DNA from: a virus
Direction: 5' to 3' (one strand)
DNA length: 64,000 nucleotides
Virus record (IMG/VR): IMGVR_UViG_3300023112_000009
Location: 1 to 64,000 of that record
In this document: positions 1 through 64,000 of the stretch, in pieces
How the letters are laid out: each line of letters starts with the position of its first letter
Numbering within the stretch: position 1 is the first letter of the stretch
The notes under the pieces: model-generated
Seen by the model: only the letters and a program-made list of their open reading frames with translations
Told to the model about the DNA's origin: nothing
The model's database searches: none
Position numbers and translations under genes: made by a program

Positions 1-396
1 GAGATTAGTCGTGGTGTCCTGCAAGAATGGCAACAGAATTGTTTACACATTGCGGCGTTGCATGACTTTATCAACAAGTACAATGTGCCGCTTATTGGGT
101 TTGGCCAAACTAACAACGAATTGATCTCTGGAATCAAGGCTGTCGCTGGTGGTAAACGCATCAGTGAGAACGTAGATTCTGTCAGTTACCTCAAAAGAAA
201 GACTGACGCTGAACGTGCTGACGATGGCAACGGTACTCACAAGATGGAGAACTTTAAGTCTAGGTTTGGCAAAGGACTATGGGGTAGTTACATTAATTAC
301 AACGCAGACCTTAGTTGTGGTTATTTCGAAGAACTGGAGATTGGTCATGTAACACCTCCTCAACAAGATAGTGACGACGATGACGACGACGAATGA
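1..396 (+). CDS. C-terminal part of a DnaB/SF4-like replicative helicase (5' truncated by window)
   Basis: Frame open from base 1. PLIGFGQTN...ISENVDSV...KSRFG resembles SF4 motifs H3/H4 and the K-x-R arginine finger. Acidic tail. Directly upstream of primase. Confidence 0.6.
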   Translation, partial: EISRGVLQEWQQNCLHIAALHDFINKYNVPLIGFGQTNNELISGIKAVAGGKRISENVDSVSYLKRKTDAERADDGNGTHKMENFKSRFGKGLWGSYINYNADLSCGYFEELEIGHVTPPQQDSDDDDDDE

Positions 397-1453
397 AAAG
401 AAGCAAACGATTCGTAACCATGCGAATCGCAACATTACTTATCTGCTAGACAGACTAGAGATTGAGTTTGATGATCGTGGAGACGGTCTAATTCAATCTA
501 CGTGTCAGTGCATGCAGCACGGGGGAGACCGTAACAACGTGACGGCATGGAGTTGGCGAACCGATCTTGGTAAATGGGTATGTTGGACGCATCACTGTGA
601 GGAGAGTCGTGGCAATGATATCTTCGGCTTAGTGAGTAGTGTTAAAGGTATCAACTTTCGTGAGACCGTTGAATGGATTACCACACAGCTTGAGAACAAA
701 AACGTGGACCTTGATGAGAAGGTATCTGATCCAATCAATATTCATCGTGGTAACAAGTTACACATTCATGAACCGCTAAAAGAGGATAACCTAAAGTTCC
801 TCATGCCGGATCCTCAGTATCTACTGAATCGTGAGTTTGATCTAGAATCATTGCGTAAATACGAGGTTGGCCTTTGGAGTCGTCTTGGTACGTACATGCA
901 TGATCGTGTCGTGTTCCCTGTTAGAGATCACGAAGGTCACTTGATTGGATATACAGGACGTACCATTCATACTCCTGAGTATTTCAAGCAGCGTGACCTC
1001 AAGTACATGAAGTGGGTACATGGTCGCCATTACAACAGATGGCCTCAGCGTGGAGACTTGTTTACTAGCTCCATTCTGTATAACCTACATAATGCTAAAC
1101 GATACTTGGGCATGAGCAAAAAGCTCATTCTGGTTGAAGGACCGCTAGATGGTATGAAGTTGGATGAAGCGGGGATCCACAACTGGGTTGCCACACTTGG
1201 TACTAGCTTCTGTCATGCTCACAGAACACTACTAATCAAGTATGGTGTTACGGATCTGTATGTTGCGTACGACAATGATGATCCTGCTAAATACAAGAGT
1301 GGAGAAAGCCCCGGTGAAAAAGGATGGGAACGCATGGAGCGTATTGTTGGTGACCTTTTTCAGTTGCACAGGGTTCTCCTGCCACACGATAAAGACTGTG
1401 GCGATCTAAGCACAACTTTACTTCAAGAAATTTTTAAAGGTATCTCATGTTAA
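371..1453 (+). CDS. dnaG: DNA primase (CHC2-like Zn finger + Toprim)
   Basis: N-terminal CQCMQH...CWTHHC Zn site; RVVFPV-D-GHLIGYTGR; LYNL; Toprim LVEGPLD and YDND. Confidence 0.9.
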   Translation: MTTMTTTNEKKQTIRNHANRNITYLLDRLEIEFDDRGDGLIQSTCQCMQHGGDRNNVTAWSWRTDLGKWVCWTHHCEESRGNDIFGLVSSVKGINFRETVEWITTQLENKNVDLDEKVSDPINIHRGNKLHIHEPLKEDNLKFLMPDPQYLLNREFDLESLRKYEVGLWSRLGTYMHDRVVFPVRDHEGHLIGYTGRTIHTPEYFKQRDLKYMKWVHGRHYNRWPQRGDLFTSSILYNLHNAKRYLGMSKKLILVEGPLDGMKLDEAGIHNWVATLGTSFCHAHRTLLIKYGVTDLYVAYDNDDPAKYKSGESPGEKGWERMERIVGDLFQLHRVLLPHDKDCGDLSTTLLQEIFKGISC

Positions 1454-2412
1454 AACTCAAGTCCATTTCACCCTCACGCATCAAAACTTTTGAGATGTGT
1501 AAGTTTAAGTATTGGTTAACGTACAATACCGATCTTGCACTTAAGACCAACTGGGGTGCTTGTCATGGTTCTCTTATCCATGATGTTTTGGAGCAGTATT
1601 CCAATGGTAGTGATCCAGACTGGGTAGCCAGACTGTATCGTGGTTATGGTGGAGTACTAGAAACGCTAGATCGTTACCAGAAGCCAGAGGTCATGGAAAG
1701 CCCATTGGTATGGGCTAAAGAAAAAGACTACGCCAACAAGAGACCGCTGTGTGACACATGTCCTTACGCTTCAAAAGAAGATAACACATGTAGCATTTCG
1801 CAAAAGCCCCTAGACGCATTGCCGGGTTGTCCTCGCGATCTGTTTGATGGATCAATCAAGATGTGCGAGACACAGATTGAGCGTTACAAAGACATGTGGA
1901 ATAAGACCCTGCGGAACCCAGAAGGGGAAGTAGTTGGGTACGAGTATGGCTATAGGATTAACATTCCTGGTACAGACGTTCCGATTATTGGTTACATGGA
2001 CCTTGTGATCGAAGAAGACCCCGAAACCATCCATGTGATTGACTACAAGACCGGCACATGGACACAAGACTACTTGCAGTGTCGTGAAGACATTCAAGTG
2101 AAGATGTATTCTCTTGCTTCTCGTCGTGAGTTCATTGACGACATTAGTAACAAGGGTTACAATTACAAGAACGTGATCTTGACGTTTGACTACTTCACTA
2201 AGAATCCTATCACTGTAGCATTTACAGAAGAAGAGGATCTAGCGACAGAAGAATGGGTTAAGAACAAGGTAAAAGAGATCGAGTCTACTGCTTATATCGA
2301 CCGTATCGTTAGAGACAACAGTGACTTTGAAAAGAGGTGGGCTTGGAAGTGTCGTTCGTTATGCGACACTGGCGTTTGTTCTAGTCAATGGAATGGGAAG
2401 TTTAAAACATAA
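1447..2412 (+). CDS. PD-(D/E)XK nuclease, RecB/Cas4-like
   Basis: ISPSRIKTFEMC N-terminal motif, GYMDLV, VIDYKTG, QVKMY, C-terminal CRSLC-x4-C completing an Fe-S staple pattern. Confidence 0.85.
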   Translation: MLKLKSISPSRIKTFEMCKFKYWLTYNTDLALKTNWGACHGSLIHDVLEQYSNGSDPDWVARLYRGYGGVLETLDRYQKPEVMESPLVWAKEKDYANKRPLCDTCPYASKEDNTCSISQKPLDALPGCPRDLFDGSIKMCETQIERYKDMWNKTLRNPEGEVVGYEYGYRINIPGTDVPIIGYMDLVIEEDPETIHVIDYKTGTWTQDYLQCREDIQVKMYSLASRREFIDDISNKGYNYKNVILTFDYFTKNPITVAFTEEEDLATEEWVKNKVKEIESTAYIDRIVRDNSDFEKRWAWKCRSLCDTGVCSSQWNGKFKT

Positions 2413-2999
2413 TGAGAGCACGTATTGGTAAAGATTGGATTGATGCATATTTTGACTATGGTGTAGACCGTACCAATAGACGTATCTTTATGTTTGATGG
2501 TGTTGACGAAACATCTATTGGTACAGTTATTAAGGGTCTGTATTACATGAATGCAGAGTCAACGGAAAAGCCTATTGAACTATTCATTGGTTCATTTGGT
2601 GGTAGCGAGTACGAAATGTATGCATTGTACGACGTGATCGGTACTCTTCAGGCACCAGTACATATTACTGCTATTGGCAAATGTATGAGTGCTGCACCAT
2701 TGTTGGTTGCTCGTGGCGAACCAGGACATAGATACGCTACTCCAAACACTTGGTTCATGGTCCATCAGTCGTGGGACGAGTTTGGCATGAAGCGTACGGA
2801 TGAACTAAAAAAGGACTTAGTTCATTATGATGCAATGGCAAAGAGTTGGTATGCTCTTATGGAAAAGCACACCAGCCAAAAGGCCACGTTCTGGAAGAAG
2901 CATTGCGAACAGGTTGGTGACAAATACTTTAGTGCTGAGCAGGCCCTAGAGTGGGGTATCATTGATCACATTTGGGATCAGAAAGACGGAGAAGAGTAA
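2412..2999 (+). CDS. clpP: ClpP-family serine protease
   Basis: RRIFMFDGVD, IGSFGGS, catalytic Ser in GKCMSAA, His in FMVHQ, Asp in GDKYFSAEQALEWGIID. Confidence 0.9.
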   Translation: MRARIGKDWIDAYFDYGVDRTNRRIFMFDGVDETSIGTVIKGLYYMNAESTEKPIELFIGSFGGSEYEMYALYDVIGTLQAPVHITAIGKCMSAAPLLVARGEPGHRYATPNTWFMVHQSWDEFGMKRTDELKKDLVHYDAMAKSWYALMEKHTSQKATFWKKHCEQVGDKYFSAEQALEWGIIDHIWDQKDGEE

Positions 3000-3664
3000 T
3001 GGCTAAACATATTGTAGTAATAGGCTGCTGGGAGAAGGGTCACGTAACAGAGTTACTGATGACCAAGAAGCAAGAGGAGACGCTTTGTAGAAAGATTGAC
3101 AAAATGAAAGCCGTCTGTCCCGTGTGTCGTGACGAAGGGGTTGGCAATCAGTCAATCACAATCCTGCGTGGTGAGACACGGTTCACGCTAGATAAGTCGT
3201 ACCAGTGTCGCCATGGTCACATGACGAACGTGGGGGCATTTTCTAATGGCATGTTACACGTTAAGTCCAGTTCAGGCAGAAGCGATTTCGAGAACATAGA
3301 AGGAACCATCGAAGAACTAGAGGAACTGATTGACAAAAAGACGATTTCGTGTCATCATGTAGATGAGAAAGGCCAACAGTGTGGCTGTAAACTCAAACCG
3401 ATGGACAACTTACAACTAGAGTATCCTGTAGTTACTGGCATTAAGACAAGAACTAGAGTCGGTGACCTTTGGGACAAGGCTGGTGCTGATGTTGTTCGTA
3501 CTGGTGGCTATGACAAAGATGGTAACCACACTTCGGGTACTGGTCAAGAAGGAAACAAAGCTCGCTTAGAGGCTATGCGAAGACTGAACGCAAAAAATAG
3601 CAAGTCTCCTGGTAAGCGAATCACCAAGCCGACGAATAAGATTTACAATCGAAGATCCAGATGA
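2999..3664 (+). CDS. Cys/His-rich hypothetical protein (several putative Zn ribbons)
   Basis: TAATG coupling to clpP gives ATG 2999; CPVC, CRHGH and CHH...CGC motifs; basic C-terminus. Confidence 0.6.
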   Translation: MAKHIVVIGCWEKGHVTELLMTKKQEETLCRKIDKMKAVCPVCRDEGVGNQSITILRGETRFTLDKSYQCRHGHMTNVGAFSNGMLHVKSSSGRSDFENIEGTIEELEELIDKKTISCHHVDEKGQQCGCKLKPMDNLQLEYPVVTGIKTRTRVGDLWDKAGADVVRTGGYDKDGNHTSGTGQEGNKARLEAMRRLNAKNSKSPGKRITKPTNKIYNRRSR

Positions 3665-6600
3665 CATTTACACACCTGAACGTACATTCTAAAGCTTCTA
3701 TGCTGTACGGTTCTGCTGACATCAAAAAGATTGTCGCCAGAGCCAAGGAGCTAGGACAGCCCGCCGTAGCACTTACAGACTATTCGAACGTCTTTGAAAC
3801 GGTAAACTTTTGTCGCGAGGCAGAGGCGGCTGGGGTCAAGCCCATCCTGGGGGCCGACCTGTATTTTTGCGAGGACGCAGAGCAGCTTAGAATCCAGAAA
3901 GTACGTCAGGTGTCTCACATCGTTCTACTGGCCGAGAATGAAACCGGCTGGAAGAACATCACGCGGCTGCTATCGCACGCCAACAGTCCGGACTATTTCT
4001 TCTACAGTCCCCGCATTGACTTTTCTCTTTTAGAGCAATACAGTGAAGGCGTAATCTGTCTTACGGGCAGTAGTCTTGACGGGGTTGTCTCTTCTCAACT
4101 GTATGATAAGGTAGACGAAAGCGGCGAAGTGTATGAGACCGCTGCTCTGTTTAAGGCAGAGGGTTTGATTCGTCGTTTCCTTAAGATCTTTGACAAGGAC
4201 CACCTGTTCCTGGAAGTACAGGATACTGGTGTTGCAGAGCAGAAGCAGATTAACACTAGGCTTCGTAGTATTGGTACTAAGTATGGTTTGCGTACCGTAG
4301 CTACCAACAACGTTCACTACGTTGAGCAGCATGACGCTGAGGCACACAAGACTCTGTTGGAAATGAGTGCCAACAAGTATAGTCGTGCTACATACACTGA
4401 CTTTATTCCTGAGGAATACTACCTCAAGAGTCGTGATGAAATGGCCGAACTTGGTCTCTTGGAAAGTGAGCTTGATCTTGCTTGTGAGATTGCTGATCGT
4501 TGTAACGTTAATCTTGATATCAAGAAACGTCGTTTGCCTAAGTATAAGTTTATCCCCGAAGGAAAAACATCTAATGAATATCTTCGTGAGATTGCTCGTG
4601 AAGGGCTAAGTAAACTATCGCAACGCGACATTACTGGTGAGTCTTATCATGATCGACTGGAAAGAGAGCTTACGGACATTGAAGAAATGGGGTTCGCAGA
4701 CTACTTCCTCATCGTCCACGATGTCATGTCCTGGGTGCATAGCCAAAATATCCTGGTTGGTCGTGGACGTGGTAGTGCGGGTGGTAGCCTTGTTAGTTAT
4801 GCTTTGGGTATTACTGAGATTGATCCTCTTGAGTATGGTCTCATTTGGGAGCGGTTCCTCAATAAAGGTCGCGGAGGTTTGCCTGATATTGATACTGACG
4901 TTCCCCGTTCGAAGCGACAGAAAGTACTTGAGTATATCCGAGAACGGTTCGGTGCAGGTAACGTCGCACAGCTAGTCACCCTTGGTGGCCTTCAAGCTAA
5001 GGCTATTCTAAAAGAAGTTTTCAAGGTCTATGACATGCCTTTCGATGAGGCTAATAAGATCACGGCTTTGGTGCCCGCTAAGAACGATGATCACGGTGCT
5101 ATCAGTCTACAGGAAGCTATCGATACTGTACCAGAGCTTAAGGAGTATTATAACAAGTACACGCCTTGGTTTAAGATTGCCCTAGCACTTGAAGGGTGTT
5201 ACAAATCAACAGGGATCCACGCGGCTGCGGTCGTGATCTCTGATGTTCCGTTTGACGAGAGTCCATATCCTCTTGCACGGTCGAAGGACGGAAGTCTACT
5301 TTTCGGATGGGACATGAACACGGTGGACTCCTTGAGTCTGCTCAAGCTCGATATCCTTGGATTGACCACGTTGGATGATATCCAGGTGACCATGGAGCTT
5401 GTCAAGGATCGCCATGATATTAAGCTTTCGCGACAGGCCATGCCGCTAGATGATCCGGTGACCATGGCCATGATTGGCCAAGGCTTTACCGTAGGCGTTT
5501 TCCAGATTGAAAAACAACTGGGTCGTACCTGGAGCAAGAACCTACAGCCTGGATCTATTGAAGAGATTTCTGACTTGGTTAGTATCATTCGACCCGGCCC
5601 CATGGAAAGTAATATGCATACGGCTTACCGTAGCGTGAAGAACAAGGGTGAAGACCCTGAGTACATTCACCCTATGCTTGAGCCGATCATGTCACCGACA
5701 TACTCTGCACTCTTGTACCAAGAGCAGGTTATCTATATCTGCCAGCAACTTGCTTGCATGAACTCGGTAGACGCTGACATGGTTCGTAAGGCTATGGGCA
5801 AGAAGAAGCCTGAGGAAATGGCCAAATGGCAAGAGGTATTCGTTTCTGGTTGTGCTAAGAATAACATTGACCCTATTACCGCTGAGGAAATTTGGGGATA
5901 CATTGAGAAGTTTGCTGGATATGGATTCAACAAATCTCACGGTGTAGGCTATGCTCTACTTGCGTACGAAACCGCTTATCTAAAAGCCAACTATACCGTT
6001 GAGTTCTTGTGTGCTAAGCTTCGTCACGCAGAGAGTCACCCGGATAAGTTTGAACAAATGGCGGCTCTGACTTTCGATGGTAAATTATTTGACATCGAGG
6101 TTACTCCTCCTCGTGTGTCCATGAGCAACAAAGAGTTTGCCGTTGTGGACGACACACATATTGCTTTCGGGCTTACAGCCCTCAAGGGTGTTGGGGTTAC
6201 TGCTGTCAATGATCTTGTCAAGCTTTGCAAGGACTGCGAAACGTTTGATGATATTCTGTGGAAGTTCAAGACCACCAAGAGTAAAGTCAATGCCGGTGTC
6301 ATGACTGCACTGATTCGTGGTGGTGCATTCGATGATATCGAAGAACACAGAGTTGAGAGTCAAGCCAAGTTCCGTTTACTAGATGGCCTTACGGTCAAAG
6401 AAATGGAAGTTGTTTTAGAGCTTGCTCCTCATCAGCAAGATCCAGATTGGATTCGTATCGTGAGAGCACTTGCCGACGATGACAAGTCCTTACTGGTAAA
6501 AGAAAAGTTTAACGTCAAGATTCCGAACGTGCGTCGTCGTGCTGCCATTAGGGGTCTTCTGTCTGACTATGACGGTCGTGAACTATTCGATACCAAGGCA

Positions 6601-6954
6601 CAGCGAGTAGCCTGGGAGCAACATTACCTAGGGATCTCCCTAAGTGGTAGTGAAGCTGATATCTATAAAGCACAAGAAAGTTGCATTGATTTGGTGCGTA
6701 GCGGATACCCTGACATGCAGTTCGAGATTGCTGTCTGTGTGGATACGGTACGTGAAATTATTACTAAAAAGGGTGACCCTATGGCGTTTGTGACGGCACG
6801 CGACAATACGTACGTCATGGACAACATCGTGGTGTTCCCTAAGACATTTGTAAGATCTAAGACACTTCTAGAAGAAGGTAACGTTCTTAAAATTAGAGGA
6901 AAGATGGACGACAGAGGCTCATTGATTGCCGAAAGAGTTGAGAGATTAAGATGA
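3661..6954 (+). CDS. dnaE: DNA polymerase III alpha subunit (C family)
   Basis: PHP domain (FTHLNVHS), GRGRGSAGGSLVSYALGIT, catalytic PDIDTD, HAAAVVI, KLDILGL, YQEQV, GFNKSH, C-terminal OB (TKKGDPMAF). No intein. Confidence 0.97.
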   Translation: MTFTHLNVHSKASMLYGSADIKKIVARAKELGQPAVALTDYSNVFETVNFCREAEAAGVKPILGADLYFCEDAEQLRIQKVRQVSHIVLLAENETGWKNITRLLSHANSPDYFFYSPRIDFSLLEQYSEGVICLTGSSLDGVVSSQLYDKVDESGEVYETAALFKAEGLIRRFLKIFDKDHLFLEVQDTGVAEQKQINTRLRSIGTKYGLRTVATNNVHYVEQHDAEAHKTLLEMSANKYSRATYTDFIPEEYYLKSRDEMAELGLLESELDLACEIADRCNVNLDIKKRRLPKYKFIPEGKTSNEYLREIAREGLSKLSQRDITGESYHDRLERELTDIEEMGFADYFLIVHDVMSWVHSQNILVGRGRGSAGGSLVSYALGITEIDPLEYGLIWERFLNKGRGGLPDIDTDVPRSKRQKVLEYIRERFGAGNVAQLVTLGGLQAKAILKEVFKVYDMPFDEANKITALVPAKNDDHGAISLQEAIDTVPELKEYYNKYTPWFKIALALEGCYKSTGIHAAAVVISDVPFDESPYPLARSKDGSLLFGWDMNTVDSLSLLKLDILGLTTLDDIQVTMELVKDRHDIKLSRQAMPLDDPVTMAMIGQGFTVGVFQIEKQLGRTWSKNLQPGSIEEISDLVSIIRPGPMESNMHTAYRSVKNKGEDPEYIHPMLEPIMSPTYSALLYQEQVIYICQQLACMNSVDADMVRKAMGKKKPEEMAKWQEVFVSGCAKNNIDPITAEEIWGYIEKFAGYGFNKSHGVGYALLAYETAYLKANYTVEFLCAKLRHAESHPDKFEQMAALTFDGKLFDIEVTPPRVSMSNKEFAVVDDTHIAFGLTALKGVGVTAVNDLVKLCKDCETFDDILWKFKTTKSKVNAGVMTALIRGGAFDDIEEHRVESQAKFRLLDGLTVKEMEVVLELAPHQQDPDWIRIVRALADDDKSLLVKEKFNVKIPNVRRRAAIRGLLSDYDGRELFDTKAQRVAWEQHYLGISLSGSEADIYKAQESCIDLVRSGYPDMQFEIAVCVDTVREIITKKGDPMAFVTARDNTYVMDNIVVFPKTFVRSKTLLEEGNVLKIRGKMDDRGSLIAERVERLR

Positions 6955-7175
6955 CAAAATACGAATACGATTTCGCGAACATAGAACTTGACGAACAACA
7001 GCAGGCCATGATAGAGATTGGTGTGGGCAATGTTGCTGCTTTAAATCCTATCATTAGAGACATTTTAAATGAGCGTGCCAAAACAGGATGGGAACCCATG
7101 TATCCTTTTTCGGTGCCACAGATCTGGTTCCGTAGAGCTAAGCCGGTACGCAGAAAAACCACAAAAAAGCCTTAA
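6951..7175 (+). CDS. small protein, DUF4177-like
   Basis: KYEY at the N-terminus and ILNERAKTGWE resemble the DUF4177 pattern; ATGA coupling. Confidence 0.45.
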   Translation: MTKYEYDFANIELDEQQQAMIEIGVGNVAALNPIIRDILNERAKTGWEPMYPFSVPQIWFRRAKPVRRKTTKKP

Positions 7176-7200
7176 CACTTCGGGTAAAAACTGACATAAT

Positions 7201-7572
7201 ATGTACGACTACGCAAACGTTCAACTGATGGGTCGAGCCACATCTGATGCCGAACTCGGAAAAGTTGACGAAGAAGGACGAGTTAGTAAAGCTGTTTTTA
7301 CTCTGGCCCTAAACATCCCCATACGACGTGGAAACCAAACTACTTCACGTACCCTATATCGCCGCGTCATGGCACTTGGTTCTTTTGCCAACTATGTGTC
7401 AAACTGTCAAGAAGATGGTGGTCTTAAAGGACGACTCATTAATATACTTGGCGTAATGGACGACGAGCACTGCACAGATGAAGACGAAGAATATTTCCAG
7501 GACATCGTTCGAGTTGCCCCCGGTGCTGGATTCATCAAGATCATGGATCGGAGAGCACGAAATGATGGTTGA
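7201..7572 (+). CDS. divergent SSB-like OB-fold protein
   Basis: NVQLMGRATSDAE...AVFTLALN...RVMALG...LKGRLINILG follows the SSB strand pattern; lacks the acidic C-terminal tip. Confidence 0.55.
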   Translation: MYDYANVQLMGRATSDAELGKVDEEGRVSKAVFTLALNIPIRRGNQTTSRTLYRRVMALGSFANYVSNCQEDGGLKGRLINILGVMDDEHCTDEDEEYFQDIVRVAPGAGFIKIMDRRARNDG

Positions 7573-8227
7573 CATGTCCGATGCTGAGGCCGTTGAACTT
7601 CTAAACGAATACAGTTCAGTCGTAAAGAAGATAGCACGTTCTGCGTGTTACTCTTCTGCGTCGATAGACTTTGCTGACCTATGTCAGATTGGCGATATTG
7701 CTATTTTGAAAGCTATTAAAATGTATGATCCAACGCAAGGTACGACTATCAGATCGTACGTTGCAAAAATCGTACGTCAAGACGTGTTTAATGAAGCGGC
7801 TAAATTCCTGGGCGTATTCACGGTGGACCATAGGGTTACTAGTCTAGCAGCAAAAGTCAATAAGTTACACATTAACGACAAGACAGACGAAGAGATTGCT
7901 GTCATTCTAACTAAAAACGGTCACCGTAGCTTTGATGCCGATCACATTAAGGATCTACGTATCACCTACAATCGTCGCAAGCATTCAGAGCTACAGTCAG
8001 ATGACGCTCTGGAAGAAGGGGACGCAAAAGAAAGTACAATCATGACACTACTGAATGATGTCATTGAGGGTAAAACAGAAGAAGTGATTTTAGAGCAAAG
8101 ACTTATGGGTAACACAACAGCGGAAGACGTAGCTTCTCAGTTGGGTATACACGTAGGACAGTTGTACAAATTGGAGAACGATCTTAAAGATCGTATTCGT
8201 CAAGCCATCAGGGGCGTAATTGAATGA
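7562..8227 (+). CDS. sigma-70 family RNA polymerase sigma factor
   Basis: Region 2 DLCQIGDIAILKAIKMYDPTQGTTIRSY; region 4 HTH TAEDVASQLGIHVGQLYKLE. ATG at 7562 preferred over 7478. Confidence 0.8.
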   Translation: MMVDMSDAEAVELLNEYSSVVKKIARSACYSSASIDFADLCQIGDIAILKAIKMYDPTQGTTIRSYVAKIVRQDVFNEAAKFLGVFTVDHRVTSLAAKVNKLHINDKTDEEIAVILTKNGHRSFDADHIKDLRITYNRRKHSELQSDDALEEGDAKESTIMTLLNDVIEGKTEEVILEQRLMGNTTAEDVASQLGIHVGQLYKLENDLKDRIRQAIRGVIE

Positions 8228-10029
8228 GTAACAAGAAACGTATTTTGTTTATCGGAGAAGCCAGTAATCTTAGTACTGGTTTTTCGACATACTATAGGGA
8301 ATTGATCCCTAGATTGGTGGCCACAGGGAAATATGAAATCGCTGAGCTTGGTTCGTATGTACGCCAGGACGATCCTAAGGTCCAGGAGTTCATCCAGGGT
8401 CGCTGGAAGTTCTATGGCGTAATGCCCACGACCCAGGAAGAGGCTCAAGCCTTCAACGCTCCGAATCCGCACCCTCGCACACGAGGCCAGAACACTAACC
8501 AGTTTGGCGAGTACAAATTCAACCATGTATGTGCTGATTTTAAGCCGGATATCGTTATCGATATCCGTGACTGGTGGATGCTAGAATTCCAAGAGCGAAG
8601 TGTGTTTCGCTCTTGGTTTAAGTGGGTTGTGATGCCTACTGTTGACGCTGAACCTCAGGCAGAAGAGTGGATGAAAACCTATGAGAACGCTGAAATGGTT
8701 TTGGCGTACTCTGATTATGGTGTTCACACCCTGCGTCGTCAGAGCCAACTGTTGCCTAACGGTAAGAAAAGCGTTAGTATTTTTCCTAAGGCCATGCGTC
8801 CTGGTGTTGACCTAGAAACGTTTCTGCCCATGGACACCAAGGAGACTCGTGAGCACTGGAACCTAAATAGTGACAACCCTGTTATCGGCACGGTTATGCG
8901 TAACCAAAGTCGTAAACTGTATCCTGATCTTATCGATGGCTTTGCCGCGATGAAGGAGAAGTACAAAGGAGAAGACGCTGTTGATAAGGCGGTTCTGTTG
9001 ATTCATTCTTCGTGGCCGGATAACGCACACTCTTACGATTACCCTAGACACATTATGCGTCTAGAGTCTTACGACTGGATGCCATATGCCAGTAAAGGTA
9101 TTCGTGGTAGTATCTTGCAGTCCATGTACTGTCATGCATGTCAAGAGCCTTCCGTGACCTTTGCTATGAACCTGTGGGGTAAGCCCACGCAGGATGGTCG
9201 CATTAAGTTGCCTTGTCCTCACTGTGGAGCAATTGAAGCTTCTCCTCCGAACACCGCTGGTGGTTTTACAAGAGAAGATCTTGCTAAGCTATATAACCTC
9301 ATGGATCTTTATGTTCAGTGTTCGATTTGTGAGGGTGACGGAATGCCTATTCAGGAAGCTAAAGCTTGTGGCGTTCCGACTCTAGTAACAGACTACACGG
9401 CCATGCGTGAGAAGGGGCGTTTCCCTGACTACAATCATTTTGAAGATCTCAAGATCACTGAGGATAACTACACCTGTACTAAGGGTGGTGACGTTATTGA
9501 TGTTGGTCGTTATTACCATGAACCAGAAACGGGGTGTATTCGTGCCCACCCAGACGTTGACGATCTTGCCGATAAGATGCGTAACATGATCACTGATCCT
9601 GTTAAGCTTAAGGCTCTTGGTATTGAGGCTCGTGAGTGTACCGAAGAGAATTACGACTGGAATAAACTCTGGAAGCAATGGGAGTACGTTCTTGATAACA
9701 TCAAGCCGCTAGACCGTTCGCAGACGTGGGATAGTCCTATTATTGAGCATGATTCTATTCAAGCTGTTCCTGTTCCTGATGGACTAAGTGACGAGCAGTA
9801 TGTCGAGTGGTTGTACATTAATGTATTGAAGTATCCGGCAGTTGACCCAGAGGGTGCCAAGACTTGGATTCAGCATCTTGGACTTGGTGTTCCTCGTGAA
9901 CAGATCATGAAACAGTTTGTCGCAATTGGTAACCAGCAGTCTGATGGTGGTAAACTACGCGATCAAATCAGACAAGAGGTTGCTGGTATAGCACCTGTGG
10001 CCCAGCGTCCCACGCAAGAATTTATCTAA
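8224..10029 (+). CDS. GT4 (GT-B) glycosyltransferase with Zn-ribbon insert and C-terminal DUF4214-like domain
   Basis: KRILFIGE..STGFS; RNQSRK; LYNLMDLYV..SICEGDGMPIQEAKACGVP; insert CHAC...CPHC; C-terminus SDEQYVEWLYINVL...DPEGAKTW...REQIMKQF. Confidence 0.85.
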   Translation: MSNKKRILFIGEASNLSTGFSTYYRELIPRLVATGKYEIAELGSYVRQDDPKVQEFIQGRWKFYGVMPTTQEEAQAFNAPNPHPRTRGQNTNQFGEYKFNHVCADFKPDIVIDIRDWWMLEFQERSVFRSWFKWVVMPTVDAEPQAEEWMKTYENAEMVLAYSDYGVHTLRRQSQLLPNGKKSVSIFPKAMRPGVDLETFLPMDTKETREHWNLNSDNPVIGTVMRNQSRKLYPDLIDGFAAMKEKYKGEDAVDKAVLLIHSSWPDNAHSYDYPRHIMRLESYDWMPYASKGIRGSILQSMYCHACQEPSVTFAMNLWGKPTQDGRIKLPCPHCGAIEASPPNTAGGFTREDLAKLYNLMDLYVQCSICEGDGMPIQEAKACGVPTLVTDYTAMREKGRFPDYNHFEDLKITEDNYTCTKGGDVIDVGRYYHEPETGCIRAHPDVDDLADKMRNMITDPVKLKALGIEARECTEENYDWNKLWKQWEYVLDNIKPLDRSQTWDSPIIEHDSIQAVPVPDGLSDEQYVEWLYINVLKYPAVDPEGAKTWIQHLGLGVPREQIMKQFVAIGNQQSDGGKLRDQIRQEVAGIAPVAQRPTQEFI

Positions 10030-10079
10030 AGAAAAAATATGATTAACAGCTTAGTAGACTATTTAAAGGAGGGGTTAGT

Positions 10080-11324
10080 ATGAAGCTTTTGTACGTTGGA
10101 CCGTTGATGGATTTTTCGGGATTTGCCACAGCATCGCGTCATCTCTTGCAGGCACTAGCTCAGAATGACAGACTAGAAATTACGGCTCGTCCTCTTAAGT
10201 TTGACTCTTTGGACGAAGGACAAGAATTTGAGGTGCCCGATTGGATGCAACCTCTGTTAGAGAACGACCTACAGAACGTAGACGTTGCTTTACAGATGAT
10301 TACATGCAACAACGAAGCAGTGCCCGTTCCTGGAATTCCCAATGGTCTATATACTTTTTTAGAGACAGACCGTATTCAACAAGGGTGGGTAGCTAAAGCT
10401 AATGAGTTTGACTTTTTGATTGTCCCCTCTAAGCACAATGCTACAGCACTCTTGAATTCTGGCGTTAACAAGCCTATCTTGGTGGCTGGTCCTCCTTGTG
10501 ACGTTGATGACTATAAGCGTGACTACGAGCCGTTTGTTATCGACAACATTGAAGGGCGAACCGTGTTTTATAACATCTGCCAACTAAGCACAAAGAAGGG
10601 TATTGATGTTCTTCTGCGTGCGTACTTTGCAGCGTTTGCTGGTGCTCCTAACGATGTTCTGTTGGTTCTCAAGACCTATGTCAATATGGGTGGACGACAG
10701 AATGACCTTGAAATAGTGAAGCAATACATCCAGGGCGTCAAAGAGCGTTGTCGGATCCCCATCAGTGAGTACCCGCCTATCTTGCCCGTCATTTACACCA
10801 TGAGTGACGACGAGGTTCACGGTCTTCATGCTCGTGGCGATGCGTACGTTTGTACTAGTCGTGGCGAAGGCTGGGGCATCCCTGCGTTTGATGCGTTGGC
10901 ACACGGCAACACGGTCATTAGTCATAACGCTGGTGGTCTTGCAGAGTTTGTGACACCTGAGAACTCTCTGGTTTATGGTGGTACCCCGACATTCTTCTAT
11001 GACATGCCGCACCCTGACCCTGGTCTCTTTACTGGTCTAGAACAATGTTTTGAGCCTTCGCCCGTAGAGCTTGCCATGACCATGCAGCGTTTCCATATTC
11101 TTCGCAAGGCAAATGAAGCTGATGTGTTGGACGAACAGGGTCAAGCCGAGTGGAAAGCCGTTTTACAGCGTCGTGAGAATGCAAAGCTAGTAGGAGAAAA
11201 GCTAGATTACCGTAATGTCCATGAACAGATTGTCGAGCAAGTAGAGGCCGCAGTACAATCTTGGAAAGAGACCGGCGTAGCTAGATATAAGGAAGCCGAA
11301 GTATCGTTGGAGGAAACCCTATGA
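10080..11324 (+). CDS. GT4 (GT-B) glycosyltransferase
   Basis: DFSGFATASR; KKGIDVLLRAY; DAYVCTSRGEGWGIPAFDALAHG; strong SD AAGGAGG upstream. Confidence 0.88.
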   Translation: MKLLYVGPLMDFSGFATASRHLLQALAQNDRLEITARPLKFDSLDEGQEFEVPDWMQPLLENDLQNVDVALQMITCNNEAVPVPGIPNGLYTFLETDRIQQGWVAKANEFDFLIVPSKHNATALLNSGVNKPILVAGPPCDVDDYKRDYEPFVIDNIEGRTVFYNICQLSTKKGIDVLLRAYFAAFAGAPNDVLLVLKTYVNMGGRQNDLEIVKQYIQGVKERCRIPISEYPPILPVIYTMSDDEVHGLHARGDAYVCTSRGEGWGIPAFDALAHGNTVISHNAGGLAEFVTPENSLVYGGTPTFFYDMPHPDPGLFTGLEQCFEPSPVELAMTMQRFHILRKANEADVLDEQGQAEWKAVLQRRENAKLVGEKLDYRNVHEQIVEQVEAAVQSWKETGVARYKEAEVSLEETL

Positions 11325-12331
11325 ATCAGCAACAAATCCATTACGTACCGCAGATGCAGTGTATTGCGGAGCGTGTCAATCGCCCCGTAAGGATCGTTCA
11401 GTGTATTCAGATGCACAACGAGGAAGATTTCGCGGGAGCAGTACTACACTCTATCTATGACGAGGTAGATCGCATTCTCGTTATTGAAGGTGCCGTTGAG
11501 AACCGCCCCAACTCCACGGAGGATGGTCACTCAACCGACAACACGAAAGGTGTTATTGATGATTTTAAAGCTCACAACGATCCTGACAACAAGCTTGTGG
11601 TGATCTCAATTAACAAGCACTGGAAGGATCTTGAGGATATGAAGCAGACCTTCTTGGACATGTCTGTACCTGGAGATTGGATTCTCATTAATGATGCTGA
11701 TGAGTTCTATCGTCCCGAGGACATTAGACGATTACGTAAGGCTATTGAGCTTGATCCGCAAGCTCAAGAATTTATTCCTACCTTCTTGCATTTTTATCGT
11801 GACCTTGATCATATTGCGGTTCCTGGTCCCGAATGGAACACTCAGCATCAAAGGATTATTAAGTATGTGCGTGGCATGAAGTATAATAGCCACCCTGTAT
11901 TGACTGATCCTGCTGGTCACTGTACATACTTTTCACCACATTATCAACCACGTAGAATTGTACCTAGGGATCCTATTTTTATTTACCACTATGGGTATGC
12001 TCGTAGAAACATGAATGAAGTCATGGAACAAAAACAAGAGTATTACAAAGGCGAGCTTGCTAAACACGACAATGCCGACGTAAAGTTTGACCAAAAAGTT
12101 AAAGACTGGTTTGATGTTACAGAGCCCGTGCTGTATTTTGACGGAGAACATCCGGCAATAATTAATCATCGTCCTCAGGTTGCACAACACTGTGACTGTG
12201 ACAACAACTGGAAAGACGATTCTTTTTATAAGAAGGCGTTAGCTGGTGAAGACGTAGGAAACATTTGGCTCTGTATGACACAGCAATCTCAGCCCTATAT
12301 GCAGCATTATCATAATGGCATGTCGTTCTAG
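11321..12331 (+). CDS. GT2-like (GT-A) glycosyltransferase
   Basis: MHNEEDF; STDNT; WILINDADEF (DxD); IYHYGY. Confidence 0.8.
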   Translation: MNQQQIHYVPQMQCIAERVNRPVRIVQCIQMHNEEDFAGAVLHSIYDEVDRILVIEGAVENRPNSTEDGHSTDNTKGVIDDFKAHNDPDNKLVVISINKHWKDLEDMKQTFLDMSVPGDWILINDADEFYRPEDIRRLRKAIELDPQAQEFIPTFLHFYRDLDHIAVPGPEWNTQHQRIIKYVRGMKYNSHPVLTDPAGHCTYFSPHYQPRRIVPRDPIFIYHYGYARRNMNEVMEQKQEYYKGELAKHDNADVKFDQKVKDWFDVTEPVLYFDGEHPAIINHRPQVAQHCDCDNNWKDDSFYKKALAGEDVGNIWLCMTQQSQPYMQHYHNGMSF

Positions 12332-12770
12332 AAAAGACCCGATTAATCGGTTTCAAGAAAAGTACATCATCGACTCTAGCACGGGCTGTTGGAACTGGAC
12401 GGCATGTACTGATCGTGATGGTTATGGGTGCTTTAGATTCAGTCATGAGTCTGGAGTGTCTAGCTGGGGAAAAGCGTATGCGTTTGCTTATGAATATTTT
12501 GTAGGCGTTATTCCTGAAGGAATGCAAGTTGATCACAAGTGTAGAAATCGTAGATGCGTTAATCCAGATCACCTACGTGTCATGACGTTAGTGGAAAACG
12601 TCATGCTTGGAGATAGTCCACCAGCTAAAAATGCCAGAAAGACACACTGTAAACATGGACATCCGTTGAGTGGCGATAATTTGTATGTTCAGCCATCAAC
12701 GGGGTATCGTTATTGTAGAACGTGCAAAAGAGAATCGGAAATAAGGTGTAGAGATAATGCCCAAGGTTAG
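12315..12770 (+). mobile_element. free-standing HNH homing endonuclease
   Basis: CWNWT..DGYG; VDHKCRNRRCVNPDHL..EN; C-terminal KTHCKHGH...RYCRTC Zn motif. Confidence 0.88.
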
Positions 12771-13617
12771 TTTTTTGGTTAGTACTTATGATTCTGGCCA
12801 CTATTTAGACGAGCATATTGCTCACATGCTAGATCATCAGACGGACCCTGATTTTGAAATCGTTATCGTTAATCCCAATTCTCCTGGTACCGATGGTATC
12901 ATTGCAGAAAAATGGGCGAGCATGGATGATCGTGTTAAGTATATCTATCACCACGAGCGGGAGCCGTATGGTGCTTCGTGGCTTAGAGCCTGGAGGGCCG
13001 CGAGTGGTGAGTTTGTGATGAATTCTAACACAGATGACTACCACGCACCCGAGACCACGGCAACCGTTTTCAAGCACATGAGGATGGCTACCAGTCCTAT
13101 GCATGTAGGCTCTAAGATTGCCTTCTGCTACGGTGGTCTGACTATCATCAACGAGAACGGTCAGATGCAGGGAAGAGGATTAAAACCCAAGTTTGATTTT
13201 GAGCTTATGTCTCGTGAGTGTTGGGCTGGACCGCAGGTTGTATGGAGAAATGACAAGAGTTTTGTAGATGATCTTGACTGGGATTTGATGGACGAGAGGG
13301 CAGCTAGCCACCAGTCTGCGTACGACTACTGGCTTTGGCTTTACTTCATGAGTAAAGGTTATCACGGCCATGTGATCAATCAGTTCATTACAGTTTATAC
13401 ACAACGTCCCGATTCTATTGAAAATCGCAACAAGCACGCAAATAATTGGGAAACTTATGCTTCCATTTCAGAGTTCTTTGGTCATAATTTCAAAGGACAC
13501 TTGAAGCATGCAAGAGAGTTTAGTGACTTCAACGACCTACCTCCGAAAGATGAATGGGTAGCTAAGATGCAAGCAGGCAAGAAATGGCGAACTTCAAAAA
13601 AACATGGCAAAGCTTAG
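12757..13617 (+). CDS. GT2 glycosyltransferase
   Basis: PKVSFLVSTY; FEIVIVN; ASGEFVMNSNTDD; AYDYWLWL. Confidence 0.85.
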   Translation: MPKVSFLVSTYDSGHYLDEHIAHMLDHQTDPDFEIVIVNPNSPGTDGIIAEKWASMDDRVKYIYHHEREPYGASWLRAWRAASGEFVMNSNTDDYHAPETTATVFKHMRMATSPMHVGSKIAFCYGGLTIINENGQMQGRGLKPKFDFELMSRECWAGPQVVWRNDKSFVDDLDWDLMDERAASHQSAYDYWLWLYFMSKGYHGHVINQFITVYTQRPDSIENRNKHANNWETYASISEFFGHNFKGHLKHAREFSDFNDLPPKDEWVAKMQAGKKWRTSKKHGKA

Positions 13618-13892
13618 TCGCACGAAGTCTGGTTGAAGAGCACGAGAAGCTAGAAGAGCAGCTTGAGACTCAAATTAAGGTTACCGCCGAACACAGAAAT
13701 CGTTGGGTTTTAGCCGAACAGATGATCAAAGGGCTTAAAAAAGAAAAACGAGCACTGAGACAGGAGAACGAATCTCTTAAAGGATCTGATCCTCTTGCTC
13801 GTTCGTTAGACTCCGCTAGACATAATGCCGCTCAGACACGTATTCGTGATTTGGAACATCAACTGAGACGCAACAATATTGAACCGCAATGA
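13584..13892 (+). CDS. coiled-coil hypothetical protein
   Basis: Heptad-rich E/K/L sequence, coupled to neighbouring genes. Confidence 0.55.
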   Translation: MANFKKTWQSLVARSLVEEHEKLEEQLETQIKVTAEHRNRWVLAEQMIKGLKKEKRALRQENESLKGSDPLARSLDSARHNAAQTRIRDLEHQLRRNNIEPQ

Positions 13893-14281
13893 AGTTAGTA
13901 GATAAGCCCTGGGGTAGAGAGCGAATCATGGAAGTAAACGACAAGTATGCTTTCAAGATTTTAGAGGTTGATGCGGGGCATCGACTTAGCCTACAATACC
14001 ACAATGACAAGCTGGAAACAATGTATTGCCTATACGGCTGCGGCACTTTGTTTTTGTCTGCTGATGGTTTTGATCGCGAAATGACATTGTTGCCGGGACG
14101 TTTTATTACCATCACTCCTGGGACCATACATAGACTTGAGGCGTCTGCCACATCGCCCGTTGTCGTGATGGAAGCGTCATCGCCAGAGCTAGACGACGTG
14201 GTTCGTCTTGATGATGATTACAAAAGAAACGACGAAGAAGAAGAGGTTGACCCGTTCAGTGGTCCTATTGATTTCTCATGA
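13889..14281 (+). CDS. cupin, mannose-6-phosphate isomerase type II C-terminal-like
   Basis: DKPWG; HRLSLQYH..KLET; TIHRL; LDDVVRLDDDY, matching the ManC/MPI cupin signature. Confidence 0.85.
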   Translation: MKLVDKPWGRERIMEVNDKYAFKILEVDAGHRLSLQYHNDKLETMYCLYGCGTLFLSADGFDREMTLLPGRFITITPGTIHRLEASATSPVVVMEASSPELDDVVRLDDDYKRNDEEEEVDPFSGPIDFS

Positions 14282-15351
14282 TTACCGTTCTACACTACTT
14301 GCGTCACCTTGATCTTGGTGGTACAGCTAAGACGTGTCAGTTGTTTTTCGAGCAACTCACTAGTCCAGACTTCAACACTATAGTAGCATACGAAAAAGGT
14401 GGCGACCACCCTAGACTAGAAGAGTTTCAAAAGGCCGCTGCCGTCTGTGGTGGCACCTTAGTAGCGGTAGACTCCTATCAGGACGGTGACCCCACAGGGG
14501 ACGATCTACAGGCTGTTATTGACATGTACGAAGTTGATATCGTACACACGTATCGAAGCGGGTATGCCGAGTTCCCCGAGCCGGGAGTCCACATTCATGT
14601 GCCCCACTTCGTGGAGACCAACGTCTTTGGTTTCATCGACCAGAACCCCAAGGTGTCAAAGTCGCTGTTCATGAGCAGGTGGCTAATGGACCACACGCTT
14701 CGCGGCAGACTCCATCCTCGGTTTGACTTCGTGAATAACCCGGTGGAAATGCCGTATTCAGACAAACGTATTTCTGGACTTTCAAGCGATGCCATTTGGC
14801 TGGGTCGCTGTGGGCGACCGGACAATGGTATCTATAACTCTGTCAGCGTAGATGCTGCCCGGTTACTACGTATGCAGGGACACGACGTACGCTTCCTTGT
14901 AGTGGCACCACCCAGCAACATGATCAATGACCTTGCGGAATACGAGATTCCATTTAAAGTTATTGAACCAACAACCAATCCATTAGTCCTAAGTCAGTTC
15001 TATAACAGTGTAGACATCTACGCTCACGCTAGAGCAGACGGTGAGACATTTGGAGTTAACATTGCAGAGGCAATGATTCACGGAAAGCCGGTCGTTACAC
15101 ACATTGCCACACCTAGTAATCCAAACATGGGTGTGTTTCAGTCTCAGACAGAACTTGTCGATGATGGCGAGACTGGCTTCATTGTGAATAACGATCCGGC
15201 AGAATACGCAGAGGCTCTTAGAAGTCTCATTGTCAGTCCCAAGTTACGAGAAAGCTTTGGCTATTATGCCATTGTAAAAGCCGCTCGTGAGTATCACGTT
15301 GATGCCTGTGTGGCTAAACTAGAAAAGATTTATAGAGATATTGTACTATGA
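14278..15351 (+). CDS. GT4 glycosyltransferase
   Basis: LDLGGT; DIYAHARADGETFGVNIAEAMIHGKPVV; ELVDDGETGFIV. Confidence 0.88.
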   Translation: MITVLHYLRHLDLGGTAKTCQLFFEQLTSPDFNTIVAYEKGGDHPRLEEFQKAAAVCGGTLVAVDSYQDGDPTGDDLQAVIDMYEVDIVHTYRSGYAEFPEPGVHIHVPHFVETNVFGFIDQNPKVSKSLFMSRWLMDHTLRGRLHPRFDFVNNPVEMPYSDKRISGLSSDAIWLGRCGRPDNGIYNSVSVDAARLLRMQGHDVRFLVVAPPSNMINDLAEYEIPFKVIEPTTNPLVLSQFYNSVDIYAHARADGETFGVNIAEAMIHGKPVVTHIATPSNPNMGVFQSQTELVDDGETGFIVNNDPAEYAEALRSLIVSPKLRESFGYYAIVKAAREYHVDACVAKLEKIYRDIVL

Positions 15352-15575
15352 ATGACGGTATTAAAAACATTTCTGCTGATGCAGTACAGAGAGAATATGT
15401 TACTTGGTCAGATACCAATTTAACAAAAGAGTTTTCGTTAGATCATAAGCCGTTACCAACGTTGCAGTGTCGGGAGTGTTCTGGAATTGTATTTCAGGTT
15501 ATACAAACTGACGATTGGGAAACTTCTGCTCGTTGTGAAAATTGTGGTACATACTATAAGGTGCATTGTGGGTAG
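15348..15575 (+). CDS. small Zn-ribbon protein
   Basis: CREC...CENC; ATGA coupling. Confidence 0.55.
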   Translation: MNDGIKNISADAVQREYVTWSDTNLTKEFSLDHKPLPTLQCRECSGIVFQVIQTDDWETSARCENCGTYYKVHCG

Positions 15576-15999
15576 CGGGTGGACAAAACACGACACTATT
15601 GAGGACCGTTTTTGGTCCAAGGTGGAACGTAGTGATGACTGTTGGACGTGGACTGGAGCTAAAACACGTCGAAACAATGGTTATGGTCGTTTTCGTTTTA
15701 ATGGCGATCTTTATGTTGCTCACCGCGTAGCGTATGAATTGTTGCGTGGCCCTATTGCAGATGGTTTAGTTATTGATCATTTGTGCCGTAATACACTGTG
15801 TGTCAATCCTGATCACATGGAAATAGTAACACAAACAGAAAATATTCGCAGAGGTGAGGCACCCAGTGCTATCAATGGTCGAAAGACACATTGTATTCGT
15901 GGTCATGAACTCACTGGAGATAACGTTTGGATTCATCAACACACTGGTTATCGTCTATGCAAGGTGTGTCGTAAAATGAGAGATAAAAATTATGTCTAA
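15568..15999 (+). mobile_element. free-standing HNH homing endonuclease (paralog of 12315..12770)
   Basis: RFWSKV..CWTWTG..GYGRF..AHRVAY..IDHLCRNTLCVNPDH..EN..KTHCIRGH. GTG start at 15568 is inferred; the track starts at 15487. Confidence 0.88.
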
Positions 16000-17146
16000 G
16001 ATTCGTGTTGTCCATCATTCAAAGACTGTTGGCTATAGCGGCACAGACCGTACGGCCCAGCTTTTCTGTAAGTACTTGTCGCGTAGCGACAGGTTTGAAC
16101 CGTATATCGTTTACCGTTTGGGTGATAGTCAGAACCAACGATTAGATATCGCTCGTCAGTGGCTTGGAGACGATCACGTTATTGGTTACGAATGGGAACC
16201 CGGCAAGAAAGGTCGTCAGGCACCATACATGCCACAGCACGACAACTTGCACGAGGTGCTAAGTGCTATTGATCCTGATATTGTTCACGTTCATCGCTCT
16301 GGTTATGCCGAATGGCCCTGCTTCCGCTACATGGCACCTCGTGCAAAGTGGGTGGAGACCAATATCTTTGGTAAGGCAGATCTAACCCCCGAACGTCAGA
16401 TCGATTTGAACATCTATATCTCTAATTACATTCGAGAGAGAGCATTGGCCGAAGGAAACCCTGATGGTCCCGTGCTTTACAATCCGATTGATCAACCAAT
16501 GATGGATGTGCTGCCTGAGCAAAAAGAAATCTGTCGCGAAGAACTACTAGAGAGATTCAAGATTCCGCATGACGCTATTCTACTCGGAAGAGTGGGGCGA
16601 GCAGACAATTTCGATCCCATCTCTTTGATGGCGTTTTTAGAAATTGAAAAGATGTACCCTAATGCCTATTACATTGTAGTGAACCCCTGTCAGGGGTGGC
16701 GTGGCACGGTAACAAAACTAGGAATTCAAAATGTTCGTTTCAGTGATCCTATTGTGGATGATAATGAGTTGTCTAGGTTCTATATGGGGCTGGACATATA
16801 CGCCCATGCCCGCCATGATGGTGAATGCTGTCCGTGCAATATTCAAGAAGCAATGATGCACAGACTTCCCGTTGTCTCTCACGAGTCCGCGATCTACAAC
16901 GGTCAGTCTGAGATTATTGGTAACGCTGGTTTCGTTGTGCCTATTGTAGATTATGTCGCTTACCGTGATGTATTGGTTCAACTCATTGAGAATCCCGAAA
17001 TGGCTTCTGAGGATGAGTCTAGTCTGGTTCGCCTAAGAGATCACTTTGGTCTTGAAGCTCGTCGTCGTGCCATGAGATACTTTGAAGCAGAATGCATGAC
17101 TGGTCAGTTGGCAGGTATGTACGACTGGGTGCTTAAAAATGACTAA
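15992..17146 (+). CDS. GT4 glycosyltransferase (paralog of 14278..15351)
   Basis: DIVHVHRSGYAEWP; LGRVGRADN; DIYAHARHDGECCPCNIQEAMMHRLPVVSH. Confidence 0.87.
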   Translation: MSKIRVVHHSKTVGYSGTDRTAQLFCKYLSRSDRFEPYIVYRLGDSQNQRLDIARQWLGDDHVIGYEWEPGKKGRQAPYMPQHDNLHEVLSAIDPDIVHVHRSGYAEWPCFRYMAPRAKWVETNIFGKADLTPERQIDLNIYISNYIRERALAEGNPDGPVLYNPIDQPMMDVLPEQKEICREELLERFKIPHDAILLGRVGRADNFDPISLMAFLEIEKMYPNAYYIVVNPCQGWRGTVTKLGIQNVRFSDPIVDDNELSRFYMGLDIYAHARHDGECCPCNIQEAMMHRLPVVSHESAIYNGQSEIIGNAGFVVPIVDYVAYRDVLVQLIENPEMASEDESSLVRLRDHFGLEARRRAMRYFEAECMTGQLAGMYDWVLKND

Positions 17147-17411
17147 TCTATTAAGAGTTGAAAATAAACTAGTGAACTTTCCGTTCGCTGATAAGATTAC
17201 CCATATGTTCGTTGGTTCACAAGAGACAGCCGAAGCACTAGGTTTTCCTCAGGGTGGTTATTGGTACCGCGAAGGTAACTTGTGGGAGTTGCGTAGGTCC
17301 TTAGTGGAAGACGTGTCATATGAGTACGACGATACTAAGTGTTCTGAGTGTCAAAACTGGGGTGCTCCTACTGGGTGTAGAACTTGCGGGACGACCTGTA
17401 TGGGTGGTTGA
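17139..17411 (+). CDS. hypothetical protein with C-terminal double CxxC
   Basis: CSEC...CRTC; coupled within the operon. Confidence 0.5.
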   Translation: MTNLLRVENKLVNFPFADKITHMFVGSQETAEALGFPQGGYWYREGNLWELRRSLVEDVSYEYDDTKCSECQNWGAPTGCRTCGTTCMGG

Positions 17412-17415
17412 TTAA

Positions 17416-18120
17416 ATGTCTAAAGTTATTTCGTTTTCGCTATGGGGTAATGATCCCAAGTATACAGAGGGTGCTGTTCGTAATGCAGAGATTGCTGCGG
17501 AACTATTTCCCGACTGGGAGTGTTGGCTTTACTGCGGTACGTCTGTTGATGATGACTTTTACCGTAATTTTAATATAGAACTTCACGAAGAGTTTGACGG
17601 CAAGACCGTTTTGTATGGTCACAATCTTCAGATACACATACTAGATGAGCCCGGTGATTGGCGTGGTATGTTTTGGCGTTTTGAGCCAGCATCCGATCCT
17701 AATGTCGAAGTGATGATTTCGAGAGACTGCGATTCTCGTCTCTCTCAAAGAGAGAAGGCGGCGATAGACGCCTGGATGGAATCTGATAAAGGATTTCATA
17801 CAATTCATGATCATGCATATCATACAGTACCTATTCTTGGTGGACTTTGGGGGAAAAAACGTGACTGTTTACCTGAATTTGGTGTATTATTATCTCAGTG
17901 GAAACAAGAAGATCGGTGGCAAACGGATCAGGAGTTTTTAACGCAATCAATTTGGCCGTTAGTACATTCTGATACATTAAATCATGCTGAATTTCATGTC
18001 AACATTTGGCATGGAGAGTCAATTCCTATGCATAGAAATGGCAGAGAGTTTATTGGTGCCACTTATAATGAAAATGACGTGATTGATCCAGAGCAGCAAA
18101 GGTTACTTTATGGCGGGTAA
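17416..18120 (+). CDS. putative GT-A-fold glycosyltransferase-like protein
   Basis: KVISFSLWG..PKY; MFWRF; ISRDCDSR (DxD); ILGGLWG; DQEFL; located inside the GT cluster. Confidence 0.6.
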   Translation: MSKVISFSLWGNDPKYTEGAVRNAEIAAELFPDWECWLYCGTSVDDDFYRNFNIELHEEFDGKTVLYGHNLQIHILDEPGDWRGMFWRFEPASDPNVEVMISRDCDSRLSQREKAAIDAWMESDKGFHTIHDHAYHTVPILGGLWGKKRDCLPEFGVLLSQWKQEDRWQTDQEFLTQSIWPLVHSDTLNHAEFHVNIWHGESIPMHRNGREFIGATYNENDVIDPEQQRLLYGG

Positions 18121-18736
18121 AAAGAAGTATTCTTGTAATGATCAATACTTTAGCCATATGAGCTTGAATGCTTGTTATTGGGCTGGGTTTATTGCAGCAG
18201 ATGGATATGTTAATCCTGTGTCTAATAGTCTAGAAATTACCTTGTCAAGCAAAGATCGTGAGCACCTACAAAGGTTTCTTAATGACGTGTCATCAGATTC
18301 AAAAATTGAGACATTAAGAAGTAGACCAAACGAATGTCGTATTAGATTGCATGGTGTTTGTAATTGGATTGATACTCTTAAAAGGAAGTTTAATATTACT
18401 ACCGCTAAAACCTATACTTTACAGCCACCAGAACTAAAAGGAAATCGTTTGTGGGCTTTTGTCATTGGTTTTTTAGATGGTGATGGATGCATTACTCAGA
18501 ACCGTGGTTCTATTTCTGTTAAATTCACTGGTAACTCTAACATGCTATCTTGGTTAAAAACCTTATTTGATGACAAGTTCCCATCGTATGGTGGTCGTTA
18601 TGCTAATATTGTAAACATCAATCATAGTGATTTAGCACGACGTTATGAGATTACAGGTAGACGTGCTCAAGATATTTTGAATTTTTTAAACAATATTGAC
18701 GTTCCTAAGTTAGAACGTAAGTGGTGTAAAGTATGA
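18110..18736 (+). mobile_element. free-standing two-motif LAGLIDADG homing endonuclease
   Basis: YWAGFIAADG and FVIGFLDGDG; C-terminal LERK; AT-rich relative to neighbours. Confidence 0.88.
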
Positions 18737-19800
18737 AAGCCCTATCATTTGACGACATTTCTCTCGTGCCGCGATACAACAATATCGCTAGCCGAAGAGA
18801 CGTAGACACTAGTGTTCGGTTTGGTAACCTCACACTAAGGGTTCCTGTTCTAAGTTCGAATATGGATACTGTTACTGGCCATAGAATGTCCAGAAGTATT
18901 TACGATCAAGGTGGTCTTGGTTTTTTACATCGTTTCTGTAGCATTGAAGACAACGTTACAATGTATAATGATGCTACCTTTGAATGGCAGAATACTCGAA
19001 CGCCTCGTCAAAGAGACTGTGAAGCTGTTGTTTCATTAGGTGTCAACGAGGGGCTTGATCGTTTTCATGCACTCTATGAAGTAGGAGCACGTTACTTTTG
19101 TATTGATATTGCTCACGGACACAGTAAGCCCGTAGGTCAGATGGTTCAGAAGATTAAGGAGTTTGATGATGGGGTATTTGTTATTGCCGGGAATGTGTGT
19201 CACGCTACTGGTGCTGAATATTTGGCGGACAAAGGTGCCGACGCCGTTAAGGTGGGCATTGGCCCTGGGAGTGTTTGTTCTACTCGTATAAAGACTGGTT
19301 TTGGCGTGCCTCAGTTTACAGCTATCCAAGAGTGCAGTAGAGTTAATGTCTTTATCATCGCTGATGGTGGCATCCGTACCCCTGGTGACGCAGTAAAAGC
19401 TTTCGTCGCTGGTGCAGATGCAGTTATGCTTGGCGGGATGCTCGCTGGTACAGATGAAACTCCTGGAGAGATTCACGAAGAGCCCATCTGGGAAAGTGCT
19501 TCTCCTGCTGGAACTCTTACACGTAGATTCAAGAAGTTCCGTGGTATGGCCTCTAAAGAAGCTCAAGATGACTTCATGGGGACCATGAATGACTGGAAGA
19601 CAGCCGAGGGTGTAGAGACGACGGTTACCGCTAAGGGACCTGTCTCCGCTGTGATTGGTGACCTGATAGGAGGTATCCGTAGTGGTTGCACATATTGTGG
19701 AGCTAACAACATACAACAACTCAAAGAAAGGGCCGCTTACGTAGAAGTTACTGCCGCTGGTCGCATTGAAGGCACGCCCCATGGCCAGGGTAAGCCATGA
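18733..19800 (+). CDS. guaB: IMP dehydrogenase / GMP reductase family (no CBS subdomain)
   Basis: [10 protein letters not shown]; SSNMDTVT; IDIAHGHS; catalytic [11 protein letters not shown]; IADGGIR; FRGMAS; AEGV. GuaB versus GuaC is not resolved. Confidence 0.85.
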
Positions 19801-20705
19801 AAATACTGGTTTCATTTAGGGGAAACGCACAGAGTCCAGGATGGAGTACGGGGGACATGGTAGTTAAAGCACTTCGTGCCTTGGGTCATGAGGTGTTTCC
19901 ATATGCGAAATATTACCAACAAAACAAATGGGTCGAAGATAGAAAATTTGCGTTAGACAACCATGAGTTTGACCTGATTTTATATATGGAATGCAACGAT
20001 GGTGACCCTCAATATCACGAATTACAAACCGTGAGAGCACGTAAGACAGCGTGCTGGTTATTTGATACTTCGTATCATCAAGACCGCTACAAAAGACTAG
20101 TTGATTACTTTAGATTTGATCACCTATTTCTAGCCAATCCTCTTACCATACAAGAATATAGAGTATGGGGGTACAAGAATGCACATTATCTACCTTATGC
20201 TTGTGACCGCGAACTACATGGAAGATCACTGGAGTATCCCAAAACCCGCGACGTTGTTCTTGTTGGGTCTATCCGCGACGATAGGCGTGCTCTGGCTACT
20301 GAACTCAAGCAACACGGAGTGAAGTTAGAGTTGGTGGGAGACGTGTTCCGAGAAGACTACATTGACGCCTTGGCGTCAGCTAAAATTGTCATCAATCAAA
20401 ACCCCCCTGAGGGACGTGGCCTGTTAAACATGCGTTTCTGGGAAACACAAGCAGCGGGCACGTTTGTTTTTACTGAACACTTTGACAATGAAATGAACAT
20501 TGAGGCCGGTATTGACTCTCGTGCTATGCCATACGAGAGCACAGGAGAGATTGCGGCCTTTACGAAGACGTTACTGGCTCATGATGGCCCTCATAGTTTA
20601 AACGAACTGTGTAAATACAATCAATCTATTGTTTTTGAAAATCACACTTACCAAAACCGCTGTCAGGAAATGTTAAAGACGGTATTCCCTCATGAAAGCA
20701 ACTGA
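19797..20705 (+). CDS. CgeB-like GT-B glycosyltransferase (Glyco_trans_1_2)
   Basis: YLPYACD; DVVLVGS; SAKIVIN; LNMRFWE; NHTYQNR. Confidence 0.8.
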   Translation: MKILVSFRGNAQSPGWSTGDMVVKALRALGHEVFPYAKYYQQNKWVEDRKFALDNHEFDLILYMECNDGDPQYHELQTVRARKTACWLFDTSYHQDRYKRLVDYFRFDHLFLANPLTIQEYRVWGYKNAHYLPYACDRELHGRSLEYPKTRDVVLVGSIRDDRRALATELKQHGVKLELVGDVFREDYIDALASAKIVINQNPPEGRGLLNMRFWETQAAGTFVFTEHFDNEMNIEAGIDSRAMPYESTGEIAAFTKTLLAHDGPHSLNELCKYNQSIVFENHTYQNRCQEMLKTVFPHESN

Positions 20706-21357
20706 TAAAATCAGCGTTCTAATCTGCGTCCACAGTCCCGACCTGGAGCATGATCAACTATTCCAAAAGGCACTTGAATCCTTGGTACGTCAGACGTACG
20801 AGGGCTTCGAAGTTGTCATCGTATTAGACGAGTGCTGGGACGGTACTCGCAGCATCGTGGACAGTTATCGCGAAGTCCTCAATATTCGTTTTTTCGAGCG
20901 ACCCAACAAACAAGGTTTAGCTGCTGCCAAGAACTTTGGATTGGGTAAATGTAACGGTGATTGGATTGCTTATCTGGATGCTGATGATGAGTATTTAGAC
21001 TGTAAGATTGGCGTGCAGCGTCAATGGATGATAGAGCACTCAGATGTAGATTTCTGTGCCACTCAAGCATGGGATATTCTTGATGGATACATGGTTCCCA
21101 ATTGTTTTGCTGTAACACAATATACGACTCACGAAGATATCACTGCACGACTTCCGGAAGAGAATGTACTTTGTCACGGAAGCATGATGATTCGTAAAAT
21201 CGCACTGGAAAGCCTTGGTGGCTACAGTACCGATAAACTTTTGCTTGGTCGTGAGGACTGGGATCTTTGGGGACGAGCAATGAATGCTGGTTTCCGTTTT
21301 GGCAAAGTAACTGAAAGACTATACGTTTACACTCTCGGTACCAGCGTACCTCGATAA
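20692..21357 (+). CDS. GT2 glycosyltransferase
   Basis: ISVLICV; SLVRQTY; GLAAAKNFG; WIAYLDADD; EDWDLW. Confidence 0.9.
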   Translation: MKATDKISVLICVHSPDLEHDQLFQKALESLVRQTYEGFEVVIVLDECWDGTRSIVDSYREVLNIRFFERPNKQGLAAAKNFGLGKCNGDWIAYLDADDEYLDCKIGVQRQWMIEHSDVDFCATQAWDILDGYMVPNCFAVTQYTTHEDITARLPEENVLCHGSMMIRKIALESLGGYSTDKLLLGREDWDLWGRAMNAGFRFGKVTERLYVYTLGTSVPR

Positions 21358-21359
21358 TC

Positions 21360-21980
21360 ATGAGTCATAGTGCTGCACTTTCTTACCTGTTAGAGAGTTT
21401 TGATATCACAAAACTACAACCGCTCGTGGTGGACATTGGTGCTGCCGATGGGCGTTATACTAGTAACTCTTATCCTTTGATTATGGATCATGGGTGGCAT
21501 GGTGTGCTAATTGAACCACAAATACAACAACTGGATCGGGCAAGAGCATATCATGCAGATCATTTAGACAGAGTGACGTTTTTTCCTAGTGCTGTTTGTG
21601 AACAAGATAGCATAGCAACGTTGTTTCTGCACCCAAACGATGGGGATGGTATGACAACTTGTAATCATGGTTCTTCGTTGTTACCGATACCTGGATCTCG
21701 TGTTCAGACTACGATTAGTACCATGTCGTATGACAGTTTGGTAGACGTTGTTGATTTTGACACCGTTGGCTTGTTGTCTATTGACGCAGAGGGATATGAC
21801 ATGGAAATTTTAAGAGGGATTTTTGAAGCTACTAAGTCCAGGCCACAGGTAATCATTTCAGAGACGGATTATTTTTTACGCTCTCCCCAAAGAGACGAGA
21901 GGATAGCTTTCTTGACTGATTATGAGTGTATCTATAACAATGAAGATCAGATTTTTGTTCACAAGACACTGCAACAATGA
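21360..21980 (+). CDS. FkbM-family SAM methyltransferase
   Basis: VVDIGAADG..SNS; GWHGVLIEP; LLSIDAEGYD; RPQVIISE. Confidence 0.85.
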   Translation: MSHSAALSYLLESFDITKLQPLVVDIGAADGRYTSNSYPLIMDHGWHGVLIEPQIQQLDRARAYHADHLDRVTFFPSAVCEQDSIATLFLHPNDGDGMTTCNHGSSLLPIPGSRVQTTISTMSYDSLVDVVDFDTVGLLSIDAEGYDMEILRGIFEATKSRPQVIISETDYFLRSPQRDERIAFLTDYECIYNNEDQIFVHKTLQQ

Positions 21981-22951
21981 AAGTACTATACGTTGGACTG
22001 CTGTATAACTACGGCAAACAAGAAGAAGGATGCTCTTATGAGCATTTCAACCTTGAGGCTGGTTTTAAGGACTGTGCCGACAGGGGAATGTTTGAAGTCA
22101 ATTACTTGTATCCAGACAGTTCTCCTGATGTTCATCGGGCTGCTACTGAAATGGTTCTAGAGGGCGACTATGATGCTATTTTTCATGTAGCATTCAATGA
22201 ACACCTAGATTTCCCTGAGGGGGCAGCGAAGCTAGCTTTGAAAAAAGATATTCCTGTCATTCAGTGGGACTGTGATGCCTCGTGGCGTTTCTCTAACTGG
22301 ATTGCTCCGAGAAAAGATCGTGTCAGTCACTTTGTGACCACGCACTCTGGAACGATGGACTGGTACAAGCAACAGGGCATGAATGTGCTGCGATCTCAGT
22401 GGGGTGGTTCTCCGTACTATCATCCTCAGGGGAACGAGAAGATTTACGACGTGACCTTTGTTGGTCAGAAGCACGGCATCATGCCTGGTGGTCGCTTCTT
22501 GAGAGCAGAATACGTTGATGCTATCATGAATGCTGGCATCAGCATTGACCTGTTTGGCAACTACTGGGACGGATACGAGAATTGGCACGGGTACCAAACA
22601 AACTTCCTTGATATGATTAAGGTGTTTGATCAGAGTAAGATTTGCTTGAATCTATCCAACCCGTGGCACCATGGTTCGATGCCGCAAATCAAGGGGCGTC
22701 ACTTTGAGATTCCTCAGAACGGTGGTATGCAGATTTGTACTCCCGCAGATGACCTCGCCAGCTACTTTGTAGACGGCGAAGAGATTGTCGTTGCACAGGG
22801 TACAGATGATCTAATTGATAAGCTCAAGTACTATCTTGAGCATCCTGACGAACGGGAAGCAATTGCTCAGGCTGGTAGAGCACGGATGCTCAAGGAACAC
22901 CAGTGGCATCATCGTCTTGAGAATATATTTAAAGAAGTGGGCGTACTATGA
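21977..22951 (+). CDS. CgeB-like GT-B glycosyltransferase
   Basis: YDVTFVG; QSKICLN; QIKGRHFEIP; LKYYLEHPDEREAIAQAG..EHQWHHR. Confidence 0.88.
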   Translation: MKVLYVGLLYNYGKQEEGCSYEHFNLEAGFKDCADRGMFEVNYLYPDSSPDVHRAATEMVLEGDYDAIFHVAFNEHLDFPEGAAKLALKKDIPVIQWDCDASWRFSNWIAPRKDRVSHFVTTHSGTMDWYKQQGMNVLRSQWGGSPYYHPQGNEKIYDVTFVGQKHGIMPGGRFLRAEYVDAIMNAGISIDLFGNYWDGYENWHGYQTNFLDMIKVFDQSKICLNLSNPWHHGSMPQIKGRHFEIPQNGGMQICTPADDLASYFVDGEEIVVAQGTDDLIDKLKYYLEHPDEREAIAQAGRARMLKEHQWHHRLENIFKEVGVL

Positions 22952-23637
22952 AAAACTTAATTCAAGACTGGCATAACTCTTATGATGAAAGCAAAATAGG
23001 TTTTCAAGAGTTGCCAGCTAATATGAGATTAGCAGCGGGATTAAAGCCGTATTATATCATTTCACAAGGTGGATGTGGCACTACATACCTTCGTTCTTTT
23101 TTAGAGCGTTATTGTTACGGTGATCACATGGGATATAGTAGTCGATTTGGTGGTTGTTCTTGGAATGAGCATAGTAAAAACCCTAACGTTGGCAATAAAA
23201 ACATCCTATATGTATATGGTAATCCATGTGATGCCACCATGTCTTTTTATGGACGTGCTTTTATGGAAGTATCAGATCATGCCAATAGGATAGGTGGTGA
23301 TGTAAACGGCTTATTAAGCAATAGGCCGTGGACACTAGAGAAATATGTAACCAATGGGGTTGACTATTTTCAGTTAGAAGATCACTTTAGAACTTGGTTA
23401 GATTTTGATCAACGTGACTATAAAATAATGTTCGTGAAGTATACAGAGCTACCAATTCACATTGAAGCGATATTGGATTGGTTGGGATTTTCCAGTGAAC
23501 AAGCCAAGCATTTTGTTTTTAAAGAAAGAGGATCAAAATGGCTTCAGCAAAACAAAATAATAACTGATGGCTTCAAGTCTATGTTTTCAACTTACCTAGA
23601 ACTACAAGATAGTTTGCCAGGAAATTTTATACTATGA
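22948..23637 (+). CDS. sulfotransferase-like P-loop protein
   Basis: IISQGGCGTTYL resembles the 5'-PSB loop; YVYGNPCDATMSF resembles the 3'-PB R-N-P-x-D-x-x-x-S motif; MFVKYTEL; AT-rich. Confidence 0.5.
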   Translation: MKNLIQDWHNSYDESKIGFQELPANMRLAAGLKPYYIISQGGCGTTYLRSFLERYCYGDHMGYSSRFGGCSWNEHSKNPNVGNKNILYVYGNPCDATMSFYGRAFMEVSDHANRIGGDVNGLLSNRPWTLEKYVTNGVDYFQLEDHFRTWLDFDQRDYKIMFVKYTELPIHIEAILDWLGFSSEQAKHFVFKERGSKWLQQNKIITDGFKSMFSTYLELQDSLPGNFIL

Positions 23638-24278
23638 AAGGACATAACCCGTATAAGGACACCCCCGATAACCATGACTTCATGACAGAAGATCATATCG
23701 CTGGTTTCCTTCGTAATCATCGAACAGGCATTGATAACCTGGGGCGTCATGCCTTGGGGCGTATTATTAACACATACGATAACCCCACAGTTATAGACGC
23801 TGCGTGTGGTACGTGTGTTAACTGGGACGTATTCCAGCGTATGGGCGTACAATGCCAGTACACTGGTGTAGATCGTACCGAGGGCATGCTGACTGAGGCC
23901 GCTAAACGATATGCGGACATCACGGTTGCTCAGGGGTATGTTCAAGAACTGCCCTTCGATGACGGTGAAGCAGATATCGTAATCATGCGTCATATCGTAG
24001 AACACCTTCAAGAAGGGTACGAAGACGCCATTAGGGAAGGTCTCCGTGTTGCATCCAAGGAATTGATTCTCGTGTTCTTCCTGGATCCATCCGATAAAGA
24101 CGAGGATGTGATCCAGGAGTCTGATCCGGATGACAATGGTTGTACATATTTCTGGAACACATACAGTTGGTCCAAGTTTACGAACTTCGTTGCCAGCTTG
24201 GGTGTGCAAATGAAACACGATCACATTGTTACTCCTGGTGCTGCTGCCGCAGACACGATTGTTAGGCTAATCAAATGA
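23634..24278 (+). CDS. class I SAM-dependent methyltransferase
   Basis: VIDAACGT; YTGVDRTEGML; LPFDDGEADIVIMRHIVEHL. Confidence 0.88.
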   Translation: MKGHNPYKDTPDNHDFMTEDHIAGFLRNHRTGIDNLGRHALGRIINTYDNPTVIDAACGTCVNWDVFQRMGVQCQYTGVDRTEGMLTEAAKRYADITVAQGYVQELPFDDGEADIVIMRHIVEHLQEGYEDAIREGLRVASKELILVFFLDPSDKDEDVIQESDPDDNGCTYFWNTYSWSKFTNFVASLGVQMKHDHIVTPGAAAADTIVRLIK

Positions 24279-24808
24279 AACTCAACCTAGCTAGTCACGG
24301 TGACAACCGAGAGGGATATGTCAACATTGATTTTGACCATCCCACGGCAGACCTTAAGTGTGACGTAACAGAGTTACCCATGAAAGAAGGGGAGGTTGAT
24401 GAGATCCTTGCCTATCACATTTTAGAGCACTTTAGGGCTGGAGACTATGAGCCTCATCTGTCTAATCCAATCAACCCTAAGACCGCAAAAGAAGCTTTAG
24501 AGGAATGGCACCGTGTTCTTAAGGTAGGTGGCAAGCTAGAGATCAAGGTTCCGGATTTTGTCAAAATCGTATGGTTGTATCAGAACTTCCCTCAATGGGG
24601 TCGTGCTGACAGTCCTGTTCTTGGCCCATTCAAGAATTTCTCAGACTGGATTGTATCCAATGGACAACATCAGTGTTTATTTGACAAGGATACTATGACC
24701 GCACTACTACAGTCCGTAGGCTTTGTGAATATTAGTTTTTTAGATGGTGCCCCTCAACCGTTTGTTGGTCGTGAGAACCTGGAGATGTATGTCGTATGTC
24801 ACAAATAG
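24275..24808 (+). CDS. type 11-like SAM methyltransferase
   Basis: KLNLAS..GYVNID; DEILAYHILEH; EWHRVLKVGGKLEIKVPD. Confidence 0.82.
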   Translation: MKLNLASHGDNREGYVNIDFDHPTADLKCDVTELPMKEGEVDEILAYHILEHFRAGDYEPHLSNPINPKTAKEALEEWHRVLKVGGKLEIKVPDFVKIVWLYQNFPQWGRADSPVLGPFKNFSDWIVSNGQHQCLFDKDTMTALLQSVGFVNISFLDGAPQPFVGRENLEMYVVCHK

Positions 24809-25650
24809 ACGTAAGCTATGGTATCCTGCACTATAACCCTAGTAGCAGCGTAGAGGCTCGTGACGCTTTCATTCGTGCGGTTGATAGTCTTGCGGAAAAC
24901 CGCAGTGACAATCTTACGTCGGAAGTTTTTATCATTGATCAGGGTAATCCACACAGAGAGATTGAAACTGGTCAAGGACTAGCAAAACGTCATGGCTTTA
25001 ACTTCATTTCCTTGAAGGAGAACGTTGGCATTAGTCGCGGTATCAACTTGATTGCTGGTATGGCCCGTGGTAGATACGTATCTTTGGTTACGTCGGATGT
25101 ATTTTTCACAGAAGGGCTAGATGAGTCTCTAATCGGAACGCTTGAGCGACACCATGACATCTGGCAGATTTGTCCTACGTCAGACAAGTCAGATATTCCT
25201 TATCAAATTGAAGGCTTTGCATCTGGCGGTGTTGTACTCACGTTAGCACAAGAATTAACCATTCAGTTTTGGCCACGACACGTTTTTGATAGAGTAGGCT
25301 ATTACGACGAGCGTTGGAAGGCGTGCTATGAGAATCTAGATTATGCTCTTCGTATTTTTCTAGCCGGTGGTTATGCTGCCATTAGCCATGAGGCTTTTTG
25401 TCCACACGATTATCATATGTGTGTTCGTACCGGAGCCCGTGAGCATTCTTATGACGATTATATTGGTAACAATGGTGAGTTCTATCCTACACCCTTGCAA
25501 GCCATGTGGGAATCCAAGTGGCCGGGACTCAAACACTTGATTGATCTCTATACTCCATTGACACATGATAGTAATCGTGTACAGGAAACCATGATAGCTC
25601 ATTACAAGAATAACATCTTCTTACCTTACGTTCAAAATGCAGGTTATTAA
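24796..25650 (+). CDS. GT2 glycosyltransferase
   Basis: EVFIIDQG; ENVGISRGIN; FDRVGYYDERW..YENLDYALR. Confidence 0.82.
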   Translation: MSQIDVSYGILHYNPSSSVEARDAFIRAVDSLAENRSDNLTSEVFIIDQGNPHREIETGQGLAKRHGFNFISLKENVGISRGINLIAGMARGRYVSLVTSDVFFTEGLDESLIGTLERHHDIWQICPTSDKSDIPYQIEGFASGGVVLTLAQELTIQFWPRHVFDRVGYYDERWKACYENLDYALRIFLAGGYAAISHEAFCPHDYHMCVRTGAREHSYDDYIGNNGEFYPTPLQAMWESKWPGLKHLIDLYTPLTHDSNRVQETMIAHYKNNIFLPYVQNAGY

Positions 25651-26284
25651 TTACGACCCTCAAGAGTATCCGTTTTGTGGCCTTGTTGGCGACATTTTTA
25701 AGTGCAACAACCTGATGTTGTTACATCAGCAGGCAGAAAATGAATACCAAATCGCCGCTCCTGGAAAAGACCAAGGTACGGAGTTTCACAAGCGTTTCTA
25801 CGAGTCGTGTGATCCTGACTTTCTTACGCTGTATCGTTCGTTCGTGTCGCTAGTGGGTGATATCTATTTCAAGGACAGGGAATTCTTATACCAGCGTGTT
25901 CCCACCTTCCGTGTACAGTTACCCAATAATAAAGCAGTAGGTGGTGTGTCACACAGAGACAAAGACTATAACCACCCAAGCAAAGAGATAAACTTTCTTG
26001 TGCCTCTCACTTCAATGGTAGGTAGCAACTCGTTATTTGTGGAATCTATTGAAGGATTGCGTGACTTCAAGATGCTTGAGCTTCATCCCGGTGAAGTCCT
26101 GCGTTTTGACGGTGCCAATTTAGAACATGGAAATCTGCCTAATACCTCTGGCTGGACACGGGTCAGCTTTGACTTCCGTATTCTTGCTGTCTCAGACGCA
26201 AACGAACTGTCCGATAAATCTTCCGTGTCACACGGTTTGAAGTTCGCAGAAGGCGAGTACTACGCATCATCATTGACGCTATGA
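25637..26284 (+). CDS. 2OG-Fe(II) dioxygenase-like (DSBH) protein
   Basis: HxD in SHRDKDY; INFLVPLT; distal His in EHGNLPN; TRVSFDFR. Confidence 0.8.
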   Translation: MQVINYDPQEYPFCGLVGDIFKCNNLMLLHQQAENEYQIAAPGKDQGTEFHKRFYESCDPDFLTLYRSFVSLVGDIYFKDREFLYQRVPTFRVQLPNNKAVGGVSHRDKDYNHPSKEINFLVPLTSMVGSNSLFVESIEGLRDFKMLELHPGEVLRFDGANLEHGNLPNTSGWTRVSFDFRILAVSDANELSDKSSVSHGLKFAEGEYYASSLTL

Positions 26285-27072
26285 AAACGTTCACCTTTCC
26301 TGGTCGCATGGGCGATCTTTTGATGCAGTGGCCAGTGGCATATCAATGGCACAAGAAGACAGGAGAGCAGTTTCGTGTTGTTACTTGTGAGCACTGGAAC
26401 ATGCCACGTATGTTGCCTTTGCTTGAAACTCAGAAATGTGTGGCAGAGGTGACTGTCATGAGCGGCATCATTAATGACGACTCGTGTGGTGGACAGCCGT
26501 GGCATTTTAATCTTAAAGAGGATCCCGATTACTTTCACATGGGGTATCAGGATCGTCCCAATATGCAGCTTACTGACTTTACGTTAAAGTATTTTCCAGA
26601 ACCACTGGATCGTGATGCTGTCTTGAACGAAGCCTCCCTAGATATGGGAGAACGTAACCCGCAGAACTACTGCGTGTTCTTCGCTAAGCCGCATCAGAAC
26701 TGGGAAACAGCACTAGAGCTTATGCAAAAAGTGACAGATAGGTTTGATAAGGTCTATGTGATTGGTTTACCAGAAGATTTGTCATATATTTGCCAGAATG
26801 TTCCTGACACTTGTTGGCAAAAATGGCATAATGTAGATAGTAAAACTCCTGATCTGCTAAGTGACGCAAGACTCATTAGGGACGCACGGGTTGTCATAAC
26901 GATCAATAGTTTAGTTCCTACAATCAGTAATGTTTTAAAGGTTCCGACCGTAGTGGTTCATAGAGCACAGCCATTTCAGACGTACAGCAACACTGGTCCT
27001 AACCAGTTTAACTTTTTCCCCGCTCACAGGCATGACTTTGCCCCAGCACTTGAATTTCTAGATAATGTCTGA
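26281..27072 (+). CDS. GT9 (heptosyltransferase)-like GT-B protein
   Basis: GRMGDLLM..P; LIRDARVVITINS..ISNVLKVPTVV. Confidence 0.65.
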   Translation: MKTFTFPGRMGDLLMQWPVAYQWHKKTGEQFRVVTCEHWNMPRMLPLLETQKCVAEVTVMSGIINDDSCGGQPWHFNLKEDPDYFHMGYQDRPNMQLTDFTLKYFPEPLDRDAVLNEASLDMGERNPQNYCVFFAKPHQNWETALELMQKVTDRFDKVYVIGLPEDLSYICQNVPDTCWQKWHNVDSKTPDLLSDARLIRDARVVITINSLVPTISNVLKVPTVVVHRAQPFQTYSNTGPNQFNFFPAHRHDFAPALEFLDNV

Positions 27073-27361
27073 TACGCCCGGTAGCCTAGTAGACAAGTTG
27101 ATCACTGTTGATCAGAAGTTATGGCATAATCAGGAGCTTTTGTATACTATCCGCAGGATGACATACGAAGAGTTCCTTGAACGCTTTAGCTCAGATGGTC
27201 AACGCGAACTATACGATTGGTTGCGGAAAATGAGCGACCTGAACACACAGAGAAACCAGTTGATTGATGAATTTGATCAGACATTAGCCAGTGCAATTGA
27301 AACTGGCGACGTGTCACGCATCGTTCAACGCAAACACAAAACTGCACCAGATGCGAACTAA
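27065..27361 (+). CDS. DUF4254-like helical protein
   Basis: TPGSLVDKL; LWHNQE; LNTQRNQLIDEFD; adjacent to the GT9-like gene. Confidence 0.55.
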   Translation: MSDTPGSLVDKLITVDQKLWHNQELLYTIRRMTYEEFLERFSSDGQRELYDWLRKMSDLNTQRNQLIDEFDQTLASAIETGDVSRIVQRKHKTAPDAN

Positions 27362-28031
27362 TTTTCAAGAAGACATTGCTGCCGCCAACGCTCGTAGGTG
27401 GGATGGCATGAACTTTTACGGCCAAATGCAGGAGGATTTCTTCTTGCATGAATACTATTTCAAGGGTGTCCGTGACGGATACGGTATAGAAGTAGGTGCA
27501 ACAGATGGCCACGAGTTTAGTAACACTCGATTCTTTGAGGAGCACATGGGATGGGACGTACTCTGTATTGAGGCCAATCCCAACTACGAACGCATCCTAA
27601 AAGAGCGTCGTCGTCGTGCCGAGTGTCCTCTGGCTTCCTCTGATAAGTACGGTCTAGCGACTTTTGAGATTGTAGAGCTTCAAGGCAACAACCAAACCGC
27701 GTGCAGTTCTCTTCGGGTTGACGAACGTCTCATCGAGGCTCACGCCCACCTTATTAATCGTCGTTTCAAGGTAGAAGTTCCTATGGAGACACTGGAACAA
27801 ACGCTTGCTCGTCAAGAGAACCCTATGCCGCGTCTGGATTTGGTGTCTATTGATGTAGAAGGGACAGAGCTTGATGTTCTCAAGGGGTTTGATATTGAAA
27901 GATGGAAACCGAAAGTGTTTATCATCGAAAACAACTACGAGGATGATGACTGTCGTAACTATCTTGCTGACCTAGGTTATGAGCACGATTTTTACTACCA
28001 CGTTAATGACTTTTTCATCCTAAAAGACTAA
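27351..28031 (+). CDS. FkbM-family SAM methyltransferase
   Basis: YGQ..ED; IEVGATDG..SNT; CIEAN; DLVSIDVEGTELDVLKG; PKVFIIEN. ATG 27351 preferred. Confidence 0.9.
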   Translation: MRTNFQEDIAAANARRWDGMNFYGQMQEDFFLHEYYFKGVRDGYGIEVGATDGHEFSNTRFFEEHMGWDVLCIEANPNYERILKERRRRAECPLASSDKYGLATFEIVELQGNNQTACSSLRVDERLIEAHAHLINRRFKVEVPMETLEQTLARQENPMPRLDLVSIDVEGTELDVLKGFDIERWKPKVFIIENNYEDDDCRNYLADLGYEHDFYYHVNDFFILKD

Positions 28032-29260
28032 TGAAGTGTAGATCATGTGGCACGAGTGGGGCAAAGACCCTATTGGACTTAGGTACGCATTATGTATCTG
28101 GGTTTTATGATAGCATTAGGACTGATATTCCTAAGGCTCATATGGCATTAGTACAATGCGTAGAGTGTTCGTTAGTGCAGTTGATCGAAACGCCAGATCA
28201 AAACTCTCTGTATGAAGAGTACTGGTATCGTTCCAACACCAACCCGTCTATGGTGCGTGCCCTAAAGGACGTTGTGAATATAGCCACTACTTGGGCTCCT
28301 GCACTTGAAGACGGAGACGTTGTACTGGACATTGCTTGCAATGATGGTACTCTTTTGTCACACTATCCCGCTGGAGTAGTACGTGTTGGCATTGATCCGT
28401 CTAACGTTGCTCGTGAAGCTGATTGTGACTTTTTTGCTAATGAGTTTTTCAGTAAGAATGCTTACGAACAAATCGTACCTAGTAAGAAAGCAAAGATCAT
28501 CACGTCTATTGCTATGTTTTATGACTTGCCAGATCCGCATACGTTTGCAGAAGACGTGGCTGCGTGCCTGGAAGATGATGGAGTATGGATTGTGCAGCTT
28601 AGCTACACGCCTCTCATGTTGGATCAGAACGCCTTTGATAACATCTGTGCTGAGCATCTAGAATACTACACGCTACAGTCATTGGAGTATATCACAAAAG
28701 GAACAGGGTTTCGTATTGCTGATGTTACATTGAACGACACAAACGGTGGTAGCTGTTGTGTCGTTTTGGTCAAGAATAGTAATGAACTTAAGCATGTACC
28801 CCTATACCTGCGTCAGATTGGTCAGTATCGCTTAGATAGCTACAGATTACTTGAGAAAGACAGGGGTTATAATGACGCAAGTCAATGGGCGGCTTTCGCT
28901 AATAGAGTTAGTCTAGAGCGGTTTGCTCTAAAAGATAGCATTAACACTTGGCGTGCAGCAGGTAAGACCGTCTATGGATACGGTGCTTCGACCAAGGGTA
29001 ATACTCTTTTGCAGTACTATGATCTTGGTCCGGATGATATCACCGCGATTGCCGAGAAGCAACCACAGAAGTACGGTAAGCTGACCGCTGGATCATGGAT
29101 CCCTATTATCTCTGAGGACGAGCTTCGTGCCGCCAAGCCAGACTACGTTATTGTTTTCCCGTGGCATTTCAAGGACACTTTCTTGGAGCGTGAAAAAGAA
29201 CTGATTGAATCTGGTACCAAATTTGTGTTTCCGCTGCCTACGTTTGAGGTAATAGGATGA
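28031..29260 (+). CDS. NDP-sugar C-methyltransferase (Zn-binding N-terminus, TcaB9/EvaC-like)
   Basis: CRSC...CVECSLVQL; VLDIACNDGTLL; FDNICAEHLEYY; YGYGASTKGNTLL; FPWHF. Confidence 0.9.
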   Translation: MKCRSCGTSGAKTLLDLGTHYVSGFYDSIRTDIPKAHMALVQCVECSLVQLIETPDQNSLYEEYWYRSNTNPSMVRALKDVVNIATTWAPALEDGDVVLDIACNDGTLLSHYPAGVVRVGIDPSNVAREADCDFFANEFFSKNAYEQIVPSKKAKIITSIAMFYDLPDPHTFAEDVAACLEDDGVWIVQLSYTPLMLDQNAFDNICAEHLEYYTLQSLEYITKGTGFRIADVTLNDTNGGSCCVVLVKNSNELKHVPLYLRQIGQYRLDSYRLLEKDRGYNDASQWAAFANRVSLERFALKDSINTWRAAGKTVYGYGASTKGNTLLQYYDLGPDDITAIAEKQPQKYGKLTAGSWIPIISEDELRAAKPDYVIVFPWHFKDTFLEREKELIESGTKFVFPLPTFEVIG

Positions 29261-30219
29261 AAGTATTAATTACAGGAGCTAATGGTTTTGTTGGCAAACA
29301 TGTTGTCAAAGAACTAGAGGGCAAGCACGAGCTTCTGACGCCTTCGCGTCAGGAGTTGGACCTATTACGTCTTGGTGATCTCCAAGAAAATGGCGGTTCC
29401 GAATACATCAATCGTCATAAGCCAGACGCCATTGTGCATCTTGCCGCCACTTGTGGTGGTATCGGTATCAATAAGGACAACCCCGGTAAGTTCATCTATG
29501 AAAACCTACAAATGGGCATTAATGTTTTGGAGGCAGCCAGGATAGCTGGTGTCTCCAAAGTTGTTAATTTGGGTACCGTTTGTGCTTACCCCAAGCATAC
29601 TCCTGTTCCTTTTAAAGAAGAGGACATTCACAACGGTTATCCAGAAGAGACCAATGCTCCCTATGGTATCGCCAAGAAGACCATCATGGAAATGGGGGAT
29701 GCATACTCCCGCCAGTATGGTATGAGTGTCACCAATCTCGTGCCCGTGAACATGGCGGGAGAGTGGGATAACTTTGATGAGTACAGTTCTCATGTGATCC
29801 CTGCACTCATCAAGAAGTTTGAATCACCGACAGTAGATCTTGCGGCAGAAGGACTTGGTGGTCCCCATCACAACCTTAACCCACGAGTGACTCTATGGGG
29901 CACTGGAAGTGCCTCACGAGAATTCTTATTTGCTGGTGATTGTGCTAGAGCGATTGGAATTGCTCTAGTGAAAGACACTGGTCCCGCACCTATTAACTTA
30001 GGCACAGGCCAAGAGATTACCATCAAGGAACTCGCGGAAATGATCAAACGAGTCGGTGGCTATGACGCCGAAATCGTTTGGGATGACAGTAAGCCAGATG
30101 GACAACCTAGACGTTGCCTGGATGTGACTAGGGCAAAAAACAGACTAAAATGGGAAGCAACCACTTCGTTAGAGGAGAACCTTCGTCGTACAATCGACTG
30201 GTATAGAAAAAATGGGTAG
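29257..30219 (+). CDS. fcl: GDP-L-fucose synthase (GDP-4-keto-6-deoxymannose epimerase/reductase)
   Basis: GANGFVG; HLAATCGGIG; LGTVCAYPK; YGIAK; SHVIPALI; WGTGSASREFL; KPDGQPRR. Confidence 0.93.
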   Translation: MKVLITGANGFVGKHVVKELEGKHELLTPSRQELDLLRLGDLQENGGSEYINRHKPDAIVHLAATCGGIGINKDNPGKFIYENLQMGINVLEAARIAGVSKVVNLGTVCAYPKHTPVPFKEEDIHNGYPEETNAPYGIAKKTIMEMGDAYSRQYGMSVTNLVPVNMAGEWDNFDEYSSHVIPALIKKFESPTVDLAAEGLGGPHHNLNPRVTLWGTGSASREFLFAGDCARAIGIALVKDTGPAPINLGTGQEITIKELAEMIKRVGGYDAEIVWDDSKPDGQPRRCLDVTRAKNRLKWEATTSLEENLRRTIDWYRKNG

Positions 30220-30862
30220 AAAGGTATTCTTAGATGTTGGATGCAACACTGGTCAGTCTTTAGAGGCTGCACTTGATTTTGATTTTGATGTCATTTATTG
30301 TTTCGAACCAGTGAAACAGTATTGTGACATGTTGAAGAATGGCACTTTGTCGTCTAATCGCGGTAAAGACGGTGCTGACTACATAGAGCAGCAATACGAT
30401 CAGAGTAGAGTTGTTGTTTGTCAGTACGGACTATGGGTTAAAGATGAAGTATTAACTATTTATAGTCCTCACACTATGGCCGCCTCTGTTTTTTCTGATC
30501 ATCAGGACAATGAAGGCGGTAGTGAAGATTGTAATTTCGTAAAAGCATCAGACTGGTGTAAGAAGAACTTGCAAGAAGATGATTTTGTTGTCATGAAAAT
30601 GAACTGCGAAGGAAGCGAGTGTACCATTTTGGATCATCTTGTTGACCAAAAGGCAGTACATTATATTGATCATGTCATGATTGATTTTGACGCTTACAAA
30701 ATTCCTTCTCAAGCACATAGACCCCAATGGACAGTGGCAAAGCTTGCAAAGTACAATGTAGACTTTACTCTGTGTGATGACGTAATGAGAGGTTCAACAC
30801 ATTACGACCGTATTTGTAGTTGGTTAGAAGAAAGAGTACCACAGGTAACAAAGAATGTCTAA
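30212..30862 (+). CDS. FkbM-like SAM methyltransferase
   Basis: FLDVGCNTG; IYCFEP; VMKMNCEGSE. Confidence 0.75.
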   Translation: MGRKVFLDVGCNTGQSLEAALDFDFDVIYCFEPVKQYCDMLKNGTLSSNRGKDGADYIEQQYDQSRVVVCQYGLWVKDEVLTIYSPHTMAASVFSDHQDNEGGSEDCNFVKASDWCKKNLQEDDFVVMKMNCEGSECTILDHLVDQKAVHYIDHVMIDFDAYKIPSQAHRPQWTVAKLAKYNVDFTLCDDVMRGSTHYDRICSWLEERVPQVTKNV

Positions 30863-31886
30863 AACAGCAATGATTACTGGCATCACTGGCCAGGATGGGT
30901 TTTACTTAGCCCACTATCTACTAGAGTTGGGTTACCGTGTCGTAGGGTTAGTACGTCGTACGTCTATCCCCACGAATTCACGACTGCGTACCTTACGTGG
31001 TAGCCCTAACCTTCACTTGATTCATGGTGACATCACCGACATTTCAAGCATTCAAAAAGCCGTTAAGGAATTCAAGCCTGATGAGCTGTATAATTTAGCC
31101 GCACAGAGCCATGTAGCAATGTCATGGGAGTACCCGATTGCTACCTCTGAGATTACGGGTATTGGCGTACTGAATTGCCTTGAGGCCATCAAGCAAGAGA
31201 AGCCTGACTGTAGGTTTTATCAGGCTGGTAGTAGCGAGCAATTTGGTAACTCTATTGACGAGGCATGGCAAGCTGACGGGAGAAATTGGCTCAATGAAGA
31301 GTCAGATATGGAGCCTGAGTCTCCCTATGCAGCAGCCAAAGTGTTTGGATATAATATGACCCAAGTGTACCGTAAGTCGTTCGATATGTTCGCGACCTGC
31401 GGTATCCTTTTTAATCATGAGTCTCCGTTGCGTGGCGAAGAGTTTGTTACTCGCAAGATCACGAGCAACCTTGCTCGCGTCAAGTGGGGTCTACAAGAAT
31501 ATGTGGAGCTTGGCAACATGGACGCCTGCCGCGACTGGGGTTTTGCAGGCGACTACGTGCGTGCTATGCACGCCATGTTGCAGCACGACACACCTGATGA
31601 CTTTGTGATCTCCACAGGTAAAACCTATTCGGTACAGCGTTTCTTCAACGACTGCTGCAACTGGTTTGAACTAGACCCACAGAAGGTCTATAAGATTAAC
31701 CCTAAGTATATGCGTCCCAATGACGTGGAAGTACTCCTGGGAGATAGCTCGAAAGCACAGAATGTATTAGGGTGGAAGCCACAATGCGACTTCGAAGAGC
31801 TAGTGAACAAGATGTGTCAGTATGACTATCATCTACAATCCCCTGACCCCTCAGTGTATCGGAAGGCCGATGAATTTCTTTTTTAA
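30855..31886 (+). CDS. gmd: GDP-mannose 4,6-dehydratase
   Basis: GITGQDG; YNLAAQSHV; YQAGSSE; SPYAAAK; GILFNHES..RGEEFVTRKI; RDWG. Confidence 0.96.
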   Translation: MSKTAMITGITGQDGFYLAHYLLELGYRVVGLVRRTSIPTNSRLRTLRGSPNLHLIHGDITDISSIQKAVKEFKPDELYNLAAQSHVAMSWEYPIATSEITGIGVLNCLEAIKQEKPDCRFYQAGSSEQFGNSIDEAWQADGRNWLNEESDMEPESPYAAAKVFGYNMTQVYRKSFDMFATCGILFNHESPLRGEEFVTRKITSNLARVKWGLQEYVELGNMDACRDWGFAGDYVRAMHAMLQHDTPDDFVISTGKTYSVQRFFNDCCNWFELDPQKVYKINPKYMRPNDVEVLLGDSSKAQNVLGWKPQCDFEELVNKMCQYDYHLQSPDPSVYRKADEFLF

Positions 31887-31897
31887 AGGTAAGCAAG

Positions 31898-32572
31898 ATG
31901 AATAATGATGAGGAGCAGGCCATTAGTGATCGTGAGAAACGAGCATGGCAGGCTAATAAGAATCGTGGGAGAACGAGAGTTCGCCCCACGTTAGATCGTG
32001 TACAGCGTATTGAATTTCTAGAGCTAATTGCTCAGATGTCTGGTCGCAGTGTGTTTGAACGTAAGTTGTCTTTGAATTCAGTAGATGTTGAATTCTATAA
32101 GCAAGAGCTTGATGTTGAGAGTCCAGATGAAGCTCGTAGGTTAGCAAATAAACTTAAGAGACAGGGCGATGACGAGCGTGAGGCTAAGCTTTTAGAGCAA
32201 ACACAAAAGATTCGTGAAGCAGAAGAAGTAGCCCAGGCAAGACTTGAAGCACTAGAGACTAGACGTGCATCCGAAGAGATTTCGAAGCCACGTAAGAAGA
32301 TTGATGGTGACAAGATTCGTCAAGATGACGCAGATCGTCAACGTCGTTTTACTGAGCAGCAAAACAGTGTAGAGATTACCGCTAAAGAGTGGCATCTACC
32401 CATGGAGTCTGACTCTGGTTCTCAATATGAGCAAACCGATAGGTTTCGTCGTGAGATTATGTATCGCGGGTTGTCGTTCGTCAACAACAAGTATGGCACT
32501 ACGTCTAACCAAGTGAAGATTGAAGCTCAGCGACTAGGATTGTCCATTAATTGGGACATCGTTAAGCGATAA
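31898..32572 (+). CDS. charged coiled-coil hypothetical protein
   Basis: Long E/R/K-rich helical ORF; TAATG coupling to the next gene. Confidence 0.6.
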   Translation: MNNDEEQAISDREKRAWQANKNRGRTRVRPTLDRVQRIEFLELIAQMSGRSVFERKLSLNSVDVEFYKQELDVESPDEARRLANKLKRQGDDEREAKLLEQTQKIREAEEVAQARLEALETRRASEEISKPRKKIDGDKIRQDDADRQRRFTEQQNSVEITAKEWHLPMESDSGSQYEQTDRFRREIMYRGLSFVNNKYGTTSNQVKIEAQRLGLSINWDIVKR

Positions 32573-33294
32573 TGAAAATGACGAAGGAAAACCTTGAGGG
32601 GTTATACGAAACCATGTCACTAGCTGAGATGGCAGAACACCTCAACATGGCACGGTCTACGTTGTACTATCATATGCGTAAACTGGGTGTACAAAGACGT
32701 TCTAAGAGTGAGGCACAGACGCAACACTTAAAGAACTCTGCTCATCAAAGGACTGGTAAAAACCATTCTAATGATACCAAGGAAAAAATTTCAGAAGGGA
32801 CTCGTCGCTTCTGGGACTCTACCGAAGGTCAGGAACAAAAACGACGATTAGGAGAACTTCGTCGTGAAGAGTGGGATCAACGCTCTCCCAAGCAGCGTTC
32901 GCGTGTGCTCAGCCGTCTTCGTACGGCAGATCGCCCAACCCCAGGCAATCTTTCACGTTTTGGTGAAAAGCTCGCCGTGTTCTTGGGCGAAAAAGAGGAT
33001 GTAACTACCGGAATCAGGCTAACACCTGGGCACGTTTCTGATATCATTCTAGAAGCTCGGAAGGTAGTGATCGAACTGATCCTGCCTGTCTCCGTGTACG
33101 GTGACGAGCAAGAGACCAAGATCGAGGGAAGATATAACCGGCTCATCGATCAGTTGAATGATACAGGTTATCGAGTAGTAGTTATTGAGGACCGTTCAAA
33201 TTCTATCTCGCAGGCACGTTGCCAACGAGTGTATGATGAACTACTTCAGTTTTTCGAGAACAAGACCTTACAACGACTGACCATAGTGTCATAA
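32572..33294 (+). CDS. HTH + NUMOD3-like + Vsr/DUF559-like endonuclease (probable homing-endonuclease-derived)
   Basis: MSLAEMAEHLNMARSTL HTH; GKNHSNDTKEKISEG NUMOD3-like; SDIILEARKVVIEL...GYRVVVI PD-(D/E)XK-like end. Confidence 0.6.
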   Translation: MKMTKENLEGLYETMSLAEMAEHLNMARSTLYYHMRKLGVQRRSKSEAQTQHLKNSAHQRTGKNHSNDTKEKISEGTRRFWDSTEGQEQKRRLGELRREEWDQRSPKQRSRVLSRLRTADRPTPGNLSRFGEKLAVFLGEKEDVTTGIRLTPGHVSDIILEARKVVIELILPVSVYGDEQETKIEGRYNRLIDQLNDTGYRVVVIEDRSNSISQARCQRVYDELLQFFENKTLQRLTIVS

Positions 33295-33295
33295 T
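33267..33295 (+). promoter_or_regulatory. promoter CTTACA-N17-CATAAT with extended TG, leaderless to ATG 33302
   Basis: CTTACA 33267-72, GTGT-CATAAT 33286-95, ATG 6 nt later; the same motif occurs at 62732-62760 (-). Confidence 0.6.
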
Positions 33296-33301
33296 GATAG
33301 C

Positions 33302-33970
33302 ATGACTAGACAAATCAAAGACCTGTTTGCAACTAACTGGTGCGACGAACTTGAGGCTGGCGACAAGGCCACCCGTAAAGAAGGGAATGAGGAAATGGAG
33401 GTCGTCCTGTTGGCTGGCCTGCAACGACTTGCTCGTGACGCTGGCATCTGTCGGCAGGCGTGTGTGATTCAAACACACGAAGGCAAGTCAACTCTGGTGC
33501 AAGCGATCTTCACCTCTGTTTTTAAAATGGAAGACGGAGAGGTGGAGTTTGTTGGTACTGCCGACTGCAACAGCAAGAACGTTAGTGGTAAATTTGCATC
33601 TTATCCTACTGCCGTTGCAGAGTCTCGTGCGGAAGCACGTTGTCTTCGCAAGGCACTAGGTATCCGTATGCTGTCTTCCGAAGAGATTGGCTTCCGCGAA
33701 GGGGCCGGTGCTATTGAGGCTTCGCCTAAGGGTAAGGTTGGTAGCTCTGTCGTGAAGGCTATTGAGAAACTCTGTACCGAACGCGGCGTTGACGCTGTGC
33801 AAGTACTAGAGAAGGTGGTGGACGGTGATCGTGCATCAACTATTTTTGAGCTATCTGAACTTACCACAGCGGAAGGGCAGAGTGCAATGGCGTGGCTGAA
33901 CGAGCAGAAGCCCGTCAGTACTAAATCGAAACGTGACGCTAGGAAAGCGGAACTAGAAGCAAAACAATAA
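33302..33970 (+). CDS. conserved phage protein, possible Rad52/Sak-like single-strand annealing protein
   Basis: GLQRLAR..GI; FVGTADC; AVAESRAEARCLRKALGI; C-terminal LSELTTAEG helical domain. Function inferred only. Confidence 0.45.
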   Translation: MTRQIKDLFATNWCDELEAGDKATRKEGNEEMEVVLLAGLQRLARDAGICRQACVIQTHEGKSTLVQAIFTSVFKMEDGEVEFVGTADCNSKNVSGKFASYPTAVAESRAEARCLRKALGIRMLSSEEIGFREGAGAIEASPKGKVGSSVVKAIEKLCTERGVDAVQVLEKVVDGDRASTIFELSELTTAEGQSAMAWLNEQKPVSTKSKRDARKAELEAKQ

Positions 33971-33972
33971 TC

Positions 33973-34284
33973 ATGGCTAAAGTAACAGTGAAATCCGGCA
34001 GTGTGACTGTCGAAGCAGAAGGACAGAAGGAACTTTTCGAGCTTCTTGCAACTTATCAAGAAGTATTCGGAGCGTCCAAGTGTGGTGGTTGTGGTAAAGA
34101 CAACCTTCGCTACGCTGTCCGCGAGCAAGAAGACTCGAAAGGAAAGAAGCAGAAGTACTACGAACTACGTTGTCAGGACTGCTTTGCCAAGCTTCCGTTT
34201 GGTCAGCATAATGATTCTCCGACGCTGTTCCCCAAGAGGTGGGTACGTTGGGACAAGGCCAACAACGTCGAGGTTGAACTGTAA
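33973..34284 (+). CDS. Zn-ribbon hypothetical protein
   Basis: CGGC...CQDC; LPFGQ..TLFPKR. Confidence 0.6.
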   Translation: MAKVTVKSGSVTVEAEGQKELFELLATYQEVFGASKCGGCGKDNLRYAVREQEDSKGKKQKYYELRCQDCFAKLPFGQHNDSPTLFPKRWVRWDKANNVEVEL

Positions 34285-34616
34285 TGGAGTTCGGTGACTA
34301 TCAGAAGCAGTCTGCTAGTACTGCTATCTATCCTGGTCAGGGCGAAGTTCTGGGGCTGGCTTACGTCGGCCTTGGGCTTGGAGAGTCCGGTGAAGTTCAG
34401 GGTAAGATCAAGAAGGTTATTCGTGATGACGGTGGCGTGATCTCTGATGAGAAGCGTGCAGCTATCGCTAAGGAACTTGGTGATATGCTATGGTACGTGA
34501 GTCAGACCGCTAGCGAGATTGGCGTAAGTCTTGACGACATTGCCGAAGACAACCTAGATAAGCTCGCTTCGCGAGCGGAGCGTGGGGTACTTGGTGGTAG
34601 TGGCGACGAACGATGA
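34284..34616 (+). CDS. MazG-like NTP pyrophosphohydrolase
   Basis: GLGESGEVQGKIKK; KELGDMLWYV; NLDKLASRAERG..GSGDER. Confidence 0.88.
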   Translation: MEFGDYQKQSASTAIYPGQGEVLGLAYVGLGLGESGEVQGKIKKVIRDDGGVISDEKRAAIAKELGDMLWYVSQTASEIGVSLDDIAEDNLDKLASRAERGVLGGSGDER

Positions 34617-34903
34617 AAAGACTCAATCAAAAACCTCAGGACAAAAGAGTGTTCAGTTGTCCTCAGTGTAAGAAGTATCGCATGACTCGTCCGCTTGACT
34701 ATGTGGTCAACGAGACGAAGCAAGAATACAAGACGAAGGACAAGGACACGATTGAGTTGTTTGTCGATATTTGTGAATCCTGCAAGGCTCGCAATAACCG
34801 ACAGTATTTCGAGCCCTCCAAGGCTGATATTAAACGCATCCTAAAAGCAATGCAAGAAGACGCCAAGCTTGGCGAGGACCAGTCGCTAGAAGATCTCCTA
34901 TAA
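34613..34903 (+). CDS. Zn-finger hypothetical protein
   Basis: CPQC...CESC; ATGA coupling. Confidence 0.55.
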   Translation: MKRLNQKPQDKRVFSCPQCKKYRMTRPLDYVVNETKQEYKTKDKDTIELFVDICESCKARNNRQYFEPSKADIKRILKAMQEDAKLGEDQSLEDLL

Positions 34904-36111
34904 TGGCAAGCCACAACAACTACTGGTTCCAGACGTGCCCGACTCGACACAAAGTTTCGTCGGGCATCGTTCGAAATGTAGACGTATTAATCATCGGTGG
35001 CGGGGTCGCCGGTATCAATATGCTTTACAATTTGATCAACGCTGGAGTAACTAATACTTATCTCGTTGAAGAATCGACCGTAGGTGCACACGCCTCGGGT
35101 CGAAGCAGCGGTCAACTCATGTTTCGTGGTTCAAAACTCTTTCATGAGTATGGCGACGAGGCGGGTGCCGAGTACATGAGCTTTATCAAAGAAAACAACA
35201 TGCGTTTTCTCAAGGGTTTACGTGTTGTGAACTTTGATACAGACCTACGTGACACTGGCGGTCTCAGGCTAGCCATTGACGAAAACGAGCTAGAAAAACT
35301 AGAGATTGAGTCAGAGTTTATTCGCGTACACGCTGGTCTCGACTGTCCTATACTGACAAAACAGGACGTAGAGGGGATGTTGCCCCAAACGGGTTTTGTT
35401 GGTGGCATGTTTGTGCCCACGGAAGCTACGTTTAATCCTTACAAAGTCGTCAATGGTTTGAGGGAGTTGGTAGAAAATAAAGGGTCGCGTGTTCTAACTG
35501 ACTGTCAAGTTACCAGCGTCACACCAGACGCTAAAGGGTTCAGTGTTTCAATTCGACACAAGGGAACTATTCGAGCTAAAAAGGTAGTTTATGCGATCAA
35601 TGCTTATACGTCAGAGCTATTACCTGAGCTTGCAGAGTCCCTGACTCCGTTTCGAGGTCAGATGATTGCTACAGATTATCTCGAAGATCAAATTTTACCT
35701 TCGATGAGTATGACCTGTAATGATTGTAACGAATATTTTCGAGTACATAATGGTCGTCTTGTCGTTGGCGGAATGAGACACGCAGTTAGAGGAAAGCAAA
35801 TAGGACTAACCAACGACGGAGAGTTAAGTCCTGTTGTATTCGATAAGCTTCGCGATTTTGTGTCTGGTGCATTGCCGCATATTAAAAATGTAAAATTCAC
35901 GCACTCATGGTCTGGAATCATGTGTGCTACGCCAGACGACTTACCGCTTATTGGTGCCTTGCCCAATCGCCCCAATGAATTTATTCTAAGTGGTTTTAAT
36001 GGTTATGGTTACGGTCATGCATTACACGGTAGCATGATCGTCCGAGACTTAATTGTTTCGGGGGAGTCCAAACGTCCTGGTACACAACTATTTGACCCCG
36101 CAAGATTTTAA
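34903..36111 (+). CDS. FAD-dependent oxidoreductase, DAO/glycine-oxidase (PuuB/MnmC-like) family
   Basis: DVLIIGGGVAG; ASGRSSG; PFRGQM; WSGIM..TPDDLPLIG; GFNGYG. Confidence 0.88.
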   Translation: MASHNNYWFQTCPTRHKVSSGIVRNVDVLIIGGGVAGINMLYNLINAGVTNTYLVEESTVGAHASGRSSGQLMFRGSKLFHEYGDEAGAEYMSFIKENNMRFLKGLRVVNFDTDLRDTGGLRLAIDENELEKLEIESEFIRVHAGLDCPILTKQDVEGMLPQTGFVGGMFVPTEATFNPYKVVNGLRELVENKGSRVLTDCQVTSVTPDAKGFSVSIRHKGTIRAKKVVYAINAYTSELLPELAESLTPFRGQMIATDYLEDQILPSMSMTCNDCNEYFRVHNGRLVVGGMRHAVRGKQIGLTNDGELSPVVFDKLRDFVSGALPHIKNVKFTHSWSGIMCATPDDLPLIGALPNRPNEFILSGFNGYGYGHALHGSMIVRDLIVSGESKRPGTQLFDPARF

Positions 36112-36593
36112 TGACTAGAGCTTTAGCTGACCATAATTACTGTTCGTACTGCGATTGCGATGTTGTTAACGATCACTGGTATTGGCAAAAGTCAAATAAA
36201 GTTAAGGGCGACGGTTACTGGAAATGTAAGCAGCAAAACCGCGACAACGCTAAGCGGTGGCGTTTGAATAACTTAGACCGTATGCGGTTGCGTTCACATT
36301 TTGATCAAGACAGGAAACACCTTAGAGAATTTGATCTTGATCTTGATTTTTATCGTACTCTTATTAAGCAGCCGTGTTTGTATTGCGAAACACTGCCCGC
36401 TAATGGGGTTGACCGAAAAGATTCTGGGATCGGGCACATAAAGACTAATTGTGTGCCTTGTTGTGCCAAGTGTAACATAATTTTAGGCGACATACCATTT
36501 TCGGCAAAGCTAGAACTGAGCAGCGGACTTCGTAACATACACACGAAGGGATTATTAAATAACTGGGAAGTACCATCCAAAAGACGATCATGA
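36111..36593 (+). mobile_element. HNH-type (His-Me finger) endonuclease upstream of RNR
   Basis: CLYC..NGVDRKDS.IGH..NCVPCCAKCN; related to 48397..48993. Confidence 0.72.
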
Positions 36594-38470
36594 AACTAGA
36601 AGGACTATCACGAGACATTTTCTTACAACGTTACGCCATGCCAGGAGAGGATTCCTGGACACAATGTGCTAAACGTGTCTCGGAGAACATTGCTACCGTT
36701 GAGATAAACGGTGCCGCCCAGGAGTGGGCAACAAATTTTGAGTCAGTGATCGACGCTGGCGACTTCATGCCTGGGGGACGCATCCTTTTTGGAGCAGGCA
36801 GACGCCAGTTCAATATGCTTAACTGCTATCGTCTTCACCCAGAAGATACAGTAGAGTCTATTGGCAAGATGATCAGTGACACCTACCTAATTTCATGTGG
36901 TGGCGGTGGCATCGGGTACAACTTCTCGTCTATTCGACCCAAGGGCGACGACATTCAGACGATTAGGAACTCTGCCCCTGGTGCCGTCTCCGTCATGAAG
37001 ATGGTCAACGAGGTTGGCAACCACGTACGCAGCGGCAAGAATCGCCGTACCGCACTAATCGCCATTCTCAATGTTGATCACCCTGATCTTTTCGAGTTCC
37101 TGCACGTTAAGCTAGACCTTGCACAACTCACTAACTTTAATATTTCGGTTGGCATCACAAACGATTTCATTAAAGCGGTAAAGAAAAACAAGCCGTGGGT
37201 ATTTAAGTTTAACGGACGCACCTATCACCAGTACCACATGAGACGAGTAAGTCCTGACGGTACCGAAACGATCAAGGTGATTGCTTTAAATGAAGAAGAT
37301 GCAGTGGGACGTGCCCAGACTCATCACCGTATCACCCAGGACGACAAGTTCACTCACGTTAGGCAAGTGGACATTATGGCAGCGGATATCTGGGAGACCC
37401 TGATGACCAACGCCTGGAAGAGTGGAGATCCCGGCATCTATAACTTGGACCTCGCCAACACGTTTACTAATGTTTCTTATTTCGAGGACTTGGATTCTCC
37501 GAATCCATGCGGTGAGATTCCGTTGCCCCCTTATGGCAACTGTTGTCTCGGACACATCAACTTGTCCAACATGTTCTCAGAGAAGACTGGTGACGTGAAC
37601 TGGAAACGCTTTGCCAAAGCTATTCGATATGGCGTTCGTTTCTTGGACGATGTTTTGACAGCAAATCATTACCCTATTCCTGAGTGCAAGACCGCTGGCG
37701 AACGTACTCGTCGTATTGGTTTGGGCGTGACAGGACTGCATTATCTCCTGCTAAAGCTGGGGCATGTGTACGGTGACGAGAGGTGTCTTGAGTTCCTAGA
37801 CAGACTGTTCGCTACGTTCCGTAACGAAGCTTACAAGGCGTCCATTGAGCTTGCCAAAGAGAAGGGTGCATTCCCTGAGTTTGACGTTGAGAAGTTTTCG
37901 CAGGAAGAGTTTTTCCAGCAGCTACCTCCACGTATTCAGAACGCCATTAAGAAGTACGGTATTCGTAACGCTGTAAGTCTAACGATTGCACCGTGTGGTA
38001 CGAACAGTATGGTGCTGAACGTTTCCTCTGGAGTGGAACCGATCTTTGCTCCTCTATATGAAAGACGATTCCGAGAGGGGAATGTGACTCGTAAGGAGGT
38101 CGTTACTGACGCTCTGTTTGCTGAGTTCTATAGTCAAGGTAGGGAGATGGAGCATTTCCGTGGTTCTCATGACATTTCTGTTGAGGATCACCTAGCGGTT
38201 CAGTCTACGATTCAAAAGTATATTGACTCCGCGATCTCCAAGACGACGAACCTACCTAAAGATTACCCTGTTGAAAAATTGAGCGAGGTCGTCTTAGAGC
38301 AAGCTCCGTACGTCAAGGGTTTTACGATTTATCGTCAAGGGTCTAAGGGGGGCGAGCCTTTGAAGCCGCTCGATATCTCTAACCCCACCAAGCTGGAAGC
38401 CGCTATGAAGAAAGCTGGAGTTGAAGTACTATCAATCGAAGCTTGTCGTGGTGGAATTTGCGAAATCTAG
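36590..38470 (+). CDS. nrdJ: ribonucleotide reductase, probably class II (adenosylcobalamin-dependent)
   Basis: FMPGGRIL; NCY; GGGIG..IRPKG; NFNISV; NPCGE; CLGHINL; RRIGLG; TIAPCGT; SSGVEP; KGFTIYR; C-terminal CRGGICEI. No beta subunit nearby. Confidence 0.88.
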   Translation: MKLEGLSRDIFLQRYAMPGEDSWTQCAKRVSENIATVEINGAAQEWATNFESVIDAGDFMPGGRILFGAGRRQFNMLNCYRLHPEDTVESIGKMISDTYLISCGGGGIGYNFSSIRPKGDDIQTIRNSAPGAVSVMKMVNEVGNHVRSGKNRRTALIAILNVDHPDLFEFLHVKLDLAQLTNFNISVGITNDFIKAVKKNKPWVFKFNGRTYHQYHMRRVSPDGTETIKVIALNEEDAVGRAQTHHRITQDDKFTHVRQVDIMAADIWETLMTNAWKSGDPGIYNLDLANTFTNVSYFEDLDSPNPCGEIPLPPYGNCCLGHINLSNMFSEKTGDVNWKRFAKAIRYGVRFLDDVLTANHYPIPECKTAGERTRRIGLGVTGLHYLLLKLGHVYGDERCLEFLDRLFATFRNEAYKASIELAKEKGAFPEFDVEKFSQEEFFQQLPPRIQNAIKKYGIRNAVSLTIAPCGTNSMVLNVSSGVEPIFAPLYERRFREGNVTRKEVVTDALFAEFYSQGREMEHFRGSHDISVEDHLAVQSTIQKYIDSAISKTTNLPKDYPVEKLSEVVLEQAPYVKGFTIYRQGSKGGEPLKPLDISNPTKLEAAMKKAGVEVLSIEACRGGICEI

Positions 38471-38493
38471 ATAACACGACAGACCATTCTGCG

Positions 38494-38499
38494 TATAAT
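38494..38499 (+). promoter_or_regulatory. -10 box TATAAT, leaderless to ATG 38506
   Basis: GCG-TATAAT-tgaaac-ATG; no SD; no clear -35. Confidence 0.55.
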
Positions 38500-38505
38500 T
38501 GAAAC

Positions 38506-38829
38506 ATGACACAACCCCAATCGAAAGAGAAGTATATTCTAACCCATCCCAAAGACGAGAGCAATGAGGATATTCTGTATCGCTTCATGCTGACCCTCAA
38601 CAGGCGGCTTGCCGAAAAGGTTGGCAGTGAGACTATCGAGTCGCGTCTACTTAAGGCTATCGGCACGTTGGATGGTGTTGATGGTATGCAACAAGGCGGC
38701 ATGTACACCATTGAAGTGGTTATTGCTCGCACGTTTGATCCCGCAGAAGTTATCACGGAACTCAAGCGTCGTTTGGACGATGATGTTCTAAGCGAAATCA
38801 TTACCCCTAACAAAAAGATCATTGTCTGA
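38506..38829 (+). CDS. hypothetical protein
   Basis: 107 aa ORF with its own -10 box; TGATG coupling downstream. Confidence 0.6.
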   Translation: MTQPQSKEKYILTHPKDESNEDILYRFMLTLNRRLAEKVGSETIESRLLKAIGTLDGVDGMQQGGMYTIEVVIARTFDPAEVITELKRRLDDDVLSEIITPNKKIIV

Positions 38830-38981
38830 TGTATTACACTCCCGCAGTCGTGATTCCTGGTAAGCTCGCACACATCACACTGGCCATGGCTCAATCCATG
38901 GCCAAGAGTGCTGGCACTTACGTCATGGACGACAACTTTAAGATCATTAAAGATTACCGCAAAGATGCAAAGCCACAATAA
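38829..38981 (+). CDS. small hypothetical protein (50 aa, not in ORF track)
   Basis: MYYTPAVVIPGKLAHITLAMAQSMAKSAGTYVMDDNFKIIKDYRKDAKPQ; starts at the TGATG overlap and fills the gap to thyX. Confidence 0.5.
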   Translation: MYYTPAVVIPGKLAHITLAMAQSMAKSAGTYVMDDNFKIIKDYRKDAKPQ

Positions 38982-39591
38982 CTCTGTTGAGTTAGTTGGT
39001 TTCTACGGCAGTGACGAGTCCCACGCACTTAGTGCGTGGACTTCTACTAGTAGGGACTTAACTGATGACAAGCGTGGCCGGATGGATAAGATGTTGAACA
39101 CTCTTGCCTCCGCAGGTCACCACACTCCTTTCGAGAAAAGCACGCTTCACTTTTTAGTAAAGAGTGATATCGCTAGCCACATTCACATCATTAAGCACCG
39201 TATTGGTGTCAGTGTGAATGCTGAGTCTGCTCGATATAAAGAATTGAAAGAAGATCAGTTCTACATTCCGTGCGACTGGCCCGAAGATATGGCAGAACAG
39301 TTTGCTTTTGATATGTTGGCACAGTATGACAGATATCATGAGGTGCTTGAGGAACTTGTAGACCGTGGCATGGATAGGAAACGAGCCAAAGAGTCTGCAC
39401 GCTTCTATCTGCCGTACGCAAATCAGATTGTCTCTGATGTATCATTCAACTTCCGATCCTTTATGCATTTTCAAGGCTTGAGAAATAGCGAACATGCACA
39501 AAAGGAAATTCGTTACATTGCACAGGACATGCTAAAGCTCGTTAGAGAGACCGGCATGTTTGACCTTTCCTTAAACTCTTTTGGTTACTAA
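38965..39591 (+). CDS. thyX: flavin-dependent thymidylate synthase
   Basis: GHHTPFE; KHRIGVSVNAESARY (RHRx7-8S motif variant); KESARFYLP; NFRSFMHF..LR..HAQKEIR. ATG 38965 preferred. Confidence 0.92.
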   Translation: MQSHNNSVELVGFYGSDESHALSAWTSTSRDLTDDKRGRMDKMLNTLASAGHHTPFEKSTLHFLVKSDIASHIHIIKHRIGVSVNAESARYKELKEDQFYIPCDWPEDMAEQFAFDMLAQYDRYHEVLEELVDRGMDRKRAKESARFYLPYANQIVSDVSFNFRSFMHFQGLRNSEHAQKEIRYIAQDMLKLVRETGMFDLSLNSFGY

Positions 39592-39592
39592 T

Positions 39593-40099
39593 ATGAATAA
39601 ACTATTCTCTTTTCTAGCTGTTGGTGCCCTCCTTGTTGGAGCGGCATTTACTACTCCTGCTCCTGCTCAGATGACTGCGACAGCAATCCCTATTGGGTGT
39701 TGCCGTATTAACCCTGACAATTACGTTGCTATTAATCTTCGTGGTGTACTAGCTTCTCCTGGACCCGTAGGAACATTCCTGCCTCTTCCGGATACCGTAG
39801 CGACCGTGAATAACGGTGCGATCATTCAGACCGATAAGGCTTTTGTGATCACTGACGTTCGTGTGAGCTACCGCGATGGTGCCACTGGTGATTTCGAGCT
39901 TATGGAAGCTAACCAGGGACAGACCTTCATTCGTACTCTTCTACAAGAAGACAGTATGCTTGACGGCTGGCAGTCGTCCCTTGGTGTGGTAGCCCGTGGA
40001 GACATGGGCGGTGCAATGGGACTTGCCATCAGGGCAGTGAATGGTCCCGACCCAATTCTGTTGGATGTAGAGATTATCGGGTACGCTCGAAATAATTAA
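39593..40099 (+). CDS. secreted beta-rich protein with Sec signal peptide
   Basis: MNKLFSFLAVGALLVGAAFTTPAPA|Q: basic N-region, hydrophobic core, AxA site. Confidence 0.65.
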   Translation: MNKLFSFLAVGALLVGAAFTTPAPAQMTATAIPIGCCRINPDNYVAINLRGVLASPGPVGTFLPLPDTVATVNNGAIIQTDKAFVITDVRVSYRDGATGDFELMEANQGQTFIRTLLQEDSMLDGWQSSLGVVARGDMGGAMGLAIRAVNGPDPILLDVEIIGYARNN

Positions 40100-40125
40100 A
40101 ACATAACACTCAGATACCTTTTCCT

Positions 40126-40157
40126 CTAGGGAGATGCCATTTTTGGTGTCTCCCTAG
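40126..40157 (+). terminator. 14-bp hairpin, probable terminator before the virion module
   Basis: CTAGGGAGATGCCA-TTTT-TGGTGTCTCCCTAG (two G.U pairs), followed by TGTATTATT. Confidence 0.6.
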
Positions 40158-40209
40158 TGTATTATTACATGGTCGAGTTTCGTTTCAAGTCTTTAAATAG
40201 GTAAAAGTT

Positions 40210-40653
40210 ATGACCAGTATTGTACAGACATTTGTTGGGTCTGGCACCCTGCCCGCCACAAGGGGCATCCTGCCAGTGAGCCAAAGAGGCAATGAGCCCA
40301 TTGGCCAAGGGGTTCGCACCGGCATTCAGGTCGTAGTTGCGAACCCGGAAGATCTCGTAGCTGTTGATGCCTTTGCAGCATCCGGCATCACCGTGAGTAC
40401 CGGAGTTGTGGAGATCGTTGGGCCGCACACTAATCCTCTGCCTCGTAGCCGCGAGATCATTGTAGAAAACGTAGGTGCTGCTGACGTTTACCTAAGTCAT
40501 CTGCCCACGTTCCCGGCTGAAGATGCTTTCGAGCTATCAACAGAAGGTACAGCGGGTAGAAGCACAAGGGTCACCCTACCATTACTACATAACGTTTCGG
40601 TCTACGCCAAAACAGCAGCCGGTACCACGTCAGTACGTCTTTTGATTTTGTAA
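40210..40653 (+). CDS. putative small virion protein (beta-sandwich), paralog 1
   Basis: V/G/T-rich; PLPRSREIIVENVGAADVYL...VYA shared with the next ORF. Confidence 0.55.
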   Translation: MTSIVQTFVGSGTLPATRGILPVSQRGNEPIGQGVRTGIQVVVANPEDLVAVDAFAASGITVSTGVVEIVGPHTNPLPRSREIIVENVGAADVYLSHLPTFPAEDAFELSTEGTAGRSTRVTLPLLHNVSVYAKTAAGTTSVRLLIL

Positions 40654-40681
40654 GGGACGCCCCTTTTAAGGAGGTTCCCTT

Positions 40682-41119
40682 ATGAATCAGCAATATTTTG
40701 CAACCGTAGGCAGCGGCACAGTTCCGCACACTGGGCACGGACCAGCACACGGCTTTACTCCGGGGGCGTACCCTGGAGCACATAGCAAGGAAGACTTACG
40801 TACCCGAGTAGGCGACGGAGCTATTATCCTCAATCCCGAGGACTTTAGTGTTAACATTGGCCTATCCACTCAGGCGATTATAGTAGCAACCTCGGCATTA
40901 CCTCTGCCTGCCACGCCCCTAGAATATCGCAGGGCGTTAGTTGTACACAACGCAGGAGATGTTGATGTCTTTTTAGGCAGTTCCAATGTAACCACAGCGA
41001 ACGGCATGCCCTTGGCGGCTGGTGAAAAAATCGCTTTTGATATCCAAGGTAATCCGAATGTCGAAGTGTATGCTGTCTGTGCCACGTCGGCTGACGTGAG
41101 AATCATGGAATTAGCTTAG
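40682..41119 (+). CDS. putative small virion protein (beta-sandwich), paralog 2
   Basis: VGSGT.P N-terminus, NPED, PLEYRRALVVHNAGDVDVFLG...VYA; SD AAGGAGG. Confidence 0.55.
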   Translation: MNQQYFATVGSGTVPHTGHGPAHGFTPGAYPGAHSKEDLRTRVGDGAIILNPEDFSVNIGLSTQAIIVATSALPLPATPLEYRRALVVHNAGDVDVFLGSSNVTTANGMPLAAGEKIAFDIQGNPNVEVYAVCATSADVRIMELA

Positions 41120-41764
41120 ATGAAACATCAACACACAAACATATTTCAAGAGATTAATATGGTTTCTTGCTATTGGGCTGGATTTTTAGCCGCCGATGGA
41201 TCATTAATTCCTCAACGTAATGTTGTGTCTATTGGTTTAGCTGAAAAAGATATCGATCATTTGCACAAATTACAGACCGTCTTGTCTTGTGGTAATCCAG
41301 TAACCACAAGAGTAAACAATGCGTTTGGCGGACATGTACGATGTGACTTACAAATCACCGCCGCACGGGATCTTATTGAGTCACTTGGTTTAAACTTCAA
41401 CATTACATCACGTAAAAGCCTAACTCTACAACCACCTAGCTTAAAAACAGAAGATAATATTCGTTCTTTCGTCCGTGGTTACATGGATGGCGACGGGTAC
41501 ATTTCACAGTATGGCGGTAAGAACCGACCAAATACATACGTGGGTTTTGCAGGCACACGAGACGTGTTACAATGGATTAAAGAACAAATTCAGCGATCTG
41601 TAAAAGTTGGCAATCCTTCTATTTACAAGCACAAGAACGCTAATGTGTATCAATTGATTTTTGGTGGACGCCAAGCGGAACGCATCTTGGATTGGTTGTA
41701 TGCTGATTCTACACAATCTACTCGTCTTGATCGCAAGTACAAGAAGTATGGGGAGATTACCTAA
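41120..41764 (+). mobile_element. free-standing two-motif LAGLIDADG homing endonuclease
   Basis: YWAGFLAADG and FVRGYMDGDG; LDRK end; paralog of 18110..18736. Confidence 0.88.
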
Positions 41765-42240
41765 TGGTTGGCGTTGGCAGTATCGTATCAGTCGGCGGCA
41801 CCGGAGGCGGTGGTGGTAGCGGTGGTAGCTCTGGCATTCAAAATCTGAATGGTCAGACCGGCCCCGTTGTTACGCTCGTTGGTACAAGTGGTATTGTCAT
41901 TGCTCCTGTTGCCCCCAACATCATCAATATTGGCTTTAATGGATCAACCACCCAATCAGGCGTTCTCGGTGTCAACGGCATCGACGTTCAGCAGGTTGGC
42001 GGTAACTTCATAGTAGACGGAGCATCTCTTTCTGGATTAGGTGTTTCAAAATTCTCTTCTTCTTTTTCCAGCATAACTAGCGGTGTGTTCACACATAGCT
42101 TCAATACCCTCGATGTCATTGTTCAAGTATTTGACAGTGATAGACACGTAATCTTCCCAGATGATATCATTGTGGAGAACGGTGACCAAGTAAGTGTCAC
42201 ATTCAATCAGCCACAAACAGGAAGAGTGGTCATAATATAG
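41764..42240 (+). CDS. putative virion/fibre-associated protein
   Basis: Gly/Ser-rich N-terminus, LNGQTGPVVTL, C-terminal THSFNTLDVIVQVFD domain. Confidence 0.6.
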   Translation: MVGVGSIVSVGGTGGGGGSGGSSGIQNLNGQTGPVVTLVGTSGIVIAPVAPNIINIGFNGSTTQSGVLGVNGIDVQQVGGNFIVDGASLSGLGVSKFSSSFSSITSGVFTHSFNTLDVIVQVFDSDRHVIFPDDIIVENGDQVSVTFNQPQTGRVVII

Positions 42241-42281
42241 TGTACTATTTAATGAGGAAGGTCGCGTAACAGGAGAGCGTC

Positions 42282-43067
42282 ATGGGATTACCGTTTAATG
42301 GAGACTTGGTGCCGGTCAGCAGTGGTTTTGCTAACCTAGGTGTCAACATAAGTTCGAATGCACAAAATGCATTCGATATCACGTCTATTCGTCCATTTAA
42401 CCATGTTCACATGGTCAGTGGTGTCTTTCACGACCCCGTTCAAGGACAGTCTGGTGTTTTAAGGTACAGCAGAGAGCAGGCATCTTTCCAGGTGTCGGTT
42501 GATGGTGGTCTAACGTTCAACAATCTGTCTGCTGGTGCTGGCGTTGATAGCGTTGGTCAACTTGGTGGTGCAGATCTTACCGGGAATATCGATCTTGCTA
42601 CCCCCGCAAGTGGCTTCCTGTCTATTGATGATACGGCTGGTGCTAGTCCGCTTCTGTTTGCTGTTGATCATCTTGGACTATCTGGACTGTGGGATTTCCC
42701 CAGTCAAGGATTCAATGGCAGCGTAGTCAACGAACTGACAGACTTCAATGGTACTACGGTTCAAGGAGCCGTAAGTGTCGTAGGTGCCTCTGGCATCATT
42801 GTCGATATTGTTGGCCAGACCATGACCATTGCCTCTAACACAGATGTTGGATTAGTTGCTCGATGTTACACTGAAGCATTCGGTGCTGCTACATCGTGGG
42901 TTGTTACTCATAGTCTAAATACTACCAACGTTAGCATCCAGGTTTTTGATGCACAAGGTACTCCAAACATGCTTTTCCCAGATAGCATTATCATTACCGA
43001 TGCGAATACAGTCACCATTGGTTTCAATGTTTCACAAGCTGGACAAGCTATTATCTTAGGTTGTTAA
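42282..43067 (+). CDS. putative virion/fibre-associated protein
   Basis: N-terminal IRPFNHVH..SGVFHDP domain shared with the next gene; C-terminal THSLNTTNVSIQVFD domain shared with the previous gene. Confidence 0.6.
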   Translation: MGLPFNGDLVPVSSGFANLGVNISSNAQNAFDITSIRPFNHVHMVSGVFHDPVQGQSGVLRYSREQASFQVSVDGGLTFNNLSAGAGVDSVGQLGGADLTGNIDLATPASGFLSIDDTAGASPLLFAVDHLGLSGLWDFPSQGFNGSVVNELTDFNGTTVQGAVSVVGASGIIVDIVGQTMTIASNTDVGLVARCYTEAFGAATSWVVTHSLNTTNVSIQVFDAQGTPNMLFPDSIIITDANTVTIGFNVSQAGQAIILGC

Positions 43068-43068
43068 T

Positions 43069-44787
43069 ATGGTTAGAGTAATTGGTGACATCTGGCCCGC
43101 AGCCAGTGGGTCTTCGTCGCTTGGCGTTGATCAGACAGCATGTTGTCCTATTGGAGATGAAATTCGTCCGTTCAATCATGTTCATCAAAACAGTGGAGTA
43201 TTTCATGATCCTACTCATGGTACTTCTGGTGTGATGAGATTCAATGGACGCGATGAATCTGGTATTGTATTTGAAACTTTGTCACCAGGGCAAATTCCAT
43301 CATTAGAATTTTCTTTTGATGGAGGCAATAGTTTTCCTGTACGATTAGGACAGGCACTCAAAAACAGCTTAGTATTCCAAAGTCAAGATGTCGTTCTTCA
43401 AACTCTTGATGGTTTACCGCTACAATTAAAATCAAGTGGTCTACTAGATCTATTGTCTGAAGTTAGTATTAATTTACGTTCCGTTAATGGAAGTATTGTT
43501 ATTGATGCCAACGGAGCCAGTAGCGATGTTAACATTACATCAGACAACAACGTCAATATTACATCTACTGATGACATACAAATCCTTGCTACTAATGGTA
43601 ATTTCAATTTAGGCACTAGTTCAGTTGGTGGTAACACAACACTGAGTGCTGGGCCGGGTGATGTTACCGTTGGTGCTGGTGTCAACGCTCAAGCTGGCGG
43701 TCAAACTAAGCTACAACCCTTTGGTGGAAGTGGCCAGCTTGAGTATAGACTAGGCGGCATTGGAGGTCATGAAGCGTGGCACTGGAGCCCAAACTATGAT
43801 GCAGCAGGCGGTCCTAATAGTGATGGTTTCCATCCAATACCTCATTCTGGTCAGATTTTCCAGATGATTCAGGAGCAAGCTCCTGGCATTCGATCACTTC
43901 GGAACGGTGGCAGTCCTGCTACTGAAGCAGATATTACATTAACAGAAGGCGGCGGTATAAGTATTGATGTTATTGCATCTGATGAAATAGAGTTTGTCAA
44001 TACCGGCACGCTTCAGCGTGCCTATGATAATGGCCAAACCATTTTTATTGATAGTGCTCAAGATTTACAGATTGCTGCCGGTAATCATAAGTTAAAATTA
44101 GGCACCAATGGTGATAAAGCTGAGATTAATATGTCTGGCTTGTTAACATATCCATCTTCTGATTTAGAACTTGGTGATGTTAATATGATTGTACATGGTC
44201 AAGAACCATTACATGGTGGCATCACTACACCTACATCACAGGCTGAAGCACAAGCATTATCGCTTGGTATTGGTATTCCTGTTATTAATACTGGCTCCGG
44301 TATCATTAATGTATCTGTTGGTTCTGGTGTAGGTCAATTTTTCAATACAAGCAATCAAACACTTAGTACATCTGCAACCAATATTAATTTTACATCAGCA
44401 GGCAACAACATTCCCGATGGTCACTTTATTAGTAGTTCTATAAATGATATACAAATATTGGTTCCAGGCTTATATAGACTTTGGTATGCGGCTAGTGCTG
44501 AAAAAACCTCTGGTTCTACAGGTCAACGTGTTGATGCTGCTATCAAAATTAATGCTAAAACAATCCTTGGTAGTGATGCTTCGTGTATTTTGAATGATAG
44601 TACGAATCTTAAATTTAACACTGCAAATGGTTTATGTATGTTTGATGCTAACGCTGGAGATATTGTTGCTATGACTATGACTTTATCTAATTCTCCTGGT
44701 GGTAATTCTGTACGTGCAGTAACACGTAGATGCAATATTCTAATAGAATGGATTGGCGTTAGAAGAGGAACGCTTACAGCTTTATAA
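43069..44787 (+). CDS. putative tail fibre / receptor-binding protein with C-terminal C1q/BclA-like jelly-roll
   Basis: G/S/T/N-rich beta repeats (NVNITSTDDIQI), TLQRAYD, C-terminal IQILVPGLYRLWY; AT-rich distal half. Confidence 0.6.
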   Translation: MVRVIGDIWPAASGSSSLGVDQTACCPIGDEIRPFNHVHQNSGVFHDPTHGTSGVMRFNGRDESGIVFETLSPGQIPSLEFSFDGGNSFPVRLGQALKNSLVFQSQDVVLQTLDGLPLQLKSSGLLDLLSEVSINLRSVNGSIVIDANGASSDVNITSDNNVNITSTDDIQILATNGNFNLGTSSVGGNTTLSAGPGDVTVGAGVNAQAGGQTKLQPFGGSGQLEYRLGGIGGHEAWHWSPNYDAAGGPNSDGFHPIPHSGQIFQMIQEQAPGIRSLRNGGSPATEADITLTEGGGISIDVIASDEIEFVNTGTLQRAYDNGQTIFIDSAQDLQIAAGNHKLKLGTNGDKAEINMSGLLTYPSSDLELGDVNMIVHGQEPLHGGITTPTSQAEAQALSLGIGIPVINTGSGIINVSVGSGVGQFFNTSNQTLSTSATNINFTSAGNNIPDGHFISSSINDIQILVPGLYRLWYAASAEKTSGSTGQRVDAAIKINAKTILGSDASCILNDSTNLKFNTANGLCMFDANAGDIVAMTMTLSNSPGGNSVRAVTRRCNILIEWIGVRRGTLTAL

Positions 44788-44798
44788 GGAGCATATAT

Positions 44799-45116
44799 AT
44801 GTGGATGTTTTTAGCACAGGTAGATCCGTCTGCCGGAACAATAGTCGGGGCATTAATTGAACAGTATGGTATTACCGGATTAGCGTTTGGTATCCTACTG
44901 ACAATTATGATACGTACAAACAAATCTGCTCAAAAACGTATCGAAAATCTAGAAGCACAACAGCAAGAACAGTATACCGCTCACCTATCTGACCAAAAAG
45001 AGATGATCAACGATTACATCGATTTGGTTAAGAATAAGACAAGTGTGTTGGCTGACTTAACTGGGTGCTTGAAAGCGATGAAAGATACGCTGGAACGCAT
45101 GGAGCGTAAAGGATAA
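44799..45116 (+). CDS. holin-like membrane protein (BhlA/UviB-like architecture)
   Basis: EQYGITGLAFGILLTIMI single TM followed by a coiled coil; last gene after the fibre genes. Confidence 0.55.
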   Translation: MWMFLAQVDPSAGTIVGALIEQYGITGLAFGILLTIMIRTNKSAQKRIENLEAQQQEQYTAHLSDQKEMINDYIDLVKNKTSVLADLTGCLKAMKDTLERMERKG

Positions 45117-45150
45117 TAAAAAAGAGGCGGCTAACAGCCGCCTCTTCCAT
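45117..45150. terminator. intrinsic terminator at the convergence of the two genome arms
   Basis: AAGAGGCGGCT-AAC-AGCCGCCTCTT perfect 11-bp stem; the upstream A-run gives the U-tract for - strand transcripts. Confidence 0.85.
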
Positions 45151-45166
45151 TTCTATATCAGTAGAC

Positions 45167-45415
45167 TCAGATGATCTTGGGCGTGTTCGTCCCAGGACTC
45201 TGAGTTGTCTTGTTTTTTCTAGCTTGATCAGCAGCCATGCTCGCTTCGACAGTCATTACAGCGGCACCAAATGGTTTCACTTCAGGACGTTGAAAGAACG
45301 CAAGAATATCATTACGAAGCTCGGCACGAATCTCCGCAGGAACCTCGAATTGTTCTAGACGTTCACGAAAGATACGATCTAATGTTTGGGCAGGGTCAGT
45401 ACTTTTATCAGCCAT
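45167..45415 (-). CDS. hypothetical protein
   Basis: ATG 45415 (MADKST...) preceded by GGAG; last gene before the terminator. Confidence 0.55.
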   Translation of the reverse strand: MADKSTDPAQTLDRIFRERLEQFEVPAEIRAELRNDILAFFQRPEVKPFGAAVMTVEASMAADQARKNKTTQSPGTNTPKII

Positions 45416-45920
45416 TGTTTTCTCCAAACCAAGCATTCTTAAGACGATCTATAAGTCTATGATTGCGACTCTTAGTACGAGCCTCGCGGAGCTTGGTTTC
45501 CCGTTCGGCAATCTTTTGTTGTTCAGGCCCACTGAGTTCAACTAACATGTTTGTGTGGGCATCATTTACGGTTGTATTAACATTAGTCGTGGGCTTCTTA
45601 CGAAAGAACACGACGGACTTGATGCTAGGAATGGTATGTCTATTTAATGTTTTAAGCCATTCGTCACATGTTGTGTCAAGCGGCTCTACGAGACCATTAA
45701 TTTCATCAACGATTCTACTGTCGTTGTAGACCATAATGTCATCCCTGATATTCATATCACGTATTTCACAAAGAGCTAAGAAAAGTACTTTGTATACGTG
45801 ATGAATTACTTGAAAGATACGATCACCACGAACAGTTAAAGCTGGGGAGCAACGTCGAGTCACATCAACGTTCTCCCCAGTTACATAGTAACCGTCTTCA
45901 TTGACGAAGACAGTAATCAT
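45408..45920 (-). CDS. hypothetical protein, possibly degenerate RNase H-like fold
   Basis: ITVFVNEDG...IMVYNDSRIVDEING resembles the RNase HI beta1 and DS motifs, but most catalytic residues are missing. Confidence 0.4.
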   Translation of the reverse strand: MITVFVNEDGYYVTGENVDVTRRCSPALTVRGDRIFQVIHHVYKVLFLALCEIRDMNIRDDIMVYNDSRIVDEINGLVEPLDTTCDEWLKTLNRHTIPSIKSVVFFRKKPTTNVNTTVNDAHTNMLVELSGPEQQKIAERETKLREARTKSRNHRLIDRLKNAWFGENNG

Positions 45921-46447
45921 TACTCAGCTTGTAGTTCGTCGTACATTCGTAGTTCTTCACCGCTAACCAGCGTTGCTGCACGCAGCGAGTCGGCTACAGC
46001 GGTCAAGAGTTCCTGCGTACGAGGAGAGAATTTAATCAAGCCAGTCTCGGGGTTGATCCAACTAAGGGCACCACGAGAGGCAAGCTCAAGCTCTAGAATA
46101 GACAGTAGATCATGGATCTCTGAGCTAGTCAGACCAACATCTTCTAGTGCTGGTCCAATTACTCCTTGAGTACCAGTGATGATCGACTGATCACGAACCA
46201 ACTCAAGTGCAGATGCAGCTAGGTCTAGTTCCTCTTCGGTCACGGCACCTTCTTCTAGTAGAAGATTGCCACCAACCTTGACGCCAAGCTGAATGTACAG
46301 CTTCCACTTGCTGTATTCGAGTTCTGACATTCCTTCCAGAGCTTCGATACCTTGTTCTCCATTCTCGGTTGAAACACAACCGCTAATAGAACTACCAGCT
46401 AGTATTAATGTTAAAATTGCCGGTACAATCCACTTTTTTCTTTCCAT
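45920..46447 (-). CDS. putative lipoprotein
   Basis: MERKKWIVPAILTLILAGSSISGC: basic N-terminus, hydrophobic core, lipobox-like ISG-C. Confidence 0.65.
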   Translation of the reverse strand: MERKKWIVPAILTLILAGSSISGCVSTENGEQGIEALEGMSELEYSKWKLYIQLGVKVGGNLLLEEGAVTEEELDLAASALELVRDQSIITGTQGVIGPALEDVGLTSSEIHDLLSILELELASRGALSWINPETGLIKFSPRTQELLTAVADSLRAATLVSGEELRMYDELQAE

Positions 46448-46451
46448 ATTA

Positions 46452-47000
46452 TTATCCCTTAGGTGCTTTAGTGTTCATGTAATCTTGCCTATCCTTGGAA
46501 CTGTGTTCCAGGATGGTCTTGTTACATGAGTTACAGGTGCGGTACTTTTTGTGATCTGATGACACCTTAATACCGCTTTTATTAAGGTGCGAACATTTAC
46601 TTTGAACCGCACCAACAGCCTCGCTAACGGGGCCAGTAGCTAGTTCCCTCTCTTCTTCCTCACTGCCAATGATACCTTCTTGACGAAGCTCTTTCTTTTT
46701 GGCTGCTACAAAATCAGAATCATCCTCAATACCATCATTGGCTTGATCGCCAAAGACGGTGTTGTTGTCTAGTTGCGGAGGCGTTGGACTAGAAGGAACC
46801 TTAAAGAAGGCCCAATCGTTACCCAACGCGGCGTCTGAACCTGCTACTAACTGTTGTTCAAGTTTTGCAGCGGCACTAGGGGAGAGATCATAGGTACGTC
46901 CTTTGGTCTTTCCTTTCTTTTTAATGGTAATGATAACCGTTTCATCAGGATCATATTCCTGTTTGGTTAAATCACACTCTTGAATTACTCGTTTAGCCAT
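46452..47000 (-). CDS. protein with Lsr2-dimerisation-like N-terminus and C-terminal Zn-ribbon-like motif
   Basis: MAKRV..D..DETV..YDLS..AAKL..L pattern; acidic linker; CSH...CNSC. ATG 47000 preferred over 47072. Confidence 0.5.
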   Translation of the reverse strand: MAKRVIQECDLTKQEYDPDETVIITIKKKGKTKGRTYDLSPSAAAKLEQQLVAGSDAALGNDWAFFKVPSSPTPPQLDNNTVFGDQANDGIEDDSDFVAAKKKELRQEGIIGSEEEERELATGPVSEAVGAVQSKCSHLNKSGIKVSSDHKKYRTCNSCNKTILEHSSKDRQDYMNTKAPKG

Positions 47001-47667
47001 GTTCTTCGTGTCTCTTATACGCCTTAAGGACTTCCTTGACGATTTTACTACGTTGCACGGTGTCAATGTCATCCATTTCTACGATACCAACACCCGGAAC
47101 ATCATCCAAGACGTTAACAGCTTCCGCAAGGGCACTATTATATGGATCAATGTCACACTGATCAAGGTCTCCAGCAATAACCATCTTGGTTCCTTTGCCA
47201 ATACGAGTCAAGATCATCTTCATGGCTCCGCCATCTAGAGGAACGTTTTGTGCTTCCTCAACAATTACGAAGCAATTATTGAACGAACGTCCACGGCACA
47301 TGCTCAGTACCGTAAATTCAAACTTCTGAGCAATCAGTTGTTGAATGTCTTGTTCGTTATTAAAACAAGCACGCAGGTTATCCTTAATGGATTCTACGTA
47401 CGGCAATACTTTTTCTTCCAAAGAACCCGGAAGAGATCCAATCTTTTCACCTGTGTTTGATTGGATATAGGGTCTGATAACTACGATTCTCTTAATGCCA
47501 CCACGTTTTGGAGAACGTTCCATCATTTCTACGCCTTCGGCAATAGCAAGAAACGTTTTACCTGTACCAGCAATGCCGGTACAGATAGTGATATCGTTTT
47601 CTCGCATACATCTGACGTATTCTTCTTGACCCTTTACTGGCGTGGGTGCGTTAAATTTCTTGAGCAC
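46993..47667 (-). CDS. phoH: PhoH-family ATPase
   Basis: GIAGTGKTFLA; IGSLPG; RGRSF; IVEEAQN; LTRIG; GDLDQCD; RSKIV. Confidence 0.93.
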   Translation of the reverse strand: MLKKFNAPTPVKGQEEYVRCMRENDITICTGIAGTGKTFLAIAEGVEMMERSPKRGGIKRIVVIRPYIQSNTGEKIGSLPGSLEEKVLPYVESIKDNLRACFNNEQDIQQLIAQKFEFTVLSMCRGRSFNNCFVIVEEAQNVPLDGGAMKMILTRIGKGTKMVIAGDLDQCDIDPYNSALAEAVNVLDDVPGVGIVEMDDIDTVQRSKIVKEVLKAYKRHEEHG

Positions 47668-47670
47668 GTT

Positions 47671-48333
47671 TTACCCCCTGTTGGCCCGATTATTCTTCCG
47701 TGAAGCACGGGCACATTTGTTTTTTGCACGTCTCTGTGCAATGACTTTAGTACGATGAGGGGTGATACGCATGCCAAACTTAGTGCGACTAGGCTGTTTC
47801 GACATTTGTTCTTCAATATACTTGCTAATAAGCTGACCATCTAGGTGATCCATTTCGTGCATAACTGCACGAGCCCAAAAACCAGTAAATGTTTCTTCTT
47901 GAACGTTACCGTCTAGATCAAAATATTGAAGAGTAACGCTCTTGGGGCGGGGAACCAAAGCTCCCATACCGGGTAAAGATAAACACGCTTCACCGTCTTT
48001 GGTGATTGCTTTACTCTTGGCGACAACATTGGGGTTAACATAAACGTTGTTGGTAGGGTTTCCTTCTTCGTTTGTACCATTACGCAGTAAGAAAATCCTA
48101 TGAGGAAAACCAATCTGTACAGCGGCTAATCCTGCCGCCTCTTCGTCTAATGCGTCCAGGATTGCATCCATGTCAATGATCGCCTGCTCATCGGCAGCAG
48201 TGATAGGGATTTGACATGGCTGAGAAGCCATTTCAAGCAACGGCCAACGCTCAGGATCACCTGGAGTGATGATAGGATTGCGTACAGGCTGTTGCGGTTC
48301 TGTGTTCTCGTTATCTTTCATGTTGGTGTTCAT
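47671..48333 (-). CDS. def: peptide deformylase
   Basis: GLAAVQIG, EACLSLPG, HEMDHLDG; basic C-terminal tail. Confidence 0.95.
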   Translation of the reverse strand: MNTNMKDNENTEPQQPVRNPIITPGDPERWPLLEMASQPCQIPITAADEQAIIDMDAILDALDEEAAGLAAVQIGFPHRIFLLRNGTNEEGNPTNNVYVNPNVVAKSKAITKDGEACLSLPGMGALVPRPKSVTLQYFDLDGNVQEETFTGFWARAVMHEMDHLDGQLISKYIEEQMSKQPSRTKFGMRITPHRTKVIAQRRAKNKCARASRKNNRANRG

Positions 48334-48371
48334 GTGTTCTTATTGATCTGTGGTTATGATGGTCCTTTAGT

Positions 48372-48400
48372 ATTATACGCCCAAGCTGAGTCATTGTTAA
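48372..48400 (-). promoter_or_regulatory. sigma70-like promoter TTAACA-N17-TATAAT for def
   Basis: On the - strand: TTAACA-atgactcagcttgggcg-TATAAT, about 40 nt upstream of the def ATG. Confidence 0.6.
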
Positions 48401-48993
48401 GGTGCATGTTGATATTTATATACTCTGTCAACCCAGTTCAAAAAATCTTGTTTTGTTTTGGTATACTTACCATAATTGCAGTCCATACAACTTGAAACGC
48501 AATTATCAGAAGTGTAGCCCTTTTGAGAGTCTTCTCTATCAATACTACTAACGTTCACGGCTGCTCTTTCGTGTCTATCTCTTGAAGCCTGTGATTGAAC
48601 TTTTTTAAATCTAGCCCTATTATATATGTTAATAGTGTGTGATGGCTGTAATCCGCAGTACGTGCAGCATTGCCCGATAAGTTTTTTAAACTCCTCTTCA
48701 CTAAGACCCCATTCTAAGTTGGTTTTATGTGCTCGATACTTATAATCCTTAAGATATTTGTTAATAGTTAACTCTTGTGGATTGTCACAGACTTTAGTCT
48801 TATGTAACGGTCTTTGACAACCGCAAGAAGGAACTGCTTGTCGTTTAATGCTTCTTGTTGTTATTGTTATCTCTTTACCACACTGACAGGCAGCCAACCA
48901 CGTTATACCCTTGTTGTTGTCGGAAAAAATACGTTTAATAATTTTTAAAGCACCAATTTGATGATCCGTGTAATCTGTGTGTTGACTTTTCAT
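48397..48993 (-). mobile_element. HNH-type endonuclease inserted between map and def
   Basis: CQCG..SCGC N-terminal module; CTYC..IDREDSQKGY..NCVSSCMDCN; AT-rich. ATG 48993 follows TATTAT-N6. Confidence 0.75.
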
Positions 48994-49033
48994 GGTAACA
49001 TAATACACAAATTAGCCGTTCTGCTTGTGGCAA

Positions 49034-49840
49034 TTATGTGAAAAGTTCATATCCATGTTCATGCACAAGTATACAGCGTTCTGAGTGAGCCACTAAATTA
49101 TGCTCCGTTTGCTTGATGGTCCATCCATCTTCACTAAGTGCCATGTTAGCACTACCAGTCGTCACAACGGGCTCTATACAAATAGTGTCGCCAGTTTTCA
49201 ATAACTGTCTATCAAATCGTTTCTCTTCGATGGCCTGTTTGATTTTACTATGACCCCTATTGAGGGCACTTGGAATAAAAGGAGGTAGATGTACCTTGTT
49301 GCCAATTTTATGTCCACCCCAACAATCAATGATATTGACCCCATGCTCAGCAGCAGCGGCCTCAGCAGCAAGAACCATCTGTAAAAAAGTACACTCATTC
49401 TTCACAACTGATAGCTGGGCCTCTAGGATTGCCTCCGTGGCCTCAATAAGATCAGTTGCTTCATAAAATCGCTTCTTTTGTATGCCGTTCATGACTCCTG
49501 GCACGATACGAGTTCGTGCAGCATCCACATGCCACCCGTTGTATTCGGTACCTACGTCAATCGTGAGAAGATCTCCTGGCTCTAAAACATAATCACCAGG
49601 AATACCATGCACGACCACGCTATTAGGACTAATACACGCAGTCGCCGGAAAAGGTGACGGATATCCGTCAGGCTGATAATCTTTAAAGGAAGGCGTACAG
49701 CCAGCCTCTCGAATAAAGCTCTCCATTGCGGCATCAATCTCTCGCGTGGTCACTCCAGGCTGGGCAACTTCGAAGCCGCGTTCAATAGCCCCAACGTTCA
49801 CCTTGCCCGCGTATCGCATACTATCTAGTTTGTCGTTCAT
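49034..49840 (-). CDS. map: methionine aminopeptidase type I
   Basis: CISPNSVVVHGIP; TIDVG; DAART; GHKIG..VH; CIEP; AHSE. ATG 49840 preferred. Confidence 0.93.
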   Translation of the reverse strand: MNDKLDSMRYAGKVNVGAIERGFEVAQPGVTTREIDAAMESFIREAGCTPSFKDYQPDGYPSPFPATACISPNSVVVHGIPGDYVLEPGDLLTIDVGTEYNGWHVDAARTRIVPGVMNGIQKKRFYEATDLIEATEAILEAQLSVVKNECTFLQMVLAAEAAAAEHGVNIIDCWGGHKIGNKVHLPPFIPSALNRGHSKIKQAIEEKRFDRQLLKTGDTICIEPVVTTGSANMALSEDGWTIKQTEHNLVAHSERCILVHEHGYELFT

Positions 49841-50435
49841 TCTGTACCCAGTTCTTGACCTTCGTCCAATGTGGCAGTGTAGTTTTGTACGCACGCTTGG
49901 GCGAACGCAAGTGATAATTCGGGTGATAGCTCACCATGACCTTGGCCTCGTGACCACCAACACGGTAGCGAAGCCAGCCGTCTTCGTGATCGGTCAGGTT
50001 CTCAGTGAAGTACTGACTCAGGGCACCCTTCACCTTCTTATTTTGAAGCTGTTGAGTAGCAATCTTTCCCAACAAGATAACTAGTCGTGGCTTAAGGAGA
50101 CTAATCTGTAAGTCTAATCGCCATTTACATGACTCTAGTTCTTCTGCTCTGGGGTTACGTCCATTTGGAGTAGAGCACAAAACAGAGTTTGTCATGTAAA
50201 CTTCATCGCGAGAGACATCGATATACTTGAGAATACTACTTAGTTTATCGTCAATAGGTCCGACAAACGAAGTGTCTGCACTCTCTTCGGGGGCTTCACC
50301 CACAAACATGATTAGTGGTTCGGTAGACCCTTCACCGAAGACAACGTGGCTCCTGGTACGACAGAGGTCGCACGAGCCACAGTTTTCCATCTGCTGACGA
50401 AGCTCGTTAAGAGAGGTGCCCGGTGAATAGGTCAT
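49821..50435 (-). CDS. family 4-like uracil-DNA glycosylase (Fe-S), divergent
   Basis: CGSCDLC; VVFGEG; FVGEAP; YMTNSVLC; R.P..EE...C; LLGKIA; YHP. ATG 50435 preferred. Confidence 0.8.
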   Translation of the reverse strand: MTYSPGTSLNELRQQMENCGSCDLCRTRSHVVFGEGSTEPLIMFVGEAPEESADTSFVGPIDDKLSSILKYIDVSRDEVYMTNSVLCSTPNGRNPRAEELESCKWRLDLQISLLKPRLVILLGKIATQQLQNKKVKGALSQYFTENLTDHEDGWLRYRVGGHEAKVMVSYHPNYHLRSPKRAYKTTLPHWTKVKNWVQNERQTR

Positions 50436-51348
50436 CGTTCCAATTTCCGTTTGCTTTACGTTGTAGAGGAGTAACACTAAAGTCTAGTACGTCTGCCATG
50501 TTGTCAGCACAGGCAACGATCTTGCCCTCAAGCGTGAGCACGTCTGACTGCTTGTTACAGATGTTTTCTAGAGCGTGTCGTTTAGACTCAGAGATTTTGA
50601 TTTCAAGATCGTTTTCACACGTCATCATGAGGTGGTCGATATAACGAACACTCGCACGATAGATACCAGTCATCTTGTGTGCGTCACGAGACCTAAGGTG
50701 ATCGCCTTGAAATAGAGTAGTTGTATGCCACCCGATATTGCGGAGGGCACAACCAGCGACGACCAGCGAGGGGCTGAACGGGATCTCTAGCTCAGTGGCC
50801 TGATTGATTGCAACCTTTGCCAGACGCATGGAGTGTGCAACATGTACTAGCAGCCCGCCCCTATAGGACATTGGGCCAGTGATACCATACGGAGACCCCT
50901 TGAGGGCACTCATGAGTTCGAGACGGTGCAGGGCGTTACACATTACGTCGCGATACACTGGATCAGCAATCGATGTGATCTCGTCTTCAATTTCTAGTGC
51001 GTACGCCGATAGGATGTTATCGTTTGCACCCTTGACATAATCAAATTGGTTCAGTGGTACATCGACTGGTTCTATTTGGTTCGCCTGAGCACTGAACTCT
51101 TCTGCGTTGCGGTAAGTCTTGGGCTCAATCTTGAGCTTGGCATAACCACCTTCTTCTAGCTCGTCTTGGTAGCCCCAAATGTTACCAGTAAGTTCGCCGG
51201 TCACGTCCTTGAGTGTGACCCTGGCAAAAGACTTACCCTGTTTGGTTTTCATCTTCGAATTGTGTACGACGTTGGCGATGAGGAACACTTGGTCATAGAC
51301 CTTGCCGTGTTCTAGGTTACTGATAGAGACATAGGATTCAACGCTCAA
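50407..51348 (-). CDS. YhaM/CBF1-like OB-fold + HD-fold protein with degenerate HD motif
   Basis: TKQGKSFARVTLKDVTG OB fold; YRGGLLVH; AGCALRNIG where AGALLHDIGK is expected; ADNM. TTG 51348 has AGGAG upstream. Confidence 0.75.
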   Translation of the reverse strand: MSVESYVSISNLEHGKVYDQVFLIANVVHNSKMKTKQGKSFARVTLKDVTGELTGNIWGYQDELEEGGYAKLKIEPKTYRNAEEFSAQANQIEPVDVPLNQFDYVKGANDNILSAYALEIEDEITSIADPVYRDVMCNALHRLELMSALKGSPYGITGPMSYRGGLLVHVAHSMRLAKVAINQATELEIPFSPSLVVAGCALRNIGWHTTTLFQGDHLRSRDAHKMTGIYRASVRYIDHLMMTCENDLEIKISESKRHALENICNKQSDVLTLEGKIVACADNMADVLDFSVTPLQRKANGNWNDDLFTGHLS

Positions 51349-51556
51349 ATTTCTTTCTCCTGCCACCCTGGGTGCGGTCTTCTCGTTCTTTGCAAGACGC
51401 ACAAGCGGCTACTTTACGTACGATTACGTATACTTCGTCGGGTAGTTCGTTTTCGTTTCCAGGAAGTAGTGTTACGCGAACAGATCCACTAAAGTATTGT
51501 CCGCTACACTTACGACACTCGATAAGCTCAATTGTTTTAGGCGTTTTCATTGACAA
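51338..51556 (-). CDS. small Zn-ribbon protein
   Basis: CRKC...CASC; basic tail. Confidence 0.55.
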   Translation of the reverse strand: MSMKTPKTIELIECRKCSGQYFSGSVRVTLLPGNENELPDEVYVIVRKVAACASCKEREDRTQGGRRKKFER

Positions 51557-52085
51557 GCCTCATTTCTAGTACGTCGAGTAGTTTGTTGACGCGATTGGCA
51601 ACCGAAACATGTGACGTGCCTGTCTCTTTTGCGATTTGACGGAACGACTTGTTGTTGACGAAGTGTTCGACCAGCAGTTCAACGTGCTTTTGATCAGACA
51701 CAAGATCAAAAATCGTTTTCATGAAGTCTTGTCGTTCTGCCGTAGTATCTTCGTAGCTTTTATTCTCGTCCATTATATCAACGTAATTGTCTACTTGACA
51801 TTGATACGGCTTATTGCGTGTCACTCGTGAGATGTATCTCATAACACGCCCACGAATATAGTGGTAAGCAAACGTCACAAACTTACCCTTACGACTATCG
51901 TATCGCTCACATGCAATCAGTAGACTGATCCAGGCTTCTTGTTGAAGGTCTTCCGTAGTGATGAGTGTATCTCTAACACACAGAGGGAAGAAAGGTTTGA
52001 GAATGCTAAGAATGAGTGCGTCCCACTCGTTCTTGGGGATACAACTTAGGGGGCTATCGTTCGTGTCCATTAATTTGTGATACAA
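51537..52085 (-). CDS. sigma-70 family sigma factor (regions 2 and 4)
   Basis: EDLQQEAWISLL.ACERYDSRKGKFVTFAYHYIRG; KSFRQIAKETGTSHVSV. The start may be ATG 52070. Confidence 0.82.
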   Translation of the reverse strand: MYHKLMDTNDSPLSCIPKNEWDALILSILKPFFPLCVRDTLITTEDLQQEAWISLLIACERYDSRKGKFVTFAYHYIRGRVMRYISRVTRNKPYQCQVDNYVDIMDENKSYEDTTAERQDFMKTIFDLVSDQKHVELLVEHFVNNKSFRQIAKETGTSHVSVANRVNKLLDVLEMRLVNENA

Positions 52086-52440
52086 TAAGTCGAATGTACG
52101 TGTCTTTTTCAGATTGGGTTAGAGCATTCCAATGCACTACTACGTTCTCGTTTCCTCCAATCGGAACCTCTTCACCGCCAGCAGTCATCGTTTTGTGGCG
52201 ATATAGAATACGACCTTCTTCATCCTGTGCAACAAGTGTTACAACATTGAGTCTTGGATCTTCAGAAAGTGACCAAAGAAATCTTAAAAAGTCTTTAAAC
52301 TTAACAACTGATTTCTTTTGTTTGTAATCAGACATAACCATTATGATAATGATTTTTGTCTCATCCGTTAACGTTGGCAATTCTAGCAGGTGCTTGTGAA
52401 CCGCACAAAGTTTTTCCCAGTCTAATTTTATGCTCATCAT
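52054..52440 (-). CDS. hypothetical protein
   Basis: ATG 52440 with GGAGG SD upstream. Confidence 0.55.
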   Translation of the reverse strand: MMSIKLDWEKLCAVHKHLLELPTLTDETKIIIIMVMSDYKQKKSVVKFKDFLRFLWSLSEDPRLNVVTLVAQDEEGRILYRHKTMTAGGEEVPIGGNENVVVHWNALTQSEKDTYIRLIVSQINGHER

Positions 52441-52465
52441 GGGTGACCTCCCTAATAACACTACA

Positions 52466-53722
52466 CTAAGCGTTGGGGGTCACCTCTACCACAGAACCGT
52501 CTTCAATGTATACTCCCATGCGATCTGCGTCGTTTCTAGAGGCGTATTCGATCCAACATTGATAGTCTTCGTCGTCGGCCATTTCCTTAATGATTGCCAT
52601 ACTGTTGTCGTCTAGTAGTGACCCGTCAGCAATACGGATCACGCGGAGCTTGGGGTTCGCGGCCATAGCAATACCCAGCGAGATTCTTAGCTGCTGAGCG
52701 GACGAAGCCTGACAAAAAGGTACTTCATGCCCTTCGTCATTCACGACTACGACACCATCCTCTGTGATGCGAAGGTTTTTCACAGGAAGTGGCGAAGATT
52801 CGAGTGCTTCCGCCTTCTGGATGCCAATAAGCTCCATTTTGTCGTTAAGTTCCTGAATACCTTCGTCAACTTTCGTCAGATCTTTACGTGTTTCATTGTA
52901 CGTAATCACTTCGCGAGCACGCTTGTTTCGCTGTTCAATTCCACCCAGTTCTTTCTTCAAAAACTCAATGTCAGGAACATCGGGAGCGTCCTCTAGTCCT
53001 TTCTTAACTAGCGTCAGTTCTTTGTTGGCTTCTTCCAATTCCTGCTCCAGTCTTTTAACTTTATTTTTTAAGTCATTATCCTGGAGAGTCAATTGATTTG
53101 TTTTCGTCTGAGAAGTAATGGCATCCGTAATAGCCTTAGTTAAATCCTCTACAGAAATTTCTTCCGTAGGATCAGTAGCCAAAGGGGGTGCCATCTGAGT
53201 AACAAGAGCAGTTAGTCTCTTTTTGTCCTTGTTGAGACTACTGCGTGCCTCGAACGCTTCTTTGTGTTGTACGTCATAGTTGGCTAGGTCTAGCTCACCC
53301 TCGGTGATACTGTAGAGCACGTCAGCCAACATTTCACGTTGTTCTTTCTCTTTCTTGCGAGAAAACTCCCATGGATCGAAGCTCAGGTCACCAATCAGAC
53401 CGTCCAGGATTTTCTGTGGAGATTTTAGAGTGCTACCGTCAGGTGTGCGAATTGAGAGCGTCGATCCAGAGGGAGTGAACTTACGGGTTACAATATATTC
53501 CCCTAGATCAAGCTCAACGAACCCCTTGTCTTCACCGGCACGTAGAGGGTTGGGATTGCTTTTCTTAGCCGCTTTGAACTCGAAAACAAGCCAGATAGAA
53601 TCCAGCACGGAGCTTTTTCCAGCACCGTTCGGACCACTAAGCACAATGATATCACCATCAGGGGTAATATCAATAGCACGAACTCGTTTGATGTTCTCGG
53701 AGTGTAGTTGAATAATTCTCAT
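52466..53722 (-). CDS. SMC/Rad50-like ABC ATPase with coiled coil
   Basis: ENIKRV; Walker A GPNGAGKSS; long coiled coil; signature-like SSAQ; IRIADGSLLD. Confidence 0.85.
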   Translation of the reverse strand: MRIIQLHSENIKRVRAIDITPDGDIIVLSGPNGAGKSSVLDSIWLVFEFKAAKKSNPNPLRAGEDKGFVELDLGEYIVTRKFTPSGSTLSIRTPDGSTLKSPQKILDGLIGDLSFDPWEFSRKKEKEQREMLADVLYSITEGELDLANYDVQHKEAFEARSSLNKDKKRLTALVTQMAPPLATDPTEEISVEDLTKAITDAITSQTKTNQLTLQDNDLKNKVKRLEQELEEANKELTLVKKGLEDAPDVPDIEFLKKELGGIEQRNKRAREVITYNETRKDLTKVDEGIQELNDKMELIGIQKAEALESSPLPVKNLRITEDGVVVVNDEGHEVPFCQASSAQQLRISLGIAMAANPKLRVIRIADGSLLDDNSMAIIKEMADDEDYQCWIEYASRNDADRMGVYIEDGSVVEVTPNA

Positions 53723-54312
53723 CGTTTAAAGTGGTAAGTTACTGCGTCGGTCTCGGCGGCAATGCCGCCGGATGCGAGCATTTGTTTCCAGAGCATGTGA
53801 TCGTGGTTGTCGCACGGTTGCCAGCCGTCCGTCTTGTCAAAGACCTCTCGTGTATGGGCCATGCCAACCGTTAAGAAGTCAGTTGAATTTACAGCACCCA
53901 TCTTTTTGACTAGCTTGCTTGATCGTGGGGACTTGTGTTTCATCATAAACGATTGGCCAGCGGTACGAACCATATTCACGCCAGGGTTCTCTTCAATCAA
54001 CTTGGCAAGAGTCTCCAAGTGGTTGGGTAGCCACTCGTCATCGTCATCGATGTACGCAATCCATGACTCAGCCTGACTCATAAGGATGCCAAAGTTTCGT
54101 GCTGGCCCACCGTAACCACCTTGTGGCTCCACCGAACCAACGACAGGTTTAAAACGTGGACCGAGATCGGGTATCGCGTCTCCCGGCATGAAGACCTGTC
54201 CATCACATGAGATCTGCAAGGACCAATCTTCATGAGTTTGTCCTACCACTGACTCAACGGCAGCGACTAGTGAGTCACGACCTGTGGTTGGTAGAATGAT
54301 ATCGAAGTGCAT
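53719..54312 (-). CDS. GT2 glycosyltransferase (isolated from the main cluster)
   Basis: IILPT..R..AVESVVGQT; ARNFG; WIAYIDDDDEWLPNHL. Confidence 0.85.
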   Translation of the reverse strand: MHFDIILPTTGRDSLVAAVESVVGQTHEDWSLQISCDGQVFMPGDAIPDLGPRFKPVVGSVEPQGGYGGPARNFGILMSQAESWIAYIDDDDEWLPNHLETLAKLIEENPGVNMVRTAGQSFMMKHKSPRSSKLVKKMGAVNSTDFLTVGMAHTREVFDKTDGWQPCDNHDHMLWKQMLASGGIAAETDAVTYHFKR

Positions 54313-54372
54313 TTTCTGAAAATTGGAGGAGGTTAGACGTGAGGGATTTCCCTACTCAGTGCCTTCGGTGTT

Positions 54373-54864
54373 TCACTTGAGCGGTCGCCATAGGAAACGG
54401 CTAACAAGAATACGGTACGCTGGCTTCCAACCAAACCCTTTGAAGTTGATCGCCTTACAGTCTCGTACGATAGCGTCCAAGGCTTCTGGCTTAAGCATGG
54501 TGAACATCGGGGTTTCTTCACCCGCTCCGTTCACCATAAGAATGGTGGCCCTACGTGTGCAATAGTTCTTAATCTGGTTGGTTTTTAGATGGAAGTAAGT
54601 CTTGATCAGTGGTTTAGAAAACTTGACCTCGATCTCACCGTAACCTTCAACAGTAAAGTCGGGGTCAGTGTTGACCTTACTGTTTTCTAGGAACTCACCA
54701 TCGTTACCGCACCCCGTATCCGTAAACTTGGGACGTTTGCCAGTGTCTTTTTCTATCAGGTCTAACCACAGGAAAAACAGTGTACGTTCTGACATCGTAT
54801 GGTTTTTGATGTCTTCTTTAAACTCTTCTTCGCTGCGATTGTCAAACCTGTAGTTTCTAGCCAT
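54373..54864 (-). CDS. PD-(D/E)XK restriction-like nuclease domain protein
   Basis: TDPDFTV..EIEVK. Confidence 0.55.
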   Translation of the reverse strand: MARNYRFDNRSEEEFKEDIKNHTMSERTLFFLWLDLIEKDTGKRPKFTDTGCGNDGEFLENSKVNTDPDFTVEGYGEIEVKFSKPLIKTYFHLKTNQIKNYCTRRATILMVNGAGEETPMFTMLKPEALDAIVRDCKAINFKGFGWKPAYRILVSRFLWRPLK

Positions 54865-54868
54865 ACTT

Positions 54869-55069
54869 TCATACCGTAAAACCCTGACGCTTTAGGTCGC
54901 GAGCAGCCATAATAAAAGCACGTTCACGCGAATATGCCTTCTTGCGGTCTTGGTGAATCCACTTCCACTGGAAGGCACCAGAGTCCTTGAGTGCTGGGAC
55001 GGCAACCCATCCAGCACGCTGTAGAACACGACGCTGTTCGTCGCGATGTTGTTTGTTGTTATCCATCAT
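54869..55069 (-). CDS. hypothetical protein
   Basis: 66 aa; ATGA coupling. Confidence 0.5.
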   Translation of the reverse strand: MMDNNKQHRDEQRRVLQRAGWVAVPALKDSGAFQWKWIHQDRKKAYSRERAFIMAARDLKRQGFTV

Positions 55070-55671
55070 CCTTTCATCAACGCTTCGGCAAACGCCGGGT
55101 CCGAGAACACACTACGGAAGCGATACAAGATACGAAAGCTAGCAACCGCATCAAACAGAGCGGCGTGGAACTTGTTCTTGCCAAAATCAGACATGTCAAT
55201 GTTCAAAGCCTTAACAGATTGAGTCAAGGTAGCACCAGACTTTACATTATCGTGCCCAGTAAACAGACGCATCACAGGCAGGGAGTCAAGGGCACGATAG
55301 GTGAAGTTACGTTCGAAGTTTTGCTTAGAGCAGCCAAAGATATCCTTAGAGATAATCGGCCTATCGTAGCTCGCTTCGTTGTGTCCACCCAGCATGGCGG
55401 CTCCAGTATTAAACCATAGATCAGTGAACTTCTCACAGATCTCTTCGGTTGAAATACCTTGGTTGAAAGCCTCTTGCGGAGTGATGCCATGTACTTCAAT
55501 AGCCTTAGGCGTGTACACATAGTCATCCACAGATGGTTTTCGGTGAAAGGCTTCAAATTGATCAATGATCTCGCCAGTGTCAAGGTCACCAACCAAAGCA
55601 CCCACCGAGAAGACTGAATGCTTCTCGGTGTCTAGGCCCCCAGTTTCGGTATCGTAAATGAGACAACGCAT
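55066..55671 (-). CDS. DEDDh 3'-5' exonuclease (DnaQ/epsilon-like)
   Basis: YDTETGGL; AIEVHGI; GHN..YD; HAALFDA. Confidence 0.88.
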   Translation of the reverse strand: MRCLIYDTETGGLDTEKHSVFSVGALVGDLDTGEIIDQFEAFHRKPSVDDYVYTPKAIEVHGITPQEAFNQGISTEEICEKFTDLWFNTGAAMLGGHNEASYDRPIISKDIFGCSKQNFERNFTYRALDSLPVMRLFTGHDNVKSGATLTQSVKALNIDMSDFGKNKFHAALFDAVASFRILYRFRSVFSDPAFAEALMKG

Positions 55672-55683
55672 TATTTATTTCTC

Positions 55684-56118
55684 CTAGACACTAGTACTCG
55701 CATTAGCGATCACCCCGTGGACGGTTTGAGTTAGACGGTCAACCATATCGGTTGCAAGGGGACGAGTACGAACCTCAATGCCAGCGAACTCGCCAACTTC
55801 ACTCAGGAATTCGTCCGATTCGTCAACGGTGGGCTTAAAGGACTCGCGGAACGCCTTCATGAAGTCACGAGAGCCAAGACTAGTGTCAAAGCTAAACGTT
55901 AGACTGCCAGCGTTGCCGTCAACAGCGGCACCGAGACGACCATTGATGATCGCACGAGCAGTTGCACGGCAGAAGTGGTCTTCGCGGTCTGCGTGGTAGA
56001 AGTTGTTACGGCTTGTGCCGTCGTTCACTAGTGCGAAAGCGACAACTAGAACGTCGCCAACGTTACAAGCACCAACACTTACGCCCGCAAGGGGGCGGTG
56101 AGAAAAGATAGTATCCAT
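55684..56118 (-). CDS. hypothetical protein
   Basis: 144 aa; TAATG coupling; DHFCRATAR..GRL. Confidence 0.55.
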   Translation of the reverse strand: MDTIFSHRPLAGVSVGACNVGDVLVVAFALVNDGTSRNNFYHADREDHFCRATARAIINGRLGAAVDGNAGSLTFSFDTSLGSRDFMKAFRESFKPTVDESDEFLSEVGEFAGIEVRTRPLATDMVDRLTQTVHGVIANASTSV

Positions 56119-56288
56119 TATTTTTCGTCTTCGTTTGTAGGAGGAGTAGGAGGCTGGACTTGACTAATTTCAGTTAGACTAGACCAGAGTTTAATCGTCA
56201 TTTGTGAGGGCACAGAAGCCGTGGAGGTAGCCATGGCCACCATCAATACGCGAGCTTCGTCGCCAGTAAGAGCAAGGTTGTTTTCCAT
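56118..56288 (-). CDS. small hypothetical protein (56 aa, not in ORF track)
   Basis: MENNLALTGDEARVLMVAMATSTASVPSQMTIKLWSSLTEISQVQPPTPPTNEDEK; TAATG overlaps on both sides. Confidence 0.55.
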   Translation of the reverse strand: MENNLALTGDEARVLMVAMATSTASVPSQMTIKLWSSLTEISQVQPPTPPTNEDEK

Positions 56289-56935
56289 TATAGTAGATTC
56301 AGTTTTTGTAGTACGCCACGCATGAATGCTTCCAGGTCTTCCATGGACCCATTGTTATTGTATACGCACTCGAACGTGCGTCCATCGAGAGCAGTCTCGC
56401 TGGAATGTCCATCCTTGAGTCCCGTTTTCCTCTCTAGTCTAATGATGACGCCAGAATGGTCTTCTGTTACTCTCTTTTCGTTGGGAAATCTGCAATCAGA
56501 AATGATAACCACATCTAGGTTACCCCAATCACGGTTGAAGGGTGCGTTAGCCCACACGTTAAAGTCAAACATCGTGCGAAAGATATCTGTCCCCATCACT
56601 TGCAATACATCGCGAATCGTCATCGGGCCAGACCTTAGTGGCATGTACCATGTCTCTCTGTATTTAAAGCGAATGCTCAACGGGAATGTATCCCATAGAA
56701 CATGTGTAGGTGTCTCCTTGTCTTCGTTGGTCCCGTACACAAGATCTCGGTCGAGACCTAGCACAGTAATCGCTGCGTCTTTCAAGACCTCGGCAAAAGC
56801 GGTGATCTTGAAGGTTTTGTTGGCCTCGTACAGCATCTTAGATGCCATCAACGCTGCCGTATCCTTGCCAGTCTGCTTCTTACCGGATAAGACGATAAAA
56901 AGAGGACCGGGTGTTCCTGTGGGGTCTTCCTTCAT
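56288..56935 (-). CDS. deoxynucleoside monophosphate kinase (T4 gp1-like)
   Basis: LSGKKQTGKDT; FAEVLK; RDVLQVMGTDIFR; IISDCRFPNE; HSSE. ATG 56935 follows a consensus promoter; an in-frame ATG also exists at 56998. Confidence 0.88.
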   Translation of the reverse strand: MKEDPTGTPGPLFIVLSGKKQTGKDTAALMASKMLYEANKTFKITAFAEVLKDAAITVLGLDRDLVYGTNEDKETPTHVLWDTFPLSIRFKYRETWYMPLRSGPMTIRDVLQVMGTDIFRTMFDFNVWANAPFNRDWGNLDVVIISDCRFPNEKRVTEDHSGVIIRLERKTGLKDGHSSETALDGRTFECVYNNNGSMEDLEAFMRGVLQKLNLL

Positions 56936-56941
56936 AGTCGT

Positions 56942-56970
56942 ATTATACGCCGGGTTTTCCTCTTTGTCAA
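56942..56970 (-). promoter_or_regulatory. consensus sigma70 promoter TTGACA-N17-TATAAT, leaderless
   Basis: TTGACA-aagaggaaaacccggcg-TATAAT-acgact-ATG. Confidence 0.8.
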
Positions 56971-57052
56971 GCATTCTTTGCTTTAAATAATCATTCATGT
57001 CAGTCTTCTCAAAAATGCTACGAGCGTGGGTATATGCACTAAGGGGTGTTCC

Positions 57053-57538
57053 TTAGTAGCCCTCGAATATTCCTTTGACAATATCCAACCCTGCGTCAAT
57101 ATTGTTTACTACATAATCAAATGTCTCTCTGAGCATGGGATGATTTTTATGTAGAGTATCGTCGTCCTCAACGACAACGACGATGGGTTTGTTTAATTGA
57201 TATGCCCAGGCAATTTCCATAATGGTGCCAGTTGAAACTCGCGTAGCACCCAGGAAGCTGACGAACAAGACCGAACAATTCAGTGCATCAAATTTGTCAC
57301 GAGCCAAGATGCCTCGTGACGTACTCATGGGGTTGTCTGTTAGTCCTTCTTGTTTAGAGAAGTCCATTTCGCCAGCGATCTCCGCGAAGTCTGCGATGTA
57401 TCCCTTGCCCCGTTGGGGCGACATGCCCTTGATACCATGGACCGCAAGGTCTTTTTGTGCATGCTGTCGCCACTCGATACCCTCTGCGTATGAGAGACCG
57501 TCGATGGGGCCAGCAAGATAGACTGTTTTGTGTACCAT
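57053..57538 (-). CDS. nucleoside 2-deoxyribosyltransferase / DNPH1-like nucleotide hydrolase
   Basis: VYLAGPI; RD..LNCSVL; STGTIMEIAWA..KPIVV. Confidence 0.8.
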   Translation of the reverse strand: MVHKTVYLAGPIDGLSYAEGIEWRQHAQKDLAVHGIKGMSPQRGKGYIADFAEIAGEMDFSKQEGLTDNPMSTSRGILARDKFDALNCSVLFVSFLGATRVSTGTIMEIAWAYQLNKPIVVVVEDDDTLHKNHPMLRETFDYVVNNIDAGLDIVKGIFEGY

Positions 57539-57539
57539 A

Positions 57540-58763
57540 TTATTCCTTAATCCTTTCAGTAACTAGTTTCCAAATCTTGTCCTCGATATCCTTATCATCG
57601 AGTAGTGCGAACACGAAGCCGCCCTCCATGTTGTCCACGTTGGCCTGGATCCACATGGCCTGTTCTTTTCGAGGACGATTTGCACCGACCTCTTCATGCA
57701 TGCGGTTCAGGTTGACATGAGCAGCAGTGAAGATTTCATCGTACATTCCCTGCACCAAGGCACGAATGTCATCAAAGTCGCAAGCGATGCTTGCGGGTAG
57801 TTGCTTGACGGTTACACCGTACTCGTGACCACGGATCAATGCGATTACACCTTTTGGACTCATAGCGTCCAAAAGACGGTGGATACGAACGTACGTTGGA
57901 CTCTTAACCTTCACGCGAAGGCTGCCAATCTTAGCAACATATCCCTCAGTGTTATCTTCGAACGTAGCTTCACGCAAGTCCATTTGATATACTTTAGGTC
58001 TACGGAAGCCACACATTTCTGCGATCTGATCGACACGACGAGGGTGCCACTCGACTCCGTTGTGCTCGAAAATCGCAAGCAATACAAGCTCGCGAGCACC
58101 GTGGTAGTCCACGACGATACGGTTCTCGGGATAGATGATCTCGAAAACAGGAGTACAATCTGTCGGCAGAGCCGTAAGGTCATAACGTGGCAAAGCACAC
58201 ACTGTTTCCTGATAAGTAGAGTATCGTTCAGTGTATTCAGATGCACAACGCGGGTGCGTGGGCTGTCCCTCGCATTCTGGCACCATTTCATTTAGGATAC
58301 GAGTACCCTCAAGAGCCTGATCAGACTCCATGTTACCCGGCGTAGCCAAACGCCACATGGGTACATTTATGGTGTAGACGTGACCTCGCGTGTACATGTC
58401 TGGGTTTTCTTCAAACGAAGGTAACGGATCTCTCGTGTCTGGTCCCTTGGTACCGAAGTATCCAACACCACACGAACCATCCATCTTTTCATAGACTTCA
58501 CAGCCCTCATCCCACGGAAGGTTAGCAACCTTGGTCTCTTCACGTTCGTTCATGTTGAAGAACTTAGAGAACGGTCGAGCTATAACGGTACCGTCAACAT
58601 CGAAGATAATCCCTCTGGCCTGACGATTTACGTCATTCCAGAGGTCTTGAATGTGTGTGTCTTGCGTGTACTTGAAAAGAGTATACGATCCTGACTGGTT
58701 CGCGTTCACGCGACCAGCTTCTACCTCTTTCCAGAGTTTGTTTAATAGGATCGGATCTTTCAT
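57540..58763 (-). CDS. RNA ligase, T4 Rnl1 family
   Basis: LFKY; ARGIIFD; ARPFSKFFN; motif I EKMDGS; FEII.PENRIVV; EGYV; RVKVK..Y. Confidence 0.9.
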   Translation of the reverse strand: MKDPILLNKLWKEVEAGRVNANQSGSYTLFKYTQDTHIQDLWNDVNRQARGIIFDVDGTVIARPFSKFFNMNEREETKVANLPWDEGCEVYEKMDGSCGVGYFGTKGPDTRDPLPSFEENPDMYTRGHVYTINVPMWRLATPGNMESDQALEGTRILNEMVPECEGQPTHPRCASEYTERYSTYQETVCALPRYDLTALPTDCTPVFEIIYPENRIVVDYHGARELVLLAIFEHNGVEWHPRRVDQIAEMCGFRRPKVYQMDLREATFEDNTEGYVAKIGSLRVKVKSPTYVRIHRLLDAMSPKGVIALIRGHEYGVTVKQLPASIACDFDDIRALVQGMYDEIFTAAHVNLNRMHEEVGANRPRKEQAMWIQANVDNMEGGFVFALLDDKDIEDKIWKLVTERIKE

Positions 58764-58776
58764 AATCGCTCCGCGA

Positions 58777-58980
58777 TTAGGTGTTGGGCAACAATGCCCT
58801 GCTGTGCAATGTATTTAGTTGGTATGTATCGTACCAAGCAGAGACTTGGCACATCACTGGACCATTGACGTTTAGTTTATCAACTAGTTCTTGTGCTTCT
58901 TCACGGGTATCAAATATTCCCATGAACGGGAGGCGATGATTGCCATTGTGCCTATCAAAGACAACGTAGACTTCTTTCAT
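58777..58980 (-). CDS. hypothetical protein
   Basis: VYVV...MGIFDTREEA, a common small phage-protein pattern. Confidence 0.55.
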   Translation of the reverse strand: MKEVYVVFDRHNGNHRLPFMGIFDTREEAQELVDKLNVNGPVMCQVSAWYDTYQLNTLHSRALLPNT

Positions 58981-59072
58981 GCAATCAAAATTCCCATAGC
59001 AACGATAGCGGCTACTGCAATTACAGCAGATATAACCTGCATGACTGTCGGCTTCTTGGCTTTTCGGTTCAT
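58977..59072 (-). CDS. 31-aa single-TM peptide (not in ORF track)
   Basis: MNRKAKKPTVMQVISAVIAVAAIVAMGILIA; ATGA overlaps at both ends. Confidence 0.5.
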   Translation of the reverse strand: MNRKAKKPTVMQVISAVIAVAAIVAMGILIA

Positions 59073-59353
59073 GCGAATTTTTCCTGCTCTTTGGCGTCAG
59101 TAATTTTTTGCATAATTACATCTGGACTATCATGACAAACTCTTGATTGATTACCCAACATGATTAGTGATCCACCAAGAATTTGCTTGTGCTTTCCATT
59201 AGCCATAGCACGTCCGTCCGGTCCAAAAGAATGCAACCCAAACGGACCACTATACGGTTCAATTTGCATAATCATATGCGGCCTGATGTATACGTCGTTA
59301 GCGGTATCTTCCTCCGTCATGGAGTCAGCCATTTTGATCTTAATAAAATTCAT
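59069..59353 (-). CDS. hypothetical protein
   Basis: 94 aa; ATGA coupling. Confidence 0.55.
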   Translation of the reverse strand: MNFIKIKMADSMTEEDTANDVYIRPHMIMQIEPYSGPFGLHSFGPDGRAMANGKHKQILGGSLIMLGNQSRVCHDSPDVIMQKITDAKEQEKFA

Positions 59354-59634
59354 TTCTTCGTTCTACGCTTAGGTTTCGCTTCTGGTTCTTCTTCTTCTAC
59401 AGGATCAGGGTCAAGCCATTCAATAGCCCCCTTTCCCTCGTGGCCATGAACAGCCACGAATGTTTTCATGTTGTCATAAACACTCACGGTTCCCATGTTG
59501 GAAATCCACGAATGAACTACCTTTCCATTAGACAGTTCCACGCCTTCACCCACAACGCCCGTACCGCTGACGCCTGAAACGTCTTCGGTACGGACAAAGT
59601 GAAAGCGACGGATGCCGGGTTTACTATTGCTCAT
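59350..59634 (-). CDS. conserved hypothetical phage protein
   Basis: RRF..VR.EDVSGVSGTGVV.EGV..NG.V..W...VHGHEG, a motif I recall from actinobacterial/phage hypotheticals (unverified). Confidence 0.6.
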   Translation of the reverse strand: MSNSKPGIRRFHFVRTEDVSGVSGTGVVGEGVELSNGKVVHSWISNMGTVSVYDNMKTFVAVHGHEGKGAIEWLDPDPVEEEEPEAKPKRRTKK

Positions 59635-59636
59635 AA

Positions 59637-60908
59637 TTAAAATCCAGCACCCTTAAGTGCCTTGGCTCTTGCACGCTCCATGTTTTGAGCGATCTTTTGA
59701 CCATCCTTTAGGTGGGCGAACTCGTGACCTCGAACCTGCCGGATAACTCCAGCAGCTTTCAGCAACCTGTCGCCCTGCTCGTACGGGTCGTTTGCGTGCA
59801 GCGGACCTCTCCCCCTCGCGTCTGCCTTAGAAGCAAGAACAACACGAGAAAGCATTTGGTCTCCCTGTACAGCAAGCAGTCGCATAAGCAGACGCACCTT
59901 CTTCACGGGCTTTAAATCATCAAATCTATGGACGTTCAAGTGGTCCTTTGCCGTCACCGCCGCAACCTTGCGATGCGTGTTCGGTACGCGGAGCCTGTCG
60001 CACATGTCGTGAACAAGCGGCACACCGAGTGCTTCGTGGTTGTAATGATGTGGCAAATTGTCATCGTCCGTAACAGCCTTACCCAAATCGTGTGTAAGTG
60101 CAGCGAACATCGTCTCATCGTCCGCACCAAGCTCGGCAGCCCGGTCCACGACCTCAAGAGTGTGTACGTATGCATCACCTTCGGGATGGTACTTCTCGGG
60201 CTGAGTACGCCCCTGTAGAGCGTCTATTTCCGGAAGGACAACCTCTAGGGCACCCAATTTGTCTAAAGCTTCAAAGAACAGCGACGGCTTCGGCGTACGG
60301 AGTGCCTTTTCAAGCTCACCCCACAGACGCTCGCCCGGTAGCGTGATTAGCTCAGGTAAAACAACCTGTGCTACCTCAACAAGCTCATCAGATAGTACCA
60401 TGCCCAATTGGGCTGCGAACCTTGCGGCACGCAGTACACGCAACGGATCTTCTCCGAAGTGTGCTCCAACAGGACGCAGTACACCATCAGCTAGGTCTCT
60501 GGCTCCACGGAACGGGTCAAAGACCTTACCCGTGAAGGGATCCATAGCCATAGCGTTTATCGTGAGATCTCGACGTTGAAGGTCTTGTTCAAGCGTAACG
60601 TCTTCCGTTTGGCAATCGAATCCCTTGTAGCCTTGACCATCGTCTGTTTTTTGCTCAGTTCTAGCAAGGGCTACCTCAACGTCGCCGTGATCGGTGACGA
60701 TTTTCCATACCGGAAAGCTGTCGCCAACAAGTTCACCGTGCTTATGTAGCAGGCGGCAAAGCTCGTTAGAAGCACCCACAACCATAACGTCCACGTCTTT
60801 GGGCTGTCGGCCCAAAAGCATGTCGCGTACAAACCCTCCTACAACGAAGGGCGTACCGCCAGCGTCAACGATCAACTGGCATAGGTCTAGGTGTTTTTGA
60901 CGTAGCAT
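59637..60908 (-). CDS. cca: CCA-adding tRNA nucleotidyltransferase with HD phosphatase domain
   Basis: VGGFVRD..DVDV; EVALARTE; DLQRRDLTINAMA; EDPLRVLRAARF; ERLW.E; HPEGD..HT; HDLGK. Confidence 0.93.
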   Translation of the reverse strand: MLRQKHLDLCQLIVDAGGTPFVVGGFVRDMLLGRQPKDVDVMVVGASNELCRLLHKHGELVGDSFPVWKIVTDHGDVEVALARTEQKTDDGQGYKGFDCQTEDVTLEQDLQRRDLTINAMAMDPFTGKVFDPFRGARDLADGVLRPVGAHFGEDPLRVLRAARFAAQLGMVLSDELVEVAQVVLPELITLPGERLWGELEKALRTPKPSLFFEALDKLGALEVVLPEIDALQGRTQPEKYHPEGDAYVHTLEVVDRAAELGADDETMFAALTHDLGKAVTDDDNLPHHYNHEALGVPLVHDMCDRLRVPNTHRKVAAVTAKDHLNVHRFDDLKPVKKVRLLMRLLAVQGDQMLSRVVLASKADARGRGPLHANDPYEQGDRLLKAAGVIRQVRGHEFAHLKDGQKIAQNMERARAKALKGAGF

Positions 60909-61195
60909 TATTCTTTTTTAAAGCGATTGCATTCTTCGATCTTGGAAACCAGGATCGGAGGAGAGTCCTTGACATTCTCAGGTCTCCAGAAGCAAATTGT
61001 CTTTACTCTTTCGTGTTCAATTACGGTGTCGATTACTTCTGGAGTCTGTTGTGACTCATTAAAGATATCGTATGTGTCTTCTTGTTTTTCGTTCGGTGAC
61101 TCATATGAGACACGTTCCTGTTCGGTCTCTTTTACGCAAATGCCAAACTTGCAGGTCCAGCACTTACTTTCTTCGGCCTTAAGTTCGTCATTCAT
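60908..61195 (-). CDS. hypothetical Cys-containing protein
   Basis: CWTC..C...C...C; TAATG coupling. Confidence 0.55.
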   Translation of the reverse strand: MNDELKAEESKCWTCKFGICVKETEQERVSYESPNEKQEDTYDIFNESQQTPEVIDTVIEHERVKTICFWRPENVKDSPPILVSKIEECNRFKKE

Positions 61196-61629
61196 GCTTG
61201 AAAAATAGACATATCAGTCCACTCGGTTTCGTCGTCGTGAGGTTGGTACTTGTTGATCTGCTTTCGTAGCGTTGCCAAAGGAACACCATGAACGTTACGC
61301 TCAAAGAGCACTTCGGGATCCCAGGGGCCAGGGGTGCGTAGCACTTCTACAGTGTACCCGTATTTCTCAGCCATGTCAAGATAAGGTTTCATTTCCCATC
61401 GAGTCATGCTAGTGTTAGCCACCACGACCAACTCTACATCAAAATTACACGCAGTCCTGACGTTCGTTTGGTTCCAGGAATGAGCGAGCCCCAATTTGGA
61501 GGGGTCGAAGTCATATGGACCTTTTCTCTCCCAGAACTTGTCGGTTTCAAAGATTTCGCCACCGACAGCCTTGGCGATTGTGCTTTTGCCGCTTCCTGAC
61601 GGGCCTCGTAGTAGGACTAGTCTCTTCAT
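61192..61629 (-). CDS. AAA_33/N4BP2-like P-loop polynucleotide kinase
   Basis: LLRGPSGSGKST; AH.WNQ; VVVANT; ERNVHGVP. ATG 61629 follows TATAAT-N6. Confidence 0.8.
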   Translation of the reverse strand: MKRLVLLRGPSGSGKSTIAKAVGGEIFETDKFWERKGPYDFDPSKLGLAHSWNQTNVRTACNFDVELVVVANTSMTRWEMKPYLDMAEKYGYTVEVLRTPGPWDPEVLFERNVHGVPLATLRKQINKYQPHDDETEWTDMSIFQA

Positions 61630-61635
61630 GCTACC

Positions 61636-61674
61636 ATTATACACCAGAAGCGGAGCAAGTCAAGCTCCGCTTCT
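61636..61674 (-). promoter_or_regulatory. promoter TTGACT-N16-TATAAT whose -35 lies in the loop of an 11-bp hairpin; leaderless
   Basis: AGAAGCGGAGC-TTGACTT-GCTCCGCTTCT-ggtg-TATAAT-ggtagc-ATG; on the + strand the hairpin is followed by a T-run. Confidence 0.65.
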
Positions 61675-61697
61675 AGTTTTTTATCTCTTACTGACGA

Positions 61698-62117
61698 TTA
61701 GAAGAGTTGTTCGTCAGTACCGCCTTCGCCACCACCAGTTGTGGCAGGAACCTTTTCACCGGGTTCGTCACCGCCCACGCTGGGAGCCCCGGAACCACCG
61801 CTGTTGCCAACGAAGAAGAAACCATTGACGTTTTCAAGCTGAACTTCTAGCTTGGTACGCTTCTCGCCTTCGTCGTTCGTCCAACTGTTCGGGATAAGAT
61901 TGCCCCTGATAAGGATTTGCTTACCTTTTTCAAGGTGCTTGCCCATGATCTCGGCCTGCTTGCCAAAACCAACACAGTCCACGAAGGTAGTGGTCTTGCG
62001 ATCACCGAAGCCATTGTTAACAGCAATGGTAAATCGTACGACGTTATTTTCTTGACCCATCACCTTGGGGTCATCAACAAGGTTGCCTTGGGCAATAAAT
62101 TGATTGAGATTACTCAT
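61698..62117 (-). CDS. ssb: single-stranded DNA-binding protein
   Basis: NQFIAQGNLVDDP; FTIAVN; TTFVDCVGFG; KGKQILIRG; Gly-rich linker; acidic DEQLF tip. Confidence 0.92.
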   Translation of the reverse strand: MSNLNQFIAQGNLVDDPKVMGQENNVVRFTIAVNNGFGDRKTTTFVDCVGFGKQAEIMGKHLEKGKQILIRGNLIPNSWTNDEGEKRTKLEVQLENVNGFFFVGNSGGSGAPSVGGDEPGEKVPATTGGGEGGTDEQLF

Positions 62118-62125
62118 ATTTATGT

Positions 62126-62698
62126 TCAGCTACCAGTGGTTTCAATACCATCTGCCACAGTGATAGCTTCTTCCTGTGCGACGGGGGTTTGAGGTTGTTT
62201 AGACGCTACGACTTCGGCCAACGCTTGTTCGCGTGTCAGGTCGCCAGCTTTAAACCTGACGTTTTGTTCACGAGACATACGAAAGCGATGCTTGGCTCCA
62301 GTGGCAGCTTCGGCTAGATCCGTAAAGTTTTTCAAAGTCAGTGCGGGATCAAGATACACCGAGTCAGGTACTTCGGGCTTGCGGCCTTGTAGTTTTTCTA
62401 GGCCACCGTTAGCCAAGAACTCTTGAAAGGCCCCTTCGCGGGTCAACGACATTGAATCGTTCCAGCCATCAATGATTTCAAGGGATTCTTTTACCCAATT
62501 GAACGGCTTGCCTTTGTTGTTACGGGAATTCTCAAGAACGTTAGCTGCATCTTCAATACTGAGTCCACTAAAGGTGGAACGAGCAGCAGCGTCAAGAGAG
62601 GTAAGTGCGATACGTGCAGCTTGATTTTTGGTCACTCGAAAACGAAAGCCCGTTTCCTTTGCGAAGTTGTCAAGCGTGAGGTTAGTTGTTGTTGTCAT
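62126..62698 (-). CDS. hypothetical protein with duplicated LTLxNF...TG..RFR...LTRE.A domain
   Basis: Two copies of the motif are visible; it has its own promoter. Confidence 0.65.
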   Translation of the reverse strand: MTTTTNLTLDNFAKETGFRFRVTKNQAARIALTSLDAAARSTFSGLSIEDAANVLENSRNNKGKPFNWVKESLEIIDGWNDSMSLTREGAFQEFLANGGLEKLQGRKPEVPDSVYLDPALTLKNFTDLAEAATGAKHRFRMSREQNVRFKAGDLTREQALAEVVASKQPQTPVAQEEAITVADGIETTGS

Positions 62699-62731
62699 GT
62701 GTTTACCTTTTACTGGGAGGAGTACATATAC

Positions 62732-62760
62732 ATTATGACACCTTGGCAGTAGAGTGTAAG
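62732..62760 (-). promoter_or_regulatory. promoter CTTACA-N17-CATAAT (extended TG)
   Basis: CTTACA-ctctactgccaaggtgt-CATAAT; identical hexamers and GTGT at 33267-33295. Confidence 0.6.
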
Positions 62761-62803
62761 GGGGATTCTTAAGTTTTCTACAGGCGTAAGTCTTTATCTA
62801 GCA

Positions 62804-63025
62804 TTAGGTTAGGTCAATGATCCTGTCGGCACATTCGATTGCTTGTGAGGTCAGATCAGACGTATCGAACTTCTCCTTTCTAGTGTTGGATAGCATACCA
62901 GAGAGAATCTGAGCAACCATCAGTCTCTTGAGGTCACGCTGTGATAGTATGGGCTTGAGAGATTTAATCTTAATCGGTTTTTGAAAAACCAGAGGAGTAG
63001 TAGATCTGGGATTTTTCCTACTCAT
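62804..63025 (-). CDS. hypothetical protein
   Basis: AQILSGMLSN..AIECADRII, a small phage-protein pattern. Confidence 0.55.
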   Translation of the reverse strand: MSRKNPRSTTPLVFQKPIKIKSLKPILSQRDLKRLMVAQILSGMLSNTRKEKFDTSDLTSQAIECADRIIDLT

Positions 63026-63279
63026 GACATTCGGTGTTTCAATGCATTTCGTTTCCGTTCTTCTTCTTTATCTTTCAGCCAATCATTCCAACGAGTACAA
63101 TATATGCTAATCAGAGGTGCAACAAAGGCAAGTATAAACGTAACCGGGACAGCGAAGCAGCATAGGATTAATACTATCTCAGCCAAGATGAAAAATAATC
63201 CGAAGGAGCCTGGTACAGCGGGGTCAGCGTGTGCTAAAAACATCGCGATCAGCATTAGGGTGGGGTTTGATAGCCTCAA
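63022..63279 (-). CDS. small membrane protein
   Basis: Long hydrophobic segments followed by a basic tail; start uncertain. Confidence 0.5.
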   Translation of the reverse strand: MRLSNPTLMLIAMFLAHADPAVPGSFGLFFILAEIVLILCCFAVPVTFILAFVAPLISIYCTRWNDWLKDKEEERKRNALKHRMS

Positions 63280-63327
63280 TCGTGGTAGGCTGAATGATTA
63301 GTTCGCTCATAGTAAGTAAAAAGTGTG

Positions 63328-63414
63328 TGGTACAGGAAGGGGGACTCGAACCCCCACACCATTTCTGATACGAGATCCTAAATCTCGTGCGGCTACCAAT
63401 TACGCCATTCCTGC
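63328..63414 (-). tRNA. tRNA-Leu (anticodon TAG), CCA encoded
   Basis: GCAGGAA/TTCCTGT acceptor, CGAGA-TTTAGGA-TCTCG anticodon arm, long V-arm, GGGGG-TTCGAGT-CCCCC T-arm, ACCA. Confidence 0.93.
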
Positions 63415-63415
63415 A

Positions 63416-63505
63416 TGGCTCTCTCCGACAGAAAAAATTTCTGTGGGATTCCTTCAGTTCGATTAACCTTTGATATTATCTATAGTTAGTGAATGTCGGA
63501 GAGAG
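63416..63505 (-). ncRNA. tRNA-sized, CCA-terminated stem RNA (not a canonical cloverleaf)
   Basis: 12-bp terminal inverted repeat CTCTCTCCGACA/TGTCGGAGAGAG ending in CCA, 1 nt before the tRNA-Leu 5' end. Confidence 0.5.
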
Positions 63506-63507
63506 TG

Positions 63508-63657
63508 TTATTCGTCTTCCAGGATTTCTTGGGCATCTGCATACCCTTCCCAGTTGTCAACGCCAGCAGCTTGTAGTGCCCGAAGGAACTGCTGATCTTC
63601 CAAGAGTTGTTCGTGCTCTGCACGAGTGAGAGTGACTGTTTCGTTTTGTTCGTTCAT
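63508..63657 (-). CDS. small conserved phage protein (49 aa, not in ORF track)
   Basis: MNEQNETVTLTRAEHEQLLEDQQFLRALQAAGVDNWEGYADAQEILEDE; the GVDNWEGY motif is one I recall from small phage proteins; it has its own promoter. Confidence 0.7.
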   Translation of the reverse strand: MNEQNETVTLTRAEHEQLLEDQQFLRALQAAGVDNWEGYADAQEILEDE

Positions 63658-63663
63658 GACTAC

Positions 63664-63691
63664 ATTATACTCGTTATTGCTCGTGTGTCAA
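63664..63691 (-). promoter_or_regulatory. consensus promoter TTGACA-N16-TATAAT, leaderless
   Basis: TTGACA-cacgagcaataacgag-TATAAT-gtagtc-ATG; it would also read into the CCA-stem RNA and tRNA-Leu. Confidence 0.75.
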
Positions 63692-63883
63692 GTTATTCCA
63701 CTCAAAACTAGTAAATTTGGATCCTTCTTTTACAACCCAGGTGGCGTGTCCATTATCTACTGCTTCTTGACGAACTGAGTCTTTTCCAGCATCCATAATT
63801 GTGCCAATAACAGCAATGATAGAAAGTATTACTAATATTGCAAGGCCCAACGTTATTAGATTATCTTTAGTTTTATATTTCAT
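63674..63883 (-). CDS. small single-TM protein
   Basis: LITLGLAILVILSIIAVIG TM, then EAVDNGHATW..FEW. Confidence 0.55.
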   Translation of the reverse strand: MKYKTKDNLITLGLAILVILSIIAVIGTIMDAGKDSVRQEAVDNGHATWVVKEGSKFTSFEWNNLTHEQ

Positions 63884-63890
63884 AGTTATT

Positions 63891-63979
63891 TGGTGGGAGT
63901 GGTAGGATTTGAACCCACGACGGAGCTTTCGCTCATCCGGTTAAAAGCCGGGTATCTTCGGCCACTTGATTACACTCCC
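63891..63979 (-). tRNA. tRNA with Lys (TTT) anticodon and a non-canonical long variable arm, CCA encoded
   Basis: GGGAGTG/CACTCCC acceptor; ATC-AAGTGGCCGAA-GAT D-arm; CCGG-CTTTTAA-CCGG anticodon arm; GAGC-GAAA-GCTC V-arm; GTGGG-TTCAAAT-CCTAC T-arm; ACCA. Confidence 0.88.
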
Positions 63980-64000
63980 TTGACTTCATTCTTACGAACG

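Follow-up and report, generated by a model that had tools for sequence, protein, structure and literature searches.

The locus and its genome context

The stretch of DNA analysed here (the window) is taken from the start of one 125,609-bp contig, of which it makes up the first 64 kb; the contig belongs to an uncultured marine phage, whose closest proteins in known phages, a DnaE-like polymerase and a ribonucleotide reductase, are ~30-35% identical. The phage contig is present in seawater metagenome runs, and there were no RNA runs among the 24 runs listed as containing it. ARAGORN called 15 tRNA genes in the whole genome, 14 of them in one minus-strand array that extends from 63328 to 69835. 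The window takes in two tRNA genes, both on the minus strand, together with genes for an RNA ligase, a kinase and a CCA-adding enzyme with an HD domain, which lie 2-6 kb from the tRNA-Lys gene and downstream of the array in the direction of transcription:

57540..58763, minus strand: T4 Rnl1-type RNA ligase (PHROG 562, 1.1e-51; Pfam RNA_lig_T4_1, 58 bits)
59637..60908, minus strand: CCA-adding tRNA nucleotidyltransferase with an HD domain (PHROG 2244, 1.1e-108; Pfam PolyA_pol, PolyA_pol_RNAbd and HD)
61192..61644, minus strand: small P-loop kinase resembling the kinase domain of polynucleotide kinase (PHROG 2071 and PHROG 505, polynucleotide kinase, 2e-08; Pfam AAA_33)
63328..63414, minus strand: canonical long-armed tRNA-Leu(UAG), 87 nt, the last array gene inside the window
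63891..63979, minus strand: whole tRNA-Lys(UUU) gene, 89 nt including the encoded CCA (ARAGORN; Rfam RF00005, 55.4 bits)

We note that T4 mends PrrC-cut tRNA-Lys with a similar set of tools. PrrC and repair are mentioned in excerpts of PMC2610378.

The genome holds a single Lys(UUU) gene, and AAA and AAG together account for 57 per 1000 codons (5.7%) in the phage ORFs. Its second long-armed tRNA is Asn(GUU) (67579-67667), a short-armed tRNA-Leu(UAA) is also present, and the neighbouring Lys(CUU) call, which lies outside the window at 64115-64194, has a degenerate acceptor stem. A Pfam scan of 141 of the 143 ORFs of at least 90 aa, with two ORFs at the locus borders left out, returned neither an aminoacyl-tRNA synthetase-type domain (E <= 1e-5) nor a tRNA-modifying enzyme that might act as a partner. 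The ORFs between the array tRNAs, including those beside the long-armed Asn, had no PHROG match at 1e-3, and among the ORFs scanned in the window genome none directly upstream of a long-armed tRNA was AsnRS-like.

Fold of the tRNA-Lys(UUU)

The initial annotation had described an 89-nt cloverleaf with a CUUUUAA anticodon loop, A73 and CCA, and each of these was recovered by ARAGORN (as a tRNA-Lys(ttt) call at 63891-63979, minus strand), by Rfam and by reading the minus strand, on which the parts are laid out as follows:

63973..63979, minus strand: acceptor 5' strand GGGAGUG, pairing with 63895-63901 (132 of 133 acceptor cells paired across 19 homologues)
63954..63970, minus strand: D-arm with a 3-bp AUC/GAU stem, an A13.A22 mismatch and a Ser/Tyr-type loop, A14 G15 U16 G18 G19 C C G A
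63936..63952, minus strand: anticodon arm CCCGG-CUUUUAA-CCGGA with C27.A43; UUU anticodon at 63943-63945
63919..63935, minus strand: 17-nt variable region made of U, a 4-bp GAGC/GCUC stem with a GAAA cap (hairpin 63923-63934) and a 4-nt spacer, CGUC
63902..63918, minus strand: T-arm GUGGG-UUCAAAU-CCUAC
63891..63901, minus strand: acceptor 3' strand CACUCCC (63895-63901), A73 (63894) and encoded CCA (63891-63893)

The Rfam tRNA model RF00005 fits the gene from end to end, at all 71 of its positions, and its score of 55.4 bits exceeds the gathering score of 29 (E-value 1e-10 in a 2-kb search, 3.2e-09 in the whole window). The acceptor stem is paired at 7/7 positions and the T-stem has 5 bp, giving a 7/5 architecture, and the UUU anticodon sits in a 7-nt loop with U33 and A37, as in bacterial-type tRNA-Lys. 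The T-arm is normal, and it is the D-arm and the variable region that depart from the class I plan of tRNA-Lys, which has a variable loop of 4-5 nt and a 4-bp D-stem. The D-arm reads AUC-AAGUGGCCGAA-GAU with the loop AGUGGCCGA, and the A13.A22 mismatch leaves a D-stem of 3 bp, so that the long variable arm, the 3-bp D-stem and A73 together amount to class II traits of the Tyr type. Thus the 17-nt variable region, the short D-stem with its Tyr/Ser-like loop and the C27.A43 mismatch were all present as first annotated, the variable hairpin being followed by the spacer CGUC.

RNAfold gives the tRNA-Lys a folding energy of -32.5 kcal/mol (z = -3.07; 3/200 shuffles fold equally well) and recovers the acceptor, T and variable-arm hairpins, with the D and anticodon region mispaired. 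An independent 1892-nt contig from run X5, a run without a flag as a possible source of this DNA, spans 63564-64000 with 0 differences; runs X9 and X10 contributed no sequence over this stretch. The window tRNA-Lys(UUU) gene is real.

A family of long-armed tRNA-Lys(UUU) in phages

The initial annotation had suggested a search for the same body among phage tRNAs, and such tRNAs were found in number. Through the CCA-adding enzyme we fetched 13 related viral loci (38-72% identical; partial loci), among which long-armed Lys(UUU) genes occur in L003 and L006, long-armed Lys(CUU) in L003 and L010, Asn(GUU) in L003 and Thr(UGU) in L008. The gene order Lys(CUU)-Arg(UCU)-Lys(UUU)...Leu(UAG) is common to the window genome and L003, whose CCA-adding enzyme is 65% identical to that of the window, and in this clade sample (the window genome plus the 13 partial loci) 3/3 Lys(UUU) genes are long-armed. 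A motif scan of viral contigs gave at least 13 loci with a long-armed Lys(UUU) among the 119 loci listed, these 13 lying on contigs as long as 424 kb, and the pooled searches yielded at least 19 distinct long-armed Lys(UUU) sequences in viral contigs.

Stem pairs in these 19 sequences were counted with a custom segment parser, MAFFT having misaligned the 5' ends of 16 tRNAs. The acceptor stems are paired in 132/133 cells, with 3-6 pair types per position, and the T-stems in 95/95. In the anticodon stems 88/95 cells are paired and the 27:43 mismatch is a family trait, because all seven misses fall at 27:43 (G.A six times, C.A once), which makes this pair non-standard in 7 of the 19 members. A hairpin of 2-4 bp is present in the variable region of 17/19, a GNRA tetraloop caps the arm in 14/19, and flanks of 1 nt and 4 nt, the latter being four unpaired bases before the T-stem, are likewise kept in 14/19; the arm loops vary (GAAA, GCAA, GUAA and non-GNRA), and the discriminator is A73 in 14 members and U73 in five. 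The compensated stem changes show that selection acts on a tRNA that folds and functions, and the window tRNA-Lys is a member of a conserved and widespread phage tRNA family. The hairpin is absent in 2/19 members, and in some relatives the variable region is just 11-12 nt long and unpaired; such eroded arms look like drift.

The same long-armed architecture is found in cultured phages, for instance in the 88-nt tRNA-Lys(ttt) of Rhodobacter phage RcXuper (OP186293.1, 14350-14437) and in a tRNA-Lys of 87-89 nt in Xanthomonas phage XacN1 (AP018399.1, 30563-30651), where a long Lys(CUU) stands beside a short Lys(UUU). The phiKZ tRNA-Asn PHIKZ_t02 (87-89 nt) has the variable region U GGC GAAA GCC CACC together with U1-A72 and G73. 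Compared with the window tRNA, these homologues differ in their acceptor stems and in their hosts (Rhodobacter, Xanthomonas and Pseudomonas). Further GenBank carriers are Mesorhizobium phage Cp1R7A-A1, Ruegeria phage vB_RpoS-V10, Roseobacter phage DSS3P8 and Xanthomonas phages X1 and BUDD, and a copy in Cellulophaga phage phi4:1 is labelled 'tRNA-OTHER'; in GenBank the long-armed genes of cultured phages are annotated without comment.

A blastn search with the window tRNA against 50,697 phage records returned 4 weak records and no true homologue, and it recovered none of the RcXuper, XacN1 and phiKZ genes; an exact 25-nt T-arm/acceptor pattern had no match in viral contigs. On the bacterial side, a pattern scan of species genomes gave no tRNA among the 120 matches listed, and of 401 genomes of one bacterial class (that of a Qipengyuania genome) 4 matched, none with a tRNA-Lys and no more than the number from a reversed-pattern control. 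The concern that a tRNA-Lys with a long variable arm might be common in the host lineage is thus not borne out by the species-genome matches listed or by this class of 401 genomes.

Other anticodons on the same body

A pattern blind to the anticodon, fixed at the D-arm and T-arm and restricted to short arms, was carried through as a complete scan and gave 58 loci. At 52 of them a tRNA covers the match, and these yield 43 distinct sequences, which divide as follows (distinct sequences, complete body-anchored scan):

Lys(UUU): 12
Cys(GCA): 7
Ser: 4
Lys(CUU): 3
His(GUG): 3
Asn(GUU): 3
Thr(UGU): 3
Tyr: 3
Thr(CGU): 1
Met(CAU): 1
Leu: 1
odd call: 1
chance class I Asp: 1

On these counts of distinct sequences Lys is the commonest identity on the long-armed body, ahead of Tyr. 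The non-canonical long-armed tRNAs of the complete scan (33 distinct) divide into 22 for Lys, Asn or Thr and 11 for Cys, His or Met.

The clade sample of the window genome and the 13 loci, which is unbiased, holds 88 tRNAs, or 61 once Leu, Ser and Tyr are removed. Within it, all of the long-armed non-Leu/Ser/Tyr tRNAs (9/9) are for Lys, Asn, Thr or Ile and are therefore readers of ANN codons, as compared to 22/52 of the short-armed ones (Fisher one-sided p = 0.0012, in a test that ignores shared ancestry). The distinct Leu tRNAs of the clade are 20 short against 18 long. Long and short isodecoders coexist for Lys in L058, L082 and L085, for Cys in L134 and for His in L211. The long-armed Asn tRNAs are built on more than one body: that of the window genome has a Ser/Tyr-type D-loop and a 4-nt tail, that of L003 a D-loop in which four bases precede the conserved GG, and that of L020 a 1-nt tail.

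Amino acid identity

In the long-armed tRNAs the discriminator follows the anticodon and not the body. Among tRNAs with a plain 7-bp acceptor stem in the ARAGORN drawing, the others being left out of the long/short comparison, Asn tRNAs have G73 whether long-armed (4/4) or short-armed (6/6), Cys tRNAs have U73 (4/4 and 6/6) and His tRNAs have C73 (2/2 and 4/4), and the long-armed tRNAs of the complete scan agree (Asn 3/3, Cys 7/7, His 3/3). The pair U1-A72 is kept in most long-armed Asn tRNAs (G000, L003, L020, L403 and phiKZ), and two from the complete scan have G1-C72 (L239 and L399). That the discriminator tracks the anticodon argues for cognate charging, and against an allo-tRNA-like mischarger.

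In tRNA-Leu four bases lie between position 13 and the conserved GG; the window tRNA-Lys has three, along with G15 and C48. According to excerpts of PMC9976931, the Leu elements of E. coli are A15-U48 and A20a in the D-loop, Lys identity consists of the anticodon and A73, and Asn identity of the anticodon and G73, and it is chiefly by the anticodon and the discriminator that the Lys, Asn, Cys, Thr and Met synthetases recognise their tRNAs. The window tRNA has neither the G73 of a Ser-type tRNA nor its spacing, since the 4-nt spacer CGUC stands where the phage Ser tRNAs in the scanned loci have 1 unpaired nt between the variable stem and the T-stem, and its anticodon is UUU and not the GUA of the Tyr type. 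Its A73 is compatible with LysRS, and also with TyrRS and LeuRS. Of the rival identities, tyrosine is the one with which the sequence (A73 and U35) agrees, and some tyrosylation may occur. On these identity marks we consider it probable that the window tRNA is charged with lysine. We note that class II synthetases approach the tRNA from the variable-loop side, and because of this the long arm could hinder LysRS.

A possible escape from immune tRNases

The main tRNAs depleted by the PARIS effector AriB are Lys(UUU), Thr(UGU) and Asn(GUU), Thr(CGU) being a minor target, and T5 needs its Lys, Thr and Asn variants together for escape (excerpts of PMC12409363). The same excerpts place the cut at 40|41, describe how the enzyme reads U36-AAUC-A41 while its second subunit contacts U16-U17 in the D-loop, and state that the D-loop contacts are needed. 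A bacterial Schlafen likewise cuts the anticodon arm of tRNA-Lys(UUU) (excerpts of PMC13056530). The window tRNA has C39 and G41, as compared to U39 and A41 in the tRNA-Lys of E. coli, whose sites may not be those of the phage's own host, and its arm branches off the core at position 44, at a distance of three bases from 41; the stretch U36-A-A-U39-C40, which AriB reads in E. coli, is kept in 10/16 family members. Because AriB-type enzymes read the anticodon stem-loop and the D-loop/elbow, a long-armed shape should be a poor substrate for them.

We therefore propose that a lysine decoder has been set on a class II body, whose shape would most likely aid escape from tRNases; this is the best explanation that we can offer, and we regard the chances for and against it as evenly balanced. 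On this proposal the tRNA would decode AAA and AAG as a working phage tRNA-Lys, loaded with lysine by the host lysyl-tRNA synthetase via its UUU anticodon and A73. The body would have been rebuilt to the class II plan, with a Ser/Tyr-type D-arm, a short GNRA-capped arm and four unpaired bases before the T-stem. The family is carried in the tRNA arrays of large phages, and tRNAs for Lys(CUU), Asn, Thr, Cys, His and Met show the same plan. The altered D-loop and the bulky arm near position 41 would make a poor substrate for enzymes of the AriB kind, and the phage could thus keep translating lysine codons once the host tRNA-Lys had been destroyed.

The initial annotation had offered a nuclease-resistant Lys tRNA used for defence escape as one of two readings. 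The Lys identity in it has gained weight from the tracking of the discriminator, from an array position as in relatives and from the 3/3 long-armed Lys(UUU) genes of the clade, and resistance to nucleases is suggested by the overlap with AriB targets and by the nearby repair genes. Taken by itself, a nuclease-escape role for the long-armed tRNA-Lys seems plausible to us, at somewhat less than an even chance. The overlap with the targets of AriB is only partial, as 11/33 of the non-canonical long-armed tRNAs are for Cys, His and Met. The 10/16 members that keep the stretch read by AriB and the members with an eroded arm also speak against escape, and the five of 19 with U73 in place of A73 weigh against the proposal as well. 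We speculate further that the change of shape might be a general phage counter-defence, in which the identities of Lys, Asn and Thr (and also Cys, His and Met) were moved onto a long-armed body that host synthetases and ribosomes accept and on which immune tRNases cannot dock, the GNRA arm perhaps serving as a 'self' mark; this wider claim is a tentative one, and we think it rather unlikely.

Alternative explanations

The main rival to an escape role is that the arm is a neutral relic. The tRNA would then be an ordinary Lys decoder whose body was left over from a duplicated Ser- or Tyr-type phage tRNA, the arm being kept for the sake of class II folding and without benefit in defence. The D-arm GAGNGGNCGAAGG is indeed identical in many phage tRNA-Ser (Ser GCU makes up 66/111 among the matches listed). 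The ancestor would have changed its anticodon and discriminator, and a switch of identity would be easy, given how far the Lys, Asn, Cys, Thr and Met synthetases depend on those two elements (excerpts of PMC9976931). A mirror case is also known in short-armed tRNA-Leu that is charged by the same LeuRS (excerpts of PMC6614811). The eroded arms described above, both in the two members that lack a hairpin and in the relatives with 11-12 nt, fit the same view, as does the existence of Cys, His and Met versions, which are not main AriB targets. Against it, long-armed Asn tRNAs come in at least two or three body types, which suggests repeated gain, and within the clade long arms are restricted to ANN readers (9/9). 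A GNRA cap has been kept in 14/19 despite free covariation of the stem, and short and long isodecoders recur side by side for Lys, Cys and His. On balance we see a relic as a serious but unlikely alternative.

Alternatively, the GNRA-capped arm might be a handle on which a phage or host factor docks (for instance a repair, processing or modification enzyme, or a user of aminoacyl-tRNA outside the ribosome); it might mark phage tRNAs as 'own', or the tRNA might be mainly a competitive inhibitor of tRNases and not a decoder. The GNRA tetraloop and the fixed 1-nt and 4-nt flanks, each in 14/19, would suit a docking site, some anticodons are served by a short and a long isodecoder together, and genes for tRNA repair and CCA addition adjoin the array. 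There are precedents of a kind, in that Belukhina et al. raise competitive inhibition of AriB by viral tRNAs as a possibility (excerpts of PMC12409363) and the phage protein Mom uses charged Gly-tRNA outside translation (excerpts of PMC13219725). Nevertheless, the loop sequence of the arm varies and reaches non-GNRA forms, no partner gene was identified among the scanned ORFs of the window genome, and the clade sample contains no short-armed Lys(UUU), so the long-armed gene presumably must decode. We consider such a handle improbable.

Mischarging or a dual identity, in which TyrRS, or less likely SerRS or LeuRS, would load the body so that AAA and AAG were partly read as another amino acid, strikes us as more improbable still. 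It corresponds to the other reading of the initial annotation, an allo-tRNA-like species. The geometry of the arm is Tyr-like, A73 and U35 are the main tyrosine identity marks (excerpts of PMC9976931), and allo-tRNAs with a long arm and the anticodons of class I tRNAs can insert Ser or Ala (excerpts of PMC5389517). Yet the sister tRNAs carry the discriminators of their own anticodons (G73 for Asn, U73 for Cys, C73 for His), which would be superfluous if all shared one Tyr, Ser or Leu identity. Nor does the body suit the candidates: its D-loop is not of the Leu type (three bases before the GG, G15 and C48), it lacks G73, its 4-nt spacer is unlike that of tRNA-Ser, and its architecture is 7/5 and not 8/4 or 9/3. 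Moreover, with Lys codons at 5.7% and a sole Lys(UUU) gene, misreading would damage the phage's own proteome. Taken together, these observations speak against the allo-tRNA-like reading.

Bacterial tRNA introns are not known to sit in the variable region. That the gene is an artefact or dead, whether through an assembly error, an unexcised insertion or decay into a pseudogene, has next to no chance of being true in spite of the degenerate neighbouring Lys(CUU), by which not all array genes are intact, for all of its stems are intact and its CCA is encoded, the 17-nt arm lies away from the intron sites of bacterial tRNAs, and an assembly error, insertion or excised intron as the source of the arm is ruled out by the independent contig with 0 differences and by 18 further distinct homologues that keep the arm and have compensatory changes.

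Significance

In standard accounts long variable arms in bacteria are limited to Leu, Ser, Tyr and Sec tRNAs (excerpts of PMC7609411). The present family breaks this rule for Lys, with sister families for Asn, Thr, Cys, His and Met. Searches of the open full-text literature turned up no account of a long-armed phage tRNA-Lys, and the family has apparently been undiscussed so far. Normal charging of these tRNAs would mean that LysRS, AsnRS, CysRS and HisRS, as well as the ribosome, tolerate a long arm, which would matter for the rules of tRNA identity and provide ready-made scaffolds for tRNA engineering. The family also explains some of the 'tRNA-OTHER' and mismatched-isotype calls in phage annotation.

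The tRNA-based escape known from phages relies on point changes within the anticodon stem-loop. Should the arm keep immune tRNases from acting, it would represent a new escape route, and the idea is directly testable in cultured phages with the same tRNAs (RcXuper, XacN1, the Ruegeria phages, and phiKZ for Asn).

Comparison with known systems

Among bacterial tRNAs the nearest likeness to the window tRNA-Lys is found in tRNA-Tyr, which in E. coli has a 3-bp D-stem, three bases before the GG and a short variable hairpin with 3-4 unpaired bases after it; the two tRNAs have A73 and U35 in common as well. The difference lies in the anticodon, GUA in tRNA-Tyr as compared to UUU here, and in the sister tRNAs built on the same body, whose discriminators are not those of Tyr.

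The allo-tRNAs of Mukai et al. (2017, PMC5389517, in excerpt) likewise join a long arm to the anticodons of short-armed identities. Their architecture is 8/4 or 9/3, their long D-stem carries a tetraloop and their base 73 is mostly G or U; they insert Ser or Ala and occur mainly in bacteria, whereas the window tRNA is 7/5, has A73 and cognate-looking identity marks, and is phage-borne. The type I tRNA-Leu of Streptomyces coelicolor (Fan et al. 2019, excerpts of PMC6614811) is the mirror case, in which one synthetase accepts both arm classes: there the arm was lost from a class II identity, and in the window tRNA-Lys it is present on a class I identity.

The closest functional parallel is the AriB-resistant tRNA-Lys(UUU) of T5 (excerpts of PMC11464382 and PMC12409363), which is also a phage-encoded UUU tRNA in a tRNA array and, as the window tRNA does, differs from the E. 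coli tRNA-Lys at 39, at 41 and in the D-loop. Moreover, the T5 trio of Lys, Thr and Asn is the trio that is long-armed in the clade of the window phage. The T5 changes are point substitutions (U39A, A41C and U16C), whereas the window tRNA has a whole class II body with a 17-nt arm; neither PMC11464382 nor PMC12409363 speaks of a long arm in the T5 tRNA, and the word 'variable' is absent from both. Resistance was shown for the T5 tRNA, as the excerpts of these papers report, and is one that we infer for the window tRNA, which may have arrived at the same end by a change of shape.

A second long-armed tRNA in the genome

We note that the tRNA-Lys(UUU) is not the only long-armed tRNA for a codon beginning with A in this phage genome; a tRNA-Asn(GUU) of the same length as the lysine gene lies in the same array, past the end of the window, and a lysine tRNA call of doubtful integrity lies closer by:

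67579-67667, minus strand (3579-3667 of locus L372): long-armed tRNA-Asn(GUU), 89 nt
64115-64194, minus strand, immediately past the window end: tRNA-Lys(CUU) call, 80 nt

The variable arm of the tRNA-Asn(GUU), C-GAGA-GAAA-UCUC-CAUC, is nearly identical to that of the tRNA-Lys(UUU), and the gene combines a U1-A72 pair with G73. Position 33 of tRNAs is near-universally U; here it is C, within the anticodon loop CCGUUAA. The Lys(CUU) call carries three non-standard pairs in its acceptor stem. Given its likeness to the short Lys(CUU) of the viral locus L001, which is intact, it is possibly a decaying gene, or else a miscall.

Short and long bodies for one amino acid

Short-armed and long-armed tRNAs for one amino acid stand adjacent to each other in phage arrays, in most cases with identical anticodons. 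Such neighbours were found in the following viral loci:

L058, L082, L085: short and long Lys(UUU)
L134, L247: short and long Cys
L211: short and long His
L412 (Xanthomonas phage XacN1): short and long tRNAs for one amino acid

A third way for a tRNA reading codons that begin with A to bear a long arm is represented by two Ile(UAU) tRNAs of 92-94 nt (L003:1056-1147 and L071:517-610); their D-arm is of class I type, with 4 bp and a small loop, and is joined to a long variable region. Four distinct tRNA-Ser genes (viral contigs L146, L213, L242 and L245) have an ACU anticodon, and hence A at the wobble position; they occur in eight loci.

Leucine tRNAs without the long arm occur too, including one in the present genome:

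67413-67489, minus strand: short-armed tRNA-Leu

Genes of this kind (76-78 nt), which also occur in L001, L003, L006, L008, L009, L030 and L071, have no long arm and retain the Leu-type D-loop (AAUUGGCA), U48 and A73; over all loci, 20 distinct leucine tRNAs are short versus 18 long. A short tRNA-Leu was already known from Streptomyces (PMC6614811). The 89-nt Leu(UAA) of the viral contig L382, built on a Ser/Tyr-type D-arm with a 4-nt spacer, is on the "wrong" long-armed body for leucine.

Neighbouring and other protein genes

57540-61644, minus strand: tRNA-repair-like trio adjoining the array (Rnl1-type RNA ligase, CCA-adding enzyme with HD domain, small Pnk-like kinase), interspersed with small ORFs of unknown kind
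47671-48333, minus strand: peptide deformylase
49034-49840, minus strand: methionine-aminopeptidase-like M24 peptidase

At approximately 8-32 kb the window contains an extensive cluster of genes for glycosyltransferases and methyltransferases, together with sugar-nucleotide genes.

Comparison with phiKZ

Pseudomonas phage phiKZ, a much studied phage, has a long-armed tRNA-Asn (L411:992-1078; NC_004629.1, 269557-269645), on which we found no literature remark. This arm has a GAAA cap, the same design as in the tRNA-Lys(UUU).
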